From: an uncultured cyanobacterium | GTDB taxonomy: Bacteria > Cyanobacteriota > Cyanobacteriia > Pseudanabaenales > Pseudanabaenaceae | DNA: 64,000 bases | Reading direction: 5' to 3' | NCBI GenBank assembly: GCA_963703315.1 | Contig: OY969811.1 | Span: 1,024,001-1,088,000 of the forward strand | In this document: piece by piece, positions 1-64,000 of the stretch | How the letters are laid out: each line of letters starts with the position of its first letter | How positions within the stretch are numbered: the first letter of the stretch is position 1 | Program-made: the position numbers and the translations under genes | The notes under the pieces: model-generated | The model's database searches: none | What the model saw: the letters and a program-made list of their open reading frames with translations, nothing else | Told to the model about the DNA's origin: nothing

Positions 1-460
1 ACTCAGAAAAAATATCTGCCCATTCAGGTAGAGCGCGAGGATTTGTAAATTCTATATTTTTTAAGTTGGCTAAGCTCTGTTGGTAATTAGGAGGTAAAGA
101 TTTTTCTCGATTACTAGGTGATAGATCGGCGATCGCAGCGCTAATTCCTCCACGTCCTCCTACAATATCTGCCCCAAAAATTGGTAAGGCATACTCAGGA
201 TTGGGGAACATGACACAATGCAAAATATCTAAGCCATTACCCACCTGAGCTAGCTCTAGATGCAGCTTGCGAAATTGCTTGGTTTGATAACAACAATTTT
301 CAATTACTAACTTCTCTCCCTCTAAATGCCCTTCAATGTAGCCTAAGCCTTCTGGGATAATATATGGCTCAAGACTTAGATGATTTTTCCAAATTTCTTC
401 AATGGAGTTAGCTAGTTTCTGAATTAAATGATGTTGGCGAGTTCGCAATGATGATGACAT
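1..460 (-). CDS. pcyA: Phycocyanobilin:ferredoxin oxidoreductase, 5' part (runs off the window edge; not in ORF track)
   Basis: Manual translation from ATG at 460: [17 protein letters not shown]...[63 protein letters not shown], characteristic PcyA motifs. Confidence 0.93.
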
Positions 461-1055
461 AAAACTTTTTATCTAAAATCAACTAAATAAACTAATAAAT
501 TAAAGGGAGAAACAATATATTTGCTTTGTTAGTAAGTATTCCTAGTTTTGAATATCGTCTAAAAAAGCTTCAATGCTTCAATTAGACAATCAAAATAAGG
601 TACTAATGCAGTTTGCTGCTCTAGCTGTAGTCGCTTGAGACTGTCGATTTTGATGCTTGTTAAACCAAGAATCATAGCATCAAGAGGTACTTGTAGCTCT
701 TGGTAAAGTTGCTGCATCAGCGATTCTAATCATTGCATCTTTAGTTTTTCATGCCTAGACCCTTAGCTGAGATTCATGAAATGTAATGGTAAATGGCACT
801 GGTCAGTTAATTATGGTTCTCGCCAACGCGAGTATAGACTTCATCTCGATGGTCATATCTGAACCTGCGGGGGCAGTGAGATTCCATTGCTGAGTCTTTG
901 CATAAATTGACCAATGCCCTATTTGAAAAAATTAGGCAAAAAACGGCTTGATATAGCACATCTCTATATTGTTAATCTGTCACTATTCTTTTGAGGTATG
1001 AAAAGCTGTATATTGGCTAAAGTGACACATTTATAGATAAAAAACTTAAAAAGCC

Positions 1056-2123
1056 TTGATAGCAACTCCCGTTAAACCAACGACAAGACGACCTGTATTT
1101 CCTTTCACCGCCGTGATCGGACAGGAAGAGATGAAGCTCGCCCTGTTGCTCAACGTCATCGATCCGAAAATCGGTGGAGTAATGGTCATGGGCGATCGCG
1201 GTACAGGCAAATCCACCACTGTTCGCGCCCTAGCCGACCTCCTACCCGAAATTGAAGTTGTCGCTGATGATCCCTTTAGCAGCCATCCCACTGACGGAGA
1301 CCTGCAAAGTGAAGAAGTTCGCCAACGCATTGCCAATGGCGAAAAGCTACCAGTTACCACCAAACAAGTAATCATGGTGGACTTGCCCCTCGGTGCAACC
1401 GAAGACCGTGTGTGCGGCACAATTGACATCGAAAAAGCACTATCCGAAGGGGTGAAAGCTTTTGAAGTCGGACTACTTGCCAAGGCAAATCGAGGCATTC
1501 TCTACATTGATGAAGTCAATCTCCTTGACGACCATCTCGTCGATGTGTTGTTAGACTCCGCCGCATCTGGTTGGAATACCGTTGAACGTGAAGGGATTTC
1601 CATCCGTCACCCTGCTCGCTTCGTCCTAGTTGGTTCAGGCAACCCTGAAGAAGGCGAGTTACGTCCACAATTGCTCGATCGCTTCGGTATGTATGCCGAA
1701 ATTAAGACTGCGCGAGATCCTGAATTGCGTTTACAAATAGTCGAAAATCGCACCACCTTTGATAACAATCCCCACGGGTTTCTATCTGAAAAGTCTGAGC
1801 AACAATCCGAAAAGCAAAATCAAATCGTGAGAGCGCAGACTATTCTCAATGATGTCAATATCGATCGCGATCTACGTCTCAAAATCTCCACAGTTTGCGC
1901 TGACTTGAATATTGATGGTTTGCGTGGTGATATTGTGACCACCCGTGCAGCTAAGGCTTATGCAGCTTCGGAAGGTCGGAAAGAAGTCGAAGTAGATGAT
2001 ATCAAAGCCGTAATTGGTCTCTGCCTACGTCACCGTCTTCGCAAAGATCCTCTTGAATCCATTGATTCTGGCTACAAAGTTCTCAAAACCTTCAATCAAG
2101 TATTTGGTATTGAGGAAGAATAG
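1056..2123 (+). CDS. chlI: Magnesium chelatase ATPase subunit I
   Basis: FPFTAVIGQEEMKLAL, GDRGTGKST Walker A, ATEDRVCGTIDIEKAL, LRHRLRKDPLESIDSG. Confidence 0.97.
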   Translation: MIATPVKPTTRRPVFPFTAVIGQEEMKLALLLNVIDPKIGGVMVMGDRGTGKSTTVRALADLLPEIEVVADDPFSSHPTDGDLQSEEVRQRIANGEKLPVTTKQVIMVDLPLGATEDRVCGTIDIEKALSEGVKAFEVGLLAKANRGILYIDEVNLLDDHLVDVLLDSAASGWNTVEREGISIRHPARFVLVGSGNPEEGELRPQLLDRFGMYAEIKTARDPELRLQIVENRTTFDNNPHGFLSEKSEQQSEKQNQIVRAQTILNDVNIDRDLRLKISTVCADLNIDGLRGDIVTTRAAKAYAASEGRKEVEVDDIKAVIGLCLRHRLRKDPLESIDSGYKVLKTFNQVFGIEEE

Positions 2124-2131
2124 AAGTTATT

Positions 2132-2158
2132 GGGGGGCAATTTATGAATTGTCCCTAC
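2132..2158. repeat. REP-like short palindrome (GGGGCAATTTATGAATTGTCCCTAC); a partial copy lies at ~11819
   Basis: Imperfect inverted repeat just after the chlI stop; resembles GTAGGGGC...GCCCCTAC-type cyanobacterial palindromes. Confidence 0.5.
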
Positions 2159-2245
2159 TTCTTAAAACGCCTGAAGCAAGTTGTGGCAAGAATCGCCATA
2201 ACTTGCTTCTGTTTTTTGTCATCACAAGACTAGCGACAGCTATAT

Positions 2246-2530
2246 ATGGAAGAATATAGATGGAATGATGAGAAAAATAGGTATTTACGGCAAACAAGAA
2301 ATATTTCTTTTGAGGATATAGTCGAAGCCATTGAAAATGGTCAGATACTTGGAATAGTTGGAACATCAAGTCTAGAAAAGTATCCAAATCAGTCTGTTAT
2401 AATTGTTAGAATTAAAGACTACGTTTATTGTGTTCCTTTTATCAAAGATGGCTCTGTAACTTTTTTAAAGACTATTTTTCCTAGTCGAAAAATGAAAAAA
2501 AGATTTCTAGGAGATCAAGAGGATGAATAA
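2246..2530 (+). CDS. BrnT/DUF497-like toxin
   Basis: WNDEKN...RNISFEDI...YPNQ...LKTIFPSRK pattern; overlaps the downstream small ORF. Confidence 0.75.
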   Translation: MEEYRWNDEKNRYLRQTRNISFEDIVEAIENGQILGIVGTSSLEKYPNQSVIIVRIKDYVYCVPFIKDGSVTFLKTIFPSRKMKKRFLGDQEDE

Positions 2531-2840
2531 CTTGAACTTTGACAATATGAATATTGATGAACTTACTATCTCTCTCCAGTTAGATCAAGAAGAACGGGAT
2601 TTACTAGAAAGTATAGAAAATAATGAATGGGTCAGTATTCTTGATGAAAAAGAAGAAATAAAACGTTTACAGGAAATGGCTATAAGTCAGATGGCTAGAC
2701 AAAAGATCGAAGTTCAGATGTCAATACAGGATACTGATAAGATCAATGGTTTGGCTAATCAACTTGGTAAATCTGTATCTAGTTTTGCTCAAGATATTCT
2801 TCATAAATATTTGAAAGGTGAACTAGTCGAGAAAACGTAG
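2523..2840 (+). CDS. Putative antitoxin with CopG/RHH-like C-terminus
   Basis: LDQEERDLLESIENNEW N-terminal part and ILHKYLKGEL C-terminus; 8-nt overlap with the toxin gene. Confidence 0.65.
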   Translation: MNNLNFDNMNIDELTISLQLDQEERDLLESIENNEWVSILDEKEEIKRLQEMAISQMARQKIEVQMSIQDTDKINGLANQLGKSVSSFAQDILHKYLKGELVEKT

Positions 2841-2842
2841 TT

Positions 2843-2957
2843 TATAGCAAAGCAAGAGTTGGTTAGTCCAAACTAAAACCCAAGAAGCGAGTTGCGGCGC
2901 GGAGCGCCGCAACTCGCCTTCTGGTTTTGTGTCCTAAGCAAAACTTTTTTTGCTATA
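2843..2957. mobile_element. MITE-like element with TATAGC...GCTATA ends and a central GC-rich hairpin
   Basis: Core GAAGCGAGTTGCGGCGC-GGA-GCGCCGCAACTCGCCTTC; related copies at 5666, 14043, 14208, 26684, 53688 and 62249. Confidence 0.75.
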
Positions 2958-2980
2958 CAAAATACTTGTGTTTAGTCTTG

Positions 2981-3991
2981 TCAAGAAAAATGCTGAAAAG
3001 CCGATCGCATTTCTAATCCATCAATTTGATCGCCTTCGATAATTTCACCAATAATTGCGGCATTAGGCAATTGATGAACAAAGGCTTCTGCTAATTTCAA
3101 GGGCATACATAAAACCAATTCAAAGTCTTCACCACCATATAAGACCCAATCTAAGGCGCGATCGCCTGCTAAAGTTCTGACGGCTTGATGAATTGGTAGC
3201 GATCGCCAAAATATTTTGGCTCCAACTTTACTGGCTCGACAAATTTGGATGATCGCATCGGCGAGTCCATCACTACTATCCATTCCTGCGATGGGAAAAG
3301 CACCTAGGTGATTATGTTGTTTGAGAAGTTGATGCAAAAGGGCGATCGCATCAAAACGGGGAATTGGTCGCTGATGACAACGACAAATTGCTTTTACTAA
3401 TTCTTCACCAGCGACAATACGGTTACCAATTCTTAATGGAGCTAATAGCTTCTCTTTTAAGTTTTGATTAAATAGAATTTCTAAACCTGCTCTGGAAAGT
3501 CCATGTTTTCCTGTTATCACAATCACATCACCAACTCGCGCCGTATGTCTTTGCATGACTTGATTTTGATGAACTTGTCCAAATGCTGTCACCGAGAAAG
3601 TGCGAATTGGCGATCGCACCGTATCACCACCAACTAATTCTGTACCGTAGGTTTGTAAACATTCACTAAAGCCCCGATATACACCTTCAATCCAGCTAAT
3701 TTCTGTATCAGGTGGCAATCCTACCGACATGACTAAACCCCAAGGCTTTGCCCCCATTGCTGCCAAATCTGATAAGTTTACAGCCGCTGCTCGCCAACCG
3801 ACATCTTCAGGACTAGTAGTGCGATCGCTAAAATGCACACCATCGATCAACATATCGGTAGTCACGACTATCTGATGCTCGGACAAAGTTGCCCCCATCA
3901 CCGCCGCATCATCACCGACCACCTCACTACAATATTGCCGAAATATTTTCAGCAATCCTTGCTCACCTAAATTTTTGATCGTTTTTGTCAT
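2981..3991 (-). CDS. thiL: Thiamine-monophosphate kinase
   Basis: GDDAAV, DMLIDGVHF, AAAVNLSDLAAMGA, DSSDGL, GGEDFELV. Confidence 0.96.
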   Translation of the reverse strand: MTKTIKNLGEQGLLKIFRQYCSEVVGDDAAVMGATLSEHQIVVTTDMLIDGVHFSDRTTSPEDVGWRAAAVNLSDLAAMGAKPWGLVMSVGLPPDTEISWIEGVYRGFSECLQTYGTELVGGDTVRSPIRTFSVTAFGQVHQNQVMQRHTARVGDVIVITGKHGLSRAGLEILFNQNLKEKLLAPLRIGNRIVAGEELVKAICRCHQRPIPRFDAIALLHQLLKQHNHLGAFPIAGMDSSDGLADAIIQICRASKVGAKIFWRSLPIHQAVRTLAGDRALDWVLYGGEDFELVLCMPLKLAEAFVHQLPNAAIIGEIIEGDQIDGLEMRSAFQHFS

Positions 3992-4030
3992 CTGTAGAGA
4001 CTGATAGCACTGAGTATCCTCTTAAGAAAA

Positions 4031-4237
4031 TTAAGAAGACTGCTCCAGTTTTTGTTTAATTAAACTTTCAATTTCTGGAAGATCAGCTATTGACTGAGGC
4101 ATAGCAAAGGTTGCTGGTGATGCACTCACTGTAAAGCGATCAACAAATATCCGAAATGCGTCTTTGTCACTGGGATGAGCAATGACATAAGCGCGTAACT
4201 CTTTCTTAGTCATTGTGTTGAAATCGAGCTTAATCAC
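4031..4237 (-). CDS. Small cyanobacterial protein, DUF6887-like (probable GTG start at 4237)
   Basis: MTKKELRAYVIAHPSDKDAF motif; GTGA overlap with the upstream ORF. Confidence 0.6.
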   Translation of the reverse strand: MIKLDFNTMTKKELRAYVIAHPSDKDAFRIFVDRFTVSASPATFAMPQSIADLPEIESLIKQKLEQSS

Positions 4238-4407
4238 AAAAACCTCCAAAGACCATTCCGATAAATTTCTATTTCTATATTATCGCCAGCCAGTATGAAT
4301 ATATTGCCTGTCCGTTCATCTAGACGTAATAGGAAAATGGGAGTAAAAGTGTTTGTCAAAGATTGGCATAATATGACACATATAATGCTTTGTTCGGAAG
4401 TGGGCAA
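4234..4407 (-). CDS. 57-aa small protein, DUF6888-like (missing from ORF track)
   Basis: Manual translation from TTG: MPTSEQSIICVILCQSLTNTFTPIFLLRLDERTGNIFILAGDNIEIEIYRNGLWRFL*; translationally coupled to the downstream gene. Confidence 0.6.
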   Translation of the reverse strand: MPTSEQSIICVILCQSLTNTFTPIFLLRLDERTGNIFILAGDNIEIEIYRNGLWRFL

Positions 4408-4430
4408 AATTGATAAACCTCATGAGATTT

Positions 4431-4467
4431 AAATGTAGAAAGTGACCTAAGCTCACTTTCTACATTT
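4431..4467. terminator. Hairpin downstream of argC (probable terminator)
   Basis: 15-bp perfect stem AAATGTAGAAAGTGA / TCACTTTCTACATTT with a 7-nt loop. Confidence 0.6.
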
Positions 4468-4480
4468 GGTAATTAATACT

Positions 4481-5539
4481 TTAAGGATAGAAAGTGAGCT
4501 TAGGTAAAGCTAATGACTCTTCCCAACCCATCATGATGTTCATACATTGCACCGCTTGGGCGGCTTGACCTTTCATCAGGTTATCGATCGCTGAAACTAC
4601 GATTACACGTCCTGTCCGCTCATCAACCTCCACACCCAGATAACAGAGATTTGTGCCTAGCGCCCATTTCGTCTGCGGGAAGATATTTTTTGGTAAAACC
4701 TGCACCCATTCGGAATTGCGATAAAAAGATTTGTAAATAGTTAACACATCTTCCTTAACCAGTCCGGGGTCACGCAATTTGGCATATACCGTTGAAAGAA
4801 TGCCACGAATCATCGGGATCAGATGTGGTGTGAATTGCACTAATACCTCTTGTCCAGCCAGATCACTGCAAATTTGTTCAATCTCAGGGGTATGTCGATG
4901 ACTAGCAATACCATAAGCTGCGAGAGAGCCATCAGCTTCGGCGAGTAATAGGTTAGTTTTGGGTTGACGACCACCACCCGATGTACCTGATTTTGCATCA
5001 ATGATAATCGTACTAGGCTCAACTAAGCCCTGTTTGAGCAATGGCTGTAACGCTAGCAAACTTGCCGTAGGATAGCAACCTGCACAACCTACAAGATCAG
5101 CAGTGGCAATGCGATCGCGATAAATTTCTGGTAAGCCATATACAGCTTTGGCATTAACCTCAGCATCAGTACGCGCCTCCTTATACCAAGATTCATAAAC
5201 TTGCAGATCGGTGAATCGATAATCGGCGGAAAGATCAAGCACTTTACATCCCTTAGCGAGTAACCGTGGTGCAATTTTGCTAGCAAGACCATTAGGCAGG
5301 GATAAAAAGACGATTTTGGCGCGATCGGCGATCGCTTCAGGCTCCAGATTTTCGATTGGTAAATTCACTGCATGGGCGATATGCGGATAGAGATCAGCAA
5401 AATTTTGCCCGACAGAACCACTCCCACCCATATAGGTAATATCCACCAATGGATGCTCTAGTAGCAATCGCACCAACTGGATACCACCATAACCCGATGC
5501 ACCAATAATACCTACGGGGACGCGATTCTGTGCGCTCAT
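4481..5539 (-). CDS. argC: N-acetyl-gamma-glutamyl-phosphate reductase
   Basis: [43 protein letters not shown]. Confidence 0.97.
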
Positions 5540-5665
5540 AAACTTACTCCACCAAAATATTGAAAATACTCATGGAAAATGCTTTCCGAGTTTGCGAAAA
5601 CAACTTAGCATAAGCTAGGTGTCTAAACTCAATTCGTGCCTTAAAGCACTATGTTTTTATAGCAA

Positions 5666-5766
5666 TATAGCTGTCGCCATTTGTATTAAAACAAATCAAA
5701 ACCCAAGAAGTGAGTTGCGCCGCGAAGCGGCGCAACTCACTTCTTGGGTTCTGACTGGTGACAGCG
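5666..5766. mobile_element. MITE-like hairpin element with IS630-like ends
   Basis: TAGCTGTCGCCA...TGGTGACAGC ends around the core AACCCAAGAAGTGAGTTGCGCCGC-GAA-GCGGCGCAACTCACTTCTTGGGTT. Confidence 0.7.
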
Positions 5767-6408
5767 ATCGCAAAAAATTTGTGGCAGAGAACTAGAATCA
5801 ATTTTTGTGGCGCGACAAAGCTGCACCACAAAAAATTAGTTTTTTCAAGATATTATTCTCAAACCAAAAAATAATGATGTAATAAGTCTCCCTATATCTA
5901 TTTTGAGTTTAAGAAATCACCTATGTGGGTGAAGAAGTATATCTTTAATTAGTGTGACATTTAGATAAAATGAACATTCAAAAATAATGTCTTACCATGC
6001 ATATCCTCACGATATACAGTATTTTTGTAATTAAAAAATTAGCCTGCCATCAATTTGCAGACTTCGTGGAATAACTAAATAACTTTGAGCGAAAGCCAAC
6101 CTAAAACAACTGACTAACTTTAATTTCAGTAGAATCCTTATAGATAAGTCAGATATTAGAATCATTCCTTTCATATTTCCATGTATTTACTATATGACTA
6201 TCAATCTATATCGATAGACTTTTGCAAATTGCGATGAAGTTTTTAAAGATATTTTTTTAATTTTGTTGAATATTTTGTTCAATATGTTTAAAAATGTACG
6301 AGAATAAGAAAGTAATTCTATGCGAGTTAAAATCCATAGTTTTGCAGATCTTCTTCTGCTTTTGCAGAGAAGTCTTAGTTTTGAAATATTGAAATTCCTG
6401 ATAATCCT

Positions 6409-6801
6409 ATGACAGACACTGTAACTTCTCCTTTAACAGGAAAGGCGCTTCTTCAAAAAGCGAAAGAGCTAAATAACTTGCCTAAGCGTGAGCAAGCTAA
6501 AAAATGTGGGTATTTCACTCGCGGTAAAGATGGGGTAGACCGCGTTAATTTGACTGAATTTTATGAAGCAGTACTTGCGGCTAGAGGATTTGCGATTAAC
6601 CCTGAACAGAATAAAGATGGGCGCGGTCGTGAACCTACGTTTCGGGTTAGCGTTCATAAAAATGGACAAATTGTCATTGGTTCTACCTATACAAAATCAA
6701 TGGGTTTAAATGAAGGTGATGAGTTTGAAATCAAGCTAGGATACAAGCATATTCACCTGATTCAGTTGAATAATGATCAGGCATCGGAAAGCGAAGAGTA
6801 A
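6409..6801 (+). CDS. Cyanobacterial AbrB-like transcriptional regulator
   Basis: LTGKALLQK, AKKCGYF, RVSVHKNGQIVIGSTYT, GDEFEIKLGYKHIHL; preceded by a long AT-rich upstream region. Confidence 0.88.
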   Translation: MTDTVTSPLTGKALLQKAKELNNLPKREQAKKCGYFTRGKDGVDRVNLTEFYEAVLAARGFAINPEQNKDGRGREPTFRVSVHKNGQIVIGSTYTKSMGLNEGDEFEIKLGYKHIHLIQLNNDQASESEE

Positions 6802-7018
6802 GTAAATATCTAGATTAAATCTCTATTGGATAAGGTCGAAGGTAATATCCTATAGAGTAAAATTTTCGATCTTAAAATCTTAAATTTTCATTATTCAGAG
6901 ATGATTTAATCAGAAATTTTTAGCGAGAAAACTTATACTGATCGTTGGGGGGATAGTTTAGTTTTCTCGCTGTTTTTATTTTGATGTTTTGATGTGTTTG
7001 GATTTCTAGGTTTTTTCT

Positions 7019-7813
7019 ATGCAACTAGTCGATACCCATGTGCATATTAATTTTAAGGACTTTCAGTCTGATCTTGAAGCAGTGCGCGATCGCTGGTTAC
7101 ATAATGGTGTGACTAGACTTGTCCATTCCTGTGTCAGTCCTGATGAGTTTGAGCAAATTCAGGCGATCGCTGATCGATTTCCTGAAGTAAGTTTTGCGGT
7201 TGGTTTGCATCCCTTAGATAAGAATTTGAATACGGCGGGTTGGCATCCTGAAATTGGCGATCGCATCAAGTCTTTGGCGATTAGTGATCAGAGGGTGGTA
7301 GCGATTGGGGAAACGGGTTTAGATTTTTTTAAATCAGATAGTAAAACCGCTCAAATCGAGGCTTTTAAGTCGCAATTAAGAACGGCGCGATCGCTAAACT
7401 TGCCCGTGATTATCCACTCCCGTGAAGCTGCTGTGGCAACTCGTGAAGTTTTGCAAGAAATTAATGCGGAATCACCTGAGCAGTCTATTCGGGGCGTGAT
7501 GCATTGTTGGGCGGGAAATCCTGAAGAAACACAATGGTTTGTGGATTTAGGAATGTATATCAGTTTTAGTGGCGTGGTCACTTTTAAGAATGCCCATGAT
7601 TTGCATGAATCAGCAAAAATTGTACCAAGCGATCGCCTTTTAGTCGAAACAGATTGTCCATTTCTCGCGCCTATCCCCAAGCGCGGCAAGCGTAACGAGC
7701 CAGCTTATGTGCTGCACGTAGCCGAGAGCGTGGCAAAGTTGCGGAATGTGGAGCTAGAAACTTTGGCAACCCAAACAACTAATAATGCTTTTACGTTGTT
7801 TGCGCTTTCTTAA
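7019..7813 (+). CDS. tatD: TatD family hydrolase/DNase
   Basis: [38 protein letters not shown]. Confidence 0.93.
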
Positions 7814-7826
7814 TTTTTGTTCACCC

Positions 7827-7875
7827 AAACCTAAAGAAGAAAGGAGCGCAAAGCGCTCCTTTCTTCTTTAGGTTT
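7827..7875. repeat. Perfect hairpin with a GCGC-AAA-GCGC core (terminator or reduced member of the hairpin repeat family)
   Basis: AAACCTAAAGAAGAAAGGAGCGC-AAA-GCGCTCCTTTCTTCTTTAGGTTT. Confidence 0.65.
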
Positions 7876-7891
7876 GTTATAAAATTAGCTT

Positions 7892-9028
7892 ATGCAAATA
7901 TACCTCGACCATAGTGCGACTACTCCAGTGCGTCCAGAAGTCATCGACTTGATGGCGGAAGTTATGCGATCGCAGTGGGGCAATCCCTCCAGTCTCCATT
8001 GGTGGGGCGAACGATCAACTATGGTGATTGAGCGATCGCGCTTACAAGTAGCAAGTCTGATTAATGCTGATCCTGAGGGAATTATCTTCACTTCAGGCGG
8101 CACAGAGTCCGACAATATGGTGCTGATGGGAATTGCGCGACAATACCGCACACCACAGCATATAGTCATTTCCTCAGTTGAGCATTCCGCCGTACGCTTG
8201 CCCGCCCAGTATTTAGAACAATATGGTTGGGAAATTACTCGTCTGCCCGTAGATCGACAAGGCAGGGTTTCTCCGCAAGATCTAGCGCGATCGCTCCGTC
8301 CCAATACTGTACTTGTATCGATCATCACGGCTCAAAATGAAGTGGGTACGATTCAGCCCGTTGAAAAACTAGGGCAAATTTGCCGTAATGCCGATGTCCT
8401 ATTTCACACTGATGCTGTACAAGCGATCGCCAAAATGCCCATTGATGTGCAAGCGATGCCGATTGACTTGCTCTCTCTGTCAGCCCATAAGTTTTATGGC
8501 ACACAGGGCATCGGAGCGCTGTACATCAATCCTGTAACTACCAAAAAGCGATCGCTGATCCCTTTTCTGCAAGGTGGTGGACAAGAGCGTGGTTATCGGT
8601 CAGGTACACAGGCAGTAGCCGCGATCGCAGGTTTAGGTCTAGCGGCAGAATTTGCCGAAAAAGAATTAGTTTCAGAATCTACACGACTCACTAAATTGCG
8701 CGATCGCTTATACACATTACTCGCCGATATTCCCGATCTCATACCCACAGGCATAATGGGCAACGCGAGATTACCTAACCATCTCAGCTTTTATCACAAA
8801 TCTATCGATGGTCGTCGCCTCGTGCGTGAAATGAATTACGCAGGGATCGCCATTAGTTCTGGTTCTGCTTGTAGTAGTGGTGCGATCGAGCCAAGTCAAA
8901 TTTTATTAGCAATGGGATATTCCCAAGCAGAAGCAAGAAATAGTATCCGCCTTACGCTTGGCAAATCTAACAATGAAGCCGATATTGAATGGACATCCTT
9001 AGCCATCCACCAAATTCTTGGTCGCTAG
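7892..9028 (+). CDS. Cysteine desulfurase (IscS/NifS group I)
   Basis: YLDHSATT, GNPSS, TSGGTESDN, HTDAVQ, SAHKFYG, SSGSACSS. Confidence 0.93.
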   Translation: MQIYLDHSATTPVRPEVIDLMAEVMRSQWGNPSSLHWWGERSTMVIERSRLQVASLINADPEGIIFTSGGTESDNMVLMGIARQYRTPQHIVISSVEHSAVRLPAQYLEQYGWEITRLPVDRQGRVSPQDLARSLRPNTVLVSIITAQNEVGTIQPVEKLGQICRNADVLFHTDAVQAIAKMPIDVQAMPIDLLSLSAHKFYGTQGIGALYINPVTTKKRSLIPFLQGGGQERGYRSGTQAVAAIAGLGLAAEFAEKELVSESTRLTKLRDRLYTLLADIPDLIPTGIMGNARLPNHLSFYHKSIDGRRLVREMNYAGIAISSGSACSSGAIEPSQILLAMGYSQAEARNSIRLTLGKSNNEADIEWTSLAIHQILGR

Positions 9029-9030
9029 CC

Positions 9031-9065
9031 ATAAAAAAGTCGGCGCAACGCGCCGACTTTTTTAT
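9031..9065. terminator. Bidirectional terminator between convergent genes
   Basis: ATAAAAAAGTCGGCGC-AAC-GCGCCGACTTTTTTAT. Confidence 0.75.
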
Positions 9066-9451
9066 GGAACCACCAATACAGGACAAGGTGATAGATTAAT
9101 CACTTTTTGACTAACACTACTACCATCAGGATGCTCGTCAGTCAGGCTCATTCCCCGCGAACCCATCACAATTAAGTCTGCATTAATCTCATCAGCAAAG
9201 TCACAAATCACAAAGGCAGCTTTACCGTCAGTAACTTTGGTTTTTACAGAAATGCCCACCTCAGAGAAGTAGGACTCTATTTCCTTGATCAAATTTTGAG
9301 ATGACGCGCGATCGCTTTCGGAAGCATCAGCACTATTCACCGATAGCACATACAACTGCGCCTGATATTTTTGGATGAGATCGATCGCTACAGCTACAGC
9401 TTGGCGGGTTTCTTGGCTTCTGTTTAAAGGAAATAAAACAGTTTTAAACAT
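9062..9451 (-). CDS. Universal stress protein
   Basis: MFKTVLFP, ADLIVMGSRG, SVSQKVINLSPCPVLVVP. Confidence 0.92.
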   Translation of the reverse strand: MFKTVLFPLNRSQETRQAVAVAIDLIQKYQAQLYVLSVNSADASESDRASSQNLIKEIESYFSEVGISVKTKVTDGKAAFVICDFADEINADLIVMGSRGMSLTDEHPDGSSVSQKVINLSPCPVLVVP

Positions 9452-9669
9452 AATTCCTACCTAACACTGCAATTCGGATATTAGATTTTGTATCTGAGAA
9501 AGGGTGATTTTCTGAGATACATTTTAATTTTAATAATCTAGAGGCGATAAAGATTGAAATTTCTTAATTTTTAACATGGCATCACACAGCAAAGCAACAG
9601 ACCTTACTACATCAGTGCTAACATTGCGAGATATATAAAGAAAAAAGTCAAAACGGAAGAAGATTATAG

Positions 9670-11814
9670 ATGGATGCCGTAACAAAAATCATCCCTTTTT
9701 ATGGCAGGGAAATTAAATTAAGAATTGGCACGTTTGCCCCTCAAGCTGGTGGCTCAGTATTAGTCCAGTGTGGGGAAACTGCAATCTTAGTGACAGCGAC
9801 CAGAGGTCCTGCTCGTGACGGTGTAGATTTTGTACCACTGCTTGTTGATTACGAAGAACGGTTATATGCAGCAGGACGTATCCCCGGTGGGTTCTTGCGT
9901 CGTGAAGGTCGTCCGCCCGAAAAGGCAACTCTCACTTGCCGTCTGATCGATCGCCCCATGCGTCCTTTGTTCCCCAATTGGTTGCGTGACGATGTGCAAA
10001 TTGTCGCGACCACGATGGCGATCGACGAAAAAGCCCCACCCGACGTTTTAGCGGTAACAGGGGCATCGATCGCTGCCTTAATTGCAGGGCTACCCTTTAT
10101 GGGACCAATGGCTGGCGTACGTGTCGGTTTAGTTGGTGATGAATTTATCATCAATCCCACTTACGCAGAAGTAGAAGCAGGTGATCTTGATCTAGTAGTT
10201 GCTGGTACTGCCGAGGGGATCATCATGGTAGAAGCTGGGGCTAATCAATTGCCAGAATCCGACATGATCGAAGCGATCGACTTTGGTTATGAAGCAGTAC
10301 TAGAACTGATCAAAGCCCAACATGATTTACTGCAAGAGATGGGTCTCGCATTACCTGAAATTATTGCTCCTGAAGCCGACCTCACTTTAGAAAACTTTAT
10401 TACTGACACAGTCAAAGATAAAGTTGCTCAAGTGGTTGCTAGTTGCGAGAAAGATCGCAATGTCCGCGATGCTGCCCTTGATGCGATCAAAGCTGAGCTT
10501 GTAGAGGCGATCGCGGCTTTACCTGATGAAGATCCTGTGAAGTTGGTAGCTGACAAAAAAGTGGTCAGCGCTACTTACAAAGAACTCACCAAAAAGCTGA
10601 TGCGCTTGCAGGTAATCGAGCAGAATGTGCGGATCGACGGACGCAAGCTCGACGAAGTGCGCCCGATCTGGACAGAAGTTGGTGTCTTACCGCGTGTGCA
10701 TGGTAGTGGCTTATTCAATCGGGGCTTGACTCAAGTATTGTCGATCGCTACCCTTGGTACTCCGGGGGATGCTCAAGAAATGGACGATCTGCATCCTGAT
10801 GCTAAGAAGCGCTATATGCACCACTACAACTTCCCACCCTATTCTGTGGGTGAAGCCAGACCAATGCGATCGCCTGGTCGCCGCGAAATTGGTCATGGAG
10901 CTTTAGCCGAACGCGCCCTTTTACCTGTACTACCTTCTAAAGCTGAATTTCCTTACATCCTGCGAGTTGTGTCAGAAGTTTTATCTTCTAATGGCTCGAC
11001 CTCAATGGGTTCTGTTTGCGGTTCAACCCTTGCGCTGATGGATGCAGGTGTGCCGATTACCAAGCCCGTAAGCGGTGTGGCGATGGGTCTGATCAAAGAA
11101 GGCGATGAAGTTCGCATTCTTACCGATATTCAAGGTATTGAAGACTTCCTTGGCGACATGGACTTTAAGGTGGCAGGTACAGACACAGGCATTACCGCTT
11201 TGCAAATGGACATGAAGATCACCAGTATCTCTATGGACACAGTGCGATCGGCAGTCACCCAAGCCAAAACTGGTCGCTCCCACATTATGGAAAAAATGTT
11301 GGAATTGCTCCCTGCACCAAGACCACAGCTTTCGCCCTATGCACCACGCTTGCTAACGATTCGGATCGATCCTGAACAAATCGGCATGATCATTGGACCT
11401 GGTGGTAAAAACATCAAGGGCATCACTGAAGAGACAGGAGCCAAGATCGACATCGAAGACGATGGCACGGTCATGATTTCGTCGATGAGTGGTGAAGGTG
11501 CGCTCAAAGCCAAGCGCATCATCGAAAACATGACTCGTCGTGTCGGTTCTGGTGATGTTTATCTCGGTAAGGTCACCCGCATTATTCCGATTGGTGCATT
11601 TGTCGAGTTCCTACCTGGTAAGGAAGGAATGGTACATATTTCTCAGTTGGCAGAAGGTCGTGTCGGCAAGGTCGAAGATGAAGTTGCTGTTGGCGATGAA
11701 GTCTTAGTGAAAATTCGTGAAGTTGACAATCGCGGACGCTTTAACCTGACTCGTCTCGGTATTCACCCCGATGAAGCTACTGCGGCTCGTGCGGCGGCGG
11801 CGGCTAACGTCTAA
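9670..11814 (+). CDS. pnp: Polyribonucleotide nucleotidyltransferase
   Basis: [49 protein letters not shown] and S1 domains. Confidence 0.98.
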
Positions 11815-11846
11815 AAAAGTAGGGGCAATTTAAGATCGCTAGATGT

Positions 11847-11896
11847 AAAAAAGCGATCGCCTATTCATCAAAAGATGAATAGGCGATCGCTTTTTT
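11847..11896. terminator. Bidirectional terminator between pnp and ndhF; stem built from two HIP1 sites
   Basis: AAAAAAGCGATCGCCTATTCATC-AAAA-GATGAATAGGCGATCGCTTTTTT. Confidence 0.75.
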
Positions 11897-11922
11897 TGGT
11901 TATTCAAAAGTTAAGTCAGAGA

Positions 11923-13935
11923 CTAAATCGAACTCACGATTACAAAACCGAGAACACCAATAAAAATGACGAGAGCATAGAATTGCGCTTTGCCATTTTC
12001 AAAGTACTTTAAGCCTTCGCCACTAACAACAGTCACAAAACCAGCAAGGTTAACTACGCCATCGACGATTTTGGCATCAACTTCTAACACTTGACGGGCT
12101 AGGCGGCGGGAACCAATTACAAAGATCGCTTCGTAAATTTCGTCAATGTACCATTTGTTCTTCGATAGCTTGTAGAGAGGTTGAATGGATTTGGCGATCG
12201 CACTGGGATCGATTTTCTTTTGCATATACATCAAAATTGCTAGAGAAATCCCAATCAAACCAATACCAATCGAACTTCCACCCATTAATAGAAACTCAGG
12301 AGTGAAGCCTTCAACAGGTACTTCGGTAATTTTCTCCGAAGGGGCATGGATAAAGTACTCGAAGTAATTACCCAAGGGCGTACCAACCAGACCAACTAGC
12401 ATCGAAGGAATCGCCAATGCCATTAACGGGAAGGTCATTGTAATAGGCGACTCATGGGGCTTGCTAGCATGATGATGTCCATGACCATCATCTTTTGCTT
12501 GTTCCTTACCAACAGAGTTTTCTGCCTTGACTGCGGCAACTAGCTTCTTGTCCGTACCGCGAAAATCACCTTCAAAAGTGGTGAAGTACATACGGAACAT
12601 ATAGAAAGCCGTGATCCCCGCCGTCGCAAAGCCGATCGCCCAAAGTGCAGGATTAGCTTTGAAAGTAGAAGCGAGAATTTCATCCTTTGACCAGAAACCA
12701 GCAAAGGGAGGAATCCCACTAATTGCAAGAGTACCAATAAAGAAAGTAATCGCGGTGATGGGCATATATTTGCGTAAGCCACCCATTACTCGCATATCTT
12801 GAGCCACATCGGGATCATGTCCGACGACTTCTTCCATGCCATGAATTACGGAGCCAGAACCGAGAAACATCATCGCCTTGAAATAGGCGTGGGTCATCAG
12901 GTGAAATAGACCTGCGCTGTAAGCACCAACACCCATCCCCATGACCATGTAACCCAGTTGGGAGACGGTGGAATATGCCAAGCCTTTTTTGATGTCGTTT
13001 TGGGTGATAGCAATACTTGCCCCCAGAAATGCGGTAAATGCACCTGTCCAAGCGATCGTATTCATCACCGCCGGGATTTCTTCAAATACAGGGAACATCC
13101 GTGCAATTAGGAATACACCCGCCGCCACCATTGTCGCTGCATGGATCAATGCCGAAATTGGTGTAGGACCTTCCATTGCATCAGGTAGCCAGACATGGAG
13201 CGGGAACTGGGCAGATTTAGCCGCAGGTCCCATGAAGACGAGGATCGCAAATAAGGTGGCGAGTCCAACGCTTAATCCACCCGATTCTACTAATTGGGTG
13301 AGCTTTTCTCCCATTTCTGTGAACTCAAACGTACCCGTAGCCCAATACAAACCAAGTAAGCCGAGTAATAGACCGAAGTCACCAACGCGGTTAGTCACAA
13401 ATGCTTTTTGGCACGCATCGGCAGCTCCTTTGCGATCGAACCAAAAGCCAATCAGCAAGTAGGAACACATCCCCACGAGTTCCCAGAAGATATAAATCTG
13501 CACCAAGTTAGGACTAATGACTAATCCCAACATGGAGGAGGTGAATAAGCTTAGGTAAGCATAGAATCTGACATAGCTGGGATCATGCGCCATGTAGCCA
13601 TCAGTGTAAATCTGCACCAAGAAAGCAACGGTGGTGACGATGACGAGCATGAGTGAAGTGAGGTGATCAATCACAAATCCCATGTTCAAATGAAAGCTAC
13701 CTGCTTGCGCCCACTCAAAGGTATACAGATAAGGCTCATGTCCTTGAATCTGACTCCAGAGTAGGTTGAAAGCAATGACTGCTGCGCCGCCTGTGGCGGA
13801 TACGCTGAGGATAGACCAGAGCGATCGCAGTTTGTTGGTTGATTCATTAAAGGAAATCAGTCCTGTGCCGATAATCAGTGCTGCGGCGAGTGGCAGCAAG
13901 GGAATCAGCCATGCGTATTGATATGCAAAGTCCAT
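11923..13935 (-). CDS. ndhF: NAD(P)H-quinone oxidoreductase subunit 5 (NdhF1-type)
   Basis: YQYAWLIPLLP, WELVGMCSYLLIGFW, KSAQFPLHVWLPDAMEGPTPISALIHAATMVAAG. Confidence 0.97.
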   Translation of the reverse strand: MDFAYQYAWLIPLLPLAAALIIGTGLISFNESTNKLRSLWSILSVSATGGAAVIAFNLLWSQIQGHEPYLYTFEWAQAGSFHLNMGFVIDHLTSLMLVIVTTVAFLVQIYTDGYMAHDPSYVRFYAYLSLFTSSMLGLVISPNLVQIYIFWELVGMCSYLLIGFWFDRKGAADACQKAFVTNRVGDFGLLLGLLGLYWATGTFEFTEMGEKLTQLVESGGLSVGLATLFAILVFMGPAAKSAQFPLHVWLPDAMEGPTPISALIHAATMVAAGVFLIARMFPVFEEIPAVMNTIAWTGAFTAFLGASIAITQNDIKKGLAYSTVSQLGYMVMGMGVGAYSAGLFHLMTHAYFKAMMFLGSGSVIHGMEEVVGHDPDVAQDMRVMGGLRKYMPITAITFFIGTLAISGIPPFAGFWSKDEILASTFKANPALWAIGFATAGITAFYMFRMYFTTFEGDFRGTDKKLVAAVKAENSVGKEQAKDDGHGHHHASKPHESPITMTFPLMALAIPSMLVGLVGTPLGNYFEYFIHAPSEKITEVPVEGFTPEFLLMGGSSIGIGLIGISLAILMYMQKKIDPSAIAKSIQPLYKLSKNKWYIDEIYEAIFVIGSRRLARQVLEVDAKIVDGVVNLAGFVTVVSGEGLKYFENGKAQFYALVIFIGVLGFVIVSSI

Positions 13936-14042
13936 AGGTCGCGTTTGAACGCAAAGTTTATTGTAGAGACACTTTTAATAAGTTAGTTTACTACAGTCAG
14001 ATCAAGCACGATGTGTTAACCATGAGCATTGTTACTTATTTG

Positions 14043-14143
14043 TAGCTGTTGCTATTTGCATTAAGCCCAATAAGCAAGTGGCGGCGCAAAGCGCCACCAC
14101 TCGCTTATTGGGTTTTGAGATAACCAGACTGGTGACGGCTATA
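14043..14143. mobile_element. MITE-like hairpin element with IS630-like ends
   Basis: TAGCTGTTGCTA...GACTGGTGACGGCTATA ends; core CCCAATAAGCAAGTGGCGGCGC-AAA-GCGCCACCACTCGCTTATTGGG. Confidence 0.65.
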
Positions 14144-14207
14144 AGACAAAAATTTAGAAAAGTTTAAGTTTTATCCCCAATCCGATTTAAACAGATTGCA
14201 AACAAGA

Positions 14208-14288
14208 TATAGCAAAACTTTTTTGCTTAGGACAAAAAACCAGAAGAGAGTGGCGGCGCAAAGCGCCGCCACTCTCTTCTGGTTTTTT
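14208..14288. mobile_element. One-ended MITE-like hairpin element
   Basis: TATAGCAAAACTTTTTTTGCTTAGGACA left end plus a perfect hairpin AAAAAACCAGAAGAGAGTGGCGGCGC-AAA-GCGCCGCCACTCTCTTCTGGTTTTTT. Confidence 0.65.
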
Positions 14289-14346
14289 AGTTTGTTATGT
14301 AAACAAAAAGGAATTTCTGCAAAGCAGAAATTCCTTTTTGTGGTTA

Positions 14347-14433
14347 CGGAGAGAGGGAGATTCGAACTCCCGTTAGGTGTGACCCTAAATCTGATTTCGA
14401 GTCAGACGCATTCAACCACTCTGCCATCTCTCC
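14347..14433 (-). tRNA. tRNA-Ser(CGA), CCA not encoded
   Basis: GGAGAGA acceptor stem, anticodon arm TCTGA-CTCGAAA-TCAGA, long variable arm, GGGAG-TTCGAAT-CTCCC T-arm, G discriminator; 87 nt. Confidence 0.96.
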
Positions 14434-14551
14434 AATATGTTGCTAATATGTTGTTTCAGCGTCTTTGATGAGCAAAGCAGTTGTTATAATATCACAGCGT
14501 GCGTTTTTTTGAGATCCTAAAATTGGCAGTACCACTTGTCGTAACAGAACT

Positions 14552-16081
14552 ATGCAAGATTTTAATTGGAAAAAGCTCCAGAATGGCTCAGATATTCGTG
14601 GTGTGGCGATCGCAGGAGTCCCTGATGAACCTGTAAACTTAACTCCTGCTGTTGCCAAGATTTTAGGACAAGCCTTTGCCAATTGGCTATCTCAGAAATT
14701 AGATAAACAGACCTCCGACTTATTGATTTCCGTTGGGCGCGATAGTCGGCTATCGGGATCAGAATTAATGCAAGCGGTGATCACAGGTATTAATTCTCTC
14801 GGTAGTCAAGTGGATGACTTTGCGATCGCTTCTACTCCTGCGATGTTTATGAGTACAGTGACGGAAGGTTTTAACTGTGATGGTGCAATCATGCTCACTG
14901 CCAGTCATTTACCCTTTAATCGCAATGGTCTTAAGTTTTTCACGGCTCAAGGTGGTTTAGAAAAAAAAGATATCAGCGATATTTTGGCACTTGCGGAAAA
15001 GAATGAATTTGAGCTTGCCACTTCTCAAGGAAAGATCACTAATCATGATTTTATTTCTGTTTATGCCCAGCAATTTGTGACTAAAATTCGCGAAGCTGTC
15101 AATCATCCAGAACATTATGAACAGCCTCTCAAGGGTTTGAAAATCATTGTGGATGCGGGTAACGGTGCGGGTGGCTTTTATGCAGATAAAGTTTTACAGC
15201 CTTTAGGAGCCGATATTGCGGGAAGTCAATTTCTCGATCCCGATGGTACATTTCCCAATCATGTTCCCAATCCTGAAGATAAAGTCGCGATGGCTTCCAT
15301 TTGTGAGGCAGTAATTAAGCATCAAGCCGATTTTGGAATTATTTTTGATACCGATGTCGATCGCAGTGCGGCAGTCGATCAATTTGGCAAAGAACTCAAC
15401 CGTAATCGTTTAATTGCCTTGATTTCGGCGATTGTGCTGCAAGAGCATCCTAAGTCAACTATTGTCACCGATTCCATTACCTCTGATGGACTGACTAAAT
15501 TTATTGAGCAGGATTTGCAAGGGGTACATCATCGGTTTAAGCGTGGTTACAAGAATGTGATTAATGAGTCGATGCGTCTGAATCAACTAGGTCAAGAGTC
15601 TTGGTTAGCGATCGAGACTTCTGGACATGGTGCAATGAAGGAAAATTATTTTCTGGATGATGGTGCTTACTTGGTCAGCAAACTCTTGATTGAATTGGCA
15701 AAATCAAAACTTGCTGGCAAGTCTCTCACGGAACTAATTGCCAATTTACAAGAACCGATTGAGAGCGAAGAGTTTCGCATTAAGCTGAATGTGGAAGATT
15801 TTAGAGCATTAGGCGATCGCGTAATTACCCAGTTACAGGAATTCGCTAATACCCAACCAGACTGGAAAATTGCGTCTAACAACTATGAAGGTATTCGTGT
15901 TTCCTGTACTGCTAATGATGAAAATGGCTGGTTTCTGTTGCGCCTCTCATTGCATGATCCCGTTATGCCTTTAAATATTGAGTCCAATAGTAAAGATGGC
16001 GTGGTGCAAATTGCCAAGCGATTGCGCTCTTTCTTCCAATCACTTGATTCTCTCGATTCCCTTGATATTACTTCTCTATAA
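14552..16081 (+). CDS. Phosphomannomutase/phosphoglucomutase
   Basis: GSDIRG, TASHLP phosphoserine motif, FDTDVDR metal loop, ETSGH. Confidence 0.93.
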   Translation: MQDFNWKKLQNGSDIRGVAIAGVPDEPVNLTPAVAKILGQAFANWLSQKLDKQTSDLLISVGRDSRLSGSELMQAVITGINSLGSQVDDFAIASTPAMFMSTVTEGFNCDGAIMLTASHLPFNRNGLKFFTAQGGLEKKDISDILALAEKNEFELATSQGKITNHDFISVYAQQFVTKIREAVNHPEHYEQPLKGLKIIVDAGNGAGGFYADKVLQPLGADIAGSQFLDPDGTFPNHVPNPEDKVAMASICEAVIKHQADFGIIFDTDVDRSAAVDQFGKELNRNRLIALISAIVLQEHPKSTIVTDSITSDGLTKFIEQDLQGVHHRFKRGYKNVINESMRLNQLGQESWLAIETSGHGAMKENYFLDDGAYLVSKLLIELAKSKLAGKSLTELIANLQEPIESEEFRIKLNVEDFRALGDRVITQLQEFANTQPDWKIASNNYEGIRVSCTANDENGWFLLRLSLHDPVMPLNIESNSKDGVVQIAKRLRSFFQSLDSLDSLDITSL

Positions 16082-16099
16082 CATCTGATGTTACGTGAA

Positions 16100-16200
16100 A
16101 CCCTCACCCCCCAGCCCCCTCTCCCATTAAGGGAGAGGAGGAGTAAGACTAATTTCTTGTTCCCCTCTCCTCCTTTGGGAGAGGGGCTAGGGGTGAGGGT
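16100..16200. repeat. Cyanobacterial G/C-rich inverted repeat (CCCTCACCCCC...GGGGTGAGGG; reads TPSPSP...GEG)
   Basis: Inverted arms ACCCTCACCCCCCAGCCCCCTCTCCCA / TGGGAGAGGGGCTAGGGGTGAGGGT; a half copy lies inside polA. Confidence 0.8.
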
Positions 16201-16237
16201 CTTGAGAACTTCCACAGTCCTATACAATTTGGAACCT

Positions 16238-16921
16238 ATGCGAATTCTATTGGTAGATGATGAAGAAGAATTGGCAGAACCTTTGCAACGGGTTTTGACT
16301 AATCAAGGGTATGTGGTGGATAGTGCTAATAGTGGCGATCGCGGTTGGGAATTGGCTCAGACTGGTGAATACGACCTGCTAATTTTAGATTGGATGATGC
16401 CTATAAAATCGGGAGTGGAAATCTGTCATGGCTTGCGTCAACAGGGAGATAGTACCCCCGTGCTGATTCTCACCGCTAAAGACACCCTCGACGATCGCGT
16501 GACAGGTTTAGATAGCGGAGCCGATGATTATCTGGTAAAACCCTTTGAACTGCGGGAGTTATTAGCCAGAGTCAGAGCTTTATTGCGCCGCGCCCCTGTC
16601 CCGATTGTGGCAACTAGTGAACCTTCCAAATTAAGCTATGGAGATTTAGAACTTGATCGTGATAATCAGTTGGTTTATCGTGATCAAGTAGCGATCGCCT
16701 TAACTGAGAGAGAATATCAACTCTTAGAATATTTCCTACTCCATCCTAATCAGTTGCTAAGTCATGAGCAGATTTCGCAATATATATGGAAAGAAGGTGA
16801 AGACTTGCCCACTAGTAACGCCTTAGCTGCCCAAATCAAATTATTACGCCGTAAAATTGATCGCGATCGGCAGATTTCTCTGATTAATACAGTTTACGGA
16901 AAGGGCTATCGTTTTGGCTAA
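16238..16921 (+). CDS. OmpR-family two-component response regulator (RppA-like); probable start at 16238
   Basis: MRILLVDDE, ILDWMMP, GADDYLVKPF, winged helix ending TVYGKGYRFG; the ORF-track extension only reads through the repeat. Confidence 0.9.
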   Translation: MRILLVDDEEELAEPLQRVLTNQGYVVDSANSGDRGWELAQTGEYDLLILDWMMPIKSGVEICHGLRQQGDSTPVLILTAKDTLDDRVTGLDSGADDYLVKPFELRELLARVRALLRRAPVPIVATSEPSKLSYGDLELDRDNQLVYRDQVAIALTEREYQLLEYFLLHPNQLLSHEQISQYIWKEGEDLPTSNALAAQIKLLRRKIDRDRQISLINTVYGKGYRFG

Positions 16922-16963
16922 AAGCCAGACATGGCAAGGCTCAGCCTCGCCATGTCTGGCTTT
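16921..16963. terminator. Hairpin between the convergent response regulator and polA
   Basis: AAAGCCAGACATGGC...GCCATGTCTGGCTTT. Confidence 0.65.
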
Positions 16964-16977
16964 TCTATCTGGCTTTT

Positions 16978-19824
16978 CTATTTTGCTTCCATCCAGTTTT
17001 TACCCGTATGAATATCTACTTCTAATTTTACCGAAAGCTCCATTGCTGATTCCATTGCTGCTTTAATTTTGGGCTGGAGTTCAGCAACCTCATCGGGTGG
17101 CACTTCAAATACCAGTTCATCATGGACTTGTAGTAGTAAACGGGCTTGATAGTCTTGTAAAAGCTCATGGACGCGCAACATTGCCAATTTCACAATATCG
17201 GCACTAGTTCCTTGAATTGGCGCATTTACCGCCGATCGCAACAGAGCCGCCTTTTGATAACCACCAATCTGACTAAGCCCACGAAAATAGCGCCGTCTTC
17301 CTAAAACCGTCTGCACATAGCCATCCCGTTCTGCTTCCGCTTCCACACTTTGCATATAAGTAAAAATTCGTTCATAGCGCTGGTTGAACTTCTCAATAAA
17401 TTGCTTGGCGACTTTTACTGGCACACCAATATCGCGACTAAATTTCTGCGCTCCCATGCCATAGATCACTCCGTAGTTAATAATTTTGGCTAAGCGACGT
17501 TCATCACTAGTGACTTCCTCTTTCTCTAAAAGTAATTGTGCTGTAACCCTATGCACATCTTCACCTGCATTAAAGGCTCTCATTAATTCAGGTTCTTGAC
17601 TCAAATGGGCAAGAATCCGTAGTTCTATTTGCGAATAGTCGGCAGCCATTAATATCCAATTCTCTTTCGGCAAAAATCCTGCTCTGATCCGCTTACTAAA
17701 AGCAGTACGAATCGGAATATTTTGCAAGTTAGGATTAGAGCTACTTAAACGTCCTGTTGAGGCAACAGTTTGATTGAAATCGGTATGTACACGCCCAGTC
17801 TTCGGCTGAATCAACGATGGCAAAGCATCGACATAAGTAGATTTAAGCTTAGCAAGGGTGCGATTTTCGAGAATGGTGTCAATTAAAGGATCTTCACCTT
17901 CTAATTTATTGAGAACCGTGACATCAGTGGAATAGCCTGTCTTACTTTTACGCGATTTCTTAGTAAATGTTTCGCCGAGCTTATCTACTAAAATTTCGCT
18001 TAACTGCTTAGGTGAATTAAGGTTAAACTCTTTTCCTGCTTGTTGATAGGCAGCGATCGCTAAAGCATCTAAATCCTTTTCTAATTCCTGCGAGAAGATA
18101 CCCAAATATTCTTTATCAATTCTAATACCTCGCCATTCCATTTCTGCAAGAATTGGTTCGAGCGCCATTTCCAAATTTTGGAATAAATCCCACAGTTCAG
18201 GCACAGCTTGTAACTGCTCTTGCAAAATCGGTCTAATCCGATAGGTGATATAGGTATCCATCCCGCAATATTGCGCCACCGATGGGATATCAACTTCAGC
18301 GATCGATTTGCGTTTACCGACGAGAGTTTTATAACTAACCGTGCGAATTTGGAGCAAGTCCATTGCCAGATCATCCAGTTTATGACTAGCTTCAGGATCA
18401 ATTACATAACTTGCAATCATCGTGTCGAAGATTACTCCAGCCAATTCAATACCTGCTGCTTTGAACATCAAGCGATCGAACTTAGCATTCTGTAAGTATT
18501 TGGGATAGCTTGCATCTTCAAGAATCGGTTTGAGAATCGCTCTTACTTCTTCCCATTGGAGATTTTGTCCTGCATTATGATGTAAAGGAATATAGGCAAC
18601 CTCACTAATCGCATCTCCCCAACAGCAGCCAATACCAACTAAGTCAGCTTCAAAGGGATTCAGTGCTGAAGTCTCTGTATCCCATGCTGTCGGTTGTTTA
18701 CTGCTGAGAGTTTCACATAGCTTTTCTAATTTAGGAATTGTGTCAATAATCTGCACATCTAATTTGAGCGAAGCAGAAGCAGCGATCGCCTGATCGTTTT
18801 CCTGCTTCGCAAAATCAAACCACAACTCCTCATCTTCCCCGTTCTGAGATGATATCTTGCTGCCCTCGCCATTAGGGAGAGGGGCTGGGGGTGAGGGCTT
18901 CTGCTCGTAATTCCCCGACAACTTTGCTTGAATCTGATCAACCCGATTCACAAAGGCTTTAAGCTCAAGCTCTTCTAATAAAGGAATTAACTCGGATGTA
19001 TCAAAACCTGTCAATTTGCAATCAGCGATCGCGACAGGAAGTGGCACATCGGTTTTGATTTTCGCCATAAATTGCGAATGTTTAGCCGCCTCAATCCCTT
19101 GCTCTAACTTAGTTTTAATTGCTCCCTTCATCTTGGGAATAGCTGCCAAGACATTCTCTAAACTGCCGTACTCTTCAATTAATTTAATCGCAGTTTTTTC
19201 GCCAATCCCCCGTACTCCAGCAATGTTATCAGAAGCATCACCACAGAGTGCTTTATAGTCTACAACCTGAGTAGGTAAGACTCCTAGACGTTCTTTTACT
19301 TGATCAGCATGGTATTCTACAATCTTATCTTTCTGCCCTAAGTTCAAAACAGAAATCCGCTTTTCGGCATCAATTAACTGAAATAAATCGCGATCGCCAC
19401 TTAAAATCTTGACAGTATAACCTTCCGCACTCGCTGCTTGTGATAGCGTTCCCAACACATCATCTGCCTCAAAACCTGCTTGGGTAATCGCGGGCAAATT
19501 CATCGCGGCTAAAACTTTCTGTAAGTTCTGCATATCGGGAATAAAACTTTCAGGAGTTTCCGCACGATTTGCCTTGTAAGTATCGTCAATCTCATGGCGA
19601 AATGTCGGTGTCGCAAGGTCAAAAGCGATCGCTACAGCCGCAGGTTTTTCGCGATCGAGCATCTCAATTAACGCTTTCAAAAAGCCAAAACAAATACTCG
19701 TGGGAATTCCTGTCGAGGTTCGCAAGCCACCTTCAGGATGTTTTCCAAAGGCATAGAAGGCTCGGAATGCGAGGGAATGTCCATCAACGAGTAAAAATGT
19801 GGGGTGAGTTTGTGCGCTTGACAT
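16978..19824 (-). CDS. polA: DNA polymerase I
   Basis: LVDGHSLAFRAF 5'-3' exonuclease, DTET 3'-5' exonuclease, ADYSQIELRILAH, AKIINYGVIYG, QVHDELVFE. Confidence 0.98.
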   Translation of the reverse strand: MSSAQTHPTFLLVDGHSLAFRAFYAFGKHPEGGLRTSTGIPTSICFGFLKALIEMLDREKPAAVAIAFDLATPTFRHEIDDTYKANRAETPESFIPDMQNLQKVLAAMNLPAITQAGFEADDVLGTLSQAASAEGYTVKILSGDRDLFQLIDAEKRISVLNLGQKDKIVEYHADQVKERLGVLPTQVVDYKALCGDASDNIAGVRGIGEKTAIKLIEEYGSLENVLAAIPKMKGAIKTKLEQGIEAAKHSQFMAKIKTDVPLPVAIADCKLTGFDTSELIPLLEELELKAFVNRVDQIQAKLSGNYEQKPSPPAPLPNGEGSKISSQNGEDEELWFDFAKQENDQAIAASASLKLDVQIIDTIPKLEKLCETLSSKQPTAWDTETSALNPFEADLVGIGCCWGDAISEVAYIPLHHNAGQNLQWEEVRAILKPILEDASYPKYLQNAKFDRLMFKAAGIELAGVIFDTMIASYVIDPEASHKLDDLAMDLLQIRTVSYKTLVGKRKSIAEVDIPSVAQYCGMDTYITYRIRPILQEQLQAVPELWDLFQNLEMALEPILAEMEWRGIRIDKEYLGIFSQELEKDLDALAIAAYQQAGKEFNLNSPKQLSEILVDKLGETFTKKSRKSKTGYSTDVTVLNKLEGEDPLIDTILENRTLAKLKSTYVDALPSLIQPKTGRVHTDFNQTVASTGRLSSSNPNLQNIPIRTAFSKRIRAGFLPKENWILMAADYSQIELRILAHLSQEPELMRAFNAGEDVHRVTAQLLLEKEEVTSDERRLAKIINYGVIYGMGAQKFSRDIGVPVKVAKQFIEKFNQRYERIFTYMQSVEAEAERDGYVQTVLGRRRYFRGLSQIGGYQKAALLRSAVNAPIQGTSADIVKLAMLRVHELLQDYQARLLLQVHDELVFEVPPDEVAELQPKIKAAMESAMELSVKLEVDIHTGKNWMEAK
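18859..18898 (-). repeat. Half copy of the 16100 repeat, in frame inside the PolA linker
   Basis: GGGAGAGGGGCTGGGGGTGAGGG encodes part of KPSPPAPLPNGEGS. Confidence 0.75.
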
Positions 19825-19975
19825 GATGCTTGGTTGAGATTTTTAAGATTTGGCGCGATCGCTAGCTTTAGGTTAACCGATTGCTGATTATAGAGTAAAT
19901 CTAGATACTTGCATTTAGCCCAAAAGCTGACAATAATGTGATAGTCTGCAATTTCCAGCATTATGATCGATCCTT

Positions 19976-20890
19976 ATGCAGCCTAATGTAAAACTACAAC
20001 GACAAAAACTAGGTCAGAAATTTTCTTGGACTCCATATTTATTTCTACTGCCAGCGATCGCCTTTTTATTATTAACTTCATTCTTACCAGTATTCCAAGC
20101 TATATATTTAAGTTTTACTAATTATGATTTTGTCGGTAGTCCTACTTTTATTGGCTGGAAAAATTATCTAACTCTTTGGAAAGATCAAACTTTTTGGAAA
20201 ACATTAAGTAACACTTTAGTCTATTTAATATTTGCAGTTCCGAGTCTCGTAATTTTGCCCCTAGCTTTAGCGATATTAGTCAATCAAAAACTACGCAGCA
20301 TTAAATTTTTTCGAGCCGTTTATTATTTTCCAGTTATTGTTTCTGTTGTCGTTGCTGGGATTGCTTGGAAATGGGTTTATGCCCAAAATGGTATCTTAAA
20401 TTATTTTCTATCAACGATCTCATTTCAAGATATTAAAATCCCTTGGTTAACTGATCCGAAAACAGCTATTTTTGCGATTATTGCGGTAGTGATTTGGCGT
20501 GGTGTTGGCTACTATATGGTGATCTATCTGGCTGGTTTACAGGCTATCCCCGCAGATTTATATGAGGCGGCAGCGATCGATGGTTCGGATGGTTGGCAAA
20601 AGCATTTAGATATTACGATCCCATTAATGAAGCCTTACATTATTCTCGTAGCCGTAATTTCTTCGATTGGCGCAATGAAAATATTTGAAGAAGTTTATAT
20701 CATGTCTCAGGGAGGACCAGCGAATAGTACCAAAACTGTTGTTTACTATTTATATGACAAAGGTTTTACGAGTTTAGAGATGGGATATGCTTCGGCGATT
20801 GGAGTGTTTTTATTTCTGATTATCTTTATTATTTCAATTCTGACTTTTAAATTTATTAATCCCGCACAAACTATTGATCAAACCAATTAG
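19976..20890 (+). CDS. Carbohydrate ABC transporter permease (LacF/UgpA-like)
   Basis: Multiple TM helices; EAA loop LYEAAAIDGS; GGPANST. Confidence 0.92.
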   Translation: MQPNVKLQRQKLGQKFSWTPYLFLLPAIAFLLLTSFLPVFQAIYLSFTNYDFVGSPTFIGWKNYLTLWKDQTFWKTLSNTLVYLIFAVPSLVILPLALAILVNQKLRSIKFFRAVYYFPVIVSVVVAGIAWKWVYAQNGILNYFLSTISFQDIKIPWLTDPKTAIFAIIAVVIWRGVGYYMVIYLAGLQAIPADLYEAAAIDGSDGWQKHLDITIPLMKPYIILVAVISSIGAMKIFEEVYIMSQGGPANSTKTVVYYLYDKGFTSLEMGYASAIGVFLFLIIFIISILTFKFINPAQTIDQTN

Positions 20891-20893
20891 TCT

Positions 20894-21754
20894 ATGAGTT
20901 TATCCATGATTGAAAGTTTACCAATTTTATTAAGTATAGTTTTTACGATCGCCTCACCTAATAACGCACAAACTCTCGCTCAAAAAACTGATACTACTCC
21001 CAAAATCACATTTCAATCACAGTTTTCGCGAAATCTTGATAAAAATTTCCAAGAAGCAAAATCTGAGGGTTGTTTTGTTTTGTATGACTTGAAGCGCGAT
21101 CGCTATATTCGCTATAACCCTAAGCGCTGTCAAAAGCGATTTATCCCTGCATCGACATTTAAGATATTTAACTCATTGGTTGCCCTAGAAACTAAAGCGA
21201 TCGCCGATGAAAACACAGTAATTGCATGGGATGGAGTCAACCGTCGATTTCCTTTGTGGAATCAAGATCAAAATCTGCGAACCGCTTTTACGCGATCGGT
21301 AGTTTGGTTTTATCAAGATTTAGCACGAAGGATTGGTACTGAAAGGATGACTAAGTATATCCAATTTGCTAATTATGGCAATCAAGATATCGCGGATAAG
21401 ATTGATTCTTTTTGGCTAAATGGCAAGCTCAGAATTTCACCAGAGGAACAAATAAAGTTTTTAGTCAGACTTTATCAAGAAGATTTGCCTTTCTCTTCTG
21501 CGGTGATGAAGACGGTTAAAGACATCATGATCATTGAGCGTCAAGATAGTTACACCCTTAGAGGTAAAACTGGCTGGGCTACAGATGTTGAAGGTGTAAA
21601 AAATATTGCTTGGTATGTTGGTTATCTGGAAAGAGATAACAATGTTTATTTCTATGCCTTAAATTTTGAAAATCAAGATCCTAATTTTGACCTGATTCCT
21701 ATTCGTAAAAAGATTTTATTTGATACTTTTAAAGATTTACAACTTGTCGATTAA
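20894..21754 (+). CDS. Class D (OXA-type) beta-lactamase / penicillin-binding protein
   Basis: PASTFKI (SxxK), SVVWFYQ (SxV), YGN, FWL, KTG motifs; hydrophobic N-terminus. Confidence 0.88.
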   Translation: MSLSMIESLPILLSIVFTIASPNNAQTLAQKTDTTPKITFQSQFSRNLDKNFQEAKSEGCFVLYDLKRDRYIRYNPKRCQKRFIPASTFKIFNSLVALETKAIADENTVIAWDGVNRRFPLWNQDQNLRTAFTRSVVWFYQDLARRIGTERMTKYIQFANYGNQDIADKIDSFWLNGKLRISPEEQIKFLVRLYQEDLPFSSAVMKTVKDIMIIERQDSYTLRGKTGWATDVEGVKNIAWYVGYLERDNNVYFYALNFENQDPNFDLIPIRKKILFDTFKDLQLVD

Positions 21755-21842
21755 AAAATCTATGGCACACGCTGCGCGTGTGTCATAGCTAAGTTAGATT
21801 TAGAGGTGTGACATCACAAAGTGATGTCACACCTCTTAGGTT

Positions 21843-23351
21843 TTAAGCCAATTTATCAGCAATCAATTTATTAGTTGATTGGGGTTCGGCACGTCCTTGA
21901 GTTTGCTTCATCACCTTACCAACAAAAAAGCCTAAAAGCTTAGTCTTACCAGCCTTGTACTGCTCGACTTCTTTAGGATTAGCGGCGATCACTTCATCAA
22001 TGATTTTCTCTAATTCTGCACCTGCGAGAACAGTTAGCCCCTTAGATGCAACCAAATCTTTGACGGAGCCACCTTTGACGATTAATTCAGGCAAAATATC
22101 CTTAGCAATTTTGCTGCTGATTGTGCCGTCAGAAATGAGCATTATCATTTCTCCTAAAATCGCAGGAGTCAGAGCGATGTCCGCAATTTTGAGTTTGTTC
22201 TCATTCAGGTAGGCGGTAATGTCGCCCATCACCCAGTTAAAGACTTGCTTTGGTTCTGCATCTGTGAGAATCGTGGCATCAAAGAACTCAGCAATACTGC
22301 GATCGTCCGCAATCAAAGCGGCATCGTAGGGAGTCAAGCCAAACTCATTGCGATAGCGATGACGTTGCGCCGCAGGTAGCGTGGGAAGTTCTGAACGATA
22401 GCGTTCTAGGGTGCTTAATGGAACCTCGATCGCCATTAGGTCTGGCTCAGGGAAATAGCGATAGTCACTGGCTCCTTCTTTGGAACGCATACTAATCGTG
22501 CGTTGAGAATTTTCTTCCCAAAGACGAGTTTCTTGTTTGATTGTTTCACTACCAGATTCGATCGCTTCTACTTGACGATTAATTTCAAAATCGATTGCCC
22601 GTTGAATTGCATTGAAGGAATTCATGTTTTTGATTTCCACCTTCGTGCCGAACTGCTCGCGCCCAACGGGTCGCACAGAAATATTCACATCACAACGTAG
22701 CGAACCTTCTTGCATATTGCCATCGCAAACACCGAGATAGCGCATAATCCGTCGTAGTTCTTGGGCATAAGCGGCTGCCTCTGCACCCGATCGCATATCT
22801 GGTTCAGAGACAATTTCACATAGAGGCACACCTGTACGATTGAAATCTACTAGCGAGTGACTGGAACCTGAAAGGCGATCGCTACCGCCATGTACTAACT
22901 TGCCTGCATCTTCTTCCATGTGCAAGCGAGTAATGCCAATGCGTTTGGTCGTGCCATCTTCCAATTGGATTTCGAGCCAACCATGCTCAGCGATCGGCAA
23001 ATCGTATTGTGAGACTTGATAGTTTTTGGGAAGATCGGGATAAAAATATTGTTTGCGATCAAATTTGCTATGGGGGGCAATTTGACAATTTAAGGCGAGT
23101 CCAGCTTTGACTGCATATTCCAAAACTTTTTCGTTCAGCACAGGCAACACCCCCGGCATTCCTAGACAAACAGGGCAAACATTGGTATTTGGGGTTGCGC
23201 CAAACTGGGTTGAACAGTTACAAAATATCTTGGAGTTCGTGGTCAACTGGCAGTGAGTTTCTAGTCCAATGACAGCTTCGTATTGTGTTTTGGTTGTTGT
23301 CTTGGTGGCGGTTGCAGTCATAACGGGTGCTTTTGAGATGCTTTTTGGCAA
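21843..23351 (-). CDS. gatB: Asp/Glu-tRNA amidotransferase subunit B (start may be MTATATK)
   Basis: IGLETHCQL, FDRKQYFYPDLPKNYQ, HMEEDAGK, GSLRCDVNISVR, DYRYFPEPDL. Confidence 0.98.
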   Translation of the reverse strand: MPKSISKAPVMTATATKTTTKTQYEAVIGLETHCQLTTNSKIFCNCSTQFGATPNTNVCPVCLGMPGVLPVLNEKVLEYAVKAGLALNCQIAPHSKFDRKQYFYPDLPKNYQVSQYDLPIAEHGWLEIQLEDGTTKRIGITRLHMEEDAGKLVHGGSDRLSGSSHSLVDFNRTGVPLCEIVSEPDMRSGAEAAAYAQELRRIMRYLGVCDGNMQEGSLRCDVNISVRPVGREQFGTKVEIKNMNSFNAIQRAIDFEINRQVEAIESGSETIKQETRLWEENSQRTISMRSKEGASDYRYFPEPDLMAIEVPLSTLERYRSELPTLPAAQRHRYRNEFGLTPYDAALIADDRSIAEFFDATILTDAEPKQVFNWVMGDITAYLNENKLKIADIALTPAILGEMIMLISDGTISSKIAKDILPELIVKGGSVKDLVASKGLTVLAGAELEKIIDEVIAANPKEVEQYKAGKTKLLGFFVGKVMKQTQGRAEPQSTNKLIADKLA

Positions 23352-23488
23352 ATATATCTAGTGCGTTAAATTGTAATGCTTTTAACTACAATCTTGCTTA
23401 ACTATTATAGCGATCGCGCTTACTCGTAATGCGTCCACATCCTGATTATTTTAAGTTTTTGCTGTGAAAAATTACTAAAAGTGGGCTA

Positions 23489-24004
23489 TTAATCAAATAA
23501 GAATGGTTTGACAAATAAAATCATCCGCTTTAGTTCCTCTTCGTTATGTTTGAGAAGATTATGTCCCCATGTTCTATTTGTATTTTCAGCACAATCTTTA
23601 GCAAGAGATTCTCCAATTGATTCAAAACTTAGTTTCATTTCACTTCTTAACTTCTCTGGTGCAGTCCGCGATCCAAGAATAAATACCCGTTCTTGTAAAT
23701 CCTCTGGAACTTGGCTCTTGATATAACTCAATCGCTCTTGATAGTTCGATTTATTTGGATCATTATAATCATCAAAATCAATAAGCAAGACTATCATCCT
23801 TTTTGTAAATATTCGCATTGCAGAAACATGATTCTTTGTGAAATTATCTACAACTTTTCCCCATCCACCAGATGGGCGCTCAACCTGAATCGCTCTGGAA
23901 TAAAGATCGAGAATATTATTGAATCCGTTAGCAATTTCCTCATTAGCACGGTCTTCGGGTAGCACCAGAATATGTTGAACATATGGATTATTTTTATTTC
24001 TCAT
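23489..24004 (-). CDS. Hypothetical partner of the AAA ATPase (possibly TOPRIM-like)
   Basis: LVLPED ... GGWGKV ... LLIDFDD acidic motifs; 4-nt overlap with the ATPase gene. Confidence 0.6.
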   Translation of the reverse strand: MRNKNNPYVQHILVLPEDRANEEIANGFNNILDLYSRAIQVERPSGGWGKVVDNFTKNHVSAMRIFTKRMIVLLIDFDDYNDPNKSNYQERLSYIKSQVPEDLQERVFILGSRTAPEKLRSEMKLSFESIGESLAKDCAENTNRTWGHNLLKHNEEELKRMILFVKPFLFD

Positions 24005-25164
24005 AATTCTATGTCGCCACGAATCAACGTATCTACAAGATCGCCATTGATAGGGATATCGCTAAGCATCCTAATTAATGTTGGTTCTAAATGACTTTTG
24101 CGATCAAGTATAAAGGTGTTTTCATTGGAGAACTTGCGGATTGCTTCTTCATTATGCGAAGTTACTAAAATCTGACCACTATTCTTAAATGAGCGTCGTA
24201 AGGTTGTAATAAAATGCCCTACCTCTGATAGAGAAAGATAGTTGTCAGGCTCATCCCAGAAACAAAAAGGCTCATAGTACTTATTTGCGGCTAGGACGAC
24301 AGCACAGAGAAAAAAGCATTTTTCCCCATCCGATAAATCTTTAAAATCAACACTCAGTTCTGCATTATTTGCTTCAAACCGAACAATCATGTTTTTAGCA
24401 TCTTTGCCGATCTTTTCGTTCTGAAAATCTTCAATATCAGGCATAACTTCTCGAAGATATCTATCAGCTTGCGTGTAAGCGGCGGGGTAACGACTAAGTA
24501 ATCCAGAGAACCATTCCCCAAAATTTGAACCATCTCGCTTTGGCTCCAAAGTTTCACCACTAGACTCTCCTGTCATCAAGCTTGGAATTGGAGCTAAAAT
24601 GATCATGCGAGATAGCCAATTCCTGAAAATATAAAGTGGATCTTTCTCTGATTGCACCTGAATTAATGGAAGAGCTACAAGATGCCAATCCGCTTGAAAC
24701 ATAAATTGGCTAGGCAATGGCAATTGGTTAGACAAACTGGCCATCCGATAGCCTTGAGATGTCCGAGATTGAATATTGTTAGGGAAAAGTTTGACTTGGG
24801 CTGCTTCACGCAAATAAACTGGATTTCCTGCAACGAGTAATTGTTCTTCAAATACACAAATTTCTTTGGAATTATCTGACAACGCGAATGCAAGAACGTA
24901 CTTGTATAATTGATCTTTAAGTAATACTTCTATTTCAAACCGAATTGGAACATCATACCTACCGCGATTAAAGTCATTAGTCTGTATAAGTTGACCAACT
25001 CTATTGATACCACGACCAATACTTTGTAATATTTCTAATGCAAAAGCAATAGTCGATTTACCTGCACCATTTTTGCCAATTAGAAGAGACGAGGGGAGAT
25101 CCTTTAAATTTAACTCAAAGTTCTCCAAGCATCTGAAATTATGTACATATAGTCTTTGAAGCAT
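24001..25164 (-). CDS. AAA_21/AbiEii-like ABC-type ATPase (probable start MLQRLYV at 25164)
   Basis: NFRCL, GKNGAGKST Walker A, LSDGEK signature, WDEPDNYL Walker B/D-loop, VTSHN. Confidence 0.85.
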   Translation of the reverse strand: MLQRLYVHNFRCLENFELNLKDLPSSLLIGKNGAGKSTIAFALEILQSIGRGINRVGQLIQTNDFNRGRYDVPIRFEIEVLLKDQLYKYVLAFALSDNSKEICVFEEQLLVAGNPVYLREAAQVKLFPNNIQSRTSQGYRMASLSNQLPLPSQFMFQADWHLVALPLIQVQSEKDPLYIFRNWLSRMIILAPIPSLMTGESSGETLEPKRDGSNFGEWFSGLLSRYPAAYTQADRYLREVMPDIEDFQNEKIGKDAKNMIVRFEANNAELSVDFKDLSDGEKCFFLCAVVLAANKYYEPFCFWDEPDNYLSLSEVGHFITTLRRSFKNSGQILVTSHNEEAIRKFSNENTFILDRKSHLEPTLIRMLSDIPINGDLVDTLIRGDIEL

Positions 25165-25240
25165 AAAAAACTTTTCCGATAAAGCCGAATGAGTATTAAA
25201 GTATTTTACAAGATCGGCGATCGCGCCATAATTTCCCAAT

Positions 25241-25489
25241 TCACCATTCTAATGTCTCACTACATTCACTAATGGGAGTAGCTAAACCTTCCACAATTGA
25301 AGCTCCCACTTCGGGAATTGAGAGTAAATAGATTGTTTCTTGAATACCTTTCCAATCTTCTTCGGAGACTAGGAAAGCATTAGAGGTAGTTCCTGAAATT
25401 AGGATAGGCTCATGAGACTGTGTAACTTCATTTATCAGATCTTGGAGTTTCACTTGAGCTTCGGTGAAAGGTACTATTGACATTAGCAA
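25241..25489 (-). CDS. Phd/YefM-family antitoxin (no intact cognate toxin)
   Basis: LQDLINEVTQSHEPILI...AFLVSEEDWKGIQETIYLLSIP...IVEGLATP. Confidence 0.88.
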   Translation of the reverse strand: MLMSIVPFTEAQVKLQDLINEVTQSHEPILISGTTSNAFLVSEEDWKGIQETIYLLSIPEVGASIVEGLATPISECSETLEW

Positions 25490-25532
25490 ATTTTTTTGAC
25501 TTGTATATTAGGAGTGTGTTCTTACAGAAAAT

Positions 25533-26243
25533 TTATTGCGGTTGAATGTTTTTCATAATTTCCTGTTTCCAAACATCAAATGTAGTTTCCCTCAATTCGT
25601 CTGGAGCATATGGATTTAGCTGATGCTCTCTAAATTGAATCCAAAGATAAAAATCTTTCATAACACTAAAATGTGTATCAATTATTTCGCCAATAGGTAT
25701 TGTTCTATTATTCTTGATATACTCTTTCACATTTGAAGACCAATTGAAATCTTCAATATTTTGAGAATAAAACTCAAATGAGAAGCCTCCTTGAAACGAA
25801 GGACTTTCTGATTCTAATAAAGAATCATCTATTCTGACCATCTTAAATTGCAGTGTCGGAATTGGGACTTTTTTATGTTGTACATATCTACGCAAATCTT
25901 TGATAAAAGTGTTTTCAAAAGTATTTTTTAATTGGCTAGATAGTTTGTCTTCATACTCAGTGGCAAATTTTTGAATTTCAGCTAAATTATTTCCCTTTAA
26001 TTTTTCATTAACTCTACGACTATGATCTACAAGGGACAACCAAGCTGCCGCATAGTTATGTATAAGGCGAGCTATTTCACGACCACCACCTATATGTAAA
26101 TTTATTTGTCTCTCACCATCAAATAAAAATTCATCACTATTTGTAGCTTCGGCATATATCTCAAGTGTTCTTTTAAAATCTATGTAGTTACCTTCAAAAA
26201 TGTAGAAGCTATAAAAAATAACTGAGAAAAAGTTTTCTTCCAT
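25533..26243 (-). CDS. Hypothetical protein (HEPN-like motif; N-terminus uncertain)
   Basis: AT-rich ORF; RLIHNY...SLVDHSR and DLRRYVQH (Rx4H-like) motifs. Confidence 0.5.
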   Translation of the reverse strand: MEENFFSVIFYSFYIFEGNYIDFKRTLEIYAEATNSDEFLFDGERQINLHIGGGREIARLIHNYAAAWLSLVDHSRRVNEKLKGNNLAEIQKFATEYEDKLSSQLKNTFENTFIKDLRRYVQHKKVPIPTLQFKMVRIDDSLLESESPSFQGGFSFEFYSQNIEDFNWSSNVKEYIKNNRTIPIGEIIDTHFSVMKDFYLWIQFREHQLNPYAPDELRETTFDVWKQEIMKNIQPQ

Positions 26244-26473
26244 TTGGCTATCCTCAAAATCAATTTATACTCACGACTGTTTATAGATTATTTCTTCCAT
26301 ACGAGCGATCGCACTCAAATTTAAACTTCTCCTTGCTGGGAATAATTTGACTGCACCCATTCACGAAATTATTCTAGGATTTTACTTTCGTCTAAGAGCG
26401 ATCGCCTTTTTTAGCAATTATGTTTAGAGATTAGAAGCTGCGAGTCTCTTTGCTCGTTCTCTGAGACTACAAC

Positions 26474-26584
26474 GTTTCCAATCAATCGAGTCACCTAGTG
26501 AGTAAGGAATAGAGCCACGTCTTTTTTGCTGCTCCTTAAGGACACGGCGTTTCCAATTGAGTGAGTCATTTAGTGAATAGGGTG
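26474..26584 (-). CRISPR. Degenerate orphan CRISPR-like mini-array: 2 repeats and 1 spacer, with a possible third decayed repeat at ~26622
   Basis: GTTTCCAATCAATCGAGTCACCTAGTGAGTAAGG and GTTTCCAATTGAGTGAGTCATTTAGTGAATAGGG (26/34 identical), period 75 nt; on the minus strand the repeats end ATTGGAAAC; no cas genes in the window. Confidence 0.55.
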
Positions 26585-26683
26585 CATAGCTGATGGGATA
26601 TCTCAATATTTTACTCATGGTTTTTCCAAATTAGTTGAGCTAGGCTGGTTGATAAGTCTTGAAACTATTTTAGCTTGTAAATC

Positions 26684-26740
26684 AAAAACCAAGAAGCGAG
26701 TTGCGACACAAAGCGCCGCCACTCGCCTCTTGGTTTTTTT
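26684..26740. repeat. Hairpin core of the MITE family
   Basis: AAAAACCAAGAAGCGAGTTGCGACAC-AAA-GCGCCGCCACTCGCCTCTTGGTTTTT. Confidence 0.65.
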
Positions 26741-26831
26741 GATGGCGATCGCGATAGAATAGACTTGAGACTACCTACAAGCGACAAAATTAAAATCTCT
26801 ATAATTTCGCTTTTGTCATAATAGTAGACCC

Positions 26832-28124
26832 ATGAGTTACTCACCTGCGGAACCAAATATTCTGAGCCGTCGCTACGAACTACCGACTTGTCTGCTAGAG
26901 GTCTGGGCAGAGCGATCGCCTCTATCGGATTGGCAATCTCAAATCGTGGCTCAAAATTTGCGCTTTCGATTGCAGTTAGACCATAACCGCAAAATTATTA
27001 AGGGTAATCAACAACAAATCGTCAACTTGATTGAAGCAGTCACCGCATACTGCGATCGCTGGATTGCTCAAGATAGTTTTGACTCTCTCAATCATGCTAT
27101 CGAAGTTCCCAAACTACCAAAACTCAGGCTCTCAACTTTACAATTATTTGACCTATACGAAAGTCTAGAACTCTGTGCTAGCGAATTAGTGATTTTGCCT
27201 AACTTAGTTCTGGAGGTGCGTCGTTTTAGTCCCAACTGGCTAAAAATCATTGCAGGTGCGATCGCCATAGTGGGAATCAGCTTTGGGGCAATTCGGATGA
27301 TTTCCCGTGATCAGCCTAGTTTTCAAGTTGCTTCTACTCCCGCCGCTTCATCTCCTGAACAAGCGAATAGTCTTCCACCCAATAACTTAGAAAGATCAGA
27401 AAGCACTGCTAAAGAACCTGCAAGAATTGCTGATTCTTCAAAATCTGCAAATGCCCCAACTGCTCCTAAGATGGCGATACCAGCAAAGCCTAACGCTTCT
27501 ATTCCCAATTCTAATTCTCCACAGCCTTCTCAAAATATTGATCGCGAAGGTAAAAAACGTGAAGGCATGGATAAAGTAGCGATCGCTCCAGATACAACTA
27601 ATACGACCGAGACTTATTCACGTAACGATCAAAAAACTGCACCTCAGCAACTTCCCTCTATTATTGGCGGTGTAGCCAGTTCATCATCACGCCAATCAAG
27701 ACCTTTAGAATCTCCCAACAAAGATGCTTTGTCATCACCAGAAGTTAACACCGAAATGGCAAAGCCATCGCCTTCTAGTCCGACAAAAATCATAGTTCCT
27801 TCTGCTGTTATGCGTTCTCGTAATGCTGATGTTGTGGGGACTACGAATATTAAAGTTCTCCAGATCCAAACAGAATTGCCCTCAGATGTTTCTACATCTT
27901 TAGTGCGTTATATCCAACTACAACCTATTCAGAAATCTGCAACAGGCGTGATCGTTTTAGATCTAGAGATGTCAGGCGATCGCATTCTGAATATAGCAAC
28001 CGACGATCAAGGCTCAACCTTAAAGGATGAAAAGGCGATCGCCGACTTAGAAAAACTAATTCGGGCATGGCGATCTCCGCATCCAGTCACAGGCAAAATT
28101 CGCTTAGTCTTGCAACTTTTGTAA
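26832..28124 (+). CDS. DUF4335-like cyanobacterial membrane protein
   Basis: RRYELPTCLLEV...SPLSDW, LSTLQLFDLYESL, a single TM segment and a low-complexity P/S-rich linker. Confidence 0.7.
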   Translation: MSYSPAEPNILSRRYELPTCLLEVWAERSPLSDWQSQIVAQNLRFRLQLDHNRKIIKGNQQQIVNLIEAVTAYCDRWIAQDSFDSLNHAIEVPKLPKLRLSTLQLFDLYESLELCASELVILPNLVLEVRRFSPNWLKIIAGAIAIVGISFGAIRMISRDQPSFQVASTPAASSPEQANSLPPNNLERSESTAKEPARIADSSKSANAPTAPKMAIPAKPNASIPNSNSPQPSQNIDREGKKREGMDKVAIAPDTTNTTETYSRNDQKTAPQQLPSIIGGVASSSSRQSRPLESPNKDALSSPEVNTEMAKPSPSSPTKIIVPSAVMRSRNADVVGTTNIKVLQIQTELPSDVSTSLVRYIQLQPIQKSATGVIVLDLEMSGDRILNIATDDQGSTLKDEKAIADLEKLIRAWRSPHPVTGKIRLVLQLL

Positions 28125-28194
28125 GTAGCTAGTTGCAATGAAATATAAAGTGGGATGGGCATATTGCCCATCAAAATCCTAGAAGCCTGTTCTA

Positions 28195-29040
28195 CTAATC
28201 TTTCTGAAGAGACTCCAAACGTTTTATGTCAGTAATATCTCGGATTGTCACCGTAAAGCCATCTCCTAACTTAACTAAAGTGACTTGATACCAACCCGTA
28301 GGTTCTAAAGAGTAGTATAGTTCTTCGTCATAGGAAGCGCCTGTCTCCACGACCTTGACCAACTCTGCAAATAGTTGGGGATTAAATCTTTCGAGAAATC
28401 TTCTGAGAACTAATTTGCCAATTAAATCTTCGCGGCTACGATCTAAAAGGCGGGCAATCACGGGATTTACCACAAGACATCGAAAGTCCATAATGTCTCC
28501 CGTATTGGGATCACGGACGGCTTGCATTGCCGCAATTCCATCCTTGATGCTATTAAGAACACTCGTAACTAATGCTCTAGATTGATATAGCATTTCCTCA
28601 GTTTCTTTATGTCTAGCAATTTCGCTTTGCAGGGCAATCTTTTGACGTTGAATTGTTAGTTGATTCTCTAGACGCACTACCACCTCTTCACTTTGAAATG
28701 GCTTAGAAATATAGTCAACTCCCCCTGACCAAAAAGCCTTGACCTTATCAAAGACATCATCTAAGGCGCTGATAAAAATTACGGGAATATCTCGCAAATC
28801 TTCATCCTCTTTGAGGGCTTGACAGACTTGATAGCCATCCATTTCTGGCATTTTAATGTCCAAGAGAATCAGATCTGGACGTTTTGCTTTTGCCGTTTTT
28901 AGAGCCATCCGTCCACTAGTGACACTACGGACGGTATATCCAAGAGTAAGCAATAAATCACTAAGTAGTTGTAAATTTTCGGGTAAATCGTCTACTAAAA
29001 GGATATTGCCTGTTAGTTCCAGCGAGGGATTGTAGCTCAT
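28195..29040 (-). CDS. Response regulator (REC + PAS-like, no output domain)
   Basis: ILLVDDLPENL, LDIKMPEMDG, DYISKPF; C-terminal PAS-like region ending TIRDITD. Confidence 0.85.
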   Translation of the reverse strand: MSYNPSLELTGNILLVDDLPENLQLLSDLLLTLGYTVRSVTSGRMALKTAKAKRPDLILLDIKMPEMDGYQVCQALKEDEDLRDIPVIFISALDDVFDKVKAFWSGGVDYISKPFQSEEVVVRLENQLTIQRQKIALQSEIARHKETEEMLYQSRALVTSVLNSIKDGIAAMQAVRDPNTGDIMDFRCLVVNPVIARLLDRSREDLIGKLVLRRFLERFNPQLFAELVKVVETGASYDEELYYSLEPTGWYQVTLVKLGDGFTVTIRDITDIKRLESLQKD

Positions 29041-29078
29041 GGATTAATTTTGCAGCTTGCAAGGAGCGCCGAGCGCTA

Positions 29079-31577
29079 TTAGTGAGGGTTGGTGATTAAA
29101 GGCTCAGTGAGGTCGATTAATTTTTCAAATTGGAAGTTACGTGCCAATTTGATTAGCGATCGCACTAAAAAAGTCTCTGTTTCTGGGATTTCCCCAATTA
29201 AGTTTATAACAATTGTCCTATCTGCTTCAAGAGAAGATATATATAATTGCATAATCCAGCTATCTGGCATAACTTTTAAATTTTCAGAGGTTAGAGATAT
29301 CTCTGGCGAAAAATTTATCGCATTTTCATGGGGCTGAAGGCTTTCGTAGGTATATTTCACCCCAAGATGTTTAGCAAGAGTATCAAAAATCATTTGCTCT
29401 CGAAAAGGTTTGCGAATGAAATCGTCACATCCTGCGGAAATGACGATCGCTTTTTCTTCTTCTAAAACACTGGCAGTAAGGGCAATGACCGCAGTGGCAT
29501 TACCCTTAATCGTGGACTTAATATACTTAGTAGCTTCGTATCCATCCATGACAGGCATTCGCATATCCATCCAGATTAAGTTCGGCTCCCACTGATCCCA
29601 GATCGCGATCGCCTCTTGACCATCGTGAGCTTCTTTAACATCAAAGCCCATCGGACTTAGTAATTTAACTAGTAATTGGCGGTTAGTAGATTTATCATCC
29701 ACGACTAGAATTTTGTAAGTGGGTTGATCAGGGGCAAGCGCCAATGTACGATTTTTTTCAGCATGATCAGGAATTAACTTTATGCCTAATTGAGCCTGAA
29801 TCTGAAATTGGAAAGTTGTACCTTGCCCAAGTTCGCTGGTGACGGAAATATCACCTCCCATCAACTGCACAAAACTGCGACTAATTGCTAGACCTAATCC
29901 TGTACCTTCTTGCTTTTCTCGCCCTGCCTGAGCCTGAGAAAAAGACACAAATAATTGAGATAATTCTTCAGGAGCAATGCCGACACCTGTATCACAAATG
30001 CTGAAATTAAGCACACATTGATTGTCGGTCGTGTTTTCGGATGTTGATGATGTGGTTGGCGATTTTAGAGGATTGGCATTAGATAAACTCACAATAATTG
30101 AACCCTCTTTAGTAAATTTAATCGCATTGCCAATTAAGTTAAGTAAAACTTGACGTAGCTTGACTTGATCGGTGCAGATAAATCTCGGTACATCGCGATC
30201 GCAATCAAACATCAGGTTTAACCCTGCATTAGTAGCACGTAGTTGGAGCATATCTTCCACGTCATCCAACAACTGCATCAGATCAAAAGTCTGAATATTC
30301 AGGGTTGTTTTGCCTGCTTCAATCTTAGATAAATCAAGAATATTATTAATTAGTGTTAATAAATAATCACCACTACGATTAATAATGCTGGCATTTTCAT
30401 AATGTTCGTCAGCTAGATTTTTAGCCCGCATCATTAACTGCGAAAATCCAATCACAGCATTGAGAGGCGATCGCAATTCATGGCTCATATTGGCAATAAA
30501 AGTACTTTTGGCTTGATTAGCTGCCTCTGCCTTAGCCGCTAGTTCTAGAGCTTTCGCTTCACTTTGTTGTAAGTCCATCGTCCGATCGAGAACACGCCTT
30601 TCTAGGTCAGTATTAGCTCTCTGCAAACTCAAATTTGCTTGCTTATTTTCATCAACAATCGCCAAGATCGCCAAGGTCATAATCGAAATCACCCCCATAA
30701 AGATTTGTAATAGCAGCAGCGAATCTCCCGCAGTAATCGCTTTATAAAATATCCCAAACTTATTAGAAGTAGCGATCGAAGCTGTCATCGATATAAACAT
30801 GACAAACAAAGTCGTCAGTCTATGACCAAAGCGAAAAGCTGACCAAATTAATGGCGGTAACAGCAGGTATTCAAGGGGTTGAGCTTCGTAAAAAGAGAAA
30901 TAGGCAATCACAATTATGCTTAGAAAAACGACTACGACTTCCCAACTAAGATAGGATTTGATCTGCTCTTTCTGTTTTGGTTGTAGCCATGTTAGAGCCA
31001 GCGAAGCAAAGATTAACACGCCGACCGAATCACCAATCCACCAAGGAAGTAAGAAGTTTGTAATAAAATTAGCACCTTCATACCTCCTAGTTAGGGCATA
31101 AACACCAACTCCAGTTATAGTTTGGAGGATAGTCCCACTAAATATAGAACAAAGTACAAATGTCACTACATGGCGAACCTTAAGCAATGGATATCTGGTA
31201 TGGGTAAACTTTAAAATCAGAGAAACTGTGATCAATGTGCCGATTGTGGAACCGATCGCCGCTCCTGAGGCGGGTATTACAACTTTCAACCAGTTTCGGT
31301 GTAGATTGAATAGCAATATTCCACAAAACATTCCTAACCATCGCGATCGCCCAAAAAACAGAAGTAAGCCCACATTTAGCCCAGATCCTGGCCAGACAGG
31401 AGAAGGTCCAAAGGTTGAGAAAATAGTGTTAGCTGCAAACCAAGATGATACAAAATAGGCAACTGCAATGCAAGCTGATTCAATCCACCAGCGTAGATTA
31501 TGTACTTCTATCCCTAGCCTTGACAAATTCCACTGAGGGATATTATTTTTTTGAGCAGACGATTTGTTGCTTTCCAT
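29079..31577 (-). CDS. MASE1-domain hybrid sensor histidine kinase
   Basis: MASE1-type TM region (PVWPGSG, WWIGDSVG), NMSHELRSPLN H-box, NLIGNAIKFT, GTGLGL, receiver domain with MDMRMP. Confidence 0.92.
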   Translation of the reverse strand: MESNKSSAQKNNIPQWNLSRLGIEVHNLRWWIESACIAVAYFVSSWFAANTIFSTFGPSPVWPGSGLNVGLLLFFGRSRWLGMFCGILLFNLHRNWLKVVIPASGAAIGSTIGTLITVSLILKFTHTRYPLLKVRHVVTFVLCSIFSGTILQTITGVGVYALTRRYEGANFITNFLLPWWIGDSVGVLIFASLALTWLQPKQKEQIKSYLSWEVVVVFLSIIVIAYFSFYEAQPLEYLLLPPLIWSAFRFGHRLTTLFVMFISMTASIATSNKFGIFYKAITAGDSLLLLQIFMGVISIMTLAILAIVDENKQANLSLQRANTDLERRVLDRTMDLQQSEAKALELAAKAEAANQAKSTFIANMSHELRSPLNAVIGFSQLMMRAKNLADEHYENASIINRSGDYLLTLINNILDLSKIEAGKTTLNIQTFDLMQLLDDVEDMLQLRATNAGLNLMFDCDRDVPRFICTDQVKLRQVLLNLIGNAIKFTKEGSIIVSLSNANPLKSPTTSSTSENTTDNQCVLNFSICDTGVGIAPEELSQLFVSFSQAQAGREKQEGTGLGLAISRSFVQLMGGDISVTSELGQGTTFQFQIQAQLGIKLIPDHAEKNRTLALAPDQPTYKILVVDDKSTNRQLLVKLLSPMGFDVKEAHDGQEAIAIWDQWEPNLIWMDMRMPVMDGYEATKYIKSTIKGNATAVIALTASVLEEEKAIVISAGCDDFIRKPFREQMIFDTLAKHLGVKYTYESLQPHENAINFSPEISLTSENLKVMPDSWIMQLYISSLEADRTIVINLIGEIPETETFLVRSLIKLARNFQFEKLIDLTEPLITNPH

Positions 31578-31722
31578 TGCAGCTATTCCTTTTTAACTAA
31601 AGACAGGTTTTTATACCAATTGACAAAAGTGTGACCACACTTTTGTCAATCAAAAAACAAACCCAGTAAGGCTTTTTAAAAATAAAAATAGCGTAGCCAT
31701 TTTTATTTTTGGTATTAAGTAG

Positions 31723-33660
31723 CTAAATCCGTTCAGCTAGCTCCAGCCAACGCTCGGTAGACTTGTCGATCGCCTCAGTGAGTTCTGCTAAGCGCTTGGA
31801 CAACTTCTGTAACTCTGTATGACCATTGGGTGGGTTGTGATAGAGCATCTTCTCAAGTTGACTTTTTTCTGATTCCAGTTGGGGAATTTTTGCTTCTAGT
31901 TCCTCATACTCACGCTTCTCTTTGTAAGAAAGTTGCGAGGGCTTTTTGGGTTCGGATTTTGGAGATTCTGTCACAGGTGCAGCAGCATTAGACTTCTGCT
32001 CCTTAGCAACCTTATTAGTTTGATTCTTGGCATCACTAGATTCTTTTTCAGCCTCGTCTTTCTTATATTCCAAATAGACAGAATAATTTCCGGGATATAA
32101 GCGGACTTCACCTTCTGGCTCAAAGGAAAAGACCATATCAACGGTGCGATCTAGAAAATAGCGATCGTGGGAAACTACAATTACACAGCCGTTAAATTCT
32201 TCGAGATATTCTTCTAAAACAGCAAGAGTCTGCACATCAAGATCATTAGTCGGTTCATCGAGGATCAAGACATTTGGAGCCGCCATCAAAACTTTGAGCA
32301 GGAATAAGCGCCGCTTTTCACCACCAGATAGTTTATTGATCGGTGCATACTGCGTATTACCGGGGAAGAGAAATCGCTCTAACATTTGCGAAGCGGTAAT
32401 GATGCTGCCATCAGAAGTTTTGACCAGTTCAGCAACATCCTTGAGATAGTCAATTACCCGTTGATTGCCATGCTCAGCAAGATCATCAGAATGTTGATCG
32501 AAGTAGCCAAAATGAATCGTCGTGCCAATTTCGACAGTGCCTTCGTCGGGCTGTAAACGTCCCGTAACAATATTCATCAGCGTGGACTTACCCGCACCGT
32601 TGCTGCCGATAATGCCGATGCGATCTTCAGGCGTGAAGTTATAGGAGAAATCTTTGATCAGGGTGCGATCGCCGTAGGATTTACCAATGCGATCGAGTTC
32701 CACCACTTTTTTGCCAATGCGTCGCCCTGCGGTGGTGATATCGACTTTGGCATTGGCTTGCTTAAATTCAGTGGCTTGCAAAGCGTGGGCGCGATCAATA
32801 CGAGCTTTTTGCTTAGTACTCCGCGCCTTTGGTCCTTTTTTGAGCCATTCCAATTCGCGCCGCAATAGTCCTGCGTGTTTGCGCTGGGTACTGAGGGATG
32901 ACTCTTCCGCCTCAGCTTTTTTCTCTAGATAGTAGGAATAATTGCCTGAATAGGAATACAAATCACCACGATCAATTTCGATAATGCGATTGGTGACGCG
33001 ATCTAGAAAATAGCGATCGTGGGTAATTAGCAATAATGCGCCACGATAGCGATTGAGATAGCTTTGCAACCATTCCACTGAGAGGGCATCAAGATGGTTA
33101 GTCGGCTCATCCATTAACAAAACATCGGGTGATGATAACAAGGCTGAGGCGATCGCAATCCGCTTACGGTAGCCACCTGATAGACTGCCAACTTTGGCTT
33201 CGAGGTCATCAATTCCTAACTTAGTTAAGACAATTTTGGCATTGGTTTCCAAATCCCAAGCCCCCGTCTGATCCATGCGCTCAGATACTCGCGATAACTG
33301 CTCTAGCAATCGATCCATATCGCCATGCCCATGAGTTAACTTATCGGAAATTTCTTCATATTCCTTGACTAGAGACATTTGTTCGCCACTATCGGCAAAT
33401 ACCTGCTCTAAGACCGTATTTTCTTCATTCAGGTCAGGCTGCTGTGGCAAATAGATGATTTTGGCACTGGAATTTACCCACAGTTCACCGCCATCGCTAT
33501 GTTCCAATCCTGCGATCATTTTCAATAAAGTGGATTTTCCCGATCCATTTGTACCGATCAGTCCCACTTTGTCGCCTTCATCAAGGCTAAAACTGGCATC
33601 CTTGAGGATTTCTTTAATGCCAAAATCTTTGCGGAGCGATCGCAATGTAAAAAGTGCCAT
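31723..33660 (-). CDS. ABC-F family ATPase (Uup-like)
   Basis: Two ABC domains (GTNGSGKST, GSNGAGKST; DEPTN twice), PKARSTKQKARI linker, C-terminal coiled coil. Confidence 0.93.
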   Translation of the reverse strand: MALFTLRSLRKDFGIKEILKDASFSLDEGDKVGLIGTNGSGKSTLLKMIAGLEHSDGGELWVNSSAKIIYLPQQPDLNEENTVLEQVFADSGEQMSLVKEYEEISDKLTHGHGDMDRLLEQLSRVSERMDQTGAWDLETNAKIVLTKLGIDDLEAKVGSLSGGYRKRIAIASALLSSPDVLLMDEPTNHLDALSVEWLQSYLNRYRGALLLITHDRYFLDRVTNRIIEIDRGDLYSYSGNYSYYLEKKAEAEESSLSTQRKHAGLLRRELEWLKKGPKARSTKQKARIDRAHALQATEFKQANAKVDITTAGRRIGKKVVELDRIGKSYGDRTLIKDFSYNFTPEDRIGIIGSNGAGKSTLMNIVTGRLQPDEGTVEIGTTIHFGYFDQHSDDLAEHGNQRVIDYLKDVAELVKTSDGSIITASQMLERFLFPGNTQYAPINKLSGGEKRRLFLLKVLMAAPNVLILDEPTNDLDVQTLAVLEEYLEEFNGCVIVVSHDRYFLDRTVDMVFSFEPEGEVRLYPGNYSVYLEYKKDEAEKESSDAKNQTNKVAKEQKSNAAAPVTESPKSEPKKPSQLSYKEKREYEELEAKIPQLESEKSQLEKMLYHNPPNGHTELQKLSKRLAELTEAIDKSTERWLELAERI

Positions 33661-33878
33661 GCAGTGCCACTGAACCTATGTAAATCTATATCATTTCTAT
33701 GATTTCTAGTTTAATCGCGATCGAACTAATTATGAGGGTTTTTCCTCAGGCAATGGTTTTTCAAATTTTGTCCTACCTTGCCATAGCTCTCACCATTTCA
33801 TCCTTAAATCGGCGAAAATACCAGAGTATATCAATTTACTGAAGATTGGTATGAGTGTAACTCAGGTAGCTTGGCGAT

Positions 33879-34316
33879 TTAGTCCATTTTCTTTTTAGCT
33901 GCTGTTGATGGATATCGGTTATTTTCGATGAGTATTTGGCGCTCTAAAATACGATCTGCATCATTAAAATCAAGAATTCTTGCGGTAACTTCGCCGATGT
34001 CTGTAGTTGGTTGAATTATCGCTCCATCTAGTTGAAAATGTTCTCTCCATGAGTCTCGGCGAGGGTTGAAGAATCTGACTAGTTCTCCGTTTCGCCAATT
34101 AATTGAGCCTAGATCTGTGCCTTTTTGCAGGTTACAGAATAGGCAAGCATAGCAAAGATTTTCGGCTGTCGAGTCACCGCCATGTTTTACACTAATGATG
34201 TGGTCAACTTGGCAAGATGGCGTATTTTCTTCTGCAATCAGGCAATACTCACATGAATAATCTGCACGTTGTGCAACTAAGCGCCGCAACTCAGCCCTAA
34301 TGTAAGATCGAGGCAT
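33879..34316 (-). CDS. HNH endonuclease (putative toxin)
   Basis: CEYC...VDHIISVKHGG...NLCYACLFCNLQKG; FNPRRDSW. Confidence 0.88.
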   Translation of the reverse strand: MPRSYIRAELRRLVAQRADYSCEYCLIAEENTPSCQVDHIISVKHGGDSTAENLCYACLFCNLQKGTDLGSINWRNGELVRFFNPRRDSWREHFQLDGAIIQPTTDIGEVTARILDFNDADRILERQILIENNRYPSTAAKKKMD

Positions 34317-34578
34317 TTTCTTTAATTCCAGTGTCGATATATTTGTAGGCTTTAGCTTTAGCGAGTCTGAGGATATGTTCTAATACTAAATATTTCTCTA
34401 ATTCTCTTTTATCTTCTTTTGTAAGTTCATTGTTTTTAGCACCGTGAACTAAATCCTCTAGGCGCTCTTGTGCGGCTTCAGAAAGATGGAAGTCGATTAC
34501 GCTCTGGGGAGTTGTGCCAGATGCAATGAAGTCAACAATTTCATCGTAAACTTTGATGGTTTTAGTGGCTGTGTTCAT
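34297..34578 (-). CDS. Small helical protein coupled to the HNH gene (putative antitoxin)
   Basis: YDEIVDFIA...AQERLEDL...LEHILRLAKAKA; 20-nt overlap with the HNH gene. Confidence 0.65.
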   Translation of the reverse strand: MNTATKTIKVYDEIVDFIASGTTPQSVIDFHLSEAAQERLEDLVHGAKNNELTKEDKRELEKYLVLEHILRLAKAKAYKYIDTGIKENASILH

Positions 34579-34652
34579 AGCTAGGTTCTGATTATGATCC
34601 TTGTGGCGATCTGATTATATCATCAGAGCTTTTGGTAATCATTTGCTGTAAT

Positions 34653-34868
34653 TCATGCGTACATCAACCGTCCTTTGGGTGTGGGGATGATTCTTCCTAA
34701 CATTTTTGCTGTTTCTATCCATTCTTGAATAATGATCTCGGCGTTGGCTACGGCTTCAGCATAGCTTTGTCCATCTGCCATGCAACCTGCAAGTTCAGGA
34801 ATTTCAACGATGAACGCATCATCTGATTCACTCCAATAAACAATTAGTTCGTATTTAATTGGTGTCAT
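34653..34868 (-). CDS. HicB-family antitoxin (no adjacent HicA)
   Basis: YWSESDDAFIVEIPELAGCMADGQSYAEAVAN...WIETAK...IPTPKG. Confidence 0.9.
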   Translation of the reverse strand: MTPIKYELIVYWSESDDAFIVEIPELAGCMADGQSYAEAVANAEIIIQEWIETAKMLGRIIPTPKGRLMYA

Positions 34869-35268
34869 TTTCTTTCTGTGGTTCTTGGCTTATTATTTGT
34901 TGAATTTCTTGGCAAATTTTTTCTAGCAAAGGAGCATCTGAAGCAACTACATTATCTTCAATGCGATCGTGTTTGTGATGGGGAAATGTTGATAGATTTA
35001 GCTTTTGATGGTGAGGAGCATTGTCATAGCGAAAAATTAGATCTCCTTCTTTACTCATGTATTGATAGGTATACTTGCCTCTATCAATGGATATTTCTAC
35101 ATCAACAAATTCTCGGATATGCAGTAATGAGCCATCATTAAAATAGATATTGCCTCTAATGAAGCCGAGTGTATCTGTACGGGTTTCTGTCTCAAGTTCA
35201 AATCTTTGAGTAATTGCAAGATTGGAAAGTACATTTCTGATTTCTGCAAAATAATTATCAATCAACAA
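34855..35268 (-). CDS. DUF6516-like putative toxin
   Basis: FNDGSLLHIRE, YTYQY, FRYDNAPHH...TFPHHKH. Confidence 0.8.
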   Translation of the reverse strand: MLIDNYFAEIRNVLSNLAITQRFELETETRTDTLGFIRGNIYFNDGSLLHIREFVDVEISIDRGKYTYQYMSKEGDLIFRYDNAPHHQKLNLSTFPHHKHDRIEDNVVASDAPLLEKICQEIQQIISQEPQKENDTN

Positions 35269-35548
35269 ATTCGATCTCCTTGATGATTGCTTGTTTTTGC
35301 TGTAATTTCTCTAACATCCAAGCTTCGCCTAGCCATTCATCAAAATCTAGGCTATGTTGTAATTGATCGTTGGTGAAAAGGTTAATAAAATTTTCGGTTG
35401 ACCAATGATATTGGGTTTCAAACTGGGTTAGTTTTTGGTGTGTGGTTTGTATTGCTGCTTCAATGCTTTGCAACCTTTTAGCAAGGTCACTTTCGATCAT
35501 TTCTTTGATAGATTCTGGATGACTAGATCTTAATTTCAGTACATTCAT
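35258..35548 (-). CDS. Putative antitoxin partner of the DUF6516-like gene (probable start MNVLK at 35548)
   Basis: LTQFETQYHWSTENF...DFDEW motif; overlaps the toxin start. Confidence 0.65.
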   Translation of the reverse strand: MNVLKLRSSHPESIKEMIESDLAKRLQSIEAAIQTTHQKLTQFETQYHWSTENFINLFTNDQLQHSLDFDEWLGEAWMLEKLQQKQAIIKEIEFVD

Positions 35549-35646
35549 ATTTTTTAGCCTAATCCTATGTCCTAAAATAGCATCAACCAACAAAACTCAA
35601 AAAATTTACATTTTCCTTTTACCCTTTTCCTTTTTCCTTGATCGCC

Positions 35647-35868
35647 CTAGGCAGCAACTAATTGTCTTTCTTGGATAGGGTGATGGTATAAAACCATTAA
35701 CTGTCTTTCTGTTAGGGTTTCGATCGCATAGGCTCTTCCATTGAGGTCGCTAAATTCGACTTCAAAGACTTTAGGTTCGTAAACTTCTACAATTGTGCCA
35801 ACTTGTCCTCGATATAAATGGCAATTGGGGACATCTTCTAAGAGTGCGACTACATCCAATAATTTCAT
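35647..35868 (-). CDS. DUF4926-domain protein (probable start MKLLDVV at 35868)
   Basis: LLDVVALLED...RGQVGTIVEVY...FEVEFSD..GRAYA. Confidence 0.85.
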   Translation of the reverse strand: MKLLDVVALLEDVPNCHLYRGQVGTIVEVYEPKVFEVEFSDLNGRAYAIETLTERQLMVLYHHPIQERQLVAA

Positions 35869-35887
35869 AATAGAATCTTTTTTTCTG

Positions 35888-36142
35888 TTAGTAGGCATCT
35901 TTACGATGACTGACACTTAGCAATAATACAATTAGCTCTCTGTCTTTAATTTCGTAGATAATGCGATAGTCTCCAACTCTGACACGATAGGTATTGTCGT
36001 AGCCTTTAAGCTTTTTAACTCCGTTCGGACGCGGATCGTCGGCTAGAGAGCGCAATGTCACAATCAAGCGATCGCGTTCAATTTTTGAGATGTTATCTAG
36101 CTGCTTTTGGGCTGGTTTAGGGATAACGATCTGATAGCTCAT
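35888..36142 (-). CDS. RelE/ParE-family toxin
   Basis: AQKQL...DPRPNGVKKLKG...YRVRVGDYRIIYEI...HRKDAY. Confidence 0.92.
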   Translation of the reverse strand: MSYQIVIPKPAQKQLDNISKIERDRLIVTLRSLADDPRPNGVKKLKGYDNTYRVRVGDYRIIYEIKDRELIVLLLSVSHRKDAY

Positions 36143-36348
36143 GCTTGATTTGCCTCGTATTGATCGAGGGTTAGATAATCACCTGAGAGATAGGCTGTTT
36201 GGGAAGAGAGAATATTTTCTTTTTCTTCTGAGGTTATTTCCTCTTCTACATAGCGAGATTTGAGAAACAATACAAAGTCAAGGGTTTCTGCTAATAGGGA
36301 TTCAGAAATATTTTCGACTTCTTGAATTAACTTTTCTTTGATAGTCAT
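36139..36348 (-). CDS. Putative antitoxin (DUF2281-like)
   Basis: KEKLIQEVE...LAETLDFVLFLK; ATGA overlap with the RelE gene. Confidence 0.7.
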   Translation of the reverse strand: MTIKEKLIQEVENISESLLAETLDFVLFLKSRYVEEEITSEEKENILSSQTAYLSGDYLTLDQYEANQA

Positions 36349-36378
36349 TGTTTTTTGCGATCGGTTTGTCTTTTTATT

Positions 36379-39300
36379 TTACATTGCCTCACGGATCGGC
36401 TGAAGCCAACTGATCGCATTTTGAGTTGTCGGATGCTCTGTGCCAAGTTTTTGTTCGTAAATTTGGATGGCGCGTTGGATGGATTGTAGGGCTTGGGGAT
36501 GACGTTGGGTATTGTGATAGAGGACGGCTAAGTTGAGTAGACTGGTGGCGACAGAGGGATGGTCTGCTCCTAGTTGTCGTTCATTGATTTCGAGCGATCG
36601 CAGATAGAGAGGTTCGGCTTCGCTGTACTTCCCTTGCGATTCGTAAAGTGATGCGAGATTGTTGAGACTGGTGGCGACAGAGGGATGGTCTGCTCCTAGT
36701 TGGCGTTCCCTGATCGAGAGCGATCGCAGATAGAGAGGTTCGGCTTCGCTGTACTTTCCTTGCGATTCGTAAAGATTTGCGAGATTGTTGAGACTGGAAG
36801 CGAGATCGGGATGGTCTGCTCCTAGTTTTTGTTCTCCGATTTCGAGTGATCGCACATAGAGTGGTTCACTTTCGCTGTACTTCCCTTGTACTTGGTAAAG
36901 TAATGCTAGATTGTTGAGACCAGCGGCAACAGAGGGATGGTCTGCTCCTAGTTGGCATTCCCATATCGAGAGCGATCGCACATACAGTGGTTCAGCTTCG
37001 CTGTACTTCCCTTGTACTCGGTAAAGTGATGCCAGATTGTTGAGAGTTTGGGCGACATCGGGATGGTCTGCTCCTAATTTTCGTTCCCCGATTTCGAGTG
37101 ATTGCAGATAGAGGGGTTTGGCTTCGCTGTATTTCCCTTGCGATTCGTAAAGATTTGCGAGATTGTTGAGACTGATGGCAACATCGGGATGGTCTGCTCC
37201 TAGTTGCCGTTCCCTAATCGAGAGCGATCGCACATAGAGTGGTTCGGCTTCGCTGTATTTCCCTTGCGATTCGTAAAATAATGCAAGATTGTTGAGACTG
37301 CTGGCAACAGAGGGATGTTCCGATCCTAGTTGGCGATCGTTGATCGAGAGCGATCGCACTAAAAGTGGCTCGGCTTCACTGTACCTCCCTTGCGCTCGAT
37401 AAAGTTGTGCAAGATTGTTTAGACTGTTGGCGAAATCGGGATTGTCTTCTCCTAGTTGGCGCTCGTTGATCGAGAGTGATCGCAGATAGAGAGGTTCGGC
37501 TTCGCTGTACTTCCCTTGCGCTTGATAAAGTTCTGCAAGATTGTTTAGACTGTTGGCGACATCGGGATTGTCTTCTCCCAGTTGGCGTTCCCTGATTTCG
37601 AGCGATCGCAGATAGAGAGGTTCAGCTTCGCTGTAATTCCCTTGCGCTCGATAAAGTTGTGCAAGACCGTTGATACTGTTGGCGACATCGGGATTGTCTT
37701 CTCCTAGTTGGCGTTCCCTGATTTCGAGCGATCGCAGATGGAGAGGTTCGGCTTCGCTGTATTTCCCTTGCGATTGGTAGACCACAGCTAAACTATTCAC
37801 GCTATTTGCGACATCAATATGGTTTTTACCAAGTCGCTCCTCTTTAATGGCGATCGCTCGAAGAAATATTTGTTCTGCTTCAACATACATTCCTTGTAGT
37901 CGATATAGTCTTGCTAATGAATGTAAATAATCTGACAGGGTGAGAGAACTACCTTTAGTCGTAGCAATCTTAACGGCTTCTTTGGCAGTGATAATTCCAT
38001 CTTGATATTTATTCAATTTATCAAAAACTTGAGAGATTGTATGGAGATAACCCGCCAAAATCATACTGTTCTCAGGCAAAGCCACCCGCGCTTGCTCGAT
38101 CGCCCTCTGATAACCCTTAATCGCCTCACCAAAATAATTTTGAGCAGCCCCAGATTCACCCTTAGCCAAAGCCGCCTTAGCCCGATCATGGGTACTTTGC
38201 GCTTGACGATAGGTTGCCTCAAAAATTGGTGCTTGGTTTAACCGAAAACTACCACCAATGAGATTATTTTTTTGCAGTTTATAGGCACTGACTAAAGCAG
38301 GATTTGTAACGGATTTGAGCCGATCTTCCACAAATTTTTGAGCCGATGCAAAATGTGGGCGGAAGGGTTGCCATGCTGTCACCAGATCCCAAGCCGCAAA
38401 CGCAGGAATCTCATTAGCGCGATCGCTCAGTCCCCGTAACCATGCATCTTGCCAACCCTCGCGATCAAATCCATCCCATTGCATAGCAAAAAACTCATGA
38501 ATTAACCGATGCAAGCGATAGGTTTTACCCTCATCCACACTTTGAATCAGAGTCCTTGTCCGCAAATCAATTTCGGCTTTAGTCAGATTCCGAATTGGCA
38601 CAAAAGCTGGTTGATTCGGCTCCGCAGGTTTCCCTAAAAATGGTAATAGCCCCCTCACCAACTGCCCCAACGAATCCCAAAACCTTTGCCACCAACTTTT
38701 GCGAACAATCGGCGCTGCTGACGGTTGCGGATAGGAACGCACCACCGCCTCCACCAACTCCCAAGGCAAATTGATCGGTTCAAACAAACTCAAAACCCGC
38801 CCTAATTGCTGTGCATCAGGTGACAACTGTTGCCAACTCACCGTAATTACCGCCTTCAAACCCTGCTTAATGTTTTTACTAGCATCAATATTTTCAGGAG
38901 CTTCGGCAATTGGTTCCAATACTTCACTTGCCAGCCCTTCTTGTTCCAATTTAGCGATCGCCTTCGGCAAAGTATCTTGGGTAATCTTCAACCAATTCCC
39001 CACCAAAGTCAGCGCTAAGGGCAAACATCCCAAGCGATCGCAAAGACTTCTGGCAAGCTCAGGATGATCAAGCACCGTTTGCTGATTTGGTTCCGCCCAT
39101 TTTGTCAATACCTGCACCGCCGCTTCAGTCTCCAATTCCTGAATTTCATGCACTGCCAAATTACCGCGCAACTGCGATCGCGAAGTCAGCACAAACCGAA
39201 ACGGACAGCGATCGCCTGAAATCTTTGGTAAATAGGGCGCAACTTGCTCATGATAATTCGTCACATCATCAATAACGATCAGCGCCAATCGCTCCGCACC

Positions 39301-39882
39301 ACAAAATTTTTGCCATGCTTGCCAACCTTCTTCTACCTGTGCTTCTAAAGTTCTCAAATACCGTAAATCGCGATCTTCAGAAAACCGCGACTGCATAAAA
39401 TCCCTGAGATCTTCTCCAAAATGCGCTACATCAAAAATCCCAACCCCACCCACATAATCATTCAGATGCAATTTGCCATACTGCCGCACCAGTTCACTTT
39501 TACCTACACCTGCCATGCCCACAATTAGCACAGTCGGTAAATGTCCCACTTGCTCAGATTGCGCTTGCAACAACCCATGTAGTTTATCTAAGTCAGCCTC
39601 ACGCCCCACAAAATTGCCATTGCGATCAATCTCGCGATCCCCTAGATTGTTATAAAAGCTTTGGTCATGGGTGAACTTTTCCGATTGAAGATCATTTGTG
39701 CGATCGCCGACAATCAAAGTGCCAATATTTACAGTACTTCCAGATTGAGGAACCACCCCAATTTTGTCAGCAATTTTATTCGGCTCATGATGAATCTCTT
39801 GGGAGATATTCGCATTGACATCACCACCAGCCGTGACATTTTCAAGCGCTGTTTGCTTGTTTTGCGGATCTTGTTCAGCCAT
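36379..39882 (-). CDS. NLR-like STAND protein: short N-terminal motifs + NB-ARC + about 12 TPR (42-aa) repeats
   Basis: FVGRE, GMAGVGKS Walker A, LIVIDDV Walker B, LTSR, GCLPLAL, YRLHRLI (MHD-like); repeated HPxVAxSLNNLAxLYxxQGKYSEAEPLY. Confidence 0.92.
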   Translation of the reverse strand: MAEQDPQNKQTALENVTAGGDVNANISQEIHHEPNKIADKIGVVPQSGSTVNIGTLIVGDRTNDLQSEKFTHDQSFYNNLGDREIDRNGNFVGREADLDKLHGLLQAQSEQVGHLPTVLIVGMAGVGKSELVRQYGKLHLNDYVGGVGIFDVAHFGEDLRDFMQSRFSEDRDLRYLRTLEAQVEEGWQAWQKFCGAERLALIVIDDVTNYHEQVAPYLPKISGDRCPFRFVLTSRSQLRGNLAVHEIQELETEAAVQVLTKWAEPNQQTVLDHPELARSLCDRLGCLPLALTLVGNWLKITQDTLPKAIAKLEQEGLASEVLEPIAEAPENIDASKNIKQGLKAVITVSWQQLSPDAQQLGRVLSLFEPINLPWELVEAVVRSYPQPSAAPIVRKSWWQRFWDSLGQLVRGLLPFLGKPAEPNQPAFVPIRNLTKAEIDLRTRTLIQSVDEGKTYRLHRLIHEFFAMQWDGFDREGWQDAWLRGLSDRANEIPAFAAWDLVTAWQPFRPHFASAQKFVEDRLKSVTNPALVSAYKLQKNNLIGGSFRLNQAPIFEATYRQAQSTHDRAKAALAKGESGAAQNYFGEAIKGYQRAIEQARVALPENSMILAGYLHTISQVFDKLNKYQDGIITAKEAVKIATTKGSSLTLSDYLHSLARLYRLQGMYVEAEQIFLRAIAIKEERLGKNHIDVANSVNSLAVVYQSQGKYSEAEPLHLRSLEIRERQLGEDNPDVANSINGLAQLYRAQGNYSEAEPLYLRSLEIRERQLGEDNPDVANSLNNLAELYQAQGKYSEAEPLYLRSLSINERQLGEDNPDFANSLNNLAQLYRAQGRYSEAEPLLVRSLSINDRQLGSEHPSVASSLNNLALFYESQGKYSEAEPLYVRSLSIRERQLGADHPDVAISLNNLANLYESQGKYSEAKPLYLQSLEIGERKLGADHPDVAQTLNNLASLYRVQGKYSEAEPLYVRSLSIWECQLGADHPSVAAGLNNLALLYQVQGKYSESEPLYVRSLEIGEQKLGADHPDLASSLNNLANLYESQGKYSEAEPLYLRSLSIRERQLGADHPSVATSLNNLASLYESQGKYSEAEPLYLRSLEINERQLGADHPSVATSLLNLAVLYHNTQRHPQALQSIQRAIQIYEQKLGTEHPTTQNAISWLQPIREAM
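36530..37800. repeat. 126-bp tandem repeats encoding ten near-identical TPR units
   Basis: Exact 126-nt period (register 36594, 36720 ... 37728). Confidence 0.9.
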
Positions 39883-39897
39883 GCTAAATTCCCTTTA

Positions 39898-40853
39898 TAG
39901 CTATAGCCAGCTAGGTTAGGACATAAAATAGAAAGAAACTGAGACATCTGAGCAACAACAATGCCAAAACCATATAGTTACGATTTGCGTCAAAAGGTAA
40001 TGCAAGCAATCGAAATGGATGGACTGAAGAAAAATGAAGCCAGTCAATTGTTCGGGATTAGTCGAAACACAATCAACTTGTGGTTTGAGAGACGGGAAGA
40101 AACAGGAGATATAACCGTAAAGGCAAGAGCATCGTCTAGTCAGAAGCCCAAAATTAGCGACTGGGAAAAGTTTCGAGAATTTGTCAAAGAGCATGAGGAT
40201 AAGACCCAAGCAGAGATGGCAGAATTATGGGGAAATATCAGTCAAAGGTCTATATCACGAGCGTTAAAACAGATAGGATTTACCCGTAAAAAAAAACTTA
40301 TGGTTATCGGGAACGAGATGAAGAAAAACGTAATGAGTTTCGCACAGCCTTAGGCGATCCAAAAGCATCCCACTTAGTTTACGTTGATGAATCAGGGATG
40401 GATGAACGTGATAATTATGGATATGGATGGTCTGCAAAAGGTGAGCGAATTCATGGACTCAAAGCAGGTCGTCGTCAGGGACGTATTAATATGATTGCGG
40501 GATATCGAGATGGACAACTAATTGCCCCCTTTACAATTAAAGGCTGTTGCAACCGCAACGTATTTGAAATCTGGTTAGAATCTTGCTTGATTCCAACTCT
40601 CAAGGCTGGGCAATGGGTAATTATCGATAATGCTACTTTCCATCATGGTGGACGCATTCAGGATTTGATAGCAGCAGCAGGATGTAAGGTCGTCTATTTA
40701 CCTCCATATTCTCCAGACCTTAATCGCATTGAGAAATGTTGGGCTTGGCTCAAATCTCGTATTCGTAAACTCCTACGCAATTCAGCTAATCTTCATGATG
40801 CTATTGACTCCGTTCTTGCCCTTGCTGCGTCCTAACTTGACTGGCTATAGCTA
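39898..40853 (+). mobile_element. IS630-family insertion sequence, 956 bp, TA target duplication
   Basis: TIRs TAGCTATAGCCAGCTAGGTTAGGAC / GTCCTAACTTGACTGGCTATAGCTA (22/25 match); TA at 39896-39897 and 40854-40855. Confidence 0.93.
39961..40835 (+). CDS. IS630 transposase in two frames joined by a -1 frameshift at the A9 run (40288-40296)
   Basis: ORF A MPKPYSYDLRQKV (HTH); the -1 frame continues KKTYGYRERDEEKR...YVDESG, IIDNATFH, LPPYSPDLNRIEKCW (DDE). Confidence 0.9.
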
Positions 40854-40868
40854 TATCTTGATTGGATA

Positions 40869-41180
40869 TCAACTAGCAGAATATTTTGCGCGGCTTTGCT
40901 CATATAAACTCGCCACAGAAATATGCGTTAAATAAAACTCTTCACCTTCCGAATCGCGCAAAGCATCCACATAAGCATCAATCCCACGCGGTTTTGGTAA
41001 CTCATCGACATCGGCAAGATGTAAAACCAACGCCGATCGCATCAGCTTTGTCGTTTCTTCCAAAGTCTCACCCGTAGCAATACAACCCGCCACATCAGGT
41101 GAATATGCTGAAAACCCAGTGTCACTTTTTTCTAAGACGATGAGATATTGGTCAATCATTTCGCGTACTTTTGTGGTCAT
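40869..41180 (-). CDS. HicB-like antitoxin
   Basis: YLIVLEKSDTGFSAYSPDVAGCIATGETLEET. Confidence 0.85.
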   Translation of the reverse strand: MTTKVREMIDQYLIVLEKSDTGFSAYSPDVAGCIATGETLEETTKLMRSALVLHLADVDELPKPRGIDAYVDALRDSEGEEFYLTHISVASLYEQSRAKYSAS

Positions 41181-41401
41181 GATTCCCTTAAAAGTTCTTC
41201 TACCGTCAAACCAATATCGCGAGCAATCTGACGTAACAAAGTCGGTGAAATATCCCGTCCCTTATGACATGGAACCGTAGTACCTCGTCCATCCGCATGA
41301 CGAAACTGCTTATGCGATCCTCTTTGTCTCACTTCCACAAAACCAAGATTTTCTAGCAATCGAATAACTTGCTGCGGTTTAAGGACAGGAATATTACCCA
41401 T
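41177..41401 (-). CDS. HicA-family toxin
   Basis: LENLGFVEVRQRGSHKQFRH...TTVPCH...LLRQIARD. Confidence 0.92.
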   Translation of the reverse strand: MGNIPVLKPQQVIRLLENLGFVEVRQRGSHKQFRHADGRGTTVPCHKGRDISPTLLRQIARDIGLTVEELLRES

Positions 41402-41421
41402 AATTTTATTTGCCTATTGAT

Positions 41422-41631
41422 TTAGGCGATCGCAATTAACTGAGTGCCGACAAACTCTGACTGCGGTGGAATCACGTCTTCTTCTAAAAGCATCGCAATT
41501 ACTTCTTGCAAATTCTCACGCAACTCATCTAGAGTCTCTCCTTGAGAATGTGCGCCCACAAATGAAGGGACATAACCCACATATAGGTTAGTGTCTACAT
41601 CTTTTTCAATAACAGCAGTAAATACCTTCAT
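41422..41631 (-). CDS. HicB-like antitoxin (short)
   Basis: FTAVIEKD...YVGYVP...GAHSQGETLDELRENLQEVI. Confidence 0.88.
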   Translation of the reverse strand: MKVFTAVIEKDVDTNLYVGYVPSFVGAHSQGETLDELRENLQEVIAMLLEEDVIPPQSEFVGTQLIAIA

Positions 41632-41654
41632 AAAATCCTCTGTAAAAAACTGAA

Positions 41655-42074
41655 TTACATATTGAACGTTGCAATATCCGCCTTGCCACCACTTTGCACC
41701 ACAATACCAATTTTTTCGGCTAACTTGTTGGGATTCTGAGATTTTGGCTGGCTCAGTTGTAATTGCAAAGCCTCAACCTTAGCCGCTAGCTCTTTATTGC
41801 TAGATAAAAGCGATCGCACCTCATCCAACAACTTCACCACATCAGGATCATCAGCGATCACCTCTACATCAATCACCGCCTGTCCAGCATCAAAAGCTTC
41901 ACCCGCACTAATCGCTTTTACAGTCTGCGTATTTGGAGCCTTACGACTGAGAACAGACCAAAGCGATCTCGCCAGCTTCACCGTCTCATCGGTAATATTT
42001 TCGCCAACCTTAGTGAGAGAACCAGTGCCAACAATTACCAACAAACCCACAATTAAAGAAGAAACTGGCTCCAT
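41655..42074 (-). CDS. Bell/HeLo-like small helical protein with a C-terminal motif shared with the NLR N-terminus (putative amyloid-activated effector)
   Basis: Hydrophobic N-terminal helix MEPVSSLIVGLLVIVGTGSLTKVGE; C-terminal PNKLAEKIGIVVQSGGKADIATF vs NLR PNKIADKIGVVPQSGSTVNIGTL. Confidence 0.7.
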   Translation of the reverse strand: MEPVSSLIVGLLVIVGTGSLTKVGENITDETVKLARSLWSVLSRKAPNTQTVKAISAGEAFDAGQAVIDVEVIADDPDVVKLLDEVRSLLSSNKELAAKVEALQLQLSQPKSQNPNKLAEKIGIVVQSGGKADIATFNM

Positions 42075-42111
42075 ATTTACACCAATAATTTAGGAATACT
42101 TTGATTTTAAC

Positions 42112-42546
42112 TCACACATTACTACTAGAAACTAAAGCGATCGCCTCTTGAATAATGCGATCGCGATCGACCATTTCCCCTAACTCCACCGATTCATAAT
42201 GTCCACCGAACGCCTCACCCGCAGCAGCATCTAACGCAATGTCATAGGCATCTTCCAAAGCCTCGCGTAGTTCTGAAGGTTCGCAATAATTTCCTTTAGC
42301 CTTACGCCGTTGGTTAGTACGCTGAATTTCTCGTACCGAATTTTTAATTGAAAGATCCCCCGATCTTGTAGTGCGATTTTCGGCACGTTGTTTGATCAGA
42401 TGGAGTAGCAAGATTTTGGCAAAGCTATATATCTTATTCAGCTTGTCATCCTTGCTCATCTCTGTCATCTCTTCCACTATCAGCAAGGCATCGGAGATAT
42501 TGCCACTGAGCAAAAATGCCTTTAGTTCTAACAACTCTTCCATCAC
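42112..42546 (-). CDS. DUF29-family protein
   Basis: EEMTEMSKDDKLNKIYS...LLLHLIK...RTTRSGDLSI...EDAYDIALDAAAGEA. Confidence 0.75.
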   Translation of the reverse strand: MMEELLELKAFLLSGNISDALLIVEEMTEMSKDDKLNKIYSFAKILLLHLIKQRAENRTTRSGDLSIKNSVREIQRTNQRRKAKGNYCEPSELREALEDAYDIALDAAAGEAFGGHYESVELGEMVDRDRIIQEAIALVSSSNV

Positions 42547-42699
42547 CTAAGCCTTCTGTGTTAAATCACCCAAATCCATATCACCTGTTACCTTGACATT
42601 CTTCAGCATCGTCTGCTCGACCGAGCCGCTAACCGATAGAGCTGTTTGCTTCATTGATTTTGCTCGAAGGTTTACGCCATCAATATCACTAGCTATCAC
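42547..42699 (-). other. Unannotated 50-codon ORF or 3' gene remnant made of two beta-rich pseudo-repeats that resemble the NLR's first N-terminal motif
   Basis: Manual translation from GTG: VIASDIDGVNLRAKSMKQTALSVSGSVEQTMLKNVKVTGDMDLGDLTQKA*; its stop abuts the DUF29 start. Confidence 0.55.
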
Positions 42700-42726
42700 T
42701 GGTACAATTTTAGGCGCAATTGTAGA

Positions 42727-43458
42727 TTAAACCCGTCGCCGTAGCCAGAAAAGCGAAATTAAGATCAGTCCTGTGAGCAACCCGTAGATTGCACCAATTA
42801 CAAATGTCAAAAAATATCCCAGATGCTTATCAAGCAGAAAAATACCTACTTGCAAAGTGAGATACCAACTAATTGTCGTGCCAACCATCCACCAGTCCGC
42901 TAGTTGAGAATAGGGCTTGAGAATGATCGATTGGGCTATGCCTGTGGTCAAACCACGTAAACAGCTATAGATCGTTAGAAATTCAACCGCATCACCATAG
43001 GTAAGTACTAGCTGCCAACTTGCCCAAGAACTCAGCGTACCGCCCAAAGTGCCGCCGATCCATGTTGCCCATAGCCATCCCATACCGAAGATGTAGTTTC
43101 GGATGACTAACCATTGAGCAAGGGCGATCGCCATACTCATCACAGCAAAAGTTAGCAAAATATTCAGATTGCCTTGCACATAGTCAACCACAAAAAAGCT
43201 GATGATGCCGCCTATAGAATAACTAATGGCATTTGCCACAATCCACAGGGGCAGAAAATTCCAGTGTGGTTTTCCTATGGCTAGCTCTTTTGTCTTAAAC
43301 TTTACTCTAAGTCGTTCCAACAAAATTTGAGCCTCATTAATGAGAAGACTATACTTTTTACTACCAGGAACCACAAATAAATTTGCCTGTGGGGGCTTAT
43401 GGGCAGAGCTAAAAACCCTAAAACTAGTGCAGCAAGTTTGCCCTGCGGAGGTAGTCAC
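42727..43458 (-). CDS. Hypothetical multi-pass membrane protein (true start probably downstream of 43340)
   Basis: About six hydrophobic segments with repeated AQW/AQS...W motifs; the ORF-track N-terminus overlaps the divergent glycosyltransferase and is probably over-extended. Confidence 0.6.
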   Translation of the reverse strand: MTTSAGQTCCTSFRVFSSAHKPPQANLFVVPGSKKYSLLINEAQILLERLRVKFKTKELAIGKPHWNFLPLWIVANAISYSIGGIISFFVVDYVQGNLNILLTFAVMSMAIALAQWLVIRNYIFGMGWLWATWIGGTLGGTLSSWASWQLVLTYGDAVEFLTIYSCLRGLTTGIAQSIILKPYSQLADWWMVGTTISWYLTLQVGIFLLDKHLGYFLTFVIGAIYGLLTGLILISLFWLRRRV

Positions 43459-44356
43459 CTATCGCCAACGCGAACCAGAGCATTTATGGCTAGATGATCT
43501 TCTAGACTCCAATAATAGCCGTCATCATTTAGATGATGCGATTTTTGTAATGAGTTGGGGCTTTGATGTTCCTAAGTTGGCGGCGAAGTTAAAGTCTTTC
43601 AATACTATTTATCACGCGCATAGCGCCGAGTATGGATTTCATCTCCCTGCCACTGTGCCAATTATTACAGTCAGTCGTAATACTCTTGGTTATTGGGGAC
43701 AGCGATCGCCACACTCCTTACTGTACTATTTGCCCAATGAGATTTCTGATAAGTTCCAAAACTGGCAACGCGATCGCAATATCGATGTCTTAGTACAGGC
43801 AAGAAAATCCTCTAGCTATTTAATCAATCAATTGATTCCAGCTTTGCAAAAAAAATGTCGCGTGGAAGTAATCGATTACTATGTTGAGGATTTAGAATCA
43901 CTATTCAATCGTGCTAAAGTCTATCTCTACGACTCAGCCGAATATTGGGCAGTGCAGGGAGTTACGGAAGGATTTGGACTACAACCGATGGAAGCGCTTG
44001 CCTGTGGCTGTCAAGTTTTTTCTAGTGTCAATCATGGCTTATCGGACTACTTAGACCCTGCGTTTAACTGCTATAAAATCGCAGGTTATTCTCAAGAATT
44101 TGATTTGCAACGGATTCTTAAAGCAATCCAGAGCGATCGCCCGTTGTCTCTATCAACATCCGTCTTATCAGAATATCGTGCGGAAAATATTATTCAGCGC
44201 TTGCAGATAATTTTAGAAGAGGTAAATGAATTTTTTGATCATAAGCAATGCTATCGCGGTAATATTCCTGACCTAGATTATTGGCAAATCACCAAACTGC
44301 GATCGCAAAGATTATTGGCTAAACTCAAACAGCGATTACAACGCAAACCTGTGTAA
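43340..44356 (+). CDS. Glycosyltransferase (GT-B / group 1-like)
   Basis: GGLWAE N-terminus; EGFGLQPMEALACGC (Ex7E) motif. Confidence 0.82.
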   Translation: MRRLYFLLPGTTNKFACGGLWAELKTLKLVQQVCPAEVVTYRQREPEHLWLDDLLDSNNSRHHLDDAIFVMSWGFDVPKLAAKLKSFNTIYHAHSAEYGFHLPATVPIITVSRNTLGYWGQRSPHSLLYYLPNEISDKFQNWQRDRNIDVLVQARKSSSYLINQLIPALQKKCRVEVIDYYVEDLESLFNRAKVYLYDSAEYWAVQGVTEGFGLQPMEALACGCQVFSSVNHGLSDYLDPAFNCYKIAGYSQEFDLQRILKAIQSDRPLSLSTSVLSEYRAENIIQRLQIILEEVNEFFDHKQCYRGNIPDLDYWQITKLRSQRLLAKLKQRLQRKPV

Positions 44357-44479
44357 TACAAAAAAATGGCGTAGCCATTTTTTTGTATTACACAGGTTTA
44401 AGATTGCGATTTATTTCAATCTGTAACTAATGCAAGCTATTTAAGTCAACTAGAGTAGCCATGATTCCCCACAAAAGCC

Positions 44480-45244
44480 ATGCTGCCAGAATCTAACGCC
44501 CCAATTCCTAAACCTACTCCTCAATTTCCGCAACTATTTAGTGGAATGCTTGCCCTCTCGATCGCTCTTGTCGGTAGTGCCTATCTTGCAGGAAATGCCC
44601 TGCGATCGCTCAGGTCAAATGACAACCTGACTGTAATTGGTTCCTCAACTCGTCCAATTCGTTCAGACTTTGTAATTTGGCGAAGTTCTGTTTCTAGCCA
44701 ACAAGCTACATTACCCCTTGCCTATCAAGAACTCAAACGCCATTCCGACAAGGTACAAACCTACTTTAAGAGCAAAAATATTCCTGAGGATGCCATCTCT
44801 CTAAGTGCGATCGATACGCAACCCATTCCCGAAACTAATAGTAATGGCGTGCAAACAGGTCGCACCATCGCCTATCGTCTAGTCCAGCGTTTTGAAATCC
44901 GTTCCAAAGATGTCGATAAAATCACCGAAATCGCGAGATCGAGTACCGACTTGATTAATGATGGTCTGCCCTTTATCTCCGAACCTGCGGAATATCTCTA
45001 TACCGAACTTGGCAAATTGCGAGTCGATATGATTTCTGAAGCAACAAAGGATGCTAAGGCAAGAGGTGAAGCGATCGTCAATGTCTCAGGTAGTCGCCTC
45101 GGCACAATCCGCAAAGCCGAAACCGATGTCTTTCAAATTACCGCCAGATATTCCACCGAAGTCAGCAACAGTGGCGCATACAGCACCACCACCATCGACA
45201 AAGATATCCGCGCAGTAGTCGCGATTACCTTTGCAGTGGAGTAA
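44480..45244 (+). CDS. SIMPL (DUF541) domain protein
   Basis: N-terminal TM segment, LTVIGSS...SD, MISEATKDAKARGEAI, GTIRKA, KDIRAVVAITFAVE. Confidence 0.85.
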   Translation: MLPESNAPIPKPTPQFPQLFSGMLALSIALVGSAYLAGNALRSLRSNDNLTVIGSSTRPIRSDFVIWRSSVSSQQATLPLAYQELKRHSDKVQTYFKSKNIPEDAISLSAIDTQPIPETNSNGVQTGRTIAYRLVQRFEIRSKDVDKITEIARSSTDLINDGLPFISEPAEYLYTELGKLRVDMISEATKDAKARGEAIVNVSGSRLGTIRKAETDVFQITARYSTEVSNSGAYSTTTIDKDIRAVVAITFAVE

Positions 45245-45277
45245 TAAAAAAGGCGGCGCATCGCGCCGCCTTTTTTA
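45244..45277. terminator. Bidirectional terminator
   Basis: TAAAAAAGGCGGCGC-ATC-GCGCCGCCTTTTTTA between convergent genes. Confidence 0.75.
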
Positions 45278-46570
45278 AATTCCCAATCTTTGATAAATCT
45301 GATCGAGATTCTTAAGATGTTTATTCGGATCGAAGCAAGCAGCTAACTCTTCTTCAGAAAAAGTTTTCTGCACAGTTTCATCTTCGCTGATCAACTTACG
45401 GAAATCACCGTCAGTTTTATTCCATGCAAGGTGAGCAGCTTTCTGAACGATCGCATAGCTATCTTCACGGCTCAAGCCCTTAGTAACCAATCCCAGTAAC
45501 ACCTGCTGACTGAAGACCACACCACCATAACAGTAGAGATTGCGCTCCATGTTGTGGGTATGCACCAAGAGATTCTTGGTCAAGTCCGTGATTTCTCGGA
45601 GCATGAAGTGGGTGAGGATGCAGCTATCAGGGAGCAATACCCGTTCCGCCGCACTATGGGAAATATCGCGTTCATGCCATAGCGCCACATTTTCCAGAGC
45701 AGTGGTCGCATAGCCACGCAACAAACGCGCCATACCCGTTAAACGCTCGGAACGGATCGGATTGCGCTTGTGAGGCATTGCGGAGGAGCCTTTTTGTCCC
45801 TTGGTGAAATGTTCTTCCACTTCGAGGACATCAGTGCGCTGCAAGTTACGGATTTCGACCGCAAAGCGTTCGATCGATGCGCCGATCAGGGCTAGTACTT
45901 GCGAAAACTCGGCATGGCGATCGCGAGAAATTACCTGCGTCGATGCACAGTCGGGCTGTAGTCCCAATTTTTGACAGGCGATCGCTTCAATGCGTGGGTC
46001 AACATTGGCATAAGTACCAACAGCACCCGAAATTTTACCAACAGCGATCGTTTTATTTAAGTTCAAAAGGCGATCGCGATGACGCAACATTTCCGCTAAC
46101 CAGCCAGCCAGCTTAAATCCAAAGGTAATTGGCTCTGCATGAATACCATGCGTCCGACCCGACATAATCGTGTAGCGATGTTGTTGGGCTTGGTAGCGAA
46201 TCGCTTGGATGGCTTCTTCTAACTGGGCTTGGATGATTTCTAAACTATCGACTAATTGCACTGCTAGAGCCGTATCTAGCACATCGGAACTAGTCAAACC
46301 GAGGTGGATGTAGCGCCCTGCATCACCTACATATTCATTTACGTTGGTCAAAAACGCGATCATGTCGTGCTTGACCGTTAACTCAATTTCATTGACGCGA
46401 TCGGCATCAAAGTTAGCCTTCGCCTTAATTTCTTCGACAGCATCGGCAGGAATATATCCTAATTCTGCCTGTGCCTCACAAACGGCGATCTCAACTTGCA
46501 ACCAAGTTTGGTATTTATGGCGATCCGTCCATAACCGACCCATTTCGGGTAATGTATAGCGTTCTATCAA
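45275..46570 (-). CDS. purB: Adenylosuccinate lyase
   Basis: MIERY, HLGLTSSDVLDT, GRTHGIHAEP, GSSAMPHKRNP, WHERDISHS. Confidence 0.97.
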   Translation of the reverse strand: MIERYTLPEMGRLWTDRHKYQTWLQVEIAVCEAQAELGYIPADAVEEIKAKANFDADRVNEIELTVKHDMIAFLTNVNEYVGDAGRYIHLGLTSSDVLDTALAVQLVDSLEIIQAQLEEAIQAIRYQAQQHRYTIMSGRTHGIHAEPITFGFKLAGWLAEMLRHRDRLLNLNKTIAVGKISGAVGTYANVDPRIEAIACQKLGLQPDCASTQVISRDRHAEFSQVLALIGASIERFAVEIRNLQRTDVLEVEEHFTKGQKGSSAMPHKRNPIRSERLTGMARLLRGYATTALENVALWHERDISHSAAERVLLPDSCILTHFMLREITDLTKNLLVHTHNMERNLYCYGGVVFSQQVLLGLVTKGLSREDSYAIVQKAAHLAWNKTDGDFRKLISEDETVQKTFSEEELAACFDPNKHLKNLDQIYQRLGI

Positions 46571-46657
46571 GATCTAATCTCTTGGAATAATCACAATTTT
46601 TAATTATAGCAACTTTTCCCAGATAAATGTTTAACACCAAAGGTGTTAAACATTTAT

Positions 46658-46954
46658 TTATTGCATCATCGTCAAAATACCTTGCTGACCAAGTAACATT
46701 TCCCGCAAAAGGCTGAAAATGCCCACACCGATCACAGGAGAAATATCTATACCGCCGATGGGTGGAATTAATTTCCGCAGTACAAACAGTAAAGGCTCAG
46801 TCGGAAATGTAATCAGGCTATAGGGAAATTGCTTGAGGGGAATCTGGGGATACCATGTCATCACGATCCGAAATATATACAGGAGGATGAAGAGTCCCAA
46901 CACAATATTGAGCGCTAAAGAGCTAATGGCGATCGCGTCCACGTCAGTAACCAA
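46658..46954 (-). CDS. YggT/YlmG family membrane protein
   Basis: RIVMTWYP...PTEPLL...RKLIPPIGGIDISP. Confidence 0.9.
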   Translation of the reverse strand: MVTDVDAIAISSLALNIVLGLFILLYIFRIVMTWYPQIPLKQFPYSLITFPTEPLLFVLRKLIPPIGGIDISPVIGVGIFSLLREMLLGQQGILTMMQ

Positions 46955-47043
46955 TTATAAAAATATAGAACCAGATTTTTGATGGTGTGGCGAAGCCATA
47001 TCATCAAAAATCTGGTTCCTATTTTACCGCGAAGCCTTTATGT

Positions 47044-49914
47044 TTATTTCTCAGCTTTCGGAACTACTGAGACAATCAAGAGATTGTCAGGTTGTAATAG
47101 CTCCTTTGCCGCGCCATTTACCTGTTCTAGAGTGACCGCCTGAATCCGCTGTGGGAACTTATAAAAATCACCCACTGGCAAGCCATAGCTCTCATCACTC
47201 AGCAGCGAACCAGCAATATTATCAGGATCAGCAAACTCCGTTGCGAAGTTATTAATCAAGCTCTTTTTCGCCACATCAAATTCTGCTTGAGTAATGCCCT
47301 TGTCGCGCACATCCTTTAGTAAACCGATAGTAGCAGCGATCGCCTTTTGGGTATCCTTACCACTGGTTTGCATTTGGATGATAAATGCGCCTTGAGGTGG
47401 CTTACCTGCTTGGAAATAGCTATAAATGCCGTAGGTCAAACCAAGGCGATCGCGAATTTCTGTACCCAAACGACTAGCTAAGGTATCACCACCGAGGACT
47501 TGATTAAGCAAAATCGCAGGATAATACCGCGCATCAGCACGGGAAATACTAGGATGTCCTAATAGAGTGATGGCTTGAGTCTTACCCGCCAGAGCGACTT
47601 GTTTCTCATTAGTGGCAGCAAAATTGGCGATTTTGGGGAATTGGAACTTGGGCGCTTGACCAGTGGCTTTCCAATTACCGAGATTCTCTTCTAGTAGACT
47701 TCGCACCTTTGCAGGATCGAAATCACCTGTGATTGTCAAAATCGTACTGTCAGGACGGTAATAGGTTTTATAGAACTTGTCTAAATCTTCACGCTTTAAG
47801 GATTTGAGCGATTCTTCAGTTCTCAACGCATTAAAGGGATGTCCTTGAGGATAAAGCGTGGATTGGAAGATCCGACGGGCTAGAGAGCTAGGGCTATCCA
47901 ATTCCGATTTTAAGGACAATAAATTGCGCTGAAGGTTTAGGTCAAACTCCTTAGCTGGAAATGTCGCATTTTGGAGAAGATCAGCTAATTGATCGATGAC
48001 GACTGGTAAATCCTTTGCCATCGCAATTCCCGATACTCCAACACTTTCTCGTCCTGCGGAGAACCCTAATCTCGCACCTAGATTTTCTAATCGAGATGCA
48101 AGGGTGAGCGCATCTTTAGTGGTTGTGCCATTGGTGATATTTTGGGCAGTAATCCCTGCTAAACCAGCCTTTTCAACAGAATCAAAACCTGCACCTGCGT
48201 TGATTTCACCAACGAGAGTGATAGTGGGTGTACTGCGATCGCGTAATAGCAGCACCTTTAAACCATTGGATAGGGTGAATTTGTCGGGTTTTACCGCAGC
48301 AGGAGTTTCTGACTTCGCCATCAAGGCACTCTCTGGCAAATACTTGGCAACTTCCGAAGGATCAACAGGCGAACTAGGCTGAAAAGCTTCCGAAGAATGG
48401 GCATTACTAGGTGTTGTTCCTGCTCCTGCCGTAATTACTGATGGTTCAAAATATCCGACCACGCGGCGATCGCTTTGTAGATATTGCTTAGCGACACGCT
48501 GCACATCGGCGATCGTCACTTTTTCCACAGCACTTAAGTAGCGATCGCTATAGCGATAATCCTTAGCGATCGCTTGGTTATAGCCAATTTGACTTGCCTG
48601 TGAACTAATATCCCGATTACCGAGAATATAACTCGCTCGCATACTGGTTTTGGCGCGTTCTAATTCCTCAGAAGTAATTGGCTGAGTTTGCAACTTCTCA
48701 ATTTCCGCAAGAATTAGGCGATCGAGTTCCTCTAGGGGTTTACCTGCGGTTGGTGTGGCGCTTACAAAATACCAACCCGTCCCAATTTGGTTGGATGATC
48801 CACCACTAACACTGCTGGCTAAGCCTGTCTGTACTAAAGCTTGATAAAAGCGTGAACTACGTCCCGATGTAAGGACACTATCTAATACATCGATCGCGGC
48901 GACATCTGCACCATCGATGTTAGGGAGATTTGGATAAACCGCTTGTAAAAATGGCACACTGCCAGGTTCTTTGAGGCGAATTGGTTCCTTTGTTGATTGT
49001 GGTTCTGGTGGTTTAGGTTTTTTCTGCTGTGCTTCAGGGGTAATTAAATCTTTGGGCTTAGGAGGAGCCTTAATTGCGCCGAAGATCTCTTTTACTTTCT
49101 TGAGTGTCGCTTGCGTCTCAAAGTTACCCACAATTACCAGCGTGGCATTGTCAGGACGATAAAAAGTACGGTAATAGTTTTGGATATCCTCAACCGTATA
49201 GTTCTCCACATCTGGACGATAGCCAATCACAGGCCAACCGTAGGAGCTATCGGGATAGGCGGCTAACATAAGCTGACGATAAAGCCTTGTCCCCGGACTA
49301 TTATTACCACCATCAAGCTCTGATAAAACTACAGTGCGCTCACTCTTGAGTTCCTTTTCACCTGCGACCGTATTCACCATGCGATCGGCTTCTAGTGTGA
49401 GCAATGCATCTAGCTTGTCACTAGCTGCTGTGGCAAAGTAGGCGGTCATGTCATAGCTAGTAAAAGCATTGGAGTTACTGCCCAAGGCACTAAGTAGTCG
49501 CCCAAACTGGATCGGGCGATCCGTTGTTCCTTTAAACATTAAATGTTCGAGTTGGTGGGAAATCCCTGTAATCCCACGCTTTTCATTTTGTGATCCAACG
49601 CGATACCAAATTTGGACGCTGACTACAGGAGCCGTATTTACTTCCTTTGTTAATACCGTTAGACCATTATCCAAAACTGTTTTAACAACATCGCCTGTCA
49701 GTGAATCATTGGCTGAAGCAGGCGATCGCGTAGAAGTTTTGGCAATTAGTTCAGGTTGAGCAGCTAGGGCTTGGGCGCTCGACTGTAAAAATGATTGCGG
49801 TAAAAATGATTGCGACAAGAGTGGCAAATTACCGAGCATCACTACCGCGATCGCTGTAGCTAAGCCACGACTCAAAAAAGAGAGCATAAAATTACGCTTC
49901 ACCGAGATCTCCAC
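47044..49914 (-). CDS. M16 family zinc peptidase (pitrilysin-like), exported
   Basis: Signal-like N-terminus; HQLEHLMFKGT (HxxEH), NAFTSYDMT; second, inactive M16 half. Confidence 0.92.
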   Translation of the reverse strand: MEISVKRNFMLSFLSRGLATAIAVVMLGNLPLLSQSFLPQSFLQSSAQALAAQPELIAKTSTRSPASANDSLTGDVVKTVLDNGLTVLTKEVNTAPVVSVQIWYRVGSQNEKRGITGISHQLEHLMFKGTTDRPIQFGRLLSALGSNSNAFTSYDMTAYFATAASDKLDALLTLEADRMVNTVAGEKELKSERTVVLSELDGGNNSPGTRLYRQLMLAAYPDSSYGWPVIGYRPDVENYTVEDIQNYYRTFYRPDNATLVIVGNFETQATLKKVKEIFGAIKAPPKPKDLITPEAQQKKPKPPEPQSTKEPIRLKEPGSVPFLQAVYPNLPNIDGADVAAIDVLDSVLTSGRSSRFYQALVQTGLASSVSGGSSNQIGTGWYFVSATPTAGKPLEELDRLILAEIEKLQTQPITSEELERAKTSMRASYILGNRDISSQASQIGYNQAIAKDYRYSDRYLSAVEKVTIADVQRVAKQYLQSDRRVVGYFEPSVITAGAGTTPSNAHSSEAFQPSSPVDPSEVAKYLPESALMAKSETPAAVKPDKFTLSNGLKVLLLRDRSTPTITLVGEINAGAGFDSVEKAGLAGITAQNITNGTTTKDALTLASRLENLGARLGFSAGRESVGVSGIAMAKDLPVVIDQLADLLQNATFPAKEFDLNLQRNLLSLKSELDSPSSLARRIFQSTLYPQGHPFNALRTEESLKSLKREDLDKFYKTYYRPDSTILTITGDFDPAKVRSLLEENLGNWKATGQAPKFQFPKIANFAATNEKQVALAGKTQAITLLGHPSISRADARYYPAILLNQVLGGDTLASRLGTEIRDRLGLTYGIYSYFQAGKPPQGAFIIQMQTSGKDTQKAIAATIGLLKDVRDKGITQAEFDVAKKSLINNFATEFADPDNIAGSLLSDESYGLPVGDFYKFPQRIQAVTLEQVNGAAKELLQPDNLLIVSVVPKAEK

Positions 49915-49967
49915 GAAATACAGCTTTTATTATAATCATGCAGTCAGAGCTAGATGGTTTTGATCTC

Positions 49968-50070
49968 TAAGTAGCTAGGCATAAGTAAACTTAAAACCTA
50001 GAAGCTTGTGCCGCCTGCTACGCAGGCGGTGCAAGCTCTGGTTTTGGGTTTGCTTATGCCTAGCTACTTA
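49968..50070. mobile_element. Second MITE-like family (TAAGTAGCTAGGCATAA ends)
   Basis: TAAGTAGCTAGGCATAAGTAAAC ... GTTTGCTTATGCCTAGCTACTTA inverted ends around a central hairpin; related copy at 57325. Confidence 0.7.
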
Positions 50071-50145
50071 TTACTTAGATTGATCGCTGGTTGCGAAGCT
50101 AAGCATAATGGGATTAGCTGATAATTTCACTCGACATAAAGTTTC

Positions 50146-53100
50146 ATGATCGTCAATAAGTTAGATTTGATTGATCTTTCCAAGATTCTTTCGCCAGAGC
50201 ATTTACTCAAGTTGCCTTTAGCGAATGATAGCAATAGTTTAAATAAGCCTTTTTATAATGAGTTGTTGTATATCATTGGGCTTGCGGAAACTAAGGAGGG
50301 TGGCAAGAAGCTAATTGGGAGGGTAAAAGAAGGCGATCGCCATGATGGTTCTTTGATTGAGAATGCGATCACTCGTTTAGATAGTTTGGATAAGATTTCG
50401 CAATTAAAGAAGCCTGAAGAGTTTGGGGATAGTTACGAGGAGCAGCTTTTCAATGTGGCGCTAAGGTTGTCGATTAATTGGATTAATCGCATCTTGTTTC
50501 TAAAGCTATTGGAGGCGCAGTTAATTAAGTATCATCAAGGCGATCGCGATTTTTCTTTTCTGAATTTAGGAAAAGTTCAAAATTATGATGATCTTGATAG
50601 TTTATTTTTTGATGTGTTGACAAGGGAGCAGGACAAGCGCAAGGCAAAGATTAAAGCCACTTTTGCGAATGTGCCTTATTTGAATAGTTCGCTATTTGAG
50701 CCAACGGAGACGGAGCAGGAGACGATTGTAATTAGTAATCTCAAGGATCGGAGTCTGCCAATTTTTTGGGCGACGGTGCTCAAAGATAGTAATGGCAAAA
50801 GGCGATCGGGTGAGTTGAATGCGTTGGCTTATTTGTTTGAGTTTTTGGAAGCCTATGATTTTAGTAGTGATGAGTTGGAGAGTGGGCAGGAAGATCGCGA
50901 GAAGTTAATTAATGCTTCGGTGTTGGGGTTGATCTTTGAGAAGATTAATGGCTATAAGGATGGGTCTTTTTATACGCCGAGTTTCATTACGATGTATATG
51001 TGTCGGGAGACGATACGGTGTGCAGTAGTGCAGAAGTTTAATGAGGAGAAGGGTTGGAGTTGTGAGAATATTCAGGATCTCTGTGAGGATTTGGGTCGTT
51101 ATATTAAGGAGTCAGATAGAGTAGTTCGCAGAAATGAGGCTAATGGAATTATGAATAGTCTCAAGATTTGCGATCCTGCGGTGGGTTCGGGGCATTTTTT
51201 GGTGTCGGCTTTGAATGAGATGATCGCGATTAAGCATTATCTGGGGATTTTGGGCGATCGGCATGGTGAGGTGTTGAGTCAGTATGAGATTGAGGTGGTG
51301 AATGATAAGTTGAAGGTGACTTTGGATGGTAAGTTGTTTGCCTATAATCCTAAAAACAAGGAAAGTCAAAGAGTTCAGGAAACGCTGTTTCATGAGAAGC
51401 AGTCGATTATTGAGGGTTGTTTGTTTGGGGTGGATATTAATCCCAATTCGGTGACGATTTGCCGTTTGCGGTTGTGGATTGAGCTTTTGAAGAATGCTTA
51501 TTATCGGGTTGATGGCAATCTCGAAACTTTGCCAAATATCGACATTAATATCAAGTGTGGGAATTCTTTGATTAGTCGGTTTGGGTTGGATGTGGATGTG
51601 AAGCAGGTTTTGCAGAAGCAGAAGTTTAGTATTGAGCAGTATCGGAATGCGGTGCAGTCTTATCGCAGTGCGGAGAGTAAGGCGCAAAAGCGCGAGATGG
51701 AGGGTTTGATTGCGAAGATTAAGGCTGGTTTTAGTTCGAGTTTGTTGGCTGGTGATCCTAAGAAGGTGAAGTTACGGCAGTTGCAGGCAGAGCTTTATGG
51801 TGTGGAAAATCAGATGTTGTTATTGGAGGAGACTAGGTTGGAGGTTAAGGCGAGGGAGAAGAGGGTTAATAAGTTAAATAATGAGATTGATAAGTTAAGT
51901 GCGGAGATTGAGGATATTGAAAGCGGTCGGCTATATGAGAATGCTCTGGAATGGCGGTTTGAGTTTCCTGAAGTTTTGAATGATGATGGTGATTTTGTTG
52001 GGTTTGATGTTGTGATTGGAAATCCGCCATATATTCGACAAGAAGAAATTAAGGAACAGAAACCACATTTACAGGCTAATTTTACAACTTATTCGGGAAC
52101 GGCTGATTTGTATGTATTTTTTGTTGAAAAAGGCTTTCAAGTCTTAAAGGATAAAGGTCAATTTTGCTACATCATGCCTAACAAGTGGATGCAAGCAGGT
52201 TATGGAAAAGCGTTAAGAAATTACTTCTTAGAAACTCAATTACAATCAATTATTGATTTTGGTGATTTGCAAGTATTTGAAGAAGCAACTACTTATCCTT
52301 GTATTATCAATGCTTCAAAACAAAAGAGCAGTAATAATTTTATTTCTGCTGTAGTGAAAACACTTAATTACAGTGATGGATTTGTAGAATATCTAGAAAG
52401 TATCTCTAATAAAATCACAGCCGAATCGTTAAGTGATGAAACTTGGATGATTTCTTCTAGTAACGATCAAGATTTACTTTCAAGAATAAAAAGCAAATTT
52501 TTTGCATTGACTGAATATATTGGTGGTGAAGCTCATTATGGAATAAAGACAGGGTTAACAGAAGCATTTGTAATTAGTGATGAAACTCAAAACGGACTAA
52601 TTAGTAGAGACAACAAAAGTTCAGAAATAATTCGTCCATTTGTTTTAGGGCGTAATATAAAACCTTATGCAATACCTGAAGCAGAAAAATATTTAATAAA
52701 ATTTGAGAAGGGATTTACTAATTCACACAGAAAAAATCAAGAGGCTTGGGCATGGTTATTTAGTGAATATCCAGTCATTTGTGATTATTTAATTCCATTC
52801 AAGGACAAAGCAGAAAAAAGAACAGATAAAGGTGATTATTGGTGGGAACTAAGAGCGTGTGATTATTATCAAGAATTTGAAAAACCTAAAATAATGTATC
52901 AAAAGTTTCAAGTAAAGCCATGTTTTATCTATGACGATCAAGGTCTTTACTGTAATGATTCTATGTGGATTATTTCAAAGGATGACAAAGTTCTTCTAGC
53001 TATTCTTAACTCAAATATGGGTTGGTGGCTAATTTCAAAATATTGCACCGCTATTCAAAACGGTTATCAATTAATCTGGAAATACTTTGGACAAATCCCC

Positions 53101-53283
53101 ATTCCAAAAGCAAATTCAAAACAAGCAAAACTAATCACCTCAATTGTTGATAAAATCCTCACTGCTAAAAAGGGCGATCGCCATGCTGATACGAGTAAAT
53201 TAGAAAAGGAGATCGATGCTTTAGTTTATCAACTTTATGAGTTGACAGAAGAAGAAATTAAAATAGTAGAAGGAGAGAGGTGA
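50146..53283 (+). CDS. Type IIG (Eco57I-like) R-M protein: N6-adenine MTase + TRD, apparently lacking the N-terminal nuclease domain
   Basis: GSFYTP, CDPAVGSGHFL (motif I), GVDIN, DVVIGNPPY (motif IV), TaqI-like C-terminal TRD, EIDALVYQLYELTEEEI. Confidence 0.88.
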   Translation: MIVNKLDLIDLSKILSPEHLLKLPLANDSNSLNKPFYNELLYIIGLAETKEGGKKLIGRVKEGDRHDGSLIENAITRLDSLDKISQLKKPEEFGDSYEEQLFNVALRLSINWINRILFLKLLEAQLIKYHQGDRDFSFLNLGKVQNYDDLDSLFFDVLTREQDKRKAKIKATFANVPYLNSSLFEPTETEQETIVISNLKDRSLPIFWATVLKDSNGKRRSGELNALAYLFEFLEAYDFSSDELESGQEDREKLINASVLGLIFEKINGYKDGSFYTPSFITMYMCRETIRCAVVQKFNEEKGWSCENIQDLCEDLGRYIKESDRVVRRNEANGIMNSLKICDPAVGSGHFLVSALNEMIAIKHYLGILGDRHGEVLSQYEIEVVNDKLKVTLDGKLFAYNPKNKESQRVQETLFHEKQSIIEGCLFGVDINPNSVTICRLRLWIELLKNAYYRVDGNLETLPNIDINIKCGNSLISRFGLDVDVKQVLQKQKFSIEQYRNAVQSYRSAESKAQKREMEGLIAKIKAGFSSSLLAGDPKKVKLRQLQAELYGVENQMLLLEETRLEVKAREKRVNKLNNEIDKLSAEIEDIESGRLYENALEWRFEFPEVLNDDGDFVGFDVVIGNPPYIRQEEIKEQKPHLQANFTTYSGTADLYVFFVEKGFQVLKDKGQFCYIMPNKWMQAGYGKALRNYFLETQLQSIIDFGDLQVFEEATTYPCIINASKQKSSNNFISAVVKTLNYSDGFVEYLESISNKITAESLSDETWMISSSNDQDLLSRIKSKFFALTEYIGGEAHYGIKTGLTEAFVISDETQNGLISRDNKSSEIIRPFVLGRNIKPYAIPEAEKYLIKFEKGFTNSHRKNQEAWAWLFSEYPVICDYLIPFKDKAEKRTDKGDYWWELRACDYYQEFEKPKIMYQKFQVKPCFIYDDQGLYCNDSMWIISKDDKVLLAILNSNMGWWLISKYCTAIQNGYQLIWKYFGQIPIPKANSKQAKLITSIVDKILTAKKGDRHADTSKLEKEIDALVYQLYELTEEEIKIVEGER

Positions 53284-53373
53284 CAAGGGAAATATGTGAG
53301 TAATGTGAATTAGAACAAAATTATTGAGATTTGGCTATAATGCAAGACGATCAGACTTATTAGGAGATCTAAA

Positions 53374-53598
53374 ATGGTTACATTAGAAGAAGCAATTTCG
53401 ACAGTTAATCAACTTTCAATTGAACAAAGAGAAATGCTTTTAGAAATTGTTAAAAATCAAATGATCGAAGCCCGTCGCGAGGAAATCGCTCAAGATGCCA
53501 AAGAAGCGATCGCTGCCTTTCATCGTGGAGAGCTAAAACCTCAACCCATAGAGGAAATCATTTCTGAATTACAAGCAACTTTGGTAGAAGACTCATGA
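53374..53598 (+). CDS. Putative antitoxin
   Basis: LEEAI..VNQLSIEQREMLLEI...RREEIAQDAKEA...GEL; ATGA overlap with the toxin start. Confidence 0.75.
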   Translation: MVTLEEAISTVNQLSIEQREMLLEIVKNQMIEARREEIAQDAKEAIAAFHRGELKPQPIEEIISELQATLVEDS

Positions 53599-53989
53599 GA
53601 GAGCTAGTTTTAACGCCAAAATTCAAACGATCATTTCGGAAATTTATCAAACGCAATTCTCAGCTTGAACCAAAATTGATTCAAATATAGCGGTAGCCAG
53701 TTATGTTAGGACAAACCCAAAACCCAAAAGAGAGTTGCGGCGCTACGCGCCGCAACTCTCTTTTGGGTTTTATGTCTTAACTAAAATGGCTATAGCTATA
53801 TTACAATTGATGAAAGAAGACGTTTTTGCAACTCAGTTGAGTACTCATTCACTACAAGGAAAACTCTCAGGATTAAAAGCCTGTTCCTGTGGCTATGACT
53901 GTAGAATTCTATTTACAATAGAAATTTCTCAAGAGCAGACAGAAGTAATAGTTTTACTTGATATTGCTACTCACAATGAAGTCTACTAG
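53595..53989 (+). pseudogene. RelE/YafQ-like mRNA interferase toxin split by a MITE
   Basis: Removing 53688-53800 gives a 93-aa ORF MRELVLTPKFKRSFRKFIKRNSQLEPKLIQI|LQLMKEDVF...THSLQGKL...CSCGYDCRILF...LDIATHNEVY. Confidence 0.88.
53688..53798. mobile_element. 111-bp MITE with IS630-type TIRs and a TA duplication
   Basis: TAGCGGTAGCCAGTTATGTTAGGACA...GTCTTAACTAAAATGGCTATAGCTA; TA at 53686-53687 and 53799-53800; central perfect hairpin. Confidence 0.9.
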
Positions 53990-54294
53990 CGATCGCCATG
54001 CTGATACGAGTAAATTAGAAAAGGAGTTGAGAAACAAACTTATATACCTCGCTTGCTTGAAAAGCACTATATACATTACTCACGAGCTTTTATGAGCTTT
54101 TTTATCTGGTTTCTGAATTTTATGGAGATTACTAATGTACTTAAGAAGGCATATAATCTTAAAATAGTTTGCTAGTTGTACCGAGCTAAACCAAAAGTAA
54201 ATAGTTAAGACTTATACTACTTAACTAACTAGCTTGAGCAACTATCTAGCTTTAGCAATAAATCCTCCGAAATTCTGAACTTTGACGAAGATTC

Positions 54295-54924
54295 ATGCCA
54301 TCTCCTACTTCTTCTCTCCGAAATACCTTTGCTAGAACTGAGATCCGCCGTCTGCAAGATCTACTGCCTCCAGAATTGCAAGCATGGGTCAAGGTTCTTA
54401 ATGCCGATGGTGTCCGTCCGCCACTGATCGCCTGTGAAGAGGCGGGTGGCGACGAGGTAGTGATTTTAGTCGATATGGTGCGCTGGGAAAGGCTTGCCGA
54501 AGATCAGCGCAATCTCCTCTATTGGCATGAGGTCGCCCGCATCCAAAACGATGCTGTCCCCAAGGATGGGTGGGAAGTCGCAGCTTTGGCGATCGGTCTT
54601 GGTGGTGCAGTTGGTGAACTGTGGGTACAAAATGGTTTGTTGTTTGTACTAGCGCTCGGTATTTGCGGTGTGGCTGGTTTTCAGCTATGGCGCAAAGGGA
54701 CTAGCAAAAAAGATATTCGTAACTTAATTGAGGCTGACCAAGGAGCGATTCGTTTGGCAGTGCGAAATGGTTATCCTTTGCCTGCGGCTTATAAAAGTTT
54801 GGGCAGTGCATTGAAAATTATGCTTAACGATGCATCAAAGGGGCGATCGCGGACATTAATCGAAAAGCGGCTTGATGCATTACGATCTGAGGCAAATAAA
54901 GCTAGACGGAATTACGAGAATTAA
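54295..54924 (+). CDS. DUF3318-like cyanobacterial membrane protein
   Basis: EIRRLQDLLPPEL, QRNLLYWHEVARIQND, ALAIGLGGAVGELW. Confidence 0.8.
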   Translation: MPSPTSSLRNTFARTEIRRLQDLLPPELQAWVKVLNADGVRPPLIACEEAGGDEVVILVDMVRWERLAEDQRNLLYWHEVARIQNDAVPKDGWEVAALAIGLGGAVGELWVQNGLLFVLALGICGVAGFQLWRKGTSKKDIRNLIEADQGAIRLAVRNGYPLPAAYKSLGSALKIMLNDASKGRSRTLIEKRLDALRSEANKARRNYEN

Positions 54925-54957
54925 AACAAGAGAGGGCGCAAAGCGCCCTCTCTTGTT
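54925..54957. terminator. Hairpin between convergent genes
   Basis: AAACAAGAGAGGGCGC-AAA-GCGCCCTCTCTTGTTT. Confidence 0.7.
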
Positions 54958-56615
54958 TATTTTAGAATTACTACCTCGCCCCGATCGCTTGCGGCTCTAA
55001 ATTCTTCGCCAAAATCACAATTAACTAGTTCACCAAGTTGGATATTACCCTCGAAGTTTGGTAATAAGGGATTAATTTCGAGCGATCGCAGACATAGTGA
55101 TAAGCGAGTTATTTCGACAGCTTCTTCAGTGACATCACAGCCAAAGAGGTTATGCTGCAAAATATGTGTAATTACTTCCGTTGGTGTTTGAGGGGCGATC
55201 GCTTCCGCACTGGGAGAAAACTTATTAAGTAAATGATGGATGCGTTCATGTTCAGAAATCAAAAACTCTAAAGCCGTTGCCAGAAATACCCCTGCACCAC
55301 ATTTAGAATGCACAATTTTAATTTTGAGTAATCGCTCTTGATAATTTTGGCAATAGGTCAAAGGATCTTGATTGCCTTGCTCATCATTATTTGTAAATGA
55401 TAAATGTTGTTGCAAAGTCCGAATTACTGACTCACTTTGTAAAATCGTCTTGCATGGTAACTTCGGAGTACGGCGCTTGCTGAGACTGGCGAGGTCTTTG
55501 CGATAGTGAGATAATTCTTTAATAGAGTCGTCAAACAAAGCCATGAGGATATGGCGCGTGACATCTTCATTAAAATCAAAACGCGCAATTTCTTTAATTT
55601 GACGGCACAACTCATCACCGACAAATAAGGCACTATCTAAGAGGCGATCGCTGGCAAATAAACTGCATGGATAGGCATTAATGGGACTGTGATAATTGGA
55701 ATTACCTTGTTGTACCCAACGAAATATGGCTTTGTAATTTTCCCAAATATGCTGCTCGATATAGGGATTTACAAATTCGTAGGCATCTTTGATTAAGTGT
55801 TCAGGAAGCAGATGCCGATCTTCGCAATAGGCAACAAACAAGATGCGGTTGAGCAGCTTTTGCGCTTGATAAATTGCTGTGGCGATCGCCTCTTCTAGTT
55901 TAATGTCGAGATGAGTTTGCTCCGCTTGAGTAGGATGTGCTAGCAGTTGGAGCCGATAGCGAAAATCCTTAATTAGCTGACTGCGAATTTTAGAATAGTG
56001 ACTATAGAAGTTTTTGAGAATCTCTGACTCTAGTTGATGGGACTCTTCTAATAACTGCGTGGTACGCGATCGCTCCTCACTATTAGCAATTCCCTGTAGA
56101 AGCGTTCGCCGTGACAATAGAAAATAAAAAGCTTTGAGTTGATCTAGATCTACCAACGATTCCCAAGCAAATCTTTGGCAAAATAAACTAGATACATTGC
56201 GATGATAAAGACAAATTTCGCGATAATCTAGCACGATGAGCCATTCAGTTGTCTCATGCTCTGCCTCTGGCTTAATGATCGCCCCTGCCTCGGCAGTATT
56301 TACCCTAATTTCGACAATTACATTAGTTGCAGTGTCCGTAAAAAAGCCAAGAGCGGGATGGGGATGTAGCTCTAGTTCCCATGCCCCACTATTGACCTCA
56401 AAGGGAGATTGATATCCCAAAATATCAACGAAAATATCATGCAAAAATTGCGCTTCGGCAATGGGATTTGATGGTTCCGCATCGTTAGCAAATCCTAGCC
56501 ACTTATGAATTACTTGAAAGCGATCGCCTAAGTCTCTAGGAAAGCCAAAGGAATTAACCCGCCTTGCGAGTGGTTTAGGATGAAATAGAGAATAGTAAGG
56601 CGATCGCTGATTCAT
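54957..56615 (-). CDS. Degenerate type IIG R-M / MTase-like protein lacking the catalytic NPPY motif
   Basis: FLHDIFVDILGY, EWLIVLDYREICLYH, AQKLLNRILFVAYCEDR, HSKCGAGVFL (degenerate motif I), NLFGCDV..EAVEITRLSL; ends before motif IV. Confidence 0.65.
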   Translation of the reverse strand: MNQRSPYYSLFHPKPLARRVNSFGFPRDLGDRFQVIHKWLGFANDAEPSNPIAEAQFLHDIFVDILGYQSPFEVNSGAWELELHPHPALGFFTDTATNVIVEIRVNTAEAGAIIKPEAEHETTEWLIVLDYREICLYHRNVSSLFCQRFAWESLVDLDQLKAFYFLLSRRTLLQGIANSEERSRTTQLLEESHQLESEILKNFYSHYSKIRSQLIKDFRYRLQLLAHPTQAEQTHLDIKLEEAIATAIYQAQKLLNRILFVAYCEDRHLLPEHLIKDAYEFVNPYIEQHIWENYKAIFRWVQQGNSNYHSPINAYPCSLFASDRLLDSALFVGDELCRQIKEIARFDFNEDVTRHILMALFDDSIKELSHYRKDLASLSKRRTPKLPCKTILQSESVIRTLQQHLSFTNNDEQGNQDPLTYCQNYQERLLKIKIVHSKCGAGVFLATALEFLISEHERIHHLLNKFSPSAEAIAPQTPTEVITHILQHNLFGCDVTEEAVEITRLSLCLRSLEINPLLPNFEGNIQLGELVNCDFGEEFRAASDRGEVVILK

Positions 56616-56953
56616 TCATCTTTGACAGCATTTGTCGCAGTATTTTGAGCTAACTTCTTTTCCGCCTCTACTTCTGCAAGTAAACTTTCGCGCTCTTCAG
56701 GCGACATTTCTGCTAACTTTTTGGTCAGAACCGCTTTTTTATAATCATCTAGCTGCTGATTGTAGGTCATGGTTTGGGTAACGGCACGAAATAAATAGGT
56801 GGAAACCCAAGCCAGTAACACACCCACTAAAACCACTTGGCTCCAAACACCCGCATTAGTGGCATCGAGACCAGAGGTACGAAATAGCCAAAAGGCAACT
56901 CCACCAAATACAAAAAAAGCAAACACAATTGCTATGGCATCAATGCGGCGCAT
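56612..56953 (-). CDS. DUF3007-family membrane protein
   Basis: MRRIDAI, AGVWSQ, WVSTYLFRA, MTYNQQL..Y; typical neighbour of ndhL. Confidence 0.85.
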   Translation of the reverse strand: MRRIDAIAIVFAFFVFGGVAFWLFRTSGLDATNAGVWSQVVLVGVLLAWVSTYLFRAVTQTMTYNQQLDDYKKAVLTKKLAEMSPEERESLLAEVEAEKKLAQNTATNAVKDE

Positions 56954-56977
56954 AGTTTTGATCTCTAAATTTGATCT

Positions 56978-57208
56978 CTAAATTTGGCGGGCTTCAGGTC
57001 GAAAGTTAAAGAAAGGTGAGAGTAGCAATAGTCCGGGGAAGAAGAAAAAGGCTAGAAAGCAGAGAAACACTCTTTCCACCGAGCCTGTTTTGTACCAACG
57101 CGCCTTGAAATAAAACAACACGATCAAGGGGATCACCAGCAAGTATGTACCTGCGATCGCCGCATAAACAATAGCAGCAAGTATTGGACTAGAAAGGAGA
57201 AACGACAT
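56978..57208 (-). CDS. ndhL: NDH-1 subunit L
   Basis: YLLVIP...RWY...ERVFL.FL.FFFFPGLLLLSPFFNFRP. Confidence 0.93.
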   Translation of the reverse strand: MSFLLSSPILAAIVYAAIAGTYLLVIPLIVLFYFKARWYKTGSVERVFLCFLAFFFFPGLLLLSPFFNFRPEARQI

Positions 57209-57324
57209 ATTTCTAGATTGTTGTAGATGTATCTATCTAGCAATTGTAACAGGATCGTAATCGCAGAACCGATTTTTTGTAGCACGGCTTTGCCACACTA
57301 CAAAAAATCGGTTTTTCATTTAAA

Positions 57325-57427
57325 TAAGTAGTTGGGCATAATTAAAAACGAGACCAAAGCCCTGTAGCGAACGCTGCACTTGCACTACAGGGCTTTGGTT
57401 TTATATTTAATTGCGCTCAGTCACCTA
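57325..57427. mobile_element. Degenerate copy of the second MITE-like family
   Basis: TAAGTAGTTGGGCATAATTAAA...TTTAATTGCGCTCAGTCACCTA ends around an ACCAAAGCCCTGTAG/CTACAGGGCTTTGGT stem. Confidence 0.55.
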
Positions 57428-57504
57428 AATTGTTTGATTAATGGTTATTAGGGTGCTAATATAAGAAACGCTGAAAATTTTACCCGAATAAATTCCTAAG
57501 AACT

Positions 57505-57819
57505 GTGGCACCTCAACAACAAAAGATTCGGATTCGTCTAAAAGCTTTCGATCATCGCCTGCTAGATTCATCTTGCGAAAAAATCGTCGAAACTGCTAAT
57601 CGTACAAACGCTGCGGCTGTTGGTCCTATTCCTCTGCCAACCCGTCGTCGTATCTATTGCGTTCTCAGATCGCCCCACGTAGATAAAGACTCTCGCGAAC
57701 ATTTTGAAACCCGCACTCATAGTCGCATCATCGACATCTATCAGCCATCAGCCAAAACTATCGATGCACTCATGAAGCTAGATCTAGCAGCAGGTGTGGA
57801 CATTGAGGTTAAGCTCTAA
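57505..57819 (+). CDS. rpsJ: 30S ribosomal protein S10
   Basis: [33 protein letters not shown]. Confidence 0.98.
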
Positions 57820-57986
57820 AGTTCAAGAAATTCAAGATTTTCCAAAAGCCCAGAATTATGAAAGTGGCTAAGTAATGACTCAAGTAATCCTTTCATAACT
57901 CTGGGCTTTTATCAGACAGTACCTAAGGTCTTGCTGCAATAAAATCACTGGGGATGCGAATAAATCGCGACATTAACAGCCGATCG

Positions 57987-59072
57987 CTATAGTTCAAAAT
58001 CTGAATCTAAATCCAGATCCAAATTTTGATGCTCACTGCGACGGGACTCACGGCGATAACGCTTTTTAAGTAATCTTGGCTCTTGTTGCTTGCCATCACT
58101 AGCATCTTTAATTTTGACTGAAACATCGGCGTTGGCTGTACTTTTAAGCTTTTGCTGATAGGCGATCGCTTCTTCAAGATAGGCAAGATAATGCTCGTAA
58201 CGTTCCCAATCGCCACGTACTAAGCAATTTGGCTCGTCACGACGATGTAAACAATTATGAAAATGACAAAGATCACCTGTGGTTAATCTTTGCCTAGCTT
58301 CAGGAAAATAATCGGCTAATTCCTGCGGCATGACGGTTAGGTTTGGCTGCATAAATCCGGGGGTATCCGCAAGATAGCCGCCCGCAGGTAAAGCAAATAG
58401 TTCCACATGACGGGTGGTGTGCTTACCATGTCCTAACCGTTGCGAGACTTCACCGACACGCACTTGTAAATTGGGAATTAAGAGATTAATCAGACTAGAT
58501 TTGCCCACTCCAGACTGACCAGCAACCACAGTTACGCCAGTTTGCAAATGTTGCGCTAATTCATCAATGCCTTCTTGGGTATAGGTACTAATCGCAATTG
58601 GTGGATATCCCCAAGACTTCAGGCGATCGCACCATGCCGTCCATATTTGATCACTAACTAAATCGCGCTTATTCAGACATAGCAAAACCTCAACTTGAGT
58701 GCTTTCTGCTTTAACTAAAAAGCGGCTCAGTTGATGCGGATCGAGGGTTGGCTCAGCTAGGGCAAAAACTAATAAAATACGATCGACATTGGCAACGGTC
58801 GGGCGATCCAGTAGATTATGACGCGGAGCTACTTCAGAAATCGCACCACGTTTGCCATGCCAATCTGGTTCTTCGATAGTGACGCGATCGCCTACACAAA
58901 TTTGTTGACCGATTTTTTTGAGTCTGGCGCGTCTGGTGCAGAGCAGTTCATCAATTACTTGGCTAGTATGCTGCCCCAACTCATCCAGCAATTCTAGACG
59001 AAAAGCCCGATCCAGCCTGACCCGATAAAAGTTGGCTTGTACAGCCAAAACTGTACCTGTTAAAGCCAACAT
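57987..59072 (-). CDS. rsgA: Ribosome small subunit-dependent GTPase A
   Basis: VGDRV, NKRD, GQSGVGKSS, GKHTTRH, DTPG, CHFHNCLH...C zinc finger. Confidence 0.95.
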   Translation of the reverse strand: MLALTGTVLAVQANFYRVRLDRAFRLELLDELGQHTSQVIDELLCTRRARLKKIGQQICVGDRVTIEEPDWHGKRGAISEVAPRHNLLDRPTVANVDRILLVFALAEPTLDPHQLSRFLVKAESTQVEVLLCLNKRDLVSDQIWTAWCDRLKSWGYPPIAISTYTQEGIDELAQHLQTGVTVVAGQSGVGKSSLINLLIPNLQVRVGEVSQRLGHGKHTTRHVELFALPAGGYLADTPGFMQPNLTVMPQELADYFPEARQRLTTGDLCHFHNCLHRRDEPNCLVRGDWERYEHYLAYLEEAIAYQQKLKSTANADVSVKIKDASDGKQQEPRLLKKRYRRESRRSEHQNLDLDLDSDFEL

Positions 59073-59085
59073 AGGACGATGTACA

Positions 59086-59319
59086 TCATGCTTTTTGGAC
59101 TGTCAGAGCAAAAAAGCGATCGCGTTGCTCAATCCCTTTCACCTTATGCCCATCAGAGGTAAGGCTATTGGGAACCTGCTCAATCGGTTCACCACCATCA
59201 AGTAAAACTTCTAGCAATTGACCAGTTTCTAACTTCTCTAAATGAAGTTTGGCACGTACAAAACTAAGTGGACAGGGAACACCGCGTAAATCGACTGATT
59301 GGATAGCTTGAATGCACAT
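59086..59319 (-). CDS. TusA/SirA family sulfur carrier
   Basis: DLRGVPCPLSFVRAKL...GQLLEVLLD. Confidence 0.88.
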   Translation of the reverse strand: MCIQAIQSVDLRGVPCPLSFVRAKLHLEKLETGQLLEVLLDGGEPIEQVPNSLTSDGHKVKGIEQRDRFFALTVQKA

Positions 59320-59400
59320 ATATCTTGGTAGTATTTTCAGAAAAGAATATTATAAATTTTAAAAAGCCTTGCTTTGCAAGGCTTTTTAAATGATTAAGGC

Positions 59401-60528
59401 TTATTTTTGGTTGCCAAATATGCCGCCTAAAATATCACCGATACCACCTTTAGCAGCATTACCAAATTGCTTTTCCTTCAATTTTTCAAGGACTTCGCGC
59501 TCTTCATTACCAATCTTGGTAGGAATATCAATCTTAACTCTGATTAAATGATCGCCGCGAGCCACAGGATTGCCCAGTTTCGGCACACCCAATGATTCTA
59601 AAGTCAACACCGTATCAGGTTGTGTACCTGCGGGAATCGTGAGAGGCTTTTTACCATCAACGGTATTAATAGCGATCTTGTCACCGAGAATTGCTTGGAG
59701 ATAGCTAATTTTAATCTCCGATAAGATGTTGATGCCTTCGCGCTCAAACTCATTGTCAGCTTGGACAAAGAGATAGACATAGAGATCACCTGATGGACCA
59801 CCACGCTGTCCTGCGTCACCCTCGTTAGAGACACGCAATCTTGTACCGCTATCGACACCTGCGGGAATGGTGATCTTGAGCTTTTTGGTAACTTGATTTA
59901 GCCCTAAACCGTTACAGCTTTCGCACTTGTCCTCAATGGTTTGACCAGTACCGTTACAGGTGGGACAGGTGGAAACTTGAGTAAAACTACCAAAGGGTGT
60001 ACGAGTCGCTCGACGCACCTGACCAGTACCACTGCAAGTACCGCAAGTACGCGGTCTAGTGCCAGCTTTTGCCCCTGAGCCGCTACAAGTGCCACAGGTT
60101 TCTAAATGGGAAATTTTGATCTGCTTTTCGCCGCCAAAAACGGCTTCGCGAAATTCTAGTTTGAGATCGAAACGTAAATCTTCGCCGCGTGTGGGACCAC
60201 TACGACGACGTGCTTGCTGTTGCCCCGTGTTAGAAAAGCCACTAAAGAAGCTTTCAAAGATATCGGCAAATCCGCCCATATCACCCATATCAGGTGCGCC
60301 ACCGCCACCCGATACACCAGCTTCACCAAAGCGATCGTAACGCGCACGAGATTCTGGTTCTGAGAGAACTTCGTAAGCACGGTTAATTTCTTTAAAACGC
60401 TCATCTGCCCCCGCTTCTTTGTTGACATCGGGGTGATATTTTCGAGCTAAACGTCGATATGCTCGTTTGATTTCCTCTTTGTCAGTATTGCGCTCAACTC
60501 CAAGGATTTCGTAATAATCACGCGCCAT
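59401..60528 (-). CDS. dnaJ: Chaperone DnaJ
   Basis: J domain with HPD, G/F region, four CxxCxGxG repeats. Confidence 0.97.
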
Positions 60529-60696
60529 AGGGGGTTTCTCTGTCGCCTAAAGGATTCATAGACAATTATTCTAGTTTAACTAACGTAGCACTTAATCGTT
60601 AGTTCGGGTATATAAAAAGGAGTACGTTTTACCGCACATATCTCAATTTAAAGCGCAATTCAAAGCTCGGCTTTGCCGAGCCTTGAACTCAAAAAA

Positions 60697-60993
60697 CTAC
60701 GGCTTCGTCTTTACACTGATATTTCCATTTACCAGAGTTTGACAGGCTAGACGGTAATTATCAGGTTTGTTCTTGAGTTTTTTTAGCTCAAATTCTGTTT
60801 TTGGTGAAAGATTGTCTAAACCTTCGACAATTTCTACGACACAGGTAGCACATTGTCCATAACCATTACAGTTAGTGAGTTTCGCAACAAATTTATAGAT
60901 GTCGATGTTGTTTTCGAGAGCTTTGATGCGGAGGTTAGCGCCATCCATCGCGATCGCTTCCTTACCTTCATTCACAAACATAATGTTTGCCAT
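60697..60993 (-). CDS. 2Fe-2S ferredoxin-like protein
   Basis: [11 protein letters not shown] ... RLACQ. Confidence 0.9.
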
Positions 60994-61179
60994 AGCTACG
61001 TATTAATTCTTTGTTAATTTTTATTACTCAGTCAGTATCTTATGAAATGGGTTGCGATCGCAATAAACCCAAGAGAGAGGCACGGCGCTTTGCACCGCAC
61101 CCCTATGTTTATTAATTTGGCGATTACTGTATAGCGTTATGGGAGCATGAGATATGCTCATCTATTAAAATAATTATTT

Positions 61180-62250
61180 ATGGCTATAATTCCTTCACCT
61201 TCAGACATTAAATCTCTTGCTGATGATTTGCATAAGCTGGTTGATAATCTTGAATCGACCGAGCATGGAGAGTTTATTTATAGTGCTTTAAAAGCGATCG
61301 CCCAACTTAGTCAGACCAAGGCTGAGCGTCTTGACTGGAAAATTCTATCGGGTTCTTTGCAGGATATGCAAAAAGCGATCGCCATGTTCTATCCCTATCG
61401 CTTTAATCGCAAGGTGAGTATTTTTGGATCAGCCCGTACCCATGCGGATGCGCCCGAATATCGTCAAGCCTTTGAATTTGCAGAGCAAATTACCAAGCGG
61501 GGGTTTATGGTGATTACTGGCGCTGGTGGGGGCATCATGGCGGCAGGCAACGAGGGGGCAGAAAAAAATTCCTTTGGTTTAAATATCAGTTTGCCGTTTG
61601 AACAAGCTAGTAATGGCTTTGTGCCTGAAGATTCACGCTTAGTCAAGTTTCGCTATTTCTTTACGCGCAAATTGTATTTTGTGAAAGAAAGTGATGCGAT
61701 CGCTTTATTTCCAGGGGGATTTGGTACACAGGATGAATTTTTTGAATGTTTAACTCTCTGTCAAACAGGAAGAACAACGCCGCGCCCAATGGTGTTAATG
61801 GATAAAAAGGGTGGTGATTATTGGAAGCAATGGGATACTTTTGTCCAGCAGCAATTGATTGAGAGGGGACTAATTGTCAAAGAGGATCGCAGTCTTTACA
61901 AAATTACTGACGATATTGATGAAGCTTGTCAATATATTTCTTCGTTTTATAGTGTTTACCATTCTTGTCGATGGGTTGGCGACTTGTTTGTAATTCGCTT
62001 AAACTTTGCTATTACCGATGAGCATCTTGATCGCCTCAATGATAACTTCAGTGATATTTTGGTCAAGGGTAAGATTGAGCTTAGTCAGGCTTTACCCAAG
62101 GAATCCAATGAGCCACATATTATTAATTTACCGCGTTTAAGAATGCACTTTAATCAGCATGGTTTTGGGCGTTTGCAAGAGTTGATTTCGGCAATTAATG
62201 ACACTTGTGATAGCGGTAATCCTCTAATTTGTCATCCTGAACAACGCTAA
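61180..62250 (+). CDS. LOG family protein
   Basis: IFGSART, TGAGGGIM, YFFTRK, PGGFGTQDE. Confidence 0.9.
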   Translation: MAIIPSPSDIKSLADDLHKLVDNLESTEHGEFIYSALKAIAQLSQTKAERLDWKILSGSLQDMQKAIAMFYPYRFNRKVSIFGSARTHADAPEYRQAFEFAEQITKRGFMVITGAGGGIMAAGNEGAEKNSFGLNISLPFEQASNGFVPEDSRLVKFRYFFTRKLYFVKESDAIALFPGGFGTQDEFFECLTLCQTGRTTPRPMVLMDKKGGDYWKQWDTFVQQQLIERGLIVKEDRSLYKITDDIDEACQYISSFYSVYHSCRWVGDLFVIRLNFAITDEHLDRLNDNFSDILVKGKIELSQALPKESNEPHIINLPRLRMHFNQHGFGRLQELISAINDTCDSGNPLICHPEQR

Positions 62251-62339
62251 AACCAGAAAGAGAGTTGCGGCGCGGAGCGCCGCAACTCTCTTTCTGGTTT
62301 TATGTTCTAAGCAAACTAAGCAAAACTTTTTTTGCTATA
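62249..62339. mobile_element. One-ended MITE-like hairpin element between convergent genes
   Basis: AAAACCAGAAAGAGAGTTGCGGCGC-GGA-GCGCCGCAACTCTCTTTCTGGTTTT plus right end CTAAGCAAAACTTTTTTTGCTATA, as in the 2843 copy. Confidence 0.7.
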
Positions 62340-62343
62340 TTTT

Positions 62344-63288
62344 TTATTCCACACGATAACCAAGATCTGATAATTGGAACCTTGACGATCGCCATTTGGG
62401 TTGGACTTTAACAAACATTTCCAAATGGACAGAACCCATAATCATCTTCTGCATTTGTAGTCTTGCCTGAGTGCCAATCTCCTTGAGCATTTGCCCTTTC
62501 TTTCCAATCAAAATCCCCTTTTGGGAATCTCGTTCCACATGAATTGTTGCCATTACCCTTGTGATTTTAGGCTGTTCGTCTACTTGATCAATACTGATTG
62601 CTACAGAATGCGGAATTTCTTCACGGGTAAGTAAGAGAATCTGTTCACGAATTAGCTCGCCCATGATGAATCGCTCAGGTTGATCGGTAACTAGATCGGG
62701 CGGATAGTAATATGGACCAGGGGGTAAGCGATCGCACATCATTGTCTGCAAAGCCTCTAATCCTTCACCTGTGACCGATGAAAACTTGGCAACCTGCCAA
62801 CCATGTTCTTCGGCAAAACTTTCATAACCAGTAAAGGTATCGCCCGAATCATCACTAAGGATATCGATTTTATTAATGCCTAAAATTGTCGGAACTTTGC
62901 TTTGCAAAATTGTTTCGGCAACAAAGCGATCGCCTGTTCCCATGCGATCGCTGCCATCAACCAGCAAAACGGTCAAATCAACCGAAGAAATCGCACCGAT
63001 CGCATTTTTGACAATCGTTTGACCAAGTAAATGATGCGGCTTGTGAATTCCTGGGGTGTCTACAAGAACGATTTGGGCTTCTGGCAATGTCAAGATCCCC
63101 CGTAAACGATTGCGCGTAGTTTGGGCAACGGGCGAAGTAATCGCAATTTTCTGACCAATAAGAGCATTGAGCAATGTTGACTTCCCTACATTGGGTCGTC
63201 CAACTAATGCCACAAAGCCCGATTTAAAACCTTCACCCGATTCTGGAATCATGATTATTTGCGATCGCTGTATTGAGATAGGAAACAA
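62344..63288 (-). CDS. era: GTPase Era
   Basis: GRPNVGKSTL, QTTR, DTPG, NKID, KH domain SQKGILIGKKG. Confidence 0.96.
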   Translation of the reverse strand: MFPISIQRSQIIMIPESGEGFKSGFVALVGRPNVGKSTLLNALIGQKIAITSPVAQTTRNRLRGILTLPEAQIVLVDTPGIHKPHHLLGQTIVKNAIGAISSVDLTVLLVDGSDRMGTGDRFVAETILQSKVPTILGINKIDILSDDSGDTFTGYESFAEEHGWQVAKFSSVTGEGLEALQTMMCDRLPPGPYYYPPDLVTDQPERFIMGELIREQILLLTREEIPHSVAISIDQVDEQPKITRVMATIHVERDSQKGILIGKKGQMLKEIGTQARLQMQKMIMGSVHLEMFVKVQPKWRSSRFQLSDLGYRVE

Positions 63289-63408
63289 TTATACCCTGCT
63301 ATAAATGTGGACAATAGCAAAGGATTTTGGGCAACTGGCAAGCTCAAGCGTGACGTATGTGGGGCTTGTTTCTCGGCATAGGATGGTCATTGCCACACCC
63401 ATCACTCT

Positions 63409-63966
63409 TTAACTGTCCAATGTCACCTCTAGCCATTTATCGATCAGTCCCTTGGGAGGGGTAACTTCAATTCTTTTTTGCTTGATATCCACAAAAGGAA
63501 CGATCGCTTCGACAAAGGGAATTAACTCGATTTCTTCATTTTGGGAATTGCGAACTTCTAGCAAGTCATTTCCTGCGGCGATGATGCTAATTACTTCACC
63601 CAAGAGATTGCCTGTCGGTTGATGATAGACATTACAACCTACTAAATCAGCAATCATGTACTCATTAGGTTCTAGATAAGGGCGATCGCTGGTTGGGATC
63701 ATCAGTACATAATTACGCAAGGATTCTGCGCGATCGCAATCATTAACACCTTCTAGGCGGACTACAAAGAGATTCTTTTTGCCTGCGACTTCACGTCCAG
63801 ATAACATCATTATTTCCTGCGGTTCCGCTTTTTCTGATGCCGCAATCCAACGCTTACCCGCATTCTCAAATCGCTCAGGGAAATCCGAATAGGATAAAAC
63901 TCTAACTTCACCTTTTAGTCCTTGCGGTGAAACAATTTTGCCAATTACTAACCAATCTTCTGTCAT
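63409..63966 (-). CDS. rimM: 16S rRNA processing protein RimM
   Basis: IGKIVSPQGLKGEV, DLVGC, GNDLLEV, IPFV, PPKGL. Confidence 0.95.
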   Translation of the reverse strand: MTEDWLVIGKIVSPQGLKGEVRVLSYSDFPERFENAGKRWIAASEKAEPQEIMMLSGREVAGKKNLFVVRLEGVNDCDRAESLRNYVLMIPTSDRPYLEPNEYMIADLVGCNVYHQPTGNLLGEVISIIAAGNDLLEVRNSQNEEIELIPFVEAIVPFVDIKQKRIEVTPPKGLIDKWLEVTLDS

Positions 63967-63976
63967 AAATTTTCCT

Positions 63977-64000
63977 TATAGCTGTCGCCAGTCTTGTTAG
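63977..64000. mobile_element. Left end of another IS630/MITE-type element (truncated by the window edge)
   Basis: TA + TAGCTGTCGCCAGTCTTGTTAG resembles the IS630 TIR TAGCTATAGCCAGTCAAGTTAG. Confidence 0.55.

Follow-up and report, generated by a model that had tools for sequence, protein, structure and literature searches.

Does the window analysed here, a 64,000-nucleotide stretch of a Pseudanabaena genome, encode a cell-death module in which an NLR-type receptor signals to a small effector through a motif that both proteins carry? The preliminary description had proposed such a pair from two open reading frames, and both frames were recovered as it gave them: one of 139 aa (positions 41655 to 42074) and one of 1167 aa (36379 to 39882), each on the minus strand. 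The smaller protein, a Bell-domain effector, consists of a helical domain of ∼108 residues, a linker, and a C-terminal BASS5 tail. The larger one, the receptor, begins with N-terminal motifs, which are followed by an NB-ARC domain and a TPR array. The proposed receptor-effector relationship is supported by the arrangement of the two genes, which is that of published Bell/BASS-NLR systems, and by the identity of the motif as BASS5. We consider it likely that the locus is a two-component regulated-cell-death module of this kind on the Pseudanabaena chromosome. The system, the BASS5 family, and their presence in Pseudanabaena are already described in an earlier report (10.1101/2020.01.06.895854), and the present find is thus real but not new.

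The central observation is the motif itself. Residues 115 to 137 of the effector (PNKLAEKIGIVVQSGGKADIATF; 41664 to 41732, minus strand) and residues 34 to 56 of the receptor (PNKIADKIGVVPQSGSTVNIGTL; 39715 to 39783, minus strand), both delimited with HMMs and BLASTP, are identical at 13 of 23 positions, as had been claimed. BLASTP extends the match to 15/31 identities across receptor residues 26 to 56, with a pairwise E value of 1e-7. For genome-wide searches, an HMM was built from 10 instances of the motif, all taken from relatives, and run against every stop-to-stop frame in the genome (96,239 frames in 4.57 Mb). This model retrieved the effector C-terminus (3e-15), the receptor N-terminus (5e-12), the N-terminus of a second NLR (4e-9), and the N-terminus of a CHAT-EAD9 protease (2e-6), giving four BASS5 motifs in the genome. 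A model built exclusively from 15 effector-side tails gave E values of 2.9e-4 and 7.2e-4 for the two NLRs and 2.2e-3 for the CHAT protein, with noise at E>2; in a ranking of 1731 N-termini by an effector-side-only HMM, the BASS5 motif of the receptor came first (E=3.1e-7). Three effector residues (A119, I122, and G123) fall in the seven columns that are invariant among 18 BASS5-type Bell proteins, which diverge to as little as 25% identity; the motif has a conserved A-x-K-I-G core.

A motif this short invites the explanation that unrelated termini resemble one another by chance or through low complexity. The Smith-Waterman score between the last 60 aa of the effector and the first 100 aa of the receptor is 76, however, compared with 23.6 ± 4.4 for shuffled tails, and none of 2000 shuffles scored as high. 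The four genome-wide matches are separated by a gap from the next one, at E=0.09, and the effector and receptor motifs co-vary across relatives. We accordingly give a coincidental likeness next to no credence.

The preliminary description had left open whether the motif belongs to a described BASS family. It does: the shared motif is, by sequence, that of the published BASS5 family, since orthologous Pseudanabaena strings from both sides of the pair are found in the published BASS5 sets. According to the README of supplement 1 of PMC8086366 (Dyrka et al.), class C07 corresponds to BASS5. On the effector side, entry C07_s040 of that collection matches the tail of our effector at 31 of 36 positions; it is the exact tail of the orthologue from Pseudanabaena frigida (locus L002), a protein 78% identical to the effector. 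On the receptor side, entry C07_s035/OYQ63523.1 is identical to the NLR N-terminus of locus L003. The effector has the motif at its C-terminus, and a collinear NB-ARC/NACHT-type protein no more than 5 kb away has it at its N-terminus.

Membership in this family also bears on how the motif might work. We infer from the family that the pair may form amyloid and kill the cell. The same motif could instead act as a stoichiometric docking tag (by β-strand addition or through a short heterodimer interface), in which case it would recruit the effector without forming a self-propagating amyloid. The motifs tested for amyloid behaviour in the literature are BASS1, BASS3, and BASS11 only (10.1101/2020.01.06.895854; 10.1101/2024.11.07.622273), BASS5 being absent from them, and the AF2 monomer model shows the tail only as disordered; both points speak for docking. 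Against this, the length, position, and G/N/Q/V/I-rich composition of the motif are those of proven prion and fibril motifs, and it is carried by different classes of protein (Bell, NLR, and CHAT), as is reported for BASS11. Simple docking is therefore an improbable alternative to amyloid templating. A complex prediction with two copies of receptor residues 1 to 62 and two of effector residues 100 to 139 gave no support (score of 0.02, mark of 0.32) and weighs neither for nor against either alternative.

Assignment of the 139-aa protein to the Bell-domain effector family is based on its sequence and follows from the L002 orthologue and profile relatives rather than from the founding Saccharothrix protein. 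Its N-terminus (MEPVSSLIVGLLVIVGTG) opens with MEPVS, and its most hydrophobic 15-residue window on the Kyte-Doolittle scale begins at residue 4, in agreement with the hydrophobic first helix noted in the preliminary description. Bell effectors are described as opening with a hydrophobic helix in which position 2 or 3 is acidic (the 'MEPIS'-type start; 10.1101/2020.01.06.895854; 10.1101/2024.11.07.622273), and the effector has such a start. A total of 168 homologues were found at E≤0.01, the best of which is 91% identical and is named as Pseudanabaena; the corresponding profile retrieved 86 representatives (50% clustering) at E≤1e-3, with MEP or MDP starts and BASS3-, BASS5-, BASS7-, or BASS9-like tails. 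Start, size, and tail classes are also the same in distant Bell homologues.

For structure prediction, an AF2 run on a 25-sequence alignment from the genus was too poor for use (pLDDT of 49.6), and the model considered here was obtained with 61 sequences. It contains helices at residues 4 to 16, 19 to 22, 29 to 45, 50 to 56, 63 to 71, 77 to 92, and 94 to 108, with a mean pLDDT of 64.6 (58 to 81 in the helical blocks) and a disordered tail (residues 110 to 139) below 50. Both the size of the protein and its all-helical N-terminal domain fit the Bell type, in which proteins of ∼120 to 140 aa carry a domain of ∼100 aa. Comparison of this model, at its mean pLDDT of 64.6, with the PDB by Foldseek gave no match at E≤0.001, and the best VIA-align result (Z=5.6) was a generic helical match; neither method linked the fold to HeLo, MLKL, or Bab. 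Searching PDB sequences with the effector profile returned only coiled-coil noise, and none of these three approaches matched the effector to HET-S-type proteins. Bell folds are reported to be topologically very variable (10.1101/2024.11.07.622273). No family in Pfam, NCBIfam, or PADLOC covers the protein, and Pfam analysis of the 61 members of the deep alignment yielded only scattered coiled-coil noise. One ESM Atlas cluster suggested PF20701 (HetE-N) for 20% of its members; this candidate was set aside, as Pfam gave no such match.

The receptor has the architecture of an NLR-like STAND protein, namely an NB-ARC domain with both Walker motifs followed by superstructure-forming repeats. Pfam places NB-ARC at residues 95 to 317 (E=1.7e-8) and TPR_12 in 11 stretches (E=1.5e-185), and the ATPase motifs are intact (Walker A, GMAGVGKS, at residue 122; Walker B, LIVIDDV, at residue 201). 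The first Pfam domains begin only at residues 85 to 95, consistent with the earlier statement that the NLR lacks an N-terminal effector domain. The TPR array, which is fast-evolving, is internally conserved over positions 36539 to 37779 (minus strand; 9.8 copies of a 126-bp period with 81% matches), and strong internal conservation of repeats has been described for fungal and bacterial NLRs (10.1101/2020.01.06.895854). Directly behind the receptor gene lie genes for a DUF2281 antitoxin and a ParE toxin (35888 to 36348, minus strand; Pfam), and the same pair directly follows the NLR in locus L017.

An NLR-type ORF is found downstream of the Bell gene on the same strand in 18 of 22 related loci. 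In 16 of these 18, one motif class is common to the tail of the effector and the N-terminus of the NLR, the class labels here coming from HMMs built on these very sequences. An independent score matrix of 15 pairs separates the same blocks as the class labels, with a mean of 54.5 for cognate and 37.7 for non-cognate combinations. At the sequence level, the motifs of effector tail and receptor are thereby shown to switch class together. Across the genus, Bell domains keep 60 to 90% identity, whereas their tails are exchanged between five or more types, as expected of a modular signalling tag.

The preliminary description had placed the effector and the NLR in one island on one strand. The shared strand is correct, but the genes are not adjacent: 1772 bp separate them, and this interval holds three hic genes as well as an insertion sequence of the IS630 type. 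On the minus strand, a second hicB-like (UPF0150) gene (41422 to 41631; Pfam UPF0150 and HicB_lk_antitox) lies 24 bp behind the effector gene and is followed by hicA (41177 to 41401; Pfam HicA_toxin, E=2.3e-20) and hicB (40869 to 41180; Pfam HicB_lk_antitox, E=2.3e-8). This hicB-like/hicA block also precedes the NLR N-terminus of 80% identity in locus L014. Whereas 57% of published collinear pairs are ≤10 bp apart (10.1101/2020.01.06.895854), the Bell and NLR genes of the Pseudanabaena clade are non-contiguous, a point against the proposed module, as is the insertion described next.

The insertion sequence, recognized by its inverted repeats and Pfam domains, measures 956 bp (39898 to 40853; 39896 to 40855 with the TA target duplication) and lies on the plus strand. 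Its inverted repeats are 27 nt long and 89% complementary, and its transposase ORFs (39961 to 40353 and 40398 to 40835) match HTH_Tnp_IS630 and DDE_3 in Pfam. The genome holds four copies, two at 100% and two at 98.4% identity, and a metagenome contig from run X2 joins position 39895 to 40854, skipping 958 bp between TA ends, and so represents an IS-free allele. Because of the near-identical copies and this allele, we regard the insertion as recent. The element lies 14 bp upstream of the receptor ATG, and on its other side 13 bp separate it from the preceding hicB stop. Its transposase is encoded on the strand opposite to the receptor gene, which the element parts from any upstream promoter; a Shine-Dalgarno-like AAGGGA is retained before the receptor gene. 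In a promoter and terminator scan of positions 39700 to 42800, promoter-like sites were fewer than in shuffled sequence, which makes the scan uninformative. The insertion has recently cut the receptor gene off from the upstream operon, and the present coupling of expression is uncertain.

These features raise the alternative that the pair belongs to the same family but no longer functions here, the insertion having silenced or deregulated the receptor while the locus decays like its neighbours. The position and opposite orientation of the element so close to the receptor start would fit such decay, as would the remnant of a lost Bell gene next door and the splitting of the genome's second Bell gene and of two DUF29 genes into two frames each. 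We nevertheless think it unlikely: the two ORFs retain their full length and their conserved motifs, identity between the effector and intact homologues is 91%, the Shine-Dalgarno-like sequence has been kept, the insertion is recent and polymorphic, and the effector could still be triggered by the second NLR, which is intact and has the same motif.

Upstream of the effector gene lies a DUF29 gene (42112 to 42546, minus strand; Pfam DUF29, E=1.7e-5). DUF29 adjoins the Bell gene in 16 of the 22 related loci, and three of the four loci with close DUF29 paralogues in this genome are at the three NLR loci. The DUF29 protein has no family in PADLOC or NCBIfam and no PDB relative; in the literature covered, DUF29 appears in a 2007 interaction-screen paper. 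Beyond DUF29, positions 42547 to 42726 (minus strand) encode, by frame and HMM, the remnant tail of a lost second Bell gene with a BASS4 double repeat. It is similar to the tails of Bell proteins of the BASS4 type (E=4e-14 with an effector-side HMM), and published BASS4 strings (class C06 of PMC8086366) are near-identical to it. A 243-aa membrane-protein ORF (42727 to 43458) is in frame with this remnant; the idea that a stop codon had split a single membrane-protein/BASS4 fusion into these two was rejected because DNA homology to the Bell(BASS4)-DUF29 units of relatives reaches, and then ends at, that stop codon (∼42713 to 42725).

A second motif may also be present in the receptor, ahead of BASS5. 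The candidate is a BASS4-like segment at residues ∼9 to 30 (KQTALENVTAGGDVNANISQEI; 39793 to 39858, minus strand), identified by HMM and pairwise scores. A mixed HMM from relatives detected it at E=1.4e-11, and against effector tails of relatives it scored 51 (0/5000 shuffles) and 41 (3/5000 shuffles). With an effector-side-only HMM it ranked first of 1731 N-termini, but at E=0.017, and the whole-genome search with an effector-side-only HMM did not find it. By these comparisons, a BASS4-like motif in the receptor is suggestive, not settled. In the PMC8086366 set, the orthologous N-terminus OYQ63523.1 is labelled BASS5 only, and the main texts of 10.1101/2020.01.06.895854 and 10.1101/2024.11.07.622273 describe no tandem or double heterotypic motifs. 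Loci L013 and L014, at one stage taken as mismatched effector/NLR pairs, were dropped as such once the first motif of the receptor had been recognized.

How, then, might the module operate? Binding of a ligand to the TPR array of the receptor would lead the NB-ARC domains to oligomerize, gathering the N-terminal motifs into a cross-β nucleus that could template the BASS5 tail of the effector. Polymerization of the effector would then free its hydrophobic MEPVS helix for an attack on the membrane, and the resulting cell death could serve as abortive infection or as the sacrifice of one cell of the filament. As the second NLR and the CHAT-EAD9 protease also bear BASS5, the motif probably connects a small network of proteins and not just one pair. 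A more elaborate arrangement is possible, although we hold it only tentatively, in which the Pseudanabaena module is a tight three-part operon whose receptor, with tandem BASS4-like and BASS5 tags, fires two classes of effector. An antitoxin-type, toxin-antitoxin, or DUF29 small gene stands between effector and receptor in 17 of 18 related loci, and on this view an antitoxin-type or DUF29 gene begins immediately after the effector stop and, in several loci, overlaps the receptor start; such a third gene might restrain or regulate the death module. The targets of the two tags could be Bell-BASS4 (lost here, except for the remnant), Bell-BASS5, and the CHAT-EAD9 protease, which would bear both tags.

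NLR-to-effector amyloid signalling has been described for filamentous bacteria and was lately tied to antiphage defence (10.1101/2020.01.06.895854; 10.1101/2024.11.07.622273). The locus adds no new principle; it confirms that Pseudanabaena has such signalling and actively reshuffles it. Three features may be useful to the field: a near-invariant Bell domain with at least five tails, as a natural specificity panel for cross-seeding; a natural pair of alleles with and without an insertion just upstream of the receptor gene; and the third gene that recurs between the effector and receptor genes. Should the two-tag receptor prove true, the branching of amyloid signals would become testable.

Among known systems, the cyanobacterial Bell/BASS5/NB-ARC-TPR pairs of Dyrka et al. 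(10.1101/2020.01.06.895854) share the effector family, motif family, and receptor architecture, and the present genes lie on one strand within those authors' 5-kb window; here, however, three hic genes and an insertion sequence intervene, and the receptor may have a BASS4-like motif ahead. In the HET-S/NWD2 system of Podospora anserina (10.1101/2020.01.06.895854), the N-terminal motif of NWD2 templates, as is proposed here, the C-terminal amyloid motif of an effector with an N-terminal membrane-targeting helix, but that system uses a HRAM motif and a HeLo domain in place of BASS5 and Bell. Bab/Agp of E. coli (BASS11), reported to act against phages by abortive infection and to have a Bell-like domain and a conserved 'MEPIS' N-terminus (10.1101/2024.11.07.622273), differs in its motif family, in its effector domain of ∼80 aa ('Babybell'), and in its sensor, a TPR-GreA/B-PIN protein rather than an NLR. 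It resembles the Pseudanabaena pair in that its effector is small and helical, has a start of the 'MEPIS' type, and ends in an amyloid-type motif that the neighbouring sensor shares, and BASS11, too, occurs on CHAT, EAD, NACHT, and NB-ARC proteins (10.1101/2024.11.07.622273).

The preliminary description named two same-strand genes, and both are present on the reverse strand of the window (1,024,001-1,088,000 of a single source contig of 4,565,174 bp): a 139-amino-acid (aa) effector at 41655-42074 and a 1,167-aa NLR-type receptor at 36379-39882. The motif that they were said to share, two 23-residue strings with 13/23 identical positions, is likewise as first reported, and BLASTP extends it (effector tail versus receptor N terminus, 15/31 identical, E=1e-7). 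The effector's last 60 residues align to the receptor's first 100 with a Smith-Waterman score of 76, which was attained by 0 of 2,000 shuffled tails (23.6 ± 4.4). A BASS5 HMM built from 10 instances, all from relatives, was run against 96,239 stop-to-stop frames of the genome (5.17 million residues) and gave four matches, each at a protein end: the effector C terminus (E=3e-15), the receptor N terminus (E=5e-12), the N terminus of a second NLR (genome 38842-41232; E=4e-9), and that of a 345-aa protein (genome 3745930-3746967; E=2e-6). The next best frame scored E=0.09. An HMM made from 15 effector-side tails only retrieved the same three N termini (E=2.9e-4, 7.2e-4, and 2.2e-3), beyond which there was only noise at E>2.

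Comparison with published BASS sets, suggested in the preliminary description, yielded a class. In the authors' sequence sets (Dyrka et al. 2021, supplement 1, PMC8086366), the README equates C07 with BASS5 and C06 with BASS4. Effector-side entry C07_s040 matches the Pseudanabaena frigida orthologue's tail (locus L002) letter for letter and differs at 5 positions, by hand count, from the last 36 residues of the window's effector; receptor-side entry C07_s035/OYQ63523.1 is identical to the NLR N terminus of Pseudanabaena sp. SR411 (L003). The available text of a 2020 preprint (10.1101/2020.01.06.895854) also lists “Pseudoanabaena” among genera with hits. Because of these correspondences, we assign the shared motif to BASS5 on sequence grounds, and BASS5 pairs of this genus are already published rather than new.

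The receptor was thought to lack a recognizable N-terminal effector domain, and Pfam agrees: it finds no domain before about residue 85 and places NB-ARC first (residues 95-317, with GMAGVGKS at 122 and LIVIDDV at 201), followed by a long TPR array encoded by 9.8 copies of a 126-bp repeat (81% matches). Only three NB-ARC reading frames occur in the whole genome.

The effector begins with MEPVSSLIVGLLVIVGTG: position 2 is acidic, and the hydrophobic helix already noticed there comes next, a combination given for Bell/HeLo-type domains in the 2020 preprint (10.1101/2020.01.06.895854). Homologues number 168 at E≤0.01 among 229 candidates (best, 91% identical), and every named one is from Pseudanabaena. 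Searched against 1.84 billion proteins, a 25-homologue profile found 86 representatives with E≤1e-3; the 51 that were aligned are 114 to 174 aa long, start with MEP or MDP in most cases, and have tails resembling published BASS3, BASS5, BASS7, and BASS9 strings (PMC8086366 sets). AF2, using a 61-sequence alignment, predicts a helical domain (4-108) and a disordered tail (110-139) at a mean pLDDT of 64.6. Structure searches with this model and a profile search of PDB sequences gave no informative match, and no Pfam, NCBIfam, or PADLOC model matched the effector; its proposed Bell membership therefore derives from sequence, architecture, and context, not fold. Within the genus, the Bell domain is 60 to 90% identical, with 31 invariant columns, and carries at least five unrelated C-terminal tail types (alignment A1): BASS5, BASS3-like, BASS4 double repeat, a “type d” variant, and BASS9-like. 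As judged from this alignment, the signaling tag is exchanged cassette-like on one Bell domain. Separately, at 41879-42088, where the effector gene has its 5′ portion, contigs from runs X1 and X2 depart from the window's sequence or lack 208 bp; a different Bell N-terminal segment is probably present there in other strains.

Relatives were scanned with a single genome for each species; of the 22 loci obtained, 18 have a same-strand NLR-type frame downstream of the effector; the others end at a contig edge (L001 and L020) or have no NLR within 8 kb (L008 and L022). The motif class agrees between tail and N terminus in 16/18 loci (L004 and L016 received no label); because the HMMs were trained on the same sequences, these labels classify the motifs rather than test the match. 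A score matrix of 15 tails by 15 N termini independently gives the same blocks (cognate mean, 54.5; noncognate mean, 37.7).

In the window, the common strand and shared motif stand, but the two genes are not adjacent: they lie 1,772 bp apart, separated by a hicB-like gene, hicA, hicB, and a 956-bp IS630-type element with 27-nucleotide inverted repeats and TA flanks. The element sits 13 bp behind the hicB stop and 14 bp upstream of the receptor ATG, beyond an SD-like AAGGGA. Four copies occur in the genome (two at 100% and two at 98.4% identity), and a contig of metagenome run X2 joins 39895 to 40854, omitting 958 bp with TA..TA ends; this contig represents the allele without the element. The near-identical copies and this allele indicate a recent insertion. 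In its absence, about 28 bp separate hicB from the receptor. At L014, hicB-like and hicA genes directly precede a receptor that has 80% identity to the window's over its first 100 residues; the hic genes are older than the element.

Small genes occupy the spacer at 17 of the 18 loci with both partners: a RelB-like antitoxin gene (L002, L003, L007, and L013), DUF29 (L009, L010, L015, L017, L019, and L021), DUF29 with hicB-like (L004 and L014, the latter also with hicA), hicB or hicA-hicB (L011 and L012), or MNT and HepT (L005 and L006, with L018 assigned by likeness to L005). Only at L016 are effector and receptor contiguous. The middle gene's frame opens at the first codon after the effector stop, and the receptor start codon overlaps its end at L009, L010, L014, L015, and L017, as well as at the second locus in this genome. 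DUF29 always follows BASS4-tailed effectors in the loci seen (L002-L021, L035, and L036). Of the genome's four loci with close DUF29 paralogues, three sit at its three NLR loci, and the remaining one lies ahead of a PtuA-like ATPase gene and its 330-aa partner (genome 2070058-2073013, forward strand). The middle genes may be partners working with the module, or they may merely have lodged there.

The receptor possibly carries a second, BASS4-like tag. Residues ~9-30 (KQTALENVTAGGDVNANISQEI) are similar to type d effector tails and to the motif found on the receptor side of BASS4-type pairs; a mixed HMM from relatives matched them at 1.4e-11, and pairwise scores were 51 against the L013 tail (0/5,000 shuffles) and 41 against the L014 tail (3/5,000). 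Against this, an HMM of effector-side tails only found no NLR genome-wide and, among 1,731 N termini, ranked this receptor first at only E=0.017. Seven receptors bear both labels (the window's, L002, L003, L007, L013, L014, and the genome's second NLR); four neighbor BASS5-tailed effectors, two neighbor BASS4- or type d-tailed ones, and one has no effector. Just upstream of the window's DUF29 gene, the reverse-strand frame 42547-42726 specifies a BASS4 double-repeat tail that lacks a Bell domain. It follows, in the same frame, the TAA that closes a 243-aa multipass membrane protein frame (42727-43458), and homology to relatives' Bell(BASS4)-DUF29 units ends at this stop codon. We read this tail as the remnant of a deleted second effector gene; the simplest history is an ancestral order Bell(BASS4)-DUF29-Bell(BASS5)-hic-NLR from which the first Bell gene was later lost. 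The two-effector layout is intact at L011/L035, where the receptor carries only BASS3.

Elsewhere in the genome, the second NLR, a 796-aa NB-ARC/TPR protein (38842-41232, forward strand; L031:1043-3433), has the same BASS4-like and BASS5 N terminus and lacks a neighboring Bell gene; the window's effector may be a distant target of its signaling. Next come a TumE toxin gene, for whose 138-aa upstream neighbor Pfam gave nothing, and a DUF29 gene that is split. The 345-aa protein with the BASS5-like N terminus (forward strand; L030:931-1968) combines caspase-like CHAT and EAD9 domains, has a BASS4-like segment near residues 265-284 (E=6e-4), and precedes a TPR protein gene; the 2020 preprint refers in its Discussion to CHAT carrying amyloid motifs (10.1101/2020.01.06.895854). 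A third module (genome 2969385-2972933, forward strand; L032) comprises DUF29 in two frames, a Bell gene with a type d tail that is likewise broken into two frames, a gene for a RelB-like antitoxin, and a 776-aa NLR that is intact.

Other genes were noted in the window. Downstream of the receptor, 33879-36348 (reverse strand) holds a series of small conflict genes: DUF2281 antitoxin/ParE genes, an unassigned 111-aa frame with a TumE toxin gene behind it, and a gene for an HNH endonuclease. At 23489-25239 (reverse strand) there is a gene for an AbiLi/PtuA-like AAA ATPase, accompanied by a small partner, and a 1,045-aa type IIG-like restriction-modification protein (DUF7814, Eco57I methylase, TaqI_C) is encoded at 50146-53283 (forward strand); GC skew is unusually high (0.42) in the 50- to 52-kb bin.

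The preliminary reading of an amyloid-signaling receptor-effector pair was right in kind. By homology with tested relatives, the receptor would oligomerize on ligand binding, its N-terminal tag would fold into an amyloid nucleus templating the effector's tail, and the effector's first helix would be released to damage the membrane. In the available texts, this chain is supported by work on BASS1 and BASS3, done in a fungal host and in vitro (10.1101/2020.01.06.895854), and by work on Bab/Agp in Escherichia coli (10.1101/2024.11.07.622273). The pair belongs to a known type of system, with some lineage-specific features worth a specialist's attention. Its effector has the kind of start that the Bab/Agp preprint, in its available text, names “MEPIS” (10.1101/2024.11.07.622273). 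In the published survey, as far as its available text goes, 57% of collinear pairs lie ≤10 bp apart (10.1101/2020.01.06.895854), whereas the Pseudanabaena loci have intervening small genes, so the layout with a middle gene looks lineage-specific.

Follow-up and report, generated by a model that had tools for sequence, protein, structure and literature searches.

A short open reading frame upstream of an NLR gene is, with a probability of about 0.88, the 3′ stump of a gene for the cell-death effector Bell-B, cut at the edge of an inserted defense island, and the immune-type NLR receptor alongside carries two different motifs at its N-terminus. The window analyzed here is a 64,000-nt stretch of an uncultured cyanobacterium of the Pseudanabaenaceae. 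The short ORF (42547..42699, minus strand; GTG start, 153 nt, 50 aa) corresponds to the last 50 codons of the truncated gene and encodes the two-repeat C-terminal amyloid-type motif of Bell-B. The ORF peptide and NLR residues 9–29 each read exactly as quoted in the first-pass annotation, and the ORF does abut the DUF29 gene as it had claimed: the TAG stop codon occupies 42547–42549 and the GTG-ATG start of the DUF29 gene (42112..42546, minus strand; Pfam DUF29, E 1.7e-5) adjoins it directly. As the ORF matches the C-termini of full-length Bell-B proteins in congeners and its gene is cut at the island/core boundary, it is best regarded as a pseudogene remnant, not a gene in its own right.

Intact Bell-B proteins of congeners, which were assigned to Pseudanabaena by database names, are about 150–165 aa long and consist of an MEP-type hydrophobic N-terminal helix within a helical domain of about 105 aa, followed by a C-terminal two-repeat motif nearly identical to the window peptide. 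The Bell assignment is drawn from sequence features; the Bell domain has no Pfam or NCBIfam match, and a structural search found nothing convincing. The N-domains match Bell-A, an intact effector of the window, at 62–90%. The short ORF shares 84–90% identity over 49–50 aa with the C-terminal ends of Bell-B at 10 loci (166–186-aa frames in nine and a 96-aa frame in the frameshifted L026) and 60–62% identity with three further loci. C-terminal ends of 163–186-aa frames match the peptide in 12 of the 36 congeners searched, and two more harbor broken Bell-B copies; no second copy was found in the genome under study. A profile of the last repeat built from the Bell side finds the short ORF with an E value of 4.4e-15. 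The GTG of the ORF corresponds to a Val codon inside the intact gene; upstream of it, homology to Bell-B runs on as far as the junction. In congeners, Bell-B is followed directly by a DUF29 gene and an NB-ARC/TPR NLR, and the N-terminus of that NLR bears one copy of the Bell-B motif type. The DUF29 gene immediately follows the 3′ end of Bell-B in 11/14 loci (L014–L027), making it a conserved downstream neighbor, and an NLR with an N-terminal B-pattern motif is located downstream in L014, L017, L018, L019, L021, L022, L023, L024 and L026. Homologues of the ORF are thus found at protein C-termini near NLRs, as full-length Bell-B.

The break falls exactly at the boundary between island and core DNA. 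A start-less upstream part of the remnant, made up of linker codons, occupies 42700..42728 (minus strand) up to the junction with core DNA, and only the last 59 codons of Bell-B remain from there on. DNA homology to the Bell-B/DUF29 cassette of congeners covers 42101–42728 and ends there, core homology stops at about 42738, and the alignment shows the change-over from core to Bell-B sequence at the junction. The ABC-F gene, which ends at 33662, and the membrane-protein gene beginning at about 42738 are 9,075 bp apart here; the same two core flanks are separated by 54–201 bp in 10 of 11 congener loci (L003–L012). This spacing, together with Pfam matches of the cargo, delimits an inserted island of about 9.07 kb (33663..42730) that contains HNH, HicB-like, TumE, DUF4926, ParE, DUF2281, the NLR, an IS630 element, HicAB, Bell-A, DUF29 and the Bell-B remnant. 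The same junction is spanned in metagenome contigs that come from two other studies and differ from the window in this region by 4 of 721 nt (X2), 22 of 752 nt (X3) and 30 of 417 nt (X4). Full-length Bell-B in congeners and the mapped junction thus bear out the first of two alternatives offered by the first-pass annotation, namely that the ORF is what is left, at its 3′ end, of a second effector gene that was lost where the island ends.

The NLR (36379..39882, minus strand; 1167 aa) comprises a tandem B+A N-terminus, an NB-ARC NTPase and TPR repeats (Pfam NB-ARC, AAA_16 and TPR). Motif B spans residues 9–28 (39799..39858) and motif A residues 34–56 (39715..39783), both encoded on the minus strand. 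An IS630-family element (39896..40855, plus strand) with HTH_Tnp_IS630 and DDE_3 ORFs sits 13 bp ahead of the start codon of the NLR and is bounded by 27-nt inverted repeats at 39896–39922 and 40829–40855. The two motifs are dissimilar (hhalign E 0.37). Their occurrence in tandem, as first noticed in this window, extends well past this genome: the B+A module turns up in 17 of the 23 relatives from the database, on at least four different NLR bodies, and in 12/48 genomes of the genus. These comparisons indicate that two unrelated motifs make up a composite N-terminus that is conserved among NLRs, and that the dual-motif arrangement recurs across this cyanobacterial genus.

Motif A has an intact partner next to the NLR. 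Bell-A (41655..42074, minus strand; 139 aa) is a Bell-type effector that begins with MEPVS, continues with about 107 aa of helical domain and ends in a C-terminal motif A, which aligns with NLR residues 32–60 at a score of 70 (0/2000 shuffles). Its AF2 model (pLDDT 72) predicts helices up to residue 108, and its profile finds 207 relatives, most of which start with MEP or MDP. Three toxin-antitoxin genes identified by Pfam, all on the minus strand, are located between Bell-A and the NLR: HicB-like (41422–41631), HicA (41177–41401) and HicB (40869–41180). The same HicB-like/HicA genes precede tandem NLRs in L021, L037, L054, L057 and L059. The other intact partner in this genome is a distant protease-type CHAT-EAD9 protein (CHAT and EAD9 by Pfam) that carries both motifs about 230 residues apart, flanking its domain. 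Its motif B aligns with that of the NLR at a score of 79 and its N-terminus with motif A at 47, neither score being reached in 2000 shuffles. The claim that each motif has its own partner upstream is not borne out in full: motif A has Bell-A intact, but the motif-B partner is vestigial and has lost its entire Bell domain. Across genomes, tandem NLRs differ in their cis partner, which may be Bell-A, Bell-B or a B-like Bell, or may be missing. That a single receptor is wired to two channels is plausible, and the composite motif wiring appears to constitute a new variant of Bell/NLR amyloid signaling.

The ancestral island would have had the order Bell-B, DUF29, Bell-A, toxin-antitoxin genes and NLR, an order unobserved in any locus; none of the loci examined has both Bell-B and Bell-A intact upstream of a tandem NLR. 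The 5′ part of Bell-B would have been lost at or after island insertion. Upon activation and oligomerization of the NLR, its N-terminal motifs may fold into an amyloid template that converts effectors with matching motifs, by analogy with HET-S/NWD2 and the Bell/BASS paradigm. Motif A would then drive the membrane-targeting Bell-A, whereas the CHAT protein would be driven by motifs A and B. The stump probably shares a transcript with DUF29 and would be a by-product, if translated at all.

Alternatively, B+A might act as a single composite amyloid nucleus, each motif forming a rung of the same β-solenoid like the HET-s repeats; an effector would need to match just one rung, and the second motif would stabilize the template without addressing a second effector. 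We consider this a serious possibility, albeit clearly the less probable one. The linker between B and A is fixed at six residues in all 17 database NLRs with the module, the two motifs move together between NLR bodies, and no NLR with motif A alone was found among the loci and matches examined. In several complete genomes with a tandem NLR and Bell-A, the queries used detect no Bell-B; G006, with a single Bell match, is an example. Bell-B, on the effector side, itself has two repeats, and double or triple pseudo-repeats are noted in the Dyrka preprint (10.1101/2020.01.06.895854). However, motif B stands alone on Bell-B-paired NLRs (L014, L017–L019, L022–L024 and L026), tandem NLRs adjoin Bells matching the first motif only (L021 and L038), and the profiles of B and A are not significantly alike. 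Moreover, the distance between the two motifs in the CHAT protein precludes a contiguous unit there.

The second alternative of the first-pass annotation, an effector-less amyloid microprotein acting as adaptor or decoy, fares less well. The ORF would then be a working motif-only protein, with translation starting at the GTG and possibly coupled to that of DUF29, and would act in the motif-B channel as decoy, buffer or adaptor. Its reading frame is uninterrupted in the window as well as in X2, X3 and X4, and stays so in lineages up to about 7% diverged; in X4, the ORF part has 3 differences in 115 nt compared with at least 17 in 264 nt of the membrane gene, although these counts are small. Because of the open frame in diverged lineages and the fewer differences in X4, the stump may be under some constraint or subject to gene conversion. 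The exact 50-aa product has already been gene-called in a public protein collection (P0115), and relatives encode proteins of about 170 aa with three tandem motifs (B+A+C) and no Bell domain. Two other motif-only Bell stumps are found at junctions ahead of NLR-system genes, one of 44 aa with motif A (L037) and one of 38 aa with motif B (L027), but length and break point vary among the three, as expected from deletions sparing downstream genes. The internal Val codon and the homology extending upstream to the junction also speak against a separate gene, and no promoter-like or terminator-like site marks the ORF off. At columns that are otherwise invariant, the window peptide has four private substitutions, whereas the 12 congener genes have 0–2 each. 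The summed pN/pS amounts to 0.198 in window pairs versus 0.105 in congener pairs, a roughly twofold contrast based on 50 codons only and on related, non-independent pairs. In addition, the ORF falls far below the CHAT protein in its score with the NLR motif (36 versus 79). Taken together, a functional microprotein is improbable, and we retain the reading as a Bell-B stump.

The alignment of the last ORF repeat with the NLR motif is marginal by itself. The best local alignment between the two covers 15 aa with a BLOSUM62 score of 36, which was reached by 88/5000 shuffles of the ORF against NLR residues 1–80 and by 3/2000 shuffles of NLR residues 6–31 against the ORF. The pentapeptide KQTAL, pointed out in both, is a coincidence: P replaces the L of the window in all 12 congener Bell-B genes compared and likewise in one related metagenome contig. 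We searched all 71,160 stop-to-stop frames (≥30 aa) of the genome with profiles built from congener NLR-side motifs only. With five of nine congener NLRs, the top rank went to the NLR, by its motif B (E 1.7e-4), ahead of the short-ORF frame in second place (E 0.0041); with all nine sequences, the NLR (E 0.0016) was followed by the distal CHAT protein (E 0.018) and the short-ORF frame (E 0.056). Although the pairwise score is weak and the Bell-side last-repeat profile misses the N-terminus of the NLR at E ≤ 10, a chance resemblance of an ORF unrelated to the NLR system is very unlikely, since its orthologues, where full-length, are Bell proteins that precede NLRs of the same motif pattern at no fewer than nine loci, and its frame ranks second or third genome-wide. 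Thus, it is the comparative data, not the pairwise score, that show the relationship to be genuine.

The core membrane-protein gene at the junction (42727..43338, minus strand; start not fixed, stop TAA at 42727–42729) matches no Pfam family and lies outside the system. Its homologues in 24 of 36 congeners match within query residues 4–215 (E ≤ 1e-42), ending at residue 196–206 in 23 and at 215 in G006, which has one TGA inside. That this gene and the ORF form a single gene by TAA readthrough, encoding a membrane effector with a C-terminal amyloid motif, is scarcely credible: in this strain the two are in frame across a single TAA whose counterpart in intact Bell-B genes is a Gln codon (CAA or CAG), but such phasing arises by chance in one of three cases, a 1-nt insertion behind 42725 breaks it in X3 and X4, and none of the 24 congener homologues extends into the motif tail in the same frame.

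Among known systems, the closest are the Bell/NLR gene pairs with bacterial amyloid signaling sequences BASS1–10, for which Dyrka et al. (preprint 10.1101/2020.01.06.895854) list ‘Pseudoanabaena’ among the genera with matches. As described there, a small helical-domain protein ends in a motif of about 20–25 aa, which is found again at the start of an NB-ARC/TPR NLR encoded collinearly within 5 kb, and the hosts are filamentous cyanobacteria. The present system differs in having two different tandem motifs on the NLR, with a cis partner type that varies between genomes, in the toxin-antitoxin genes, DUF29 gene and IS element between the pair, and in the motif-B partner being a 3′ stump only. 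In Chaetomium globosum, one NLR (PNT1) is linked to more than one effector, and both effectors share its one PP motif. The receptor here, in contrast, bears two different motifs. The PP motif was characterized in a three-gene cluster, according to PMC7889193. The same source describes HET-S/NWD2 of Podospora anserina, in which an N-terminal repeat of the receptor templates the C-terminal prion-forming domain of the effector. The latter carries two pseudo-repeats, apparently like the tail of Bell-B. Whereas NWD2 has one repeat of one family, the receptor here has two unrelated motifs, which are known from sequence alone. The Bab/Agp antiphage system of E. coli resembles ours in an N-terminal hydrophobic helix with an ‘MEPIS’-type motif cupped by helices, comparable to the MEPVS start of Bell-A, and in an effector C-terminal amyloid motif common to the neighboring sensor; as described in 10.1101/2024.11.07.622273, its Bab domain, at about 80 aa, is shorter, the motif is single and the sensor is not an NB-ARC/TPR NLR. 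Two different amyloid-like motif classes on one NLR N-terminus, NLR19 and NLR34 combined, are reported for Tuber melanosporum in PMC9815663; that case is fungal and concerns five highly homologous NLR sequences, whereas the module described here occurs on several NLR bodies and in proteins of two other types.

The genes of the series are read from the minus strand, beginning with a membrane-protein gene that ends at 42727. It is followed by the short ORF (42699-42547), a DUF29 gene (42546-42112), the 139-aa Bell-A ORF (42074-41655), genes for a HicB-like protein, HicA and HicB and, last, the 1167-aa NLR (39882-36379), in which Pfam recognizes NB-ARC (E 1.7e-8) and TPR_12 (E 1.5e-185). The first-pass annotation had correctly read the peptide of the short ORF, residues 9-29 of the NLR and the abutment of the ORF's stop codon on the DUF29 start. 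The short ORF, Bell-A and the NLR are collinear and lie within 5 kb. From the stop codon to the start of the NLR downstream, the distance is 2,665 bp for the short ORF and 1,773 bp for Bell-A, with the HicAB genes and an IS630-family element intervening. The typical spacing of Bell/NLR pairs in Dyrka et al. (10.1101/2020.01.06.895854) is ≤10 bp. The IS630-family element (39896-40855, plus strand, opposite to the NLR; 27-nt inverted repeats at 39896-39922 and 40829-40855) lies 13 bp ahead of the start codon of the NLR, separating the effector and toxin-antitoxin genes from the receptor, and may uncouple their expression from that of the NLR. In the window (42112-42546) and in the compared loci L014-L022, L026, L027, L030, L031 and L035, Bell genes have DUF29 as a neighbour on one side or on both, and the stop and start codons of the two frequently abut. 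Recombination between these repeated DUF29 copies could allow Bell cassettes to be exchanged.

The short ORF is an ordinary gene stump. The region, translated through the TAA as X, was used as a query against 36 congeners and 24 further genomes of the class; in 12 congeners, frames of 163-186 aa end in a match to its short-ORF part, and two broken copies were matched as well. Identity to the last 49-50 residues is 84-90% in 10 frames and 60-62% in three more. The full-length proteins, Bell-B, begin with MEPV or MEPI and have a domain of ~105 aa in common with Bell-A, from which they differ in the C-terminal motif only. DUF29 is encoded directly downstream of Bell-B in 11 of the 14 congener loci, and the NLR downstream carries an N-terminal motif of the same pattern in nine (L014, L017, L018, L019, L021, L022, L023, L024 and L026). 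Full-length effectors ending in the 50-aa sequence beside NLRs, the relatives for which the first-pass annotation had proposed a search, thus exist. The short ORF retains the last 50-59 codons and misses the whole N-domain of its full-length orthologues; it is therefore a remnant of a member of the Bell/NLR system rather than a member. No second Bell-B copy was found in this genome, and scans of the short ORF and the membrane protein against Pfam and NCBIfam returned no family.

The comparison of the junction tells where the rest of the gene was lost. Core homology to the congeners runs from ~42738 upward, homology to Bell-B and DUF29 covers 42101-42728, and the membrane gene and the ABC-F gene (window end 33662) are separated by 54-201 bp in 10 of 11 congener loci versus 9,075 bp here. 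Because of these homology limits and the near adjacency of the congener flanks, the stump is placed exactly at the edge of an island, whose cargo comprises HNH, HicB-like, TumE, DUF4926, ParE, DUF2281, the NLR, IS630, HicAB, Bell-A, DUF29 and the Bell-B stump. This bears out the earlier suggestion of a 3′ remnant of an effector lost at the island edge. The last codons of the membrane gene and its TAA (42725-42738) are located at the joint of core and island, and in the alignment the TAA may correspond to a Gln codon of intact Bell-B genes or to the native stop of the core gene. This junction is also spanned by metagenome contigs of two further studies, namely X2 (4 differences in 721 nt), X3 (22 in 752) and X4 (30 in 417), and the truncation is therefore common to diverged lineages. 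In X3 and X4, a single-base insertion behind 42725 shifts the membrane frame out of phase with that of the short ORF. Downstream of the NLR (33879-36348), the island encodes an HNH endonuclease, a HicB-like protein, a TumE toxin, DUF4926, a ParE toxin and DUF2281; at L014 and L019, elsewhere on the chromosome, some of these genes are likewise found downstream of the NLR, and the unit is therefore mobile.

The first-pass annotation offered as a second possibility that the short ORF is an effector-less amyloid microprotein, for which we found neither a conserved start of its own nor standalone conservation: its GTG aligns with an internal Val codon of the full-length genes, and the other short copies are stumps of differing length at junctions. 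These include a 44-aa frame with motif A (L037:4050-4184) and a 38-aa frame with motif B (L027:8066-8182), each located between an unrelated gene, which it immediately follows, and genes of an NLR system. Compared with 12 congener genes (11 full-length and one frameshifted), the window peptide has four private substitutions at columns invariant among them, and those genes have 0-2 each. Summed pN/pS, taken over only 50 codons, was 0.198 in pairs with the window versus 0.105 among the others. Counting against decay, the frame is still open in the diverged contigs X2, X3 and X4, and in X4 the ORF part has fewer differences than its flanks, the numbers being small. A promoter and terminator scan of 41500-43600 showed no excess of sites over shuffled sequence and none beside the short ORF. 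A further reading, a single read-through gene of the membrane ORF and the short ORF, is rejected, as none of the congeners with a strong membrane-protein match matches the motif tail in the same frame and the broken frame phase in X3 and X4 also contradicts it. The membrane-protein match ends at query residue 196-206 in 23 of the 24 strong-match congeners (E≤1e-42) and at residue 215 in the 24th (G006, with one TGA inside). For the stumps, the differing lengths at junctions fit deletions that disable a toxic effector while sparing the downstream genes. Elsewhere in the same genome (L039:3870-4515, ~2.970 Mb), a third system has a Bell gene with a D-type motif, followed by a matching NLR. This Bell gene is broken into frames of 57 aa and 158 aa with ~35 residues repeated between them, which resembles the outcome of a duplication plus frameshift; the preceding DUF29 gene is likewise in two pieces.

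The likeness of the short ORF to the NLR, on which the original proposal of a second amyloid channel was founded, was compared with shuffled controls. Taken alone, the pairwise likeness is barely above chance: the best local alignment spans 15 residues with a score of 36, which was equaled by 88 of 5000 shuffles of the short ORF and by 3 of 2000 shuffles of NLR residues 6-31. Profiles built on the NLR side, from congener NLR motifs only, were run against every frame of ≥30 aa that the genome contains (71,160 in all). For the profile of five sequences, which omitted four NLRs missed by a regular expression, the NLR was the top hit (E 1.7e-4), with the short-ORF frame next (E 0.0041); for that of nine sequences, with these four included, the NLR again led (E 0.0016) and the short-ORF frame came third (E 0.056). 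The reverse profile from the last repeats on the Bell side did not reach the NLR at E≤10. The 'KQTAL' common to both proteins, which had been counted toward the match, is a private P-to-L change of this lineage. For the linked Bell/NLR pair, the C-terminus of the effector does share its motif with the N-terminus of the receptor: Bell-A aligns with NLR residues 32-60 (motif A) with a score of 70, reached by 0 of 2000 shuffles.

The two motifs of the receptor form a module, motif B at residues 9-28 and motif A at residues 34-56, and profile comparison of B with A (hhalign) gave no significant likeness (E 0.37). The module recurs: 17 of the 23 relatives in the database have it, and it is borne by four or more distinct NLR bodies. 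Of 48 genomes of the genus, identified as Pseudanabaena by homologue names, 12 encode it, and this genome does so in a second NB-ARC/TPR NLR as well. An extra domain of ~100 aa precedes the module in three cases. Such an internal module with an unassigned ~100-aa domain in front is seen in the database NLRs P0009, P0010 and P0012 and in L051:5717-8941. The second NLR of this genome, with its B+A-type N-terminus, lies at ~38.8-41.2 kb (L053:5940-8333), and no Bell gene was found in the 5.9 kb upstream of it. The nearest relatives of the window NLR differ at the N-terminus, that of L021 (80% identity) having B+A and that of L019 (76% identity) B only.

We judged the cis partners at 18 loci with a tandem NLR, excluding L050 and L055 as too short. 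An intact Bell-A was found at seven (the window, L028, L030, L032, L034, L035 and L058), an intact Bell-B at one (L021), a B-like Bell at one (L038) and a stump only at one (L037); the remaining eight (L048, L049, L051, L052, L053, L054, L057 and L059) have no cis partner within the DNA fetched. None of the loci judged holds Bell-A and Bell-B both intact. The locus L016 is arranged as Bell-B, DUF29, a second Bell with motif C and an NLR with motif C only.

The best match to motif B of the window NLR in this genome is a 345-aa protein encoded outside the window (~3.746 Mb; L063:1631-2665). It consists, in order, of an N-terminal motif A, a CHAT domain (E 1.9e-8), motif B and an EAD9 domain (E 1.5e-7). 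Its motif B aligns with the NLR with a score of 79 and its motif A with a score of 47, each reached by 0 of 2000 shuffles. A 427-aa TPR protein follows, the N-terminus of which resembles the EAD9 coil. Congeners encode caspase- or CHAT-like proteins bearing motif B next to STAND NTPases that begin with this motif (e.g., L064). Furthermore, proteins of ~150-173 aa encoded after Bell-A, at L062:1005-1517, L060:1940-2458 and L029:7495-7944 (-), consist of a 95-aa domain followed by tandem motifs B, A and C; in L029 and L062, HicAB genes and an NLR carrying only motif C come after them. The full B+A+C tail occurs in eleven database clusters, and the N-domain of these proteins is also fused to TIGR02391/Ymh, CHAT and EAD9 domains. 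Within the 48 genus genomes, the B+A+C protein was found in one (G033, locus L029). These proteins are candidate amyloid adaptors.

One tentative reading, to which we give a probability of roughly 0.3, is that Pseudanabaena uses a combinatorial amyloid 'address code', in which one B+A NLR fires different classes of effector. The pore-type Bell-A would respond through motif A, and the CHAT-EAD9 protease through motifs A and B. The ~170-aa B+A+C proteins would act as adaptors between channels; that of L029 and L062 sits between Bell-A and the motif-C-only NLR, which otherwise share no motif. The window stump would then be what is left of Bell-B, once a third output of this receptor.

In descriptions of the amyloid templating that links NLRs to cell-death effectors, each receptor-effector pair has one motif family. 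This picture is changed by a two-motif receptor module that is conserved and mobile between NLR bodies, by an effector that bears both motifs and by triple-motif proteins placed between a receptor and an effector otherwise without a match. With these features, short peptides would allow direct tests of specificity, cross-talk and adaptor function in the amyloid signalling of prokaryotes. The Bell-B stump is of lesser weight: it indicates that Bell effector genes decay while the receptor retains the matching motif, and it is a warning against calling motif-bearing mini-ORFs at island edges genes.

The putative Bell domain of Bell-A was compared with known families and folds. Bell-A starts with MEPVS, and its profile gathers 207 relatives, mostly with MEP or MDP starts; Pfam and NCBIfam gave it no family, and the published Bell HMM is absent from both collections. 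An earlier structure model (pLDDT 58) was too poor to use, and in the model used (pLDDT 72) helices are predicted from 4-16 to 94-108 and the tail poorly. Sequence comparison with solved structures returned coiled-coil noise only, a Foldseek search of the model against the PDB gave nothing at E≤0.001 (best E 1.8), and a wide search with VIA gave a best Z of 5.9, in the common range for helical bundles, with a ZAR1 chain at Z 4.2.

In the literature, we found no description of tandem heterotypic amyloid signalling motifs in bacteria or of two-motif and adaptor arrangements, and supplementary tables (Dyrka Table S2) may list such pairs. The nearest statement (PMC9815663) concerns a fungal system, a combined NLR19+NLR34 motif pair in five Tuber NLRs. 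The two-motif receptor module, together with its relatives, is a genuine variant of amyloid signalling, undescribed in the literature found. The anatomy of the window system fits the Bell/BASS-NLR scheme of Dyrka et al. (10.1101/2020.01.06.895854), with amyloid formation and signalling presumed from it, and also agrees with the helix of 'MEPIS' type that a later study reports in Bab, Bell and Hell domains (10.1101/2024.11.07.622273).
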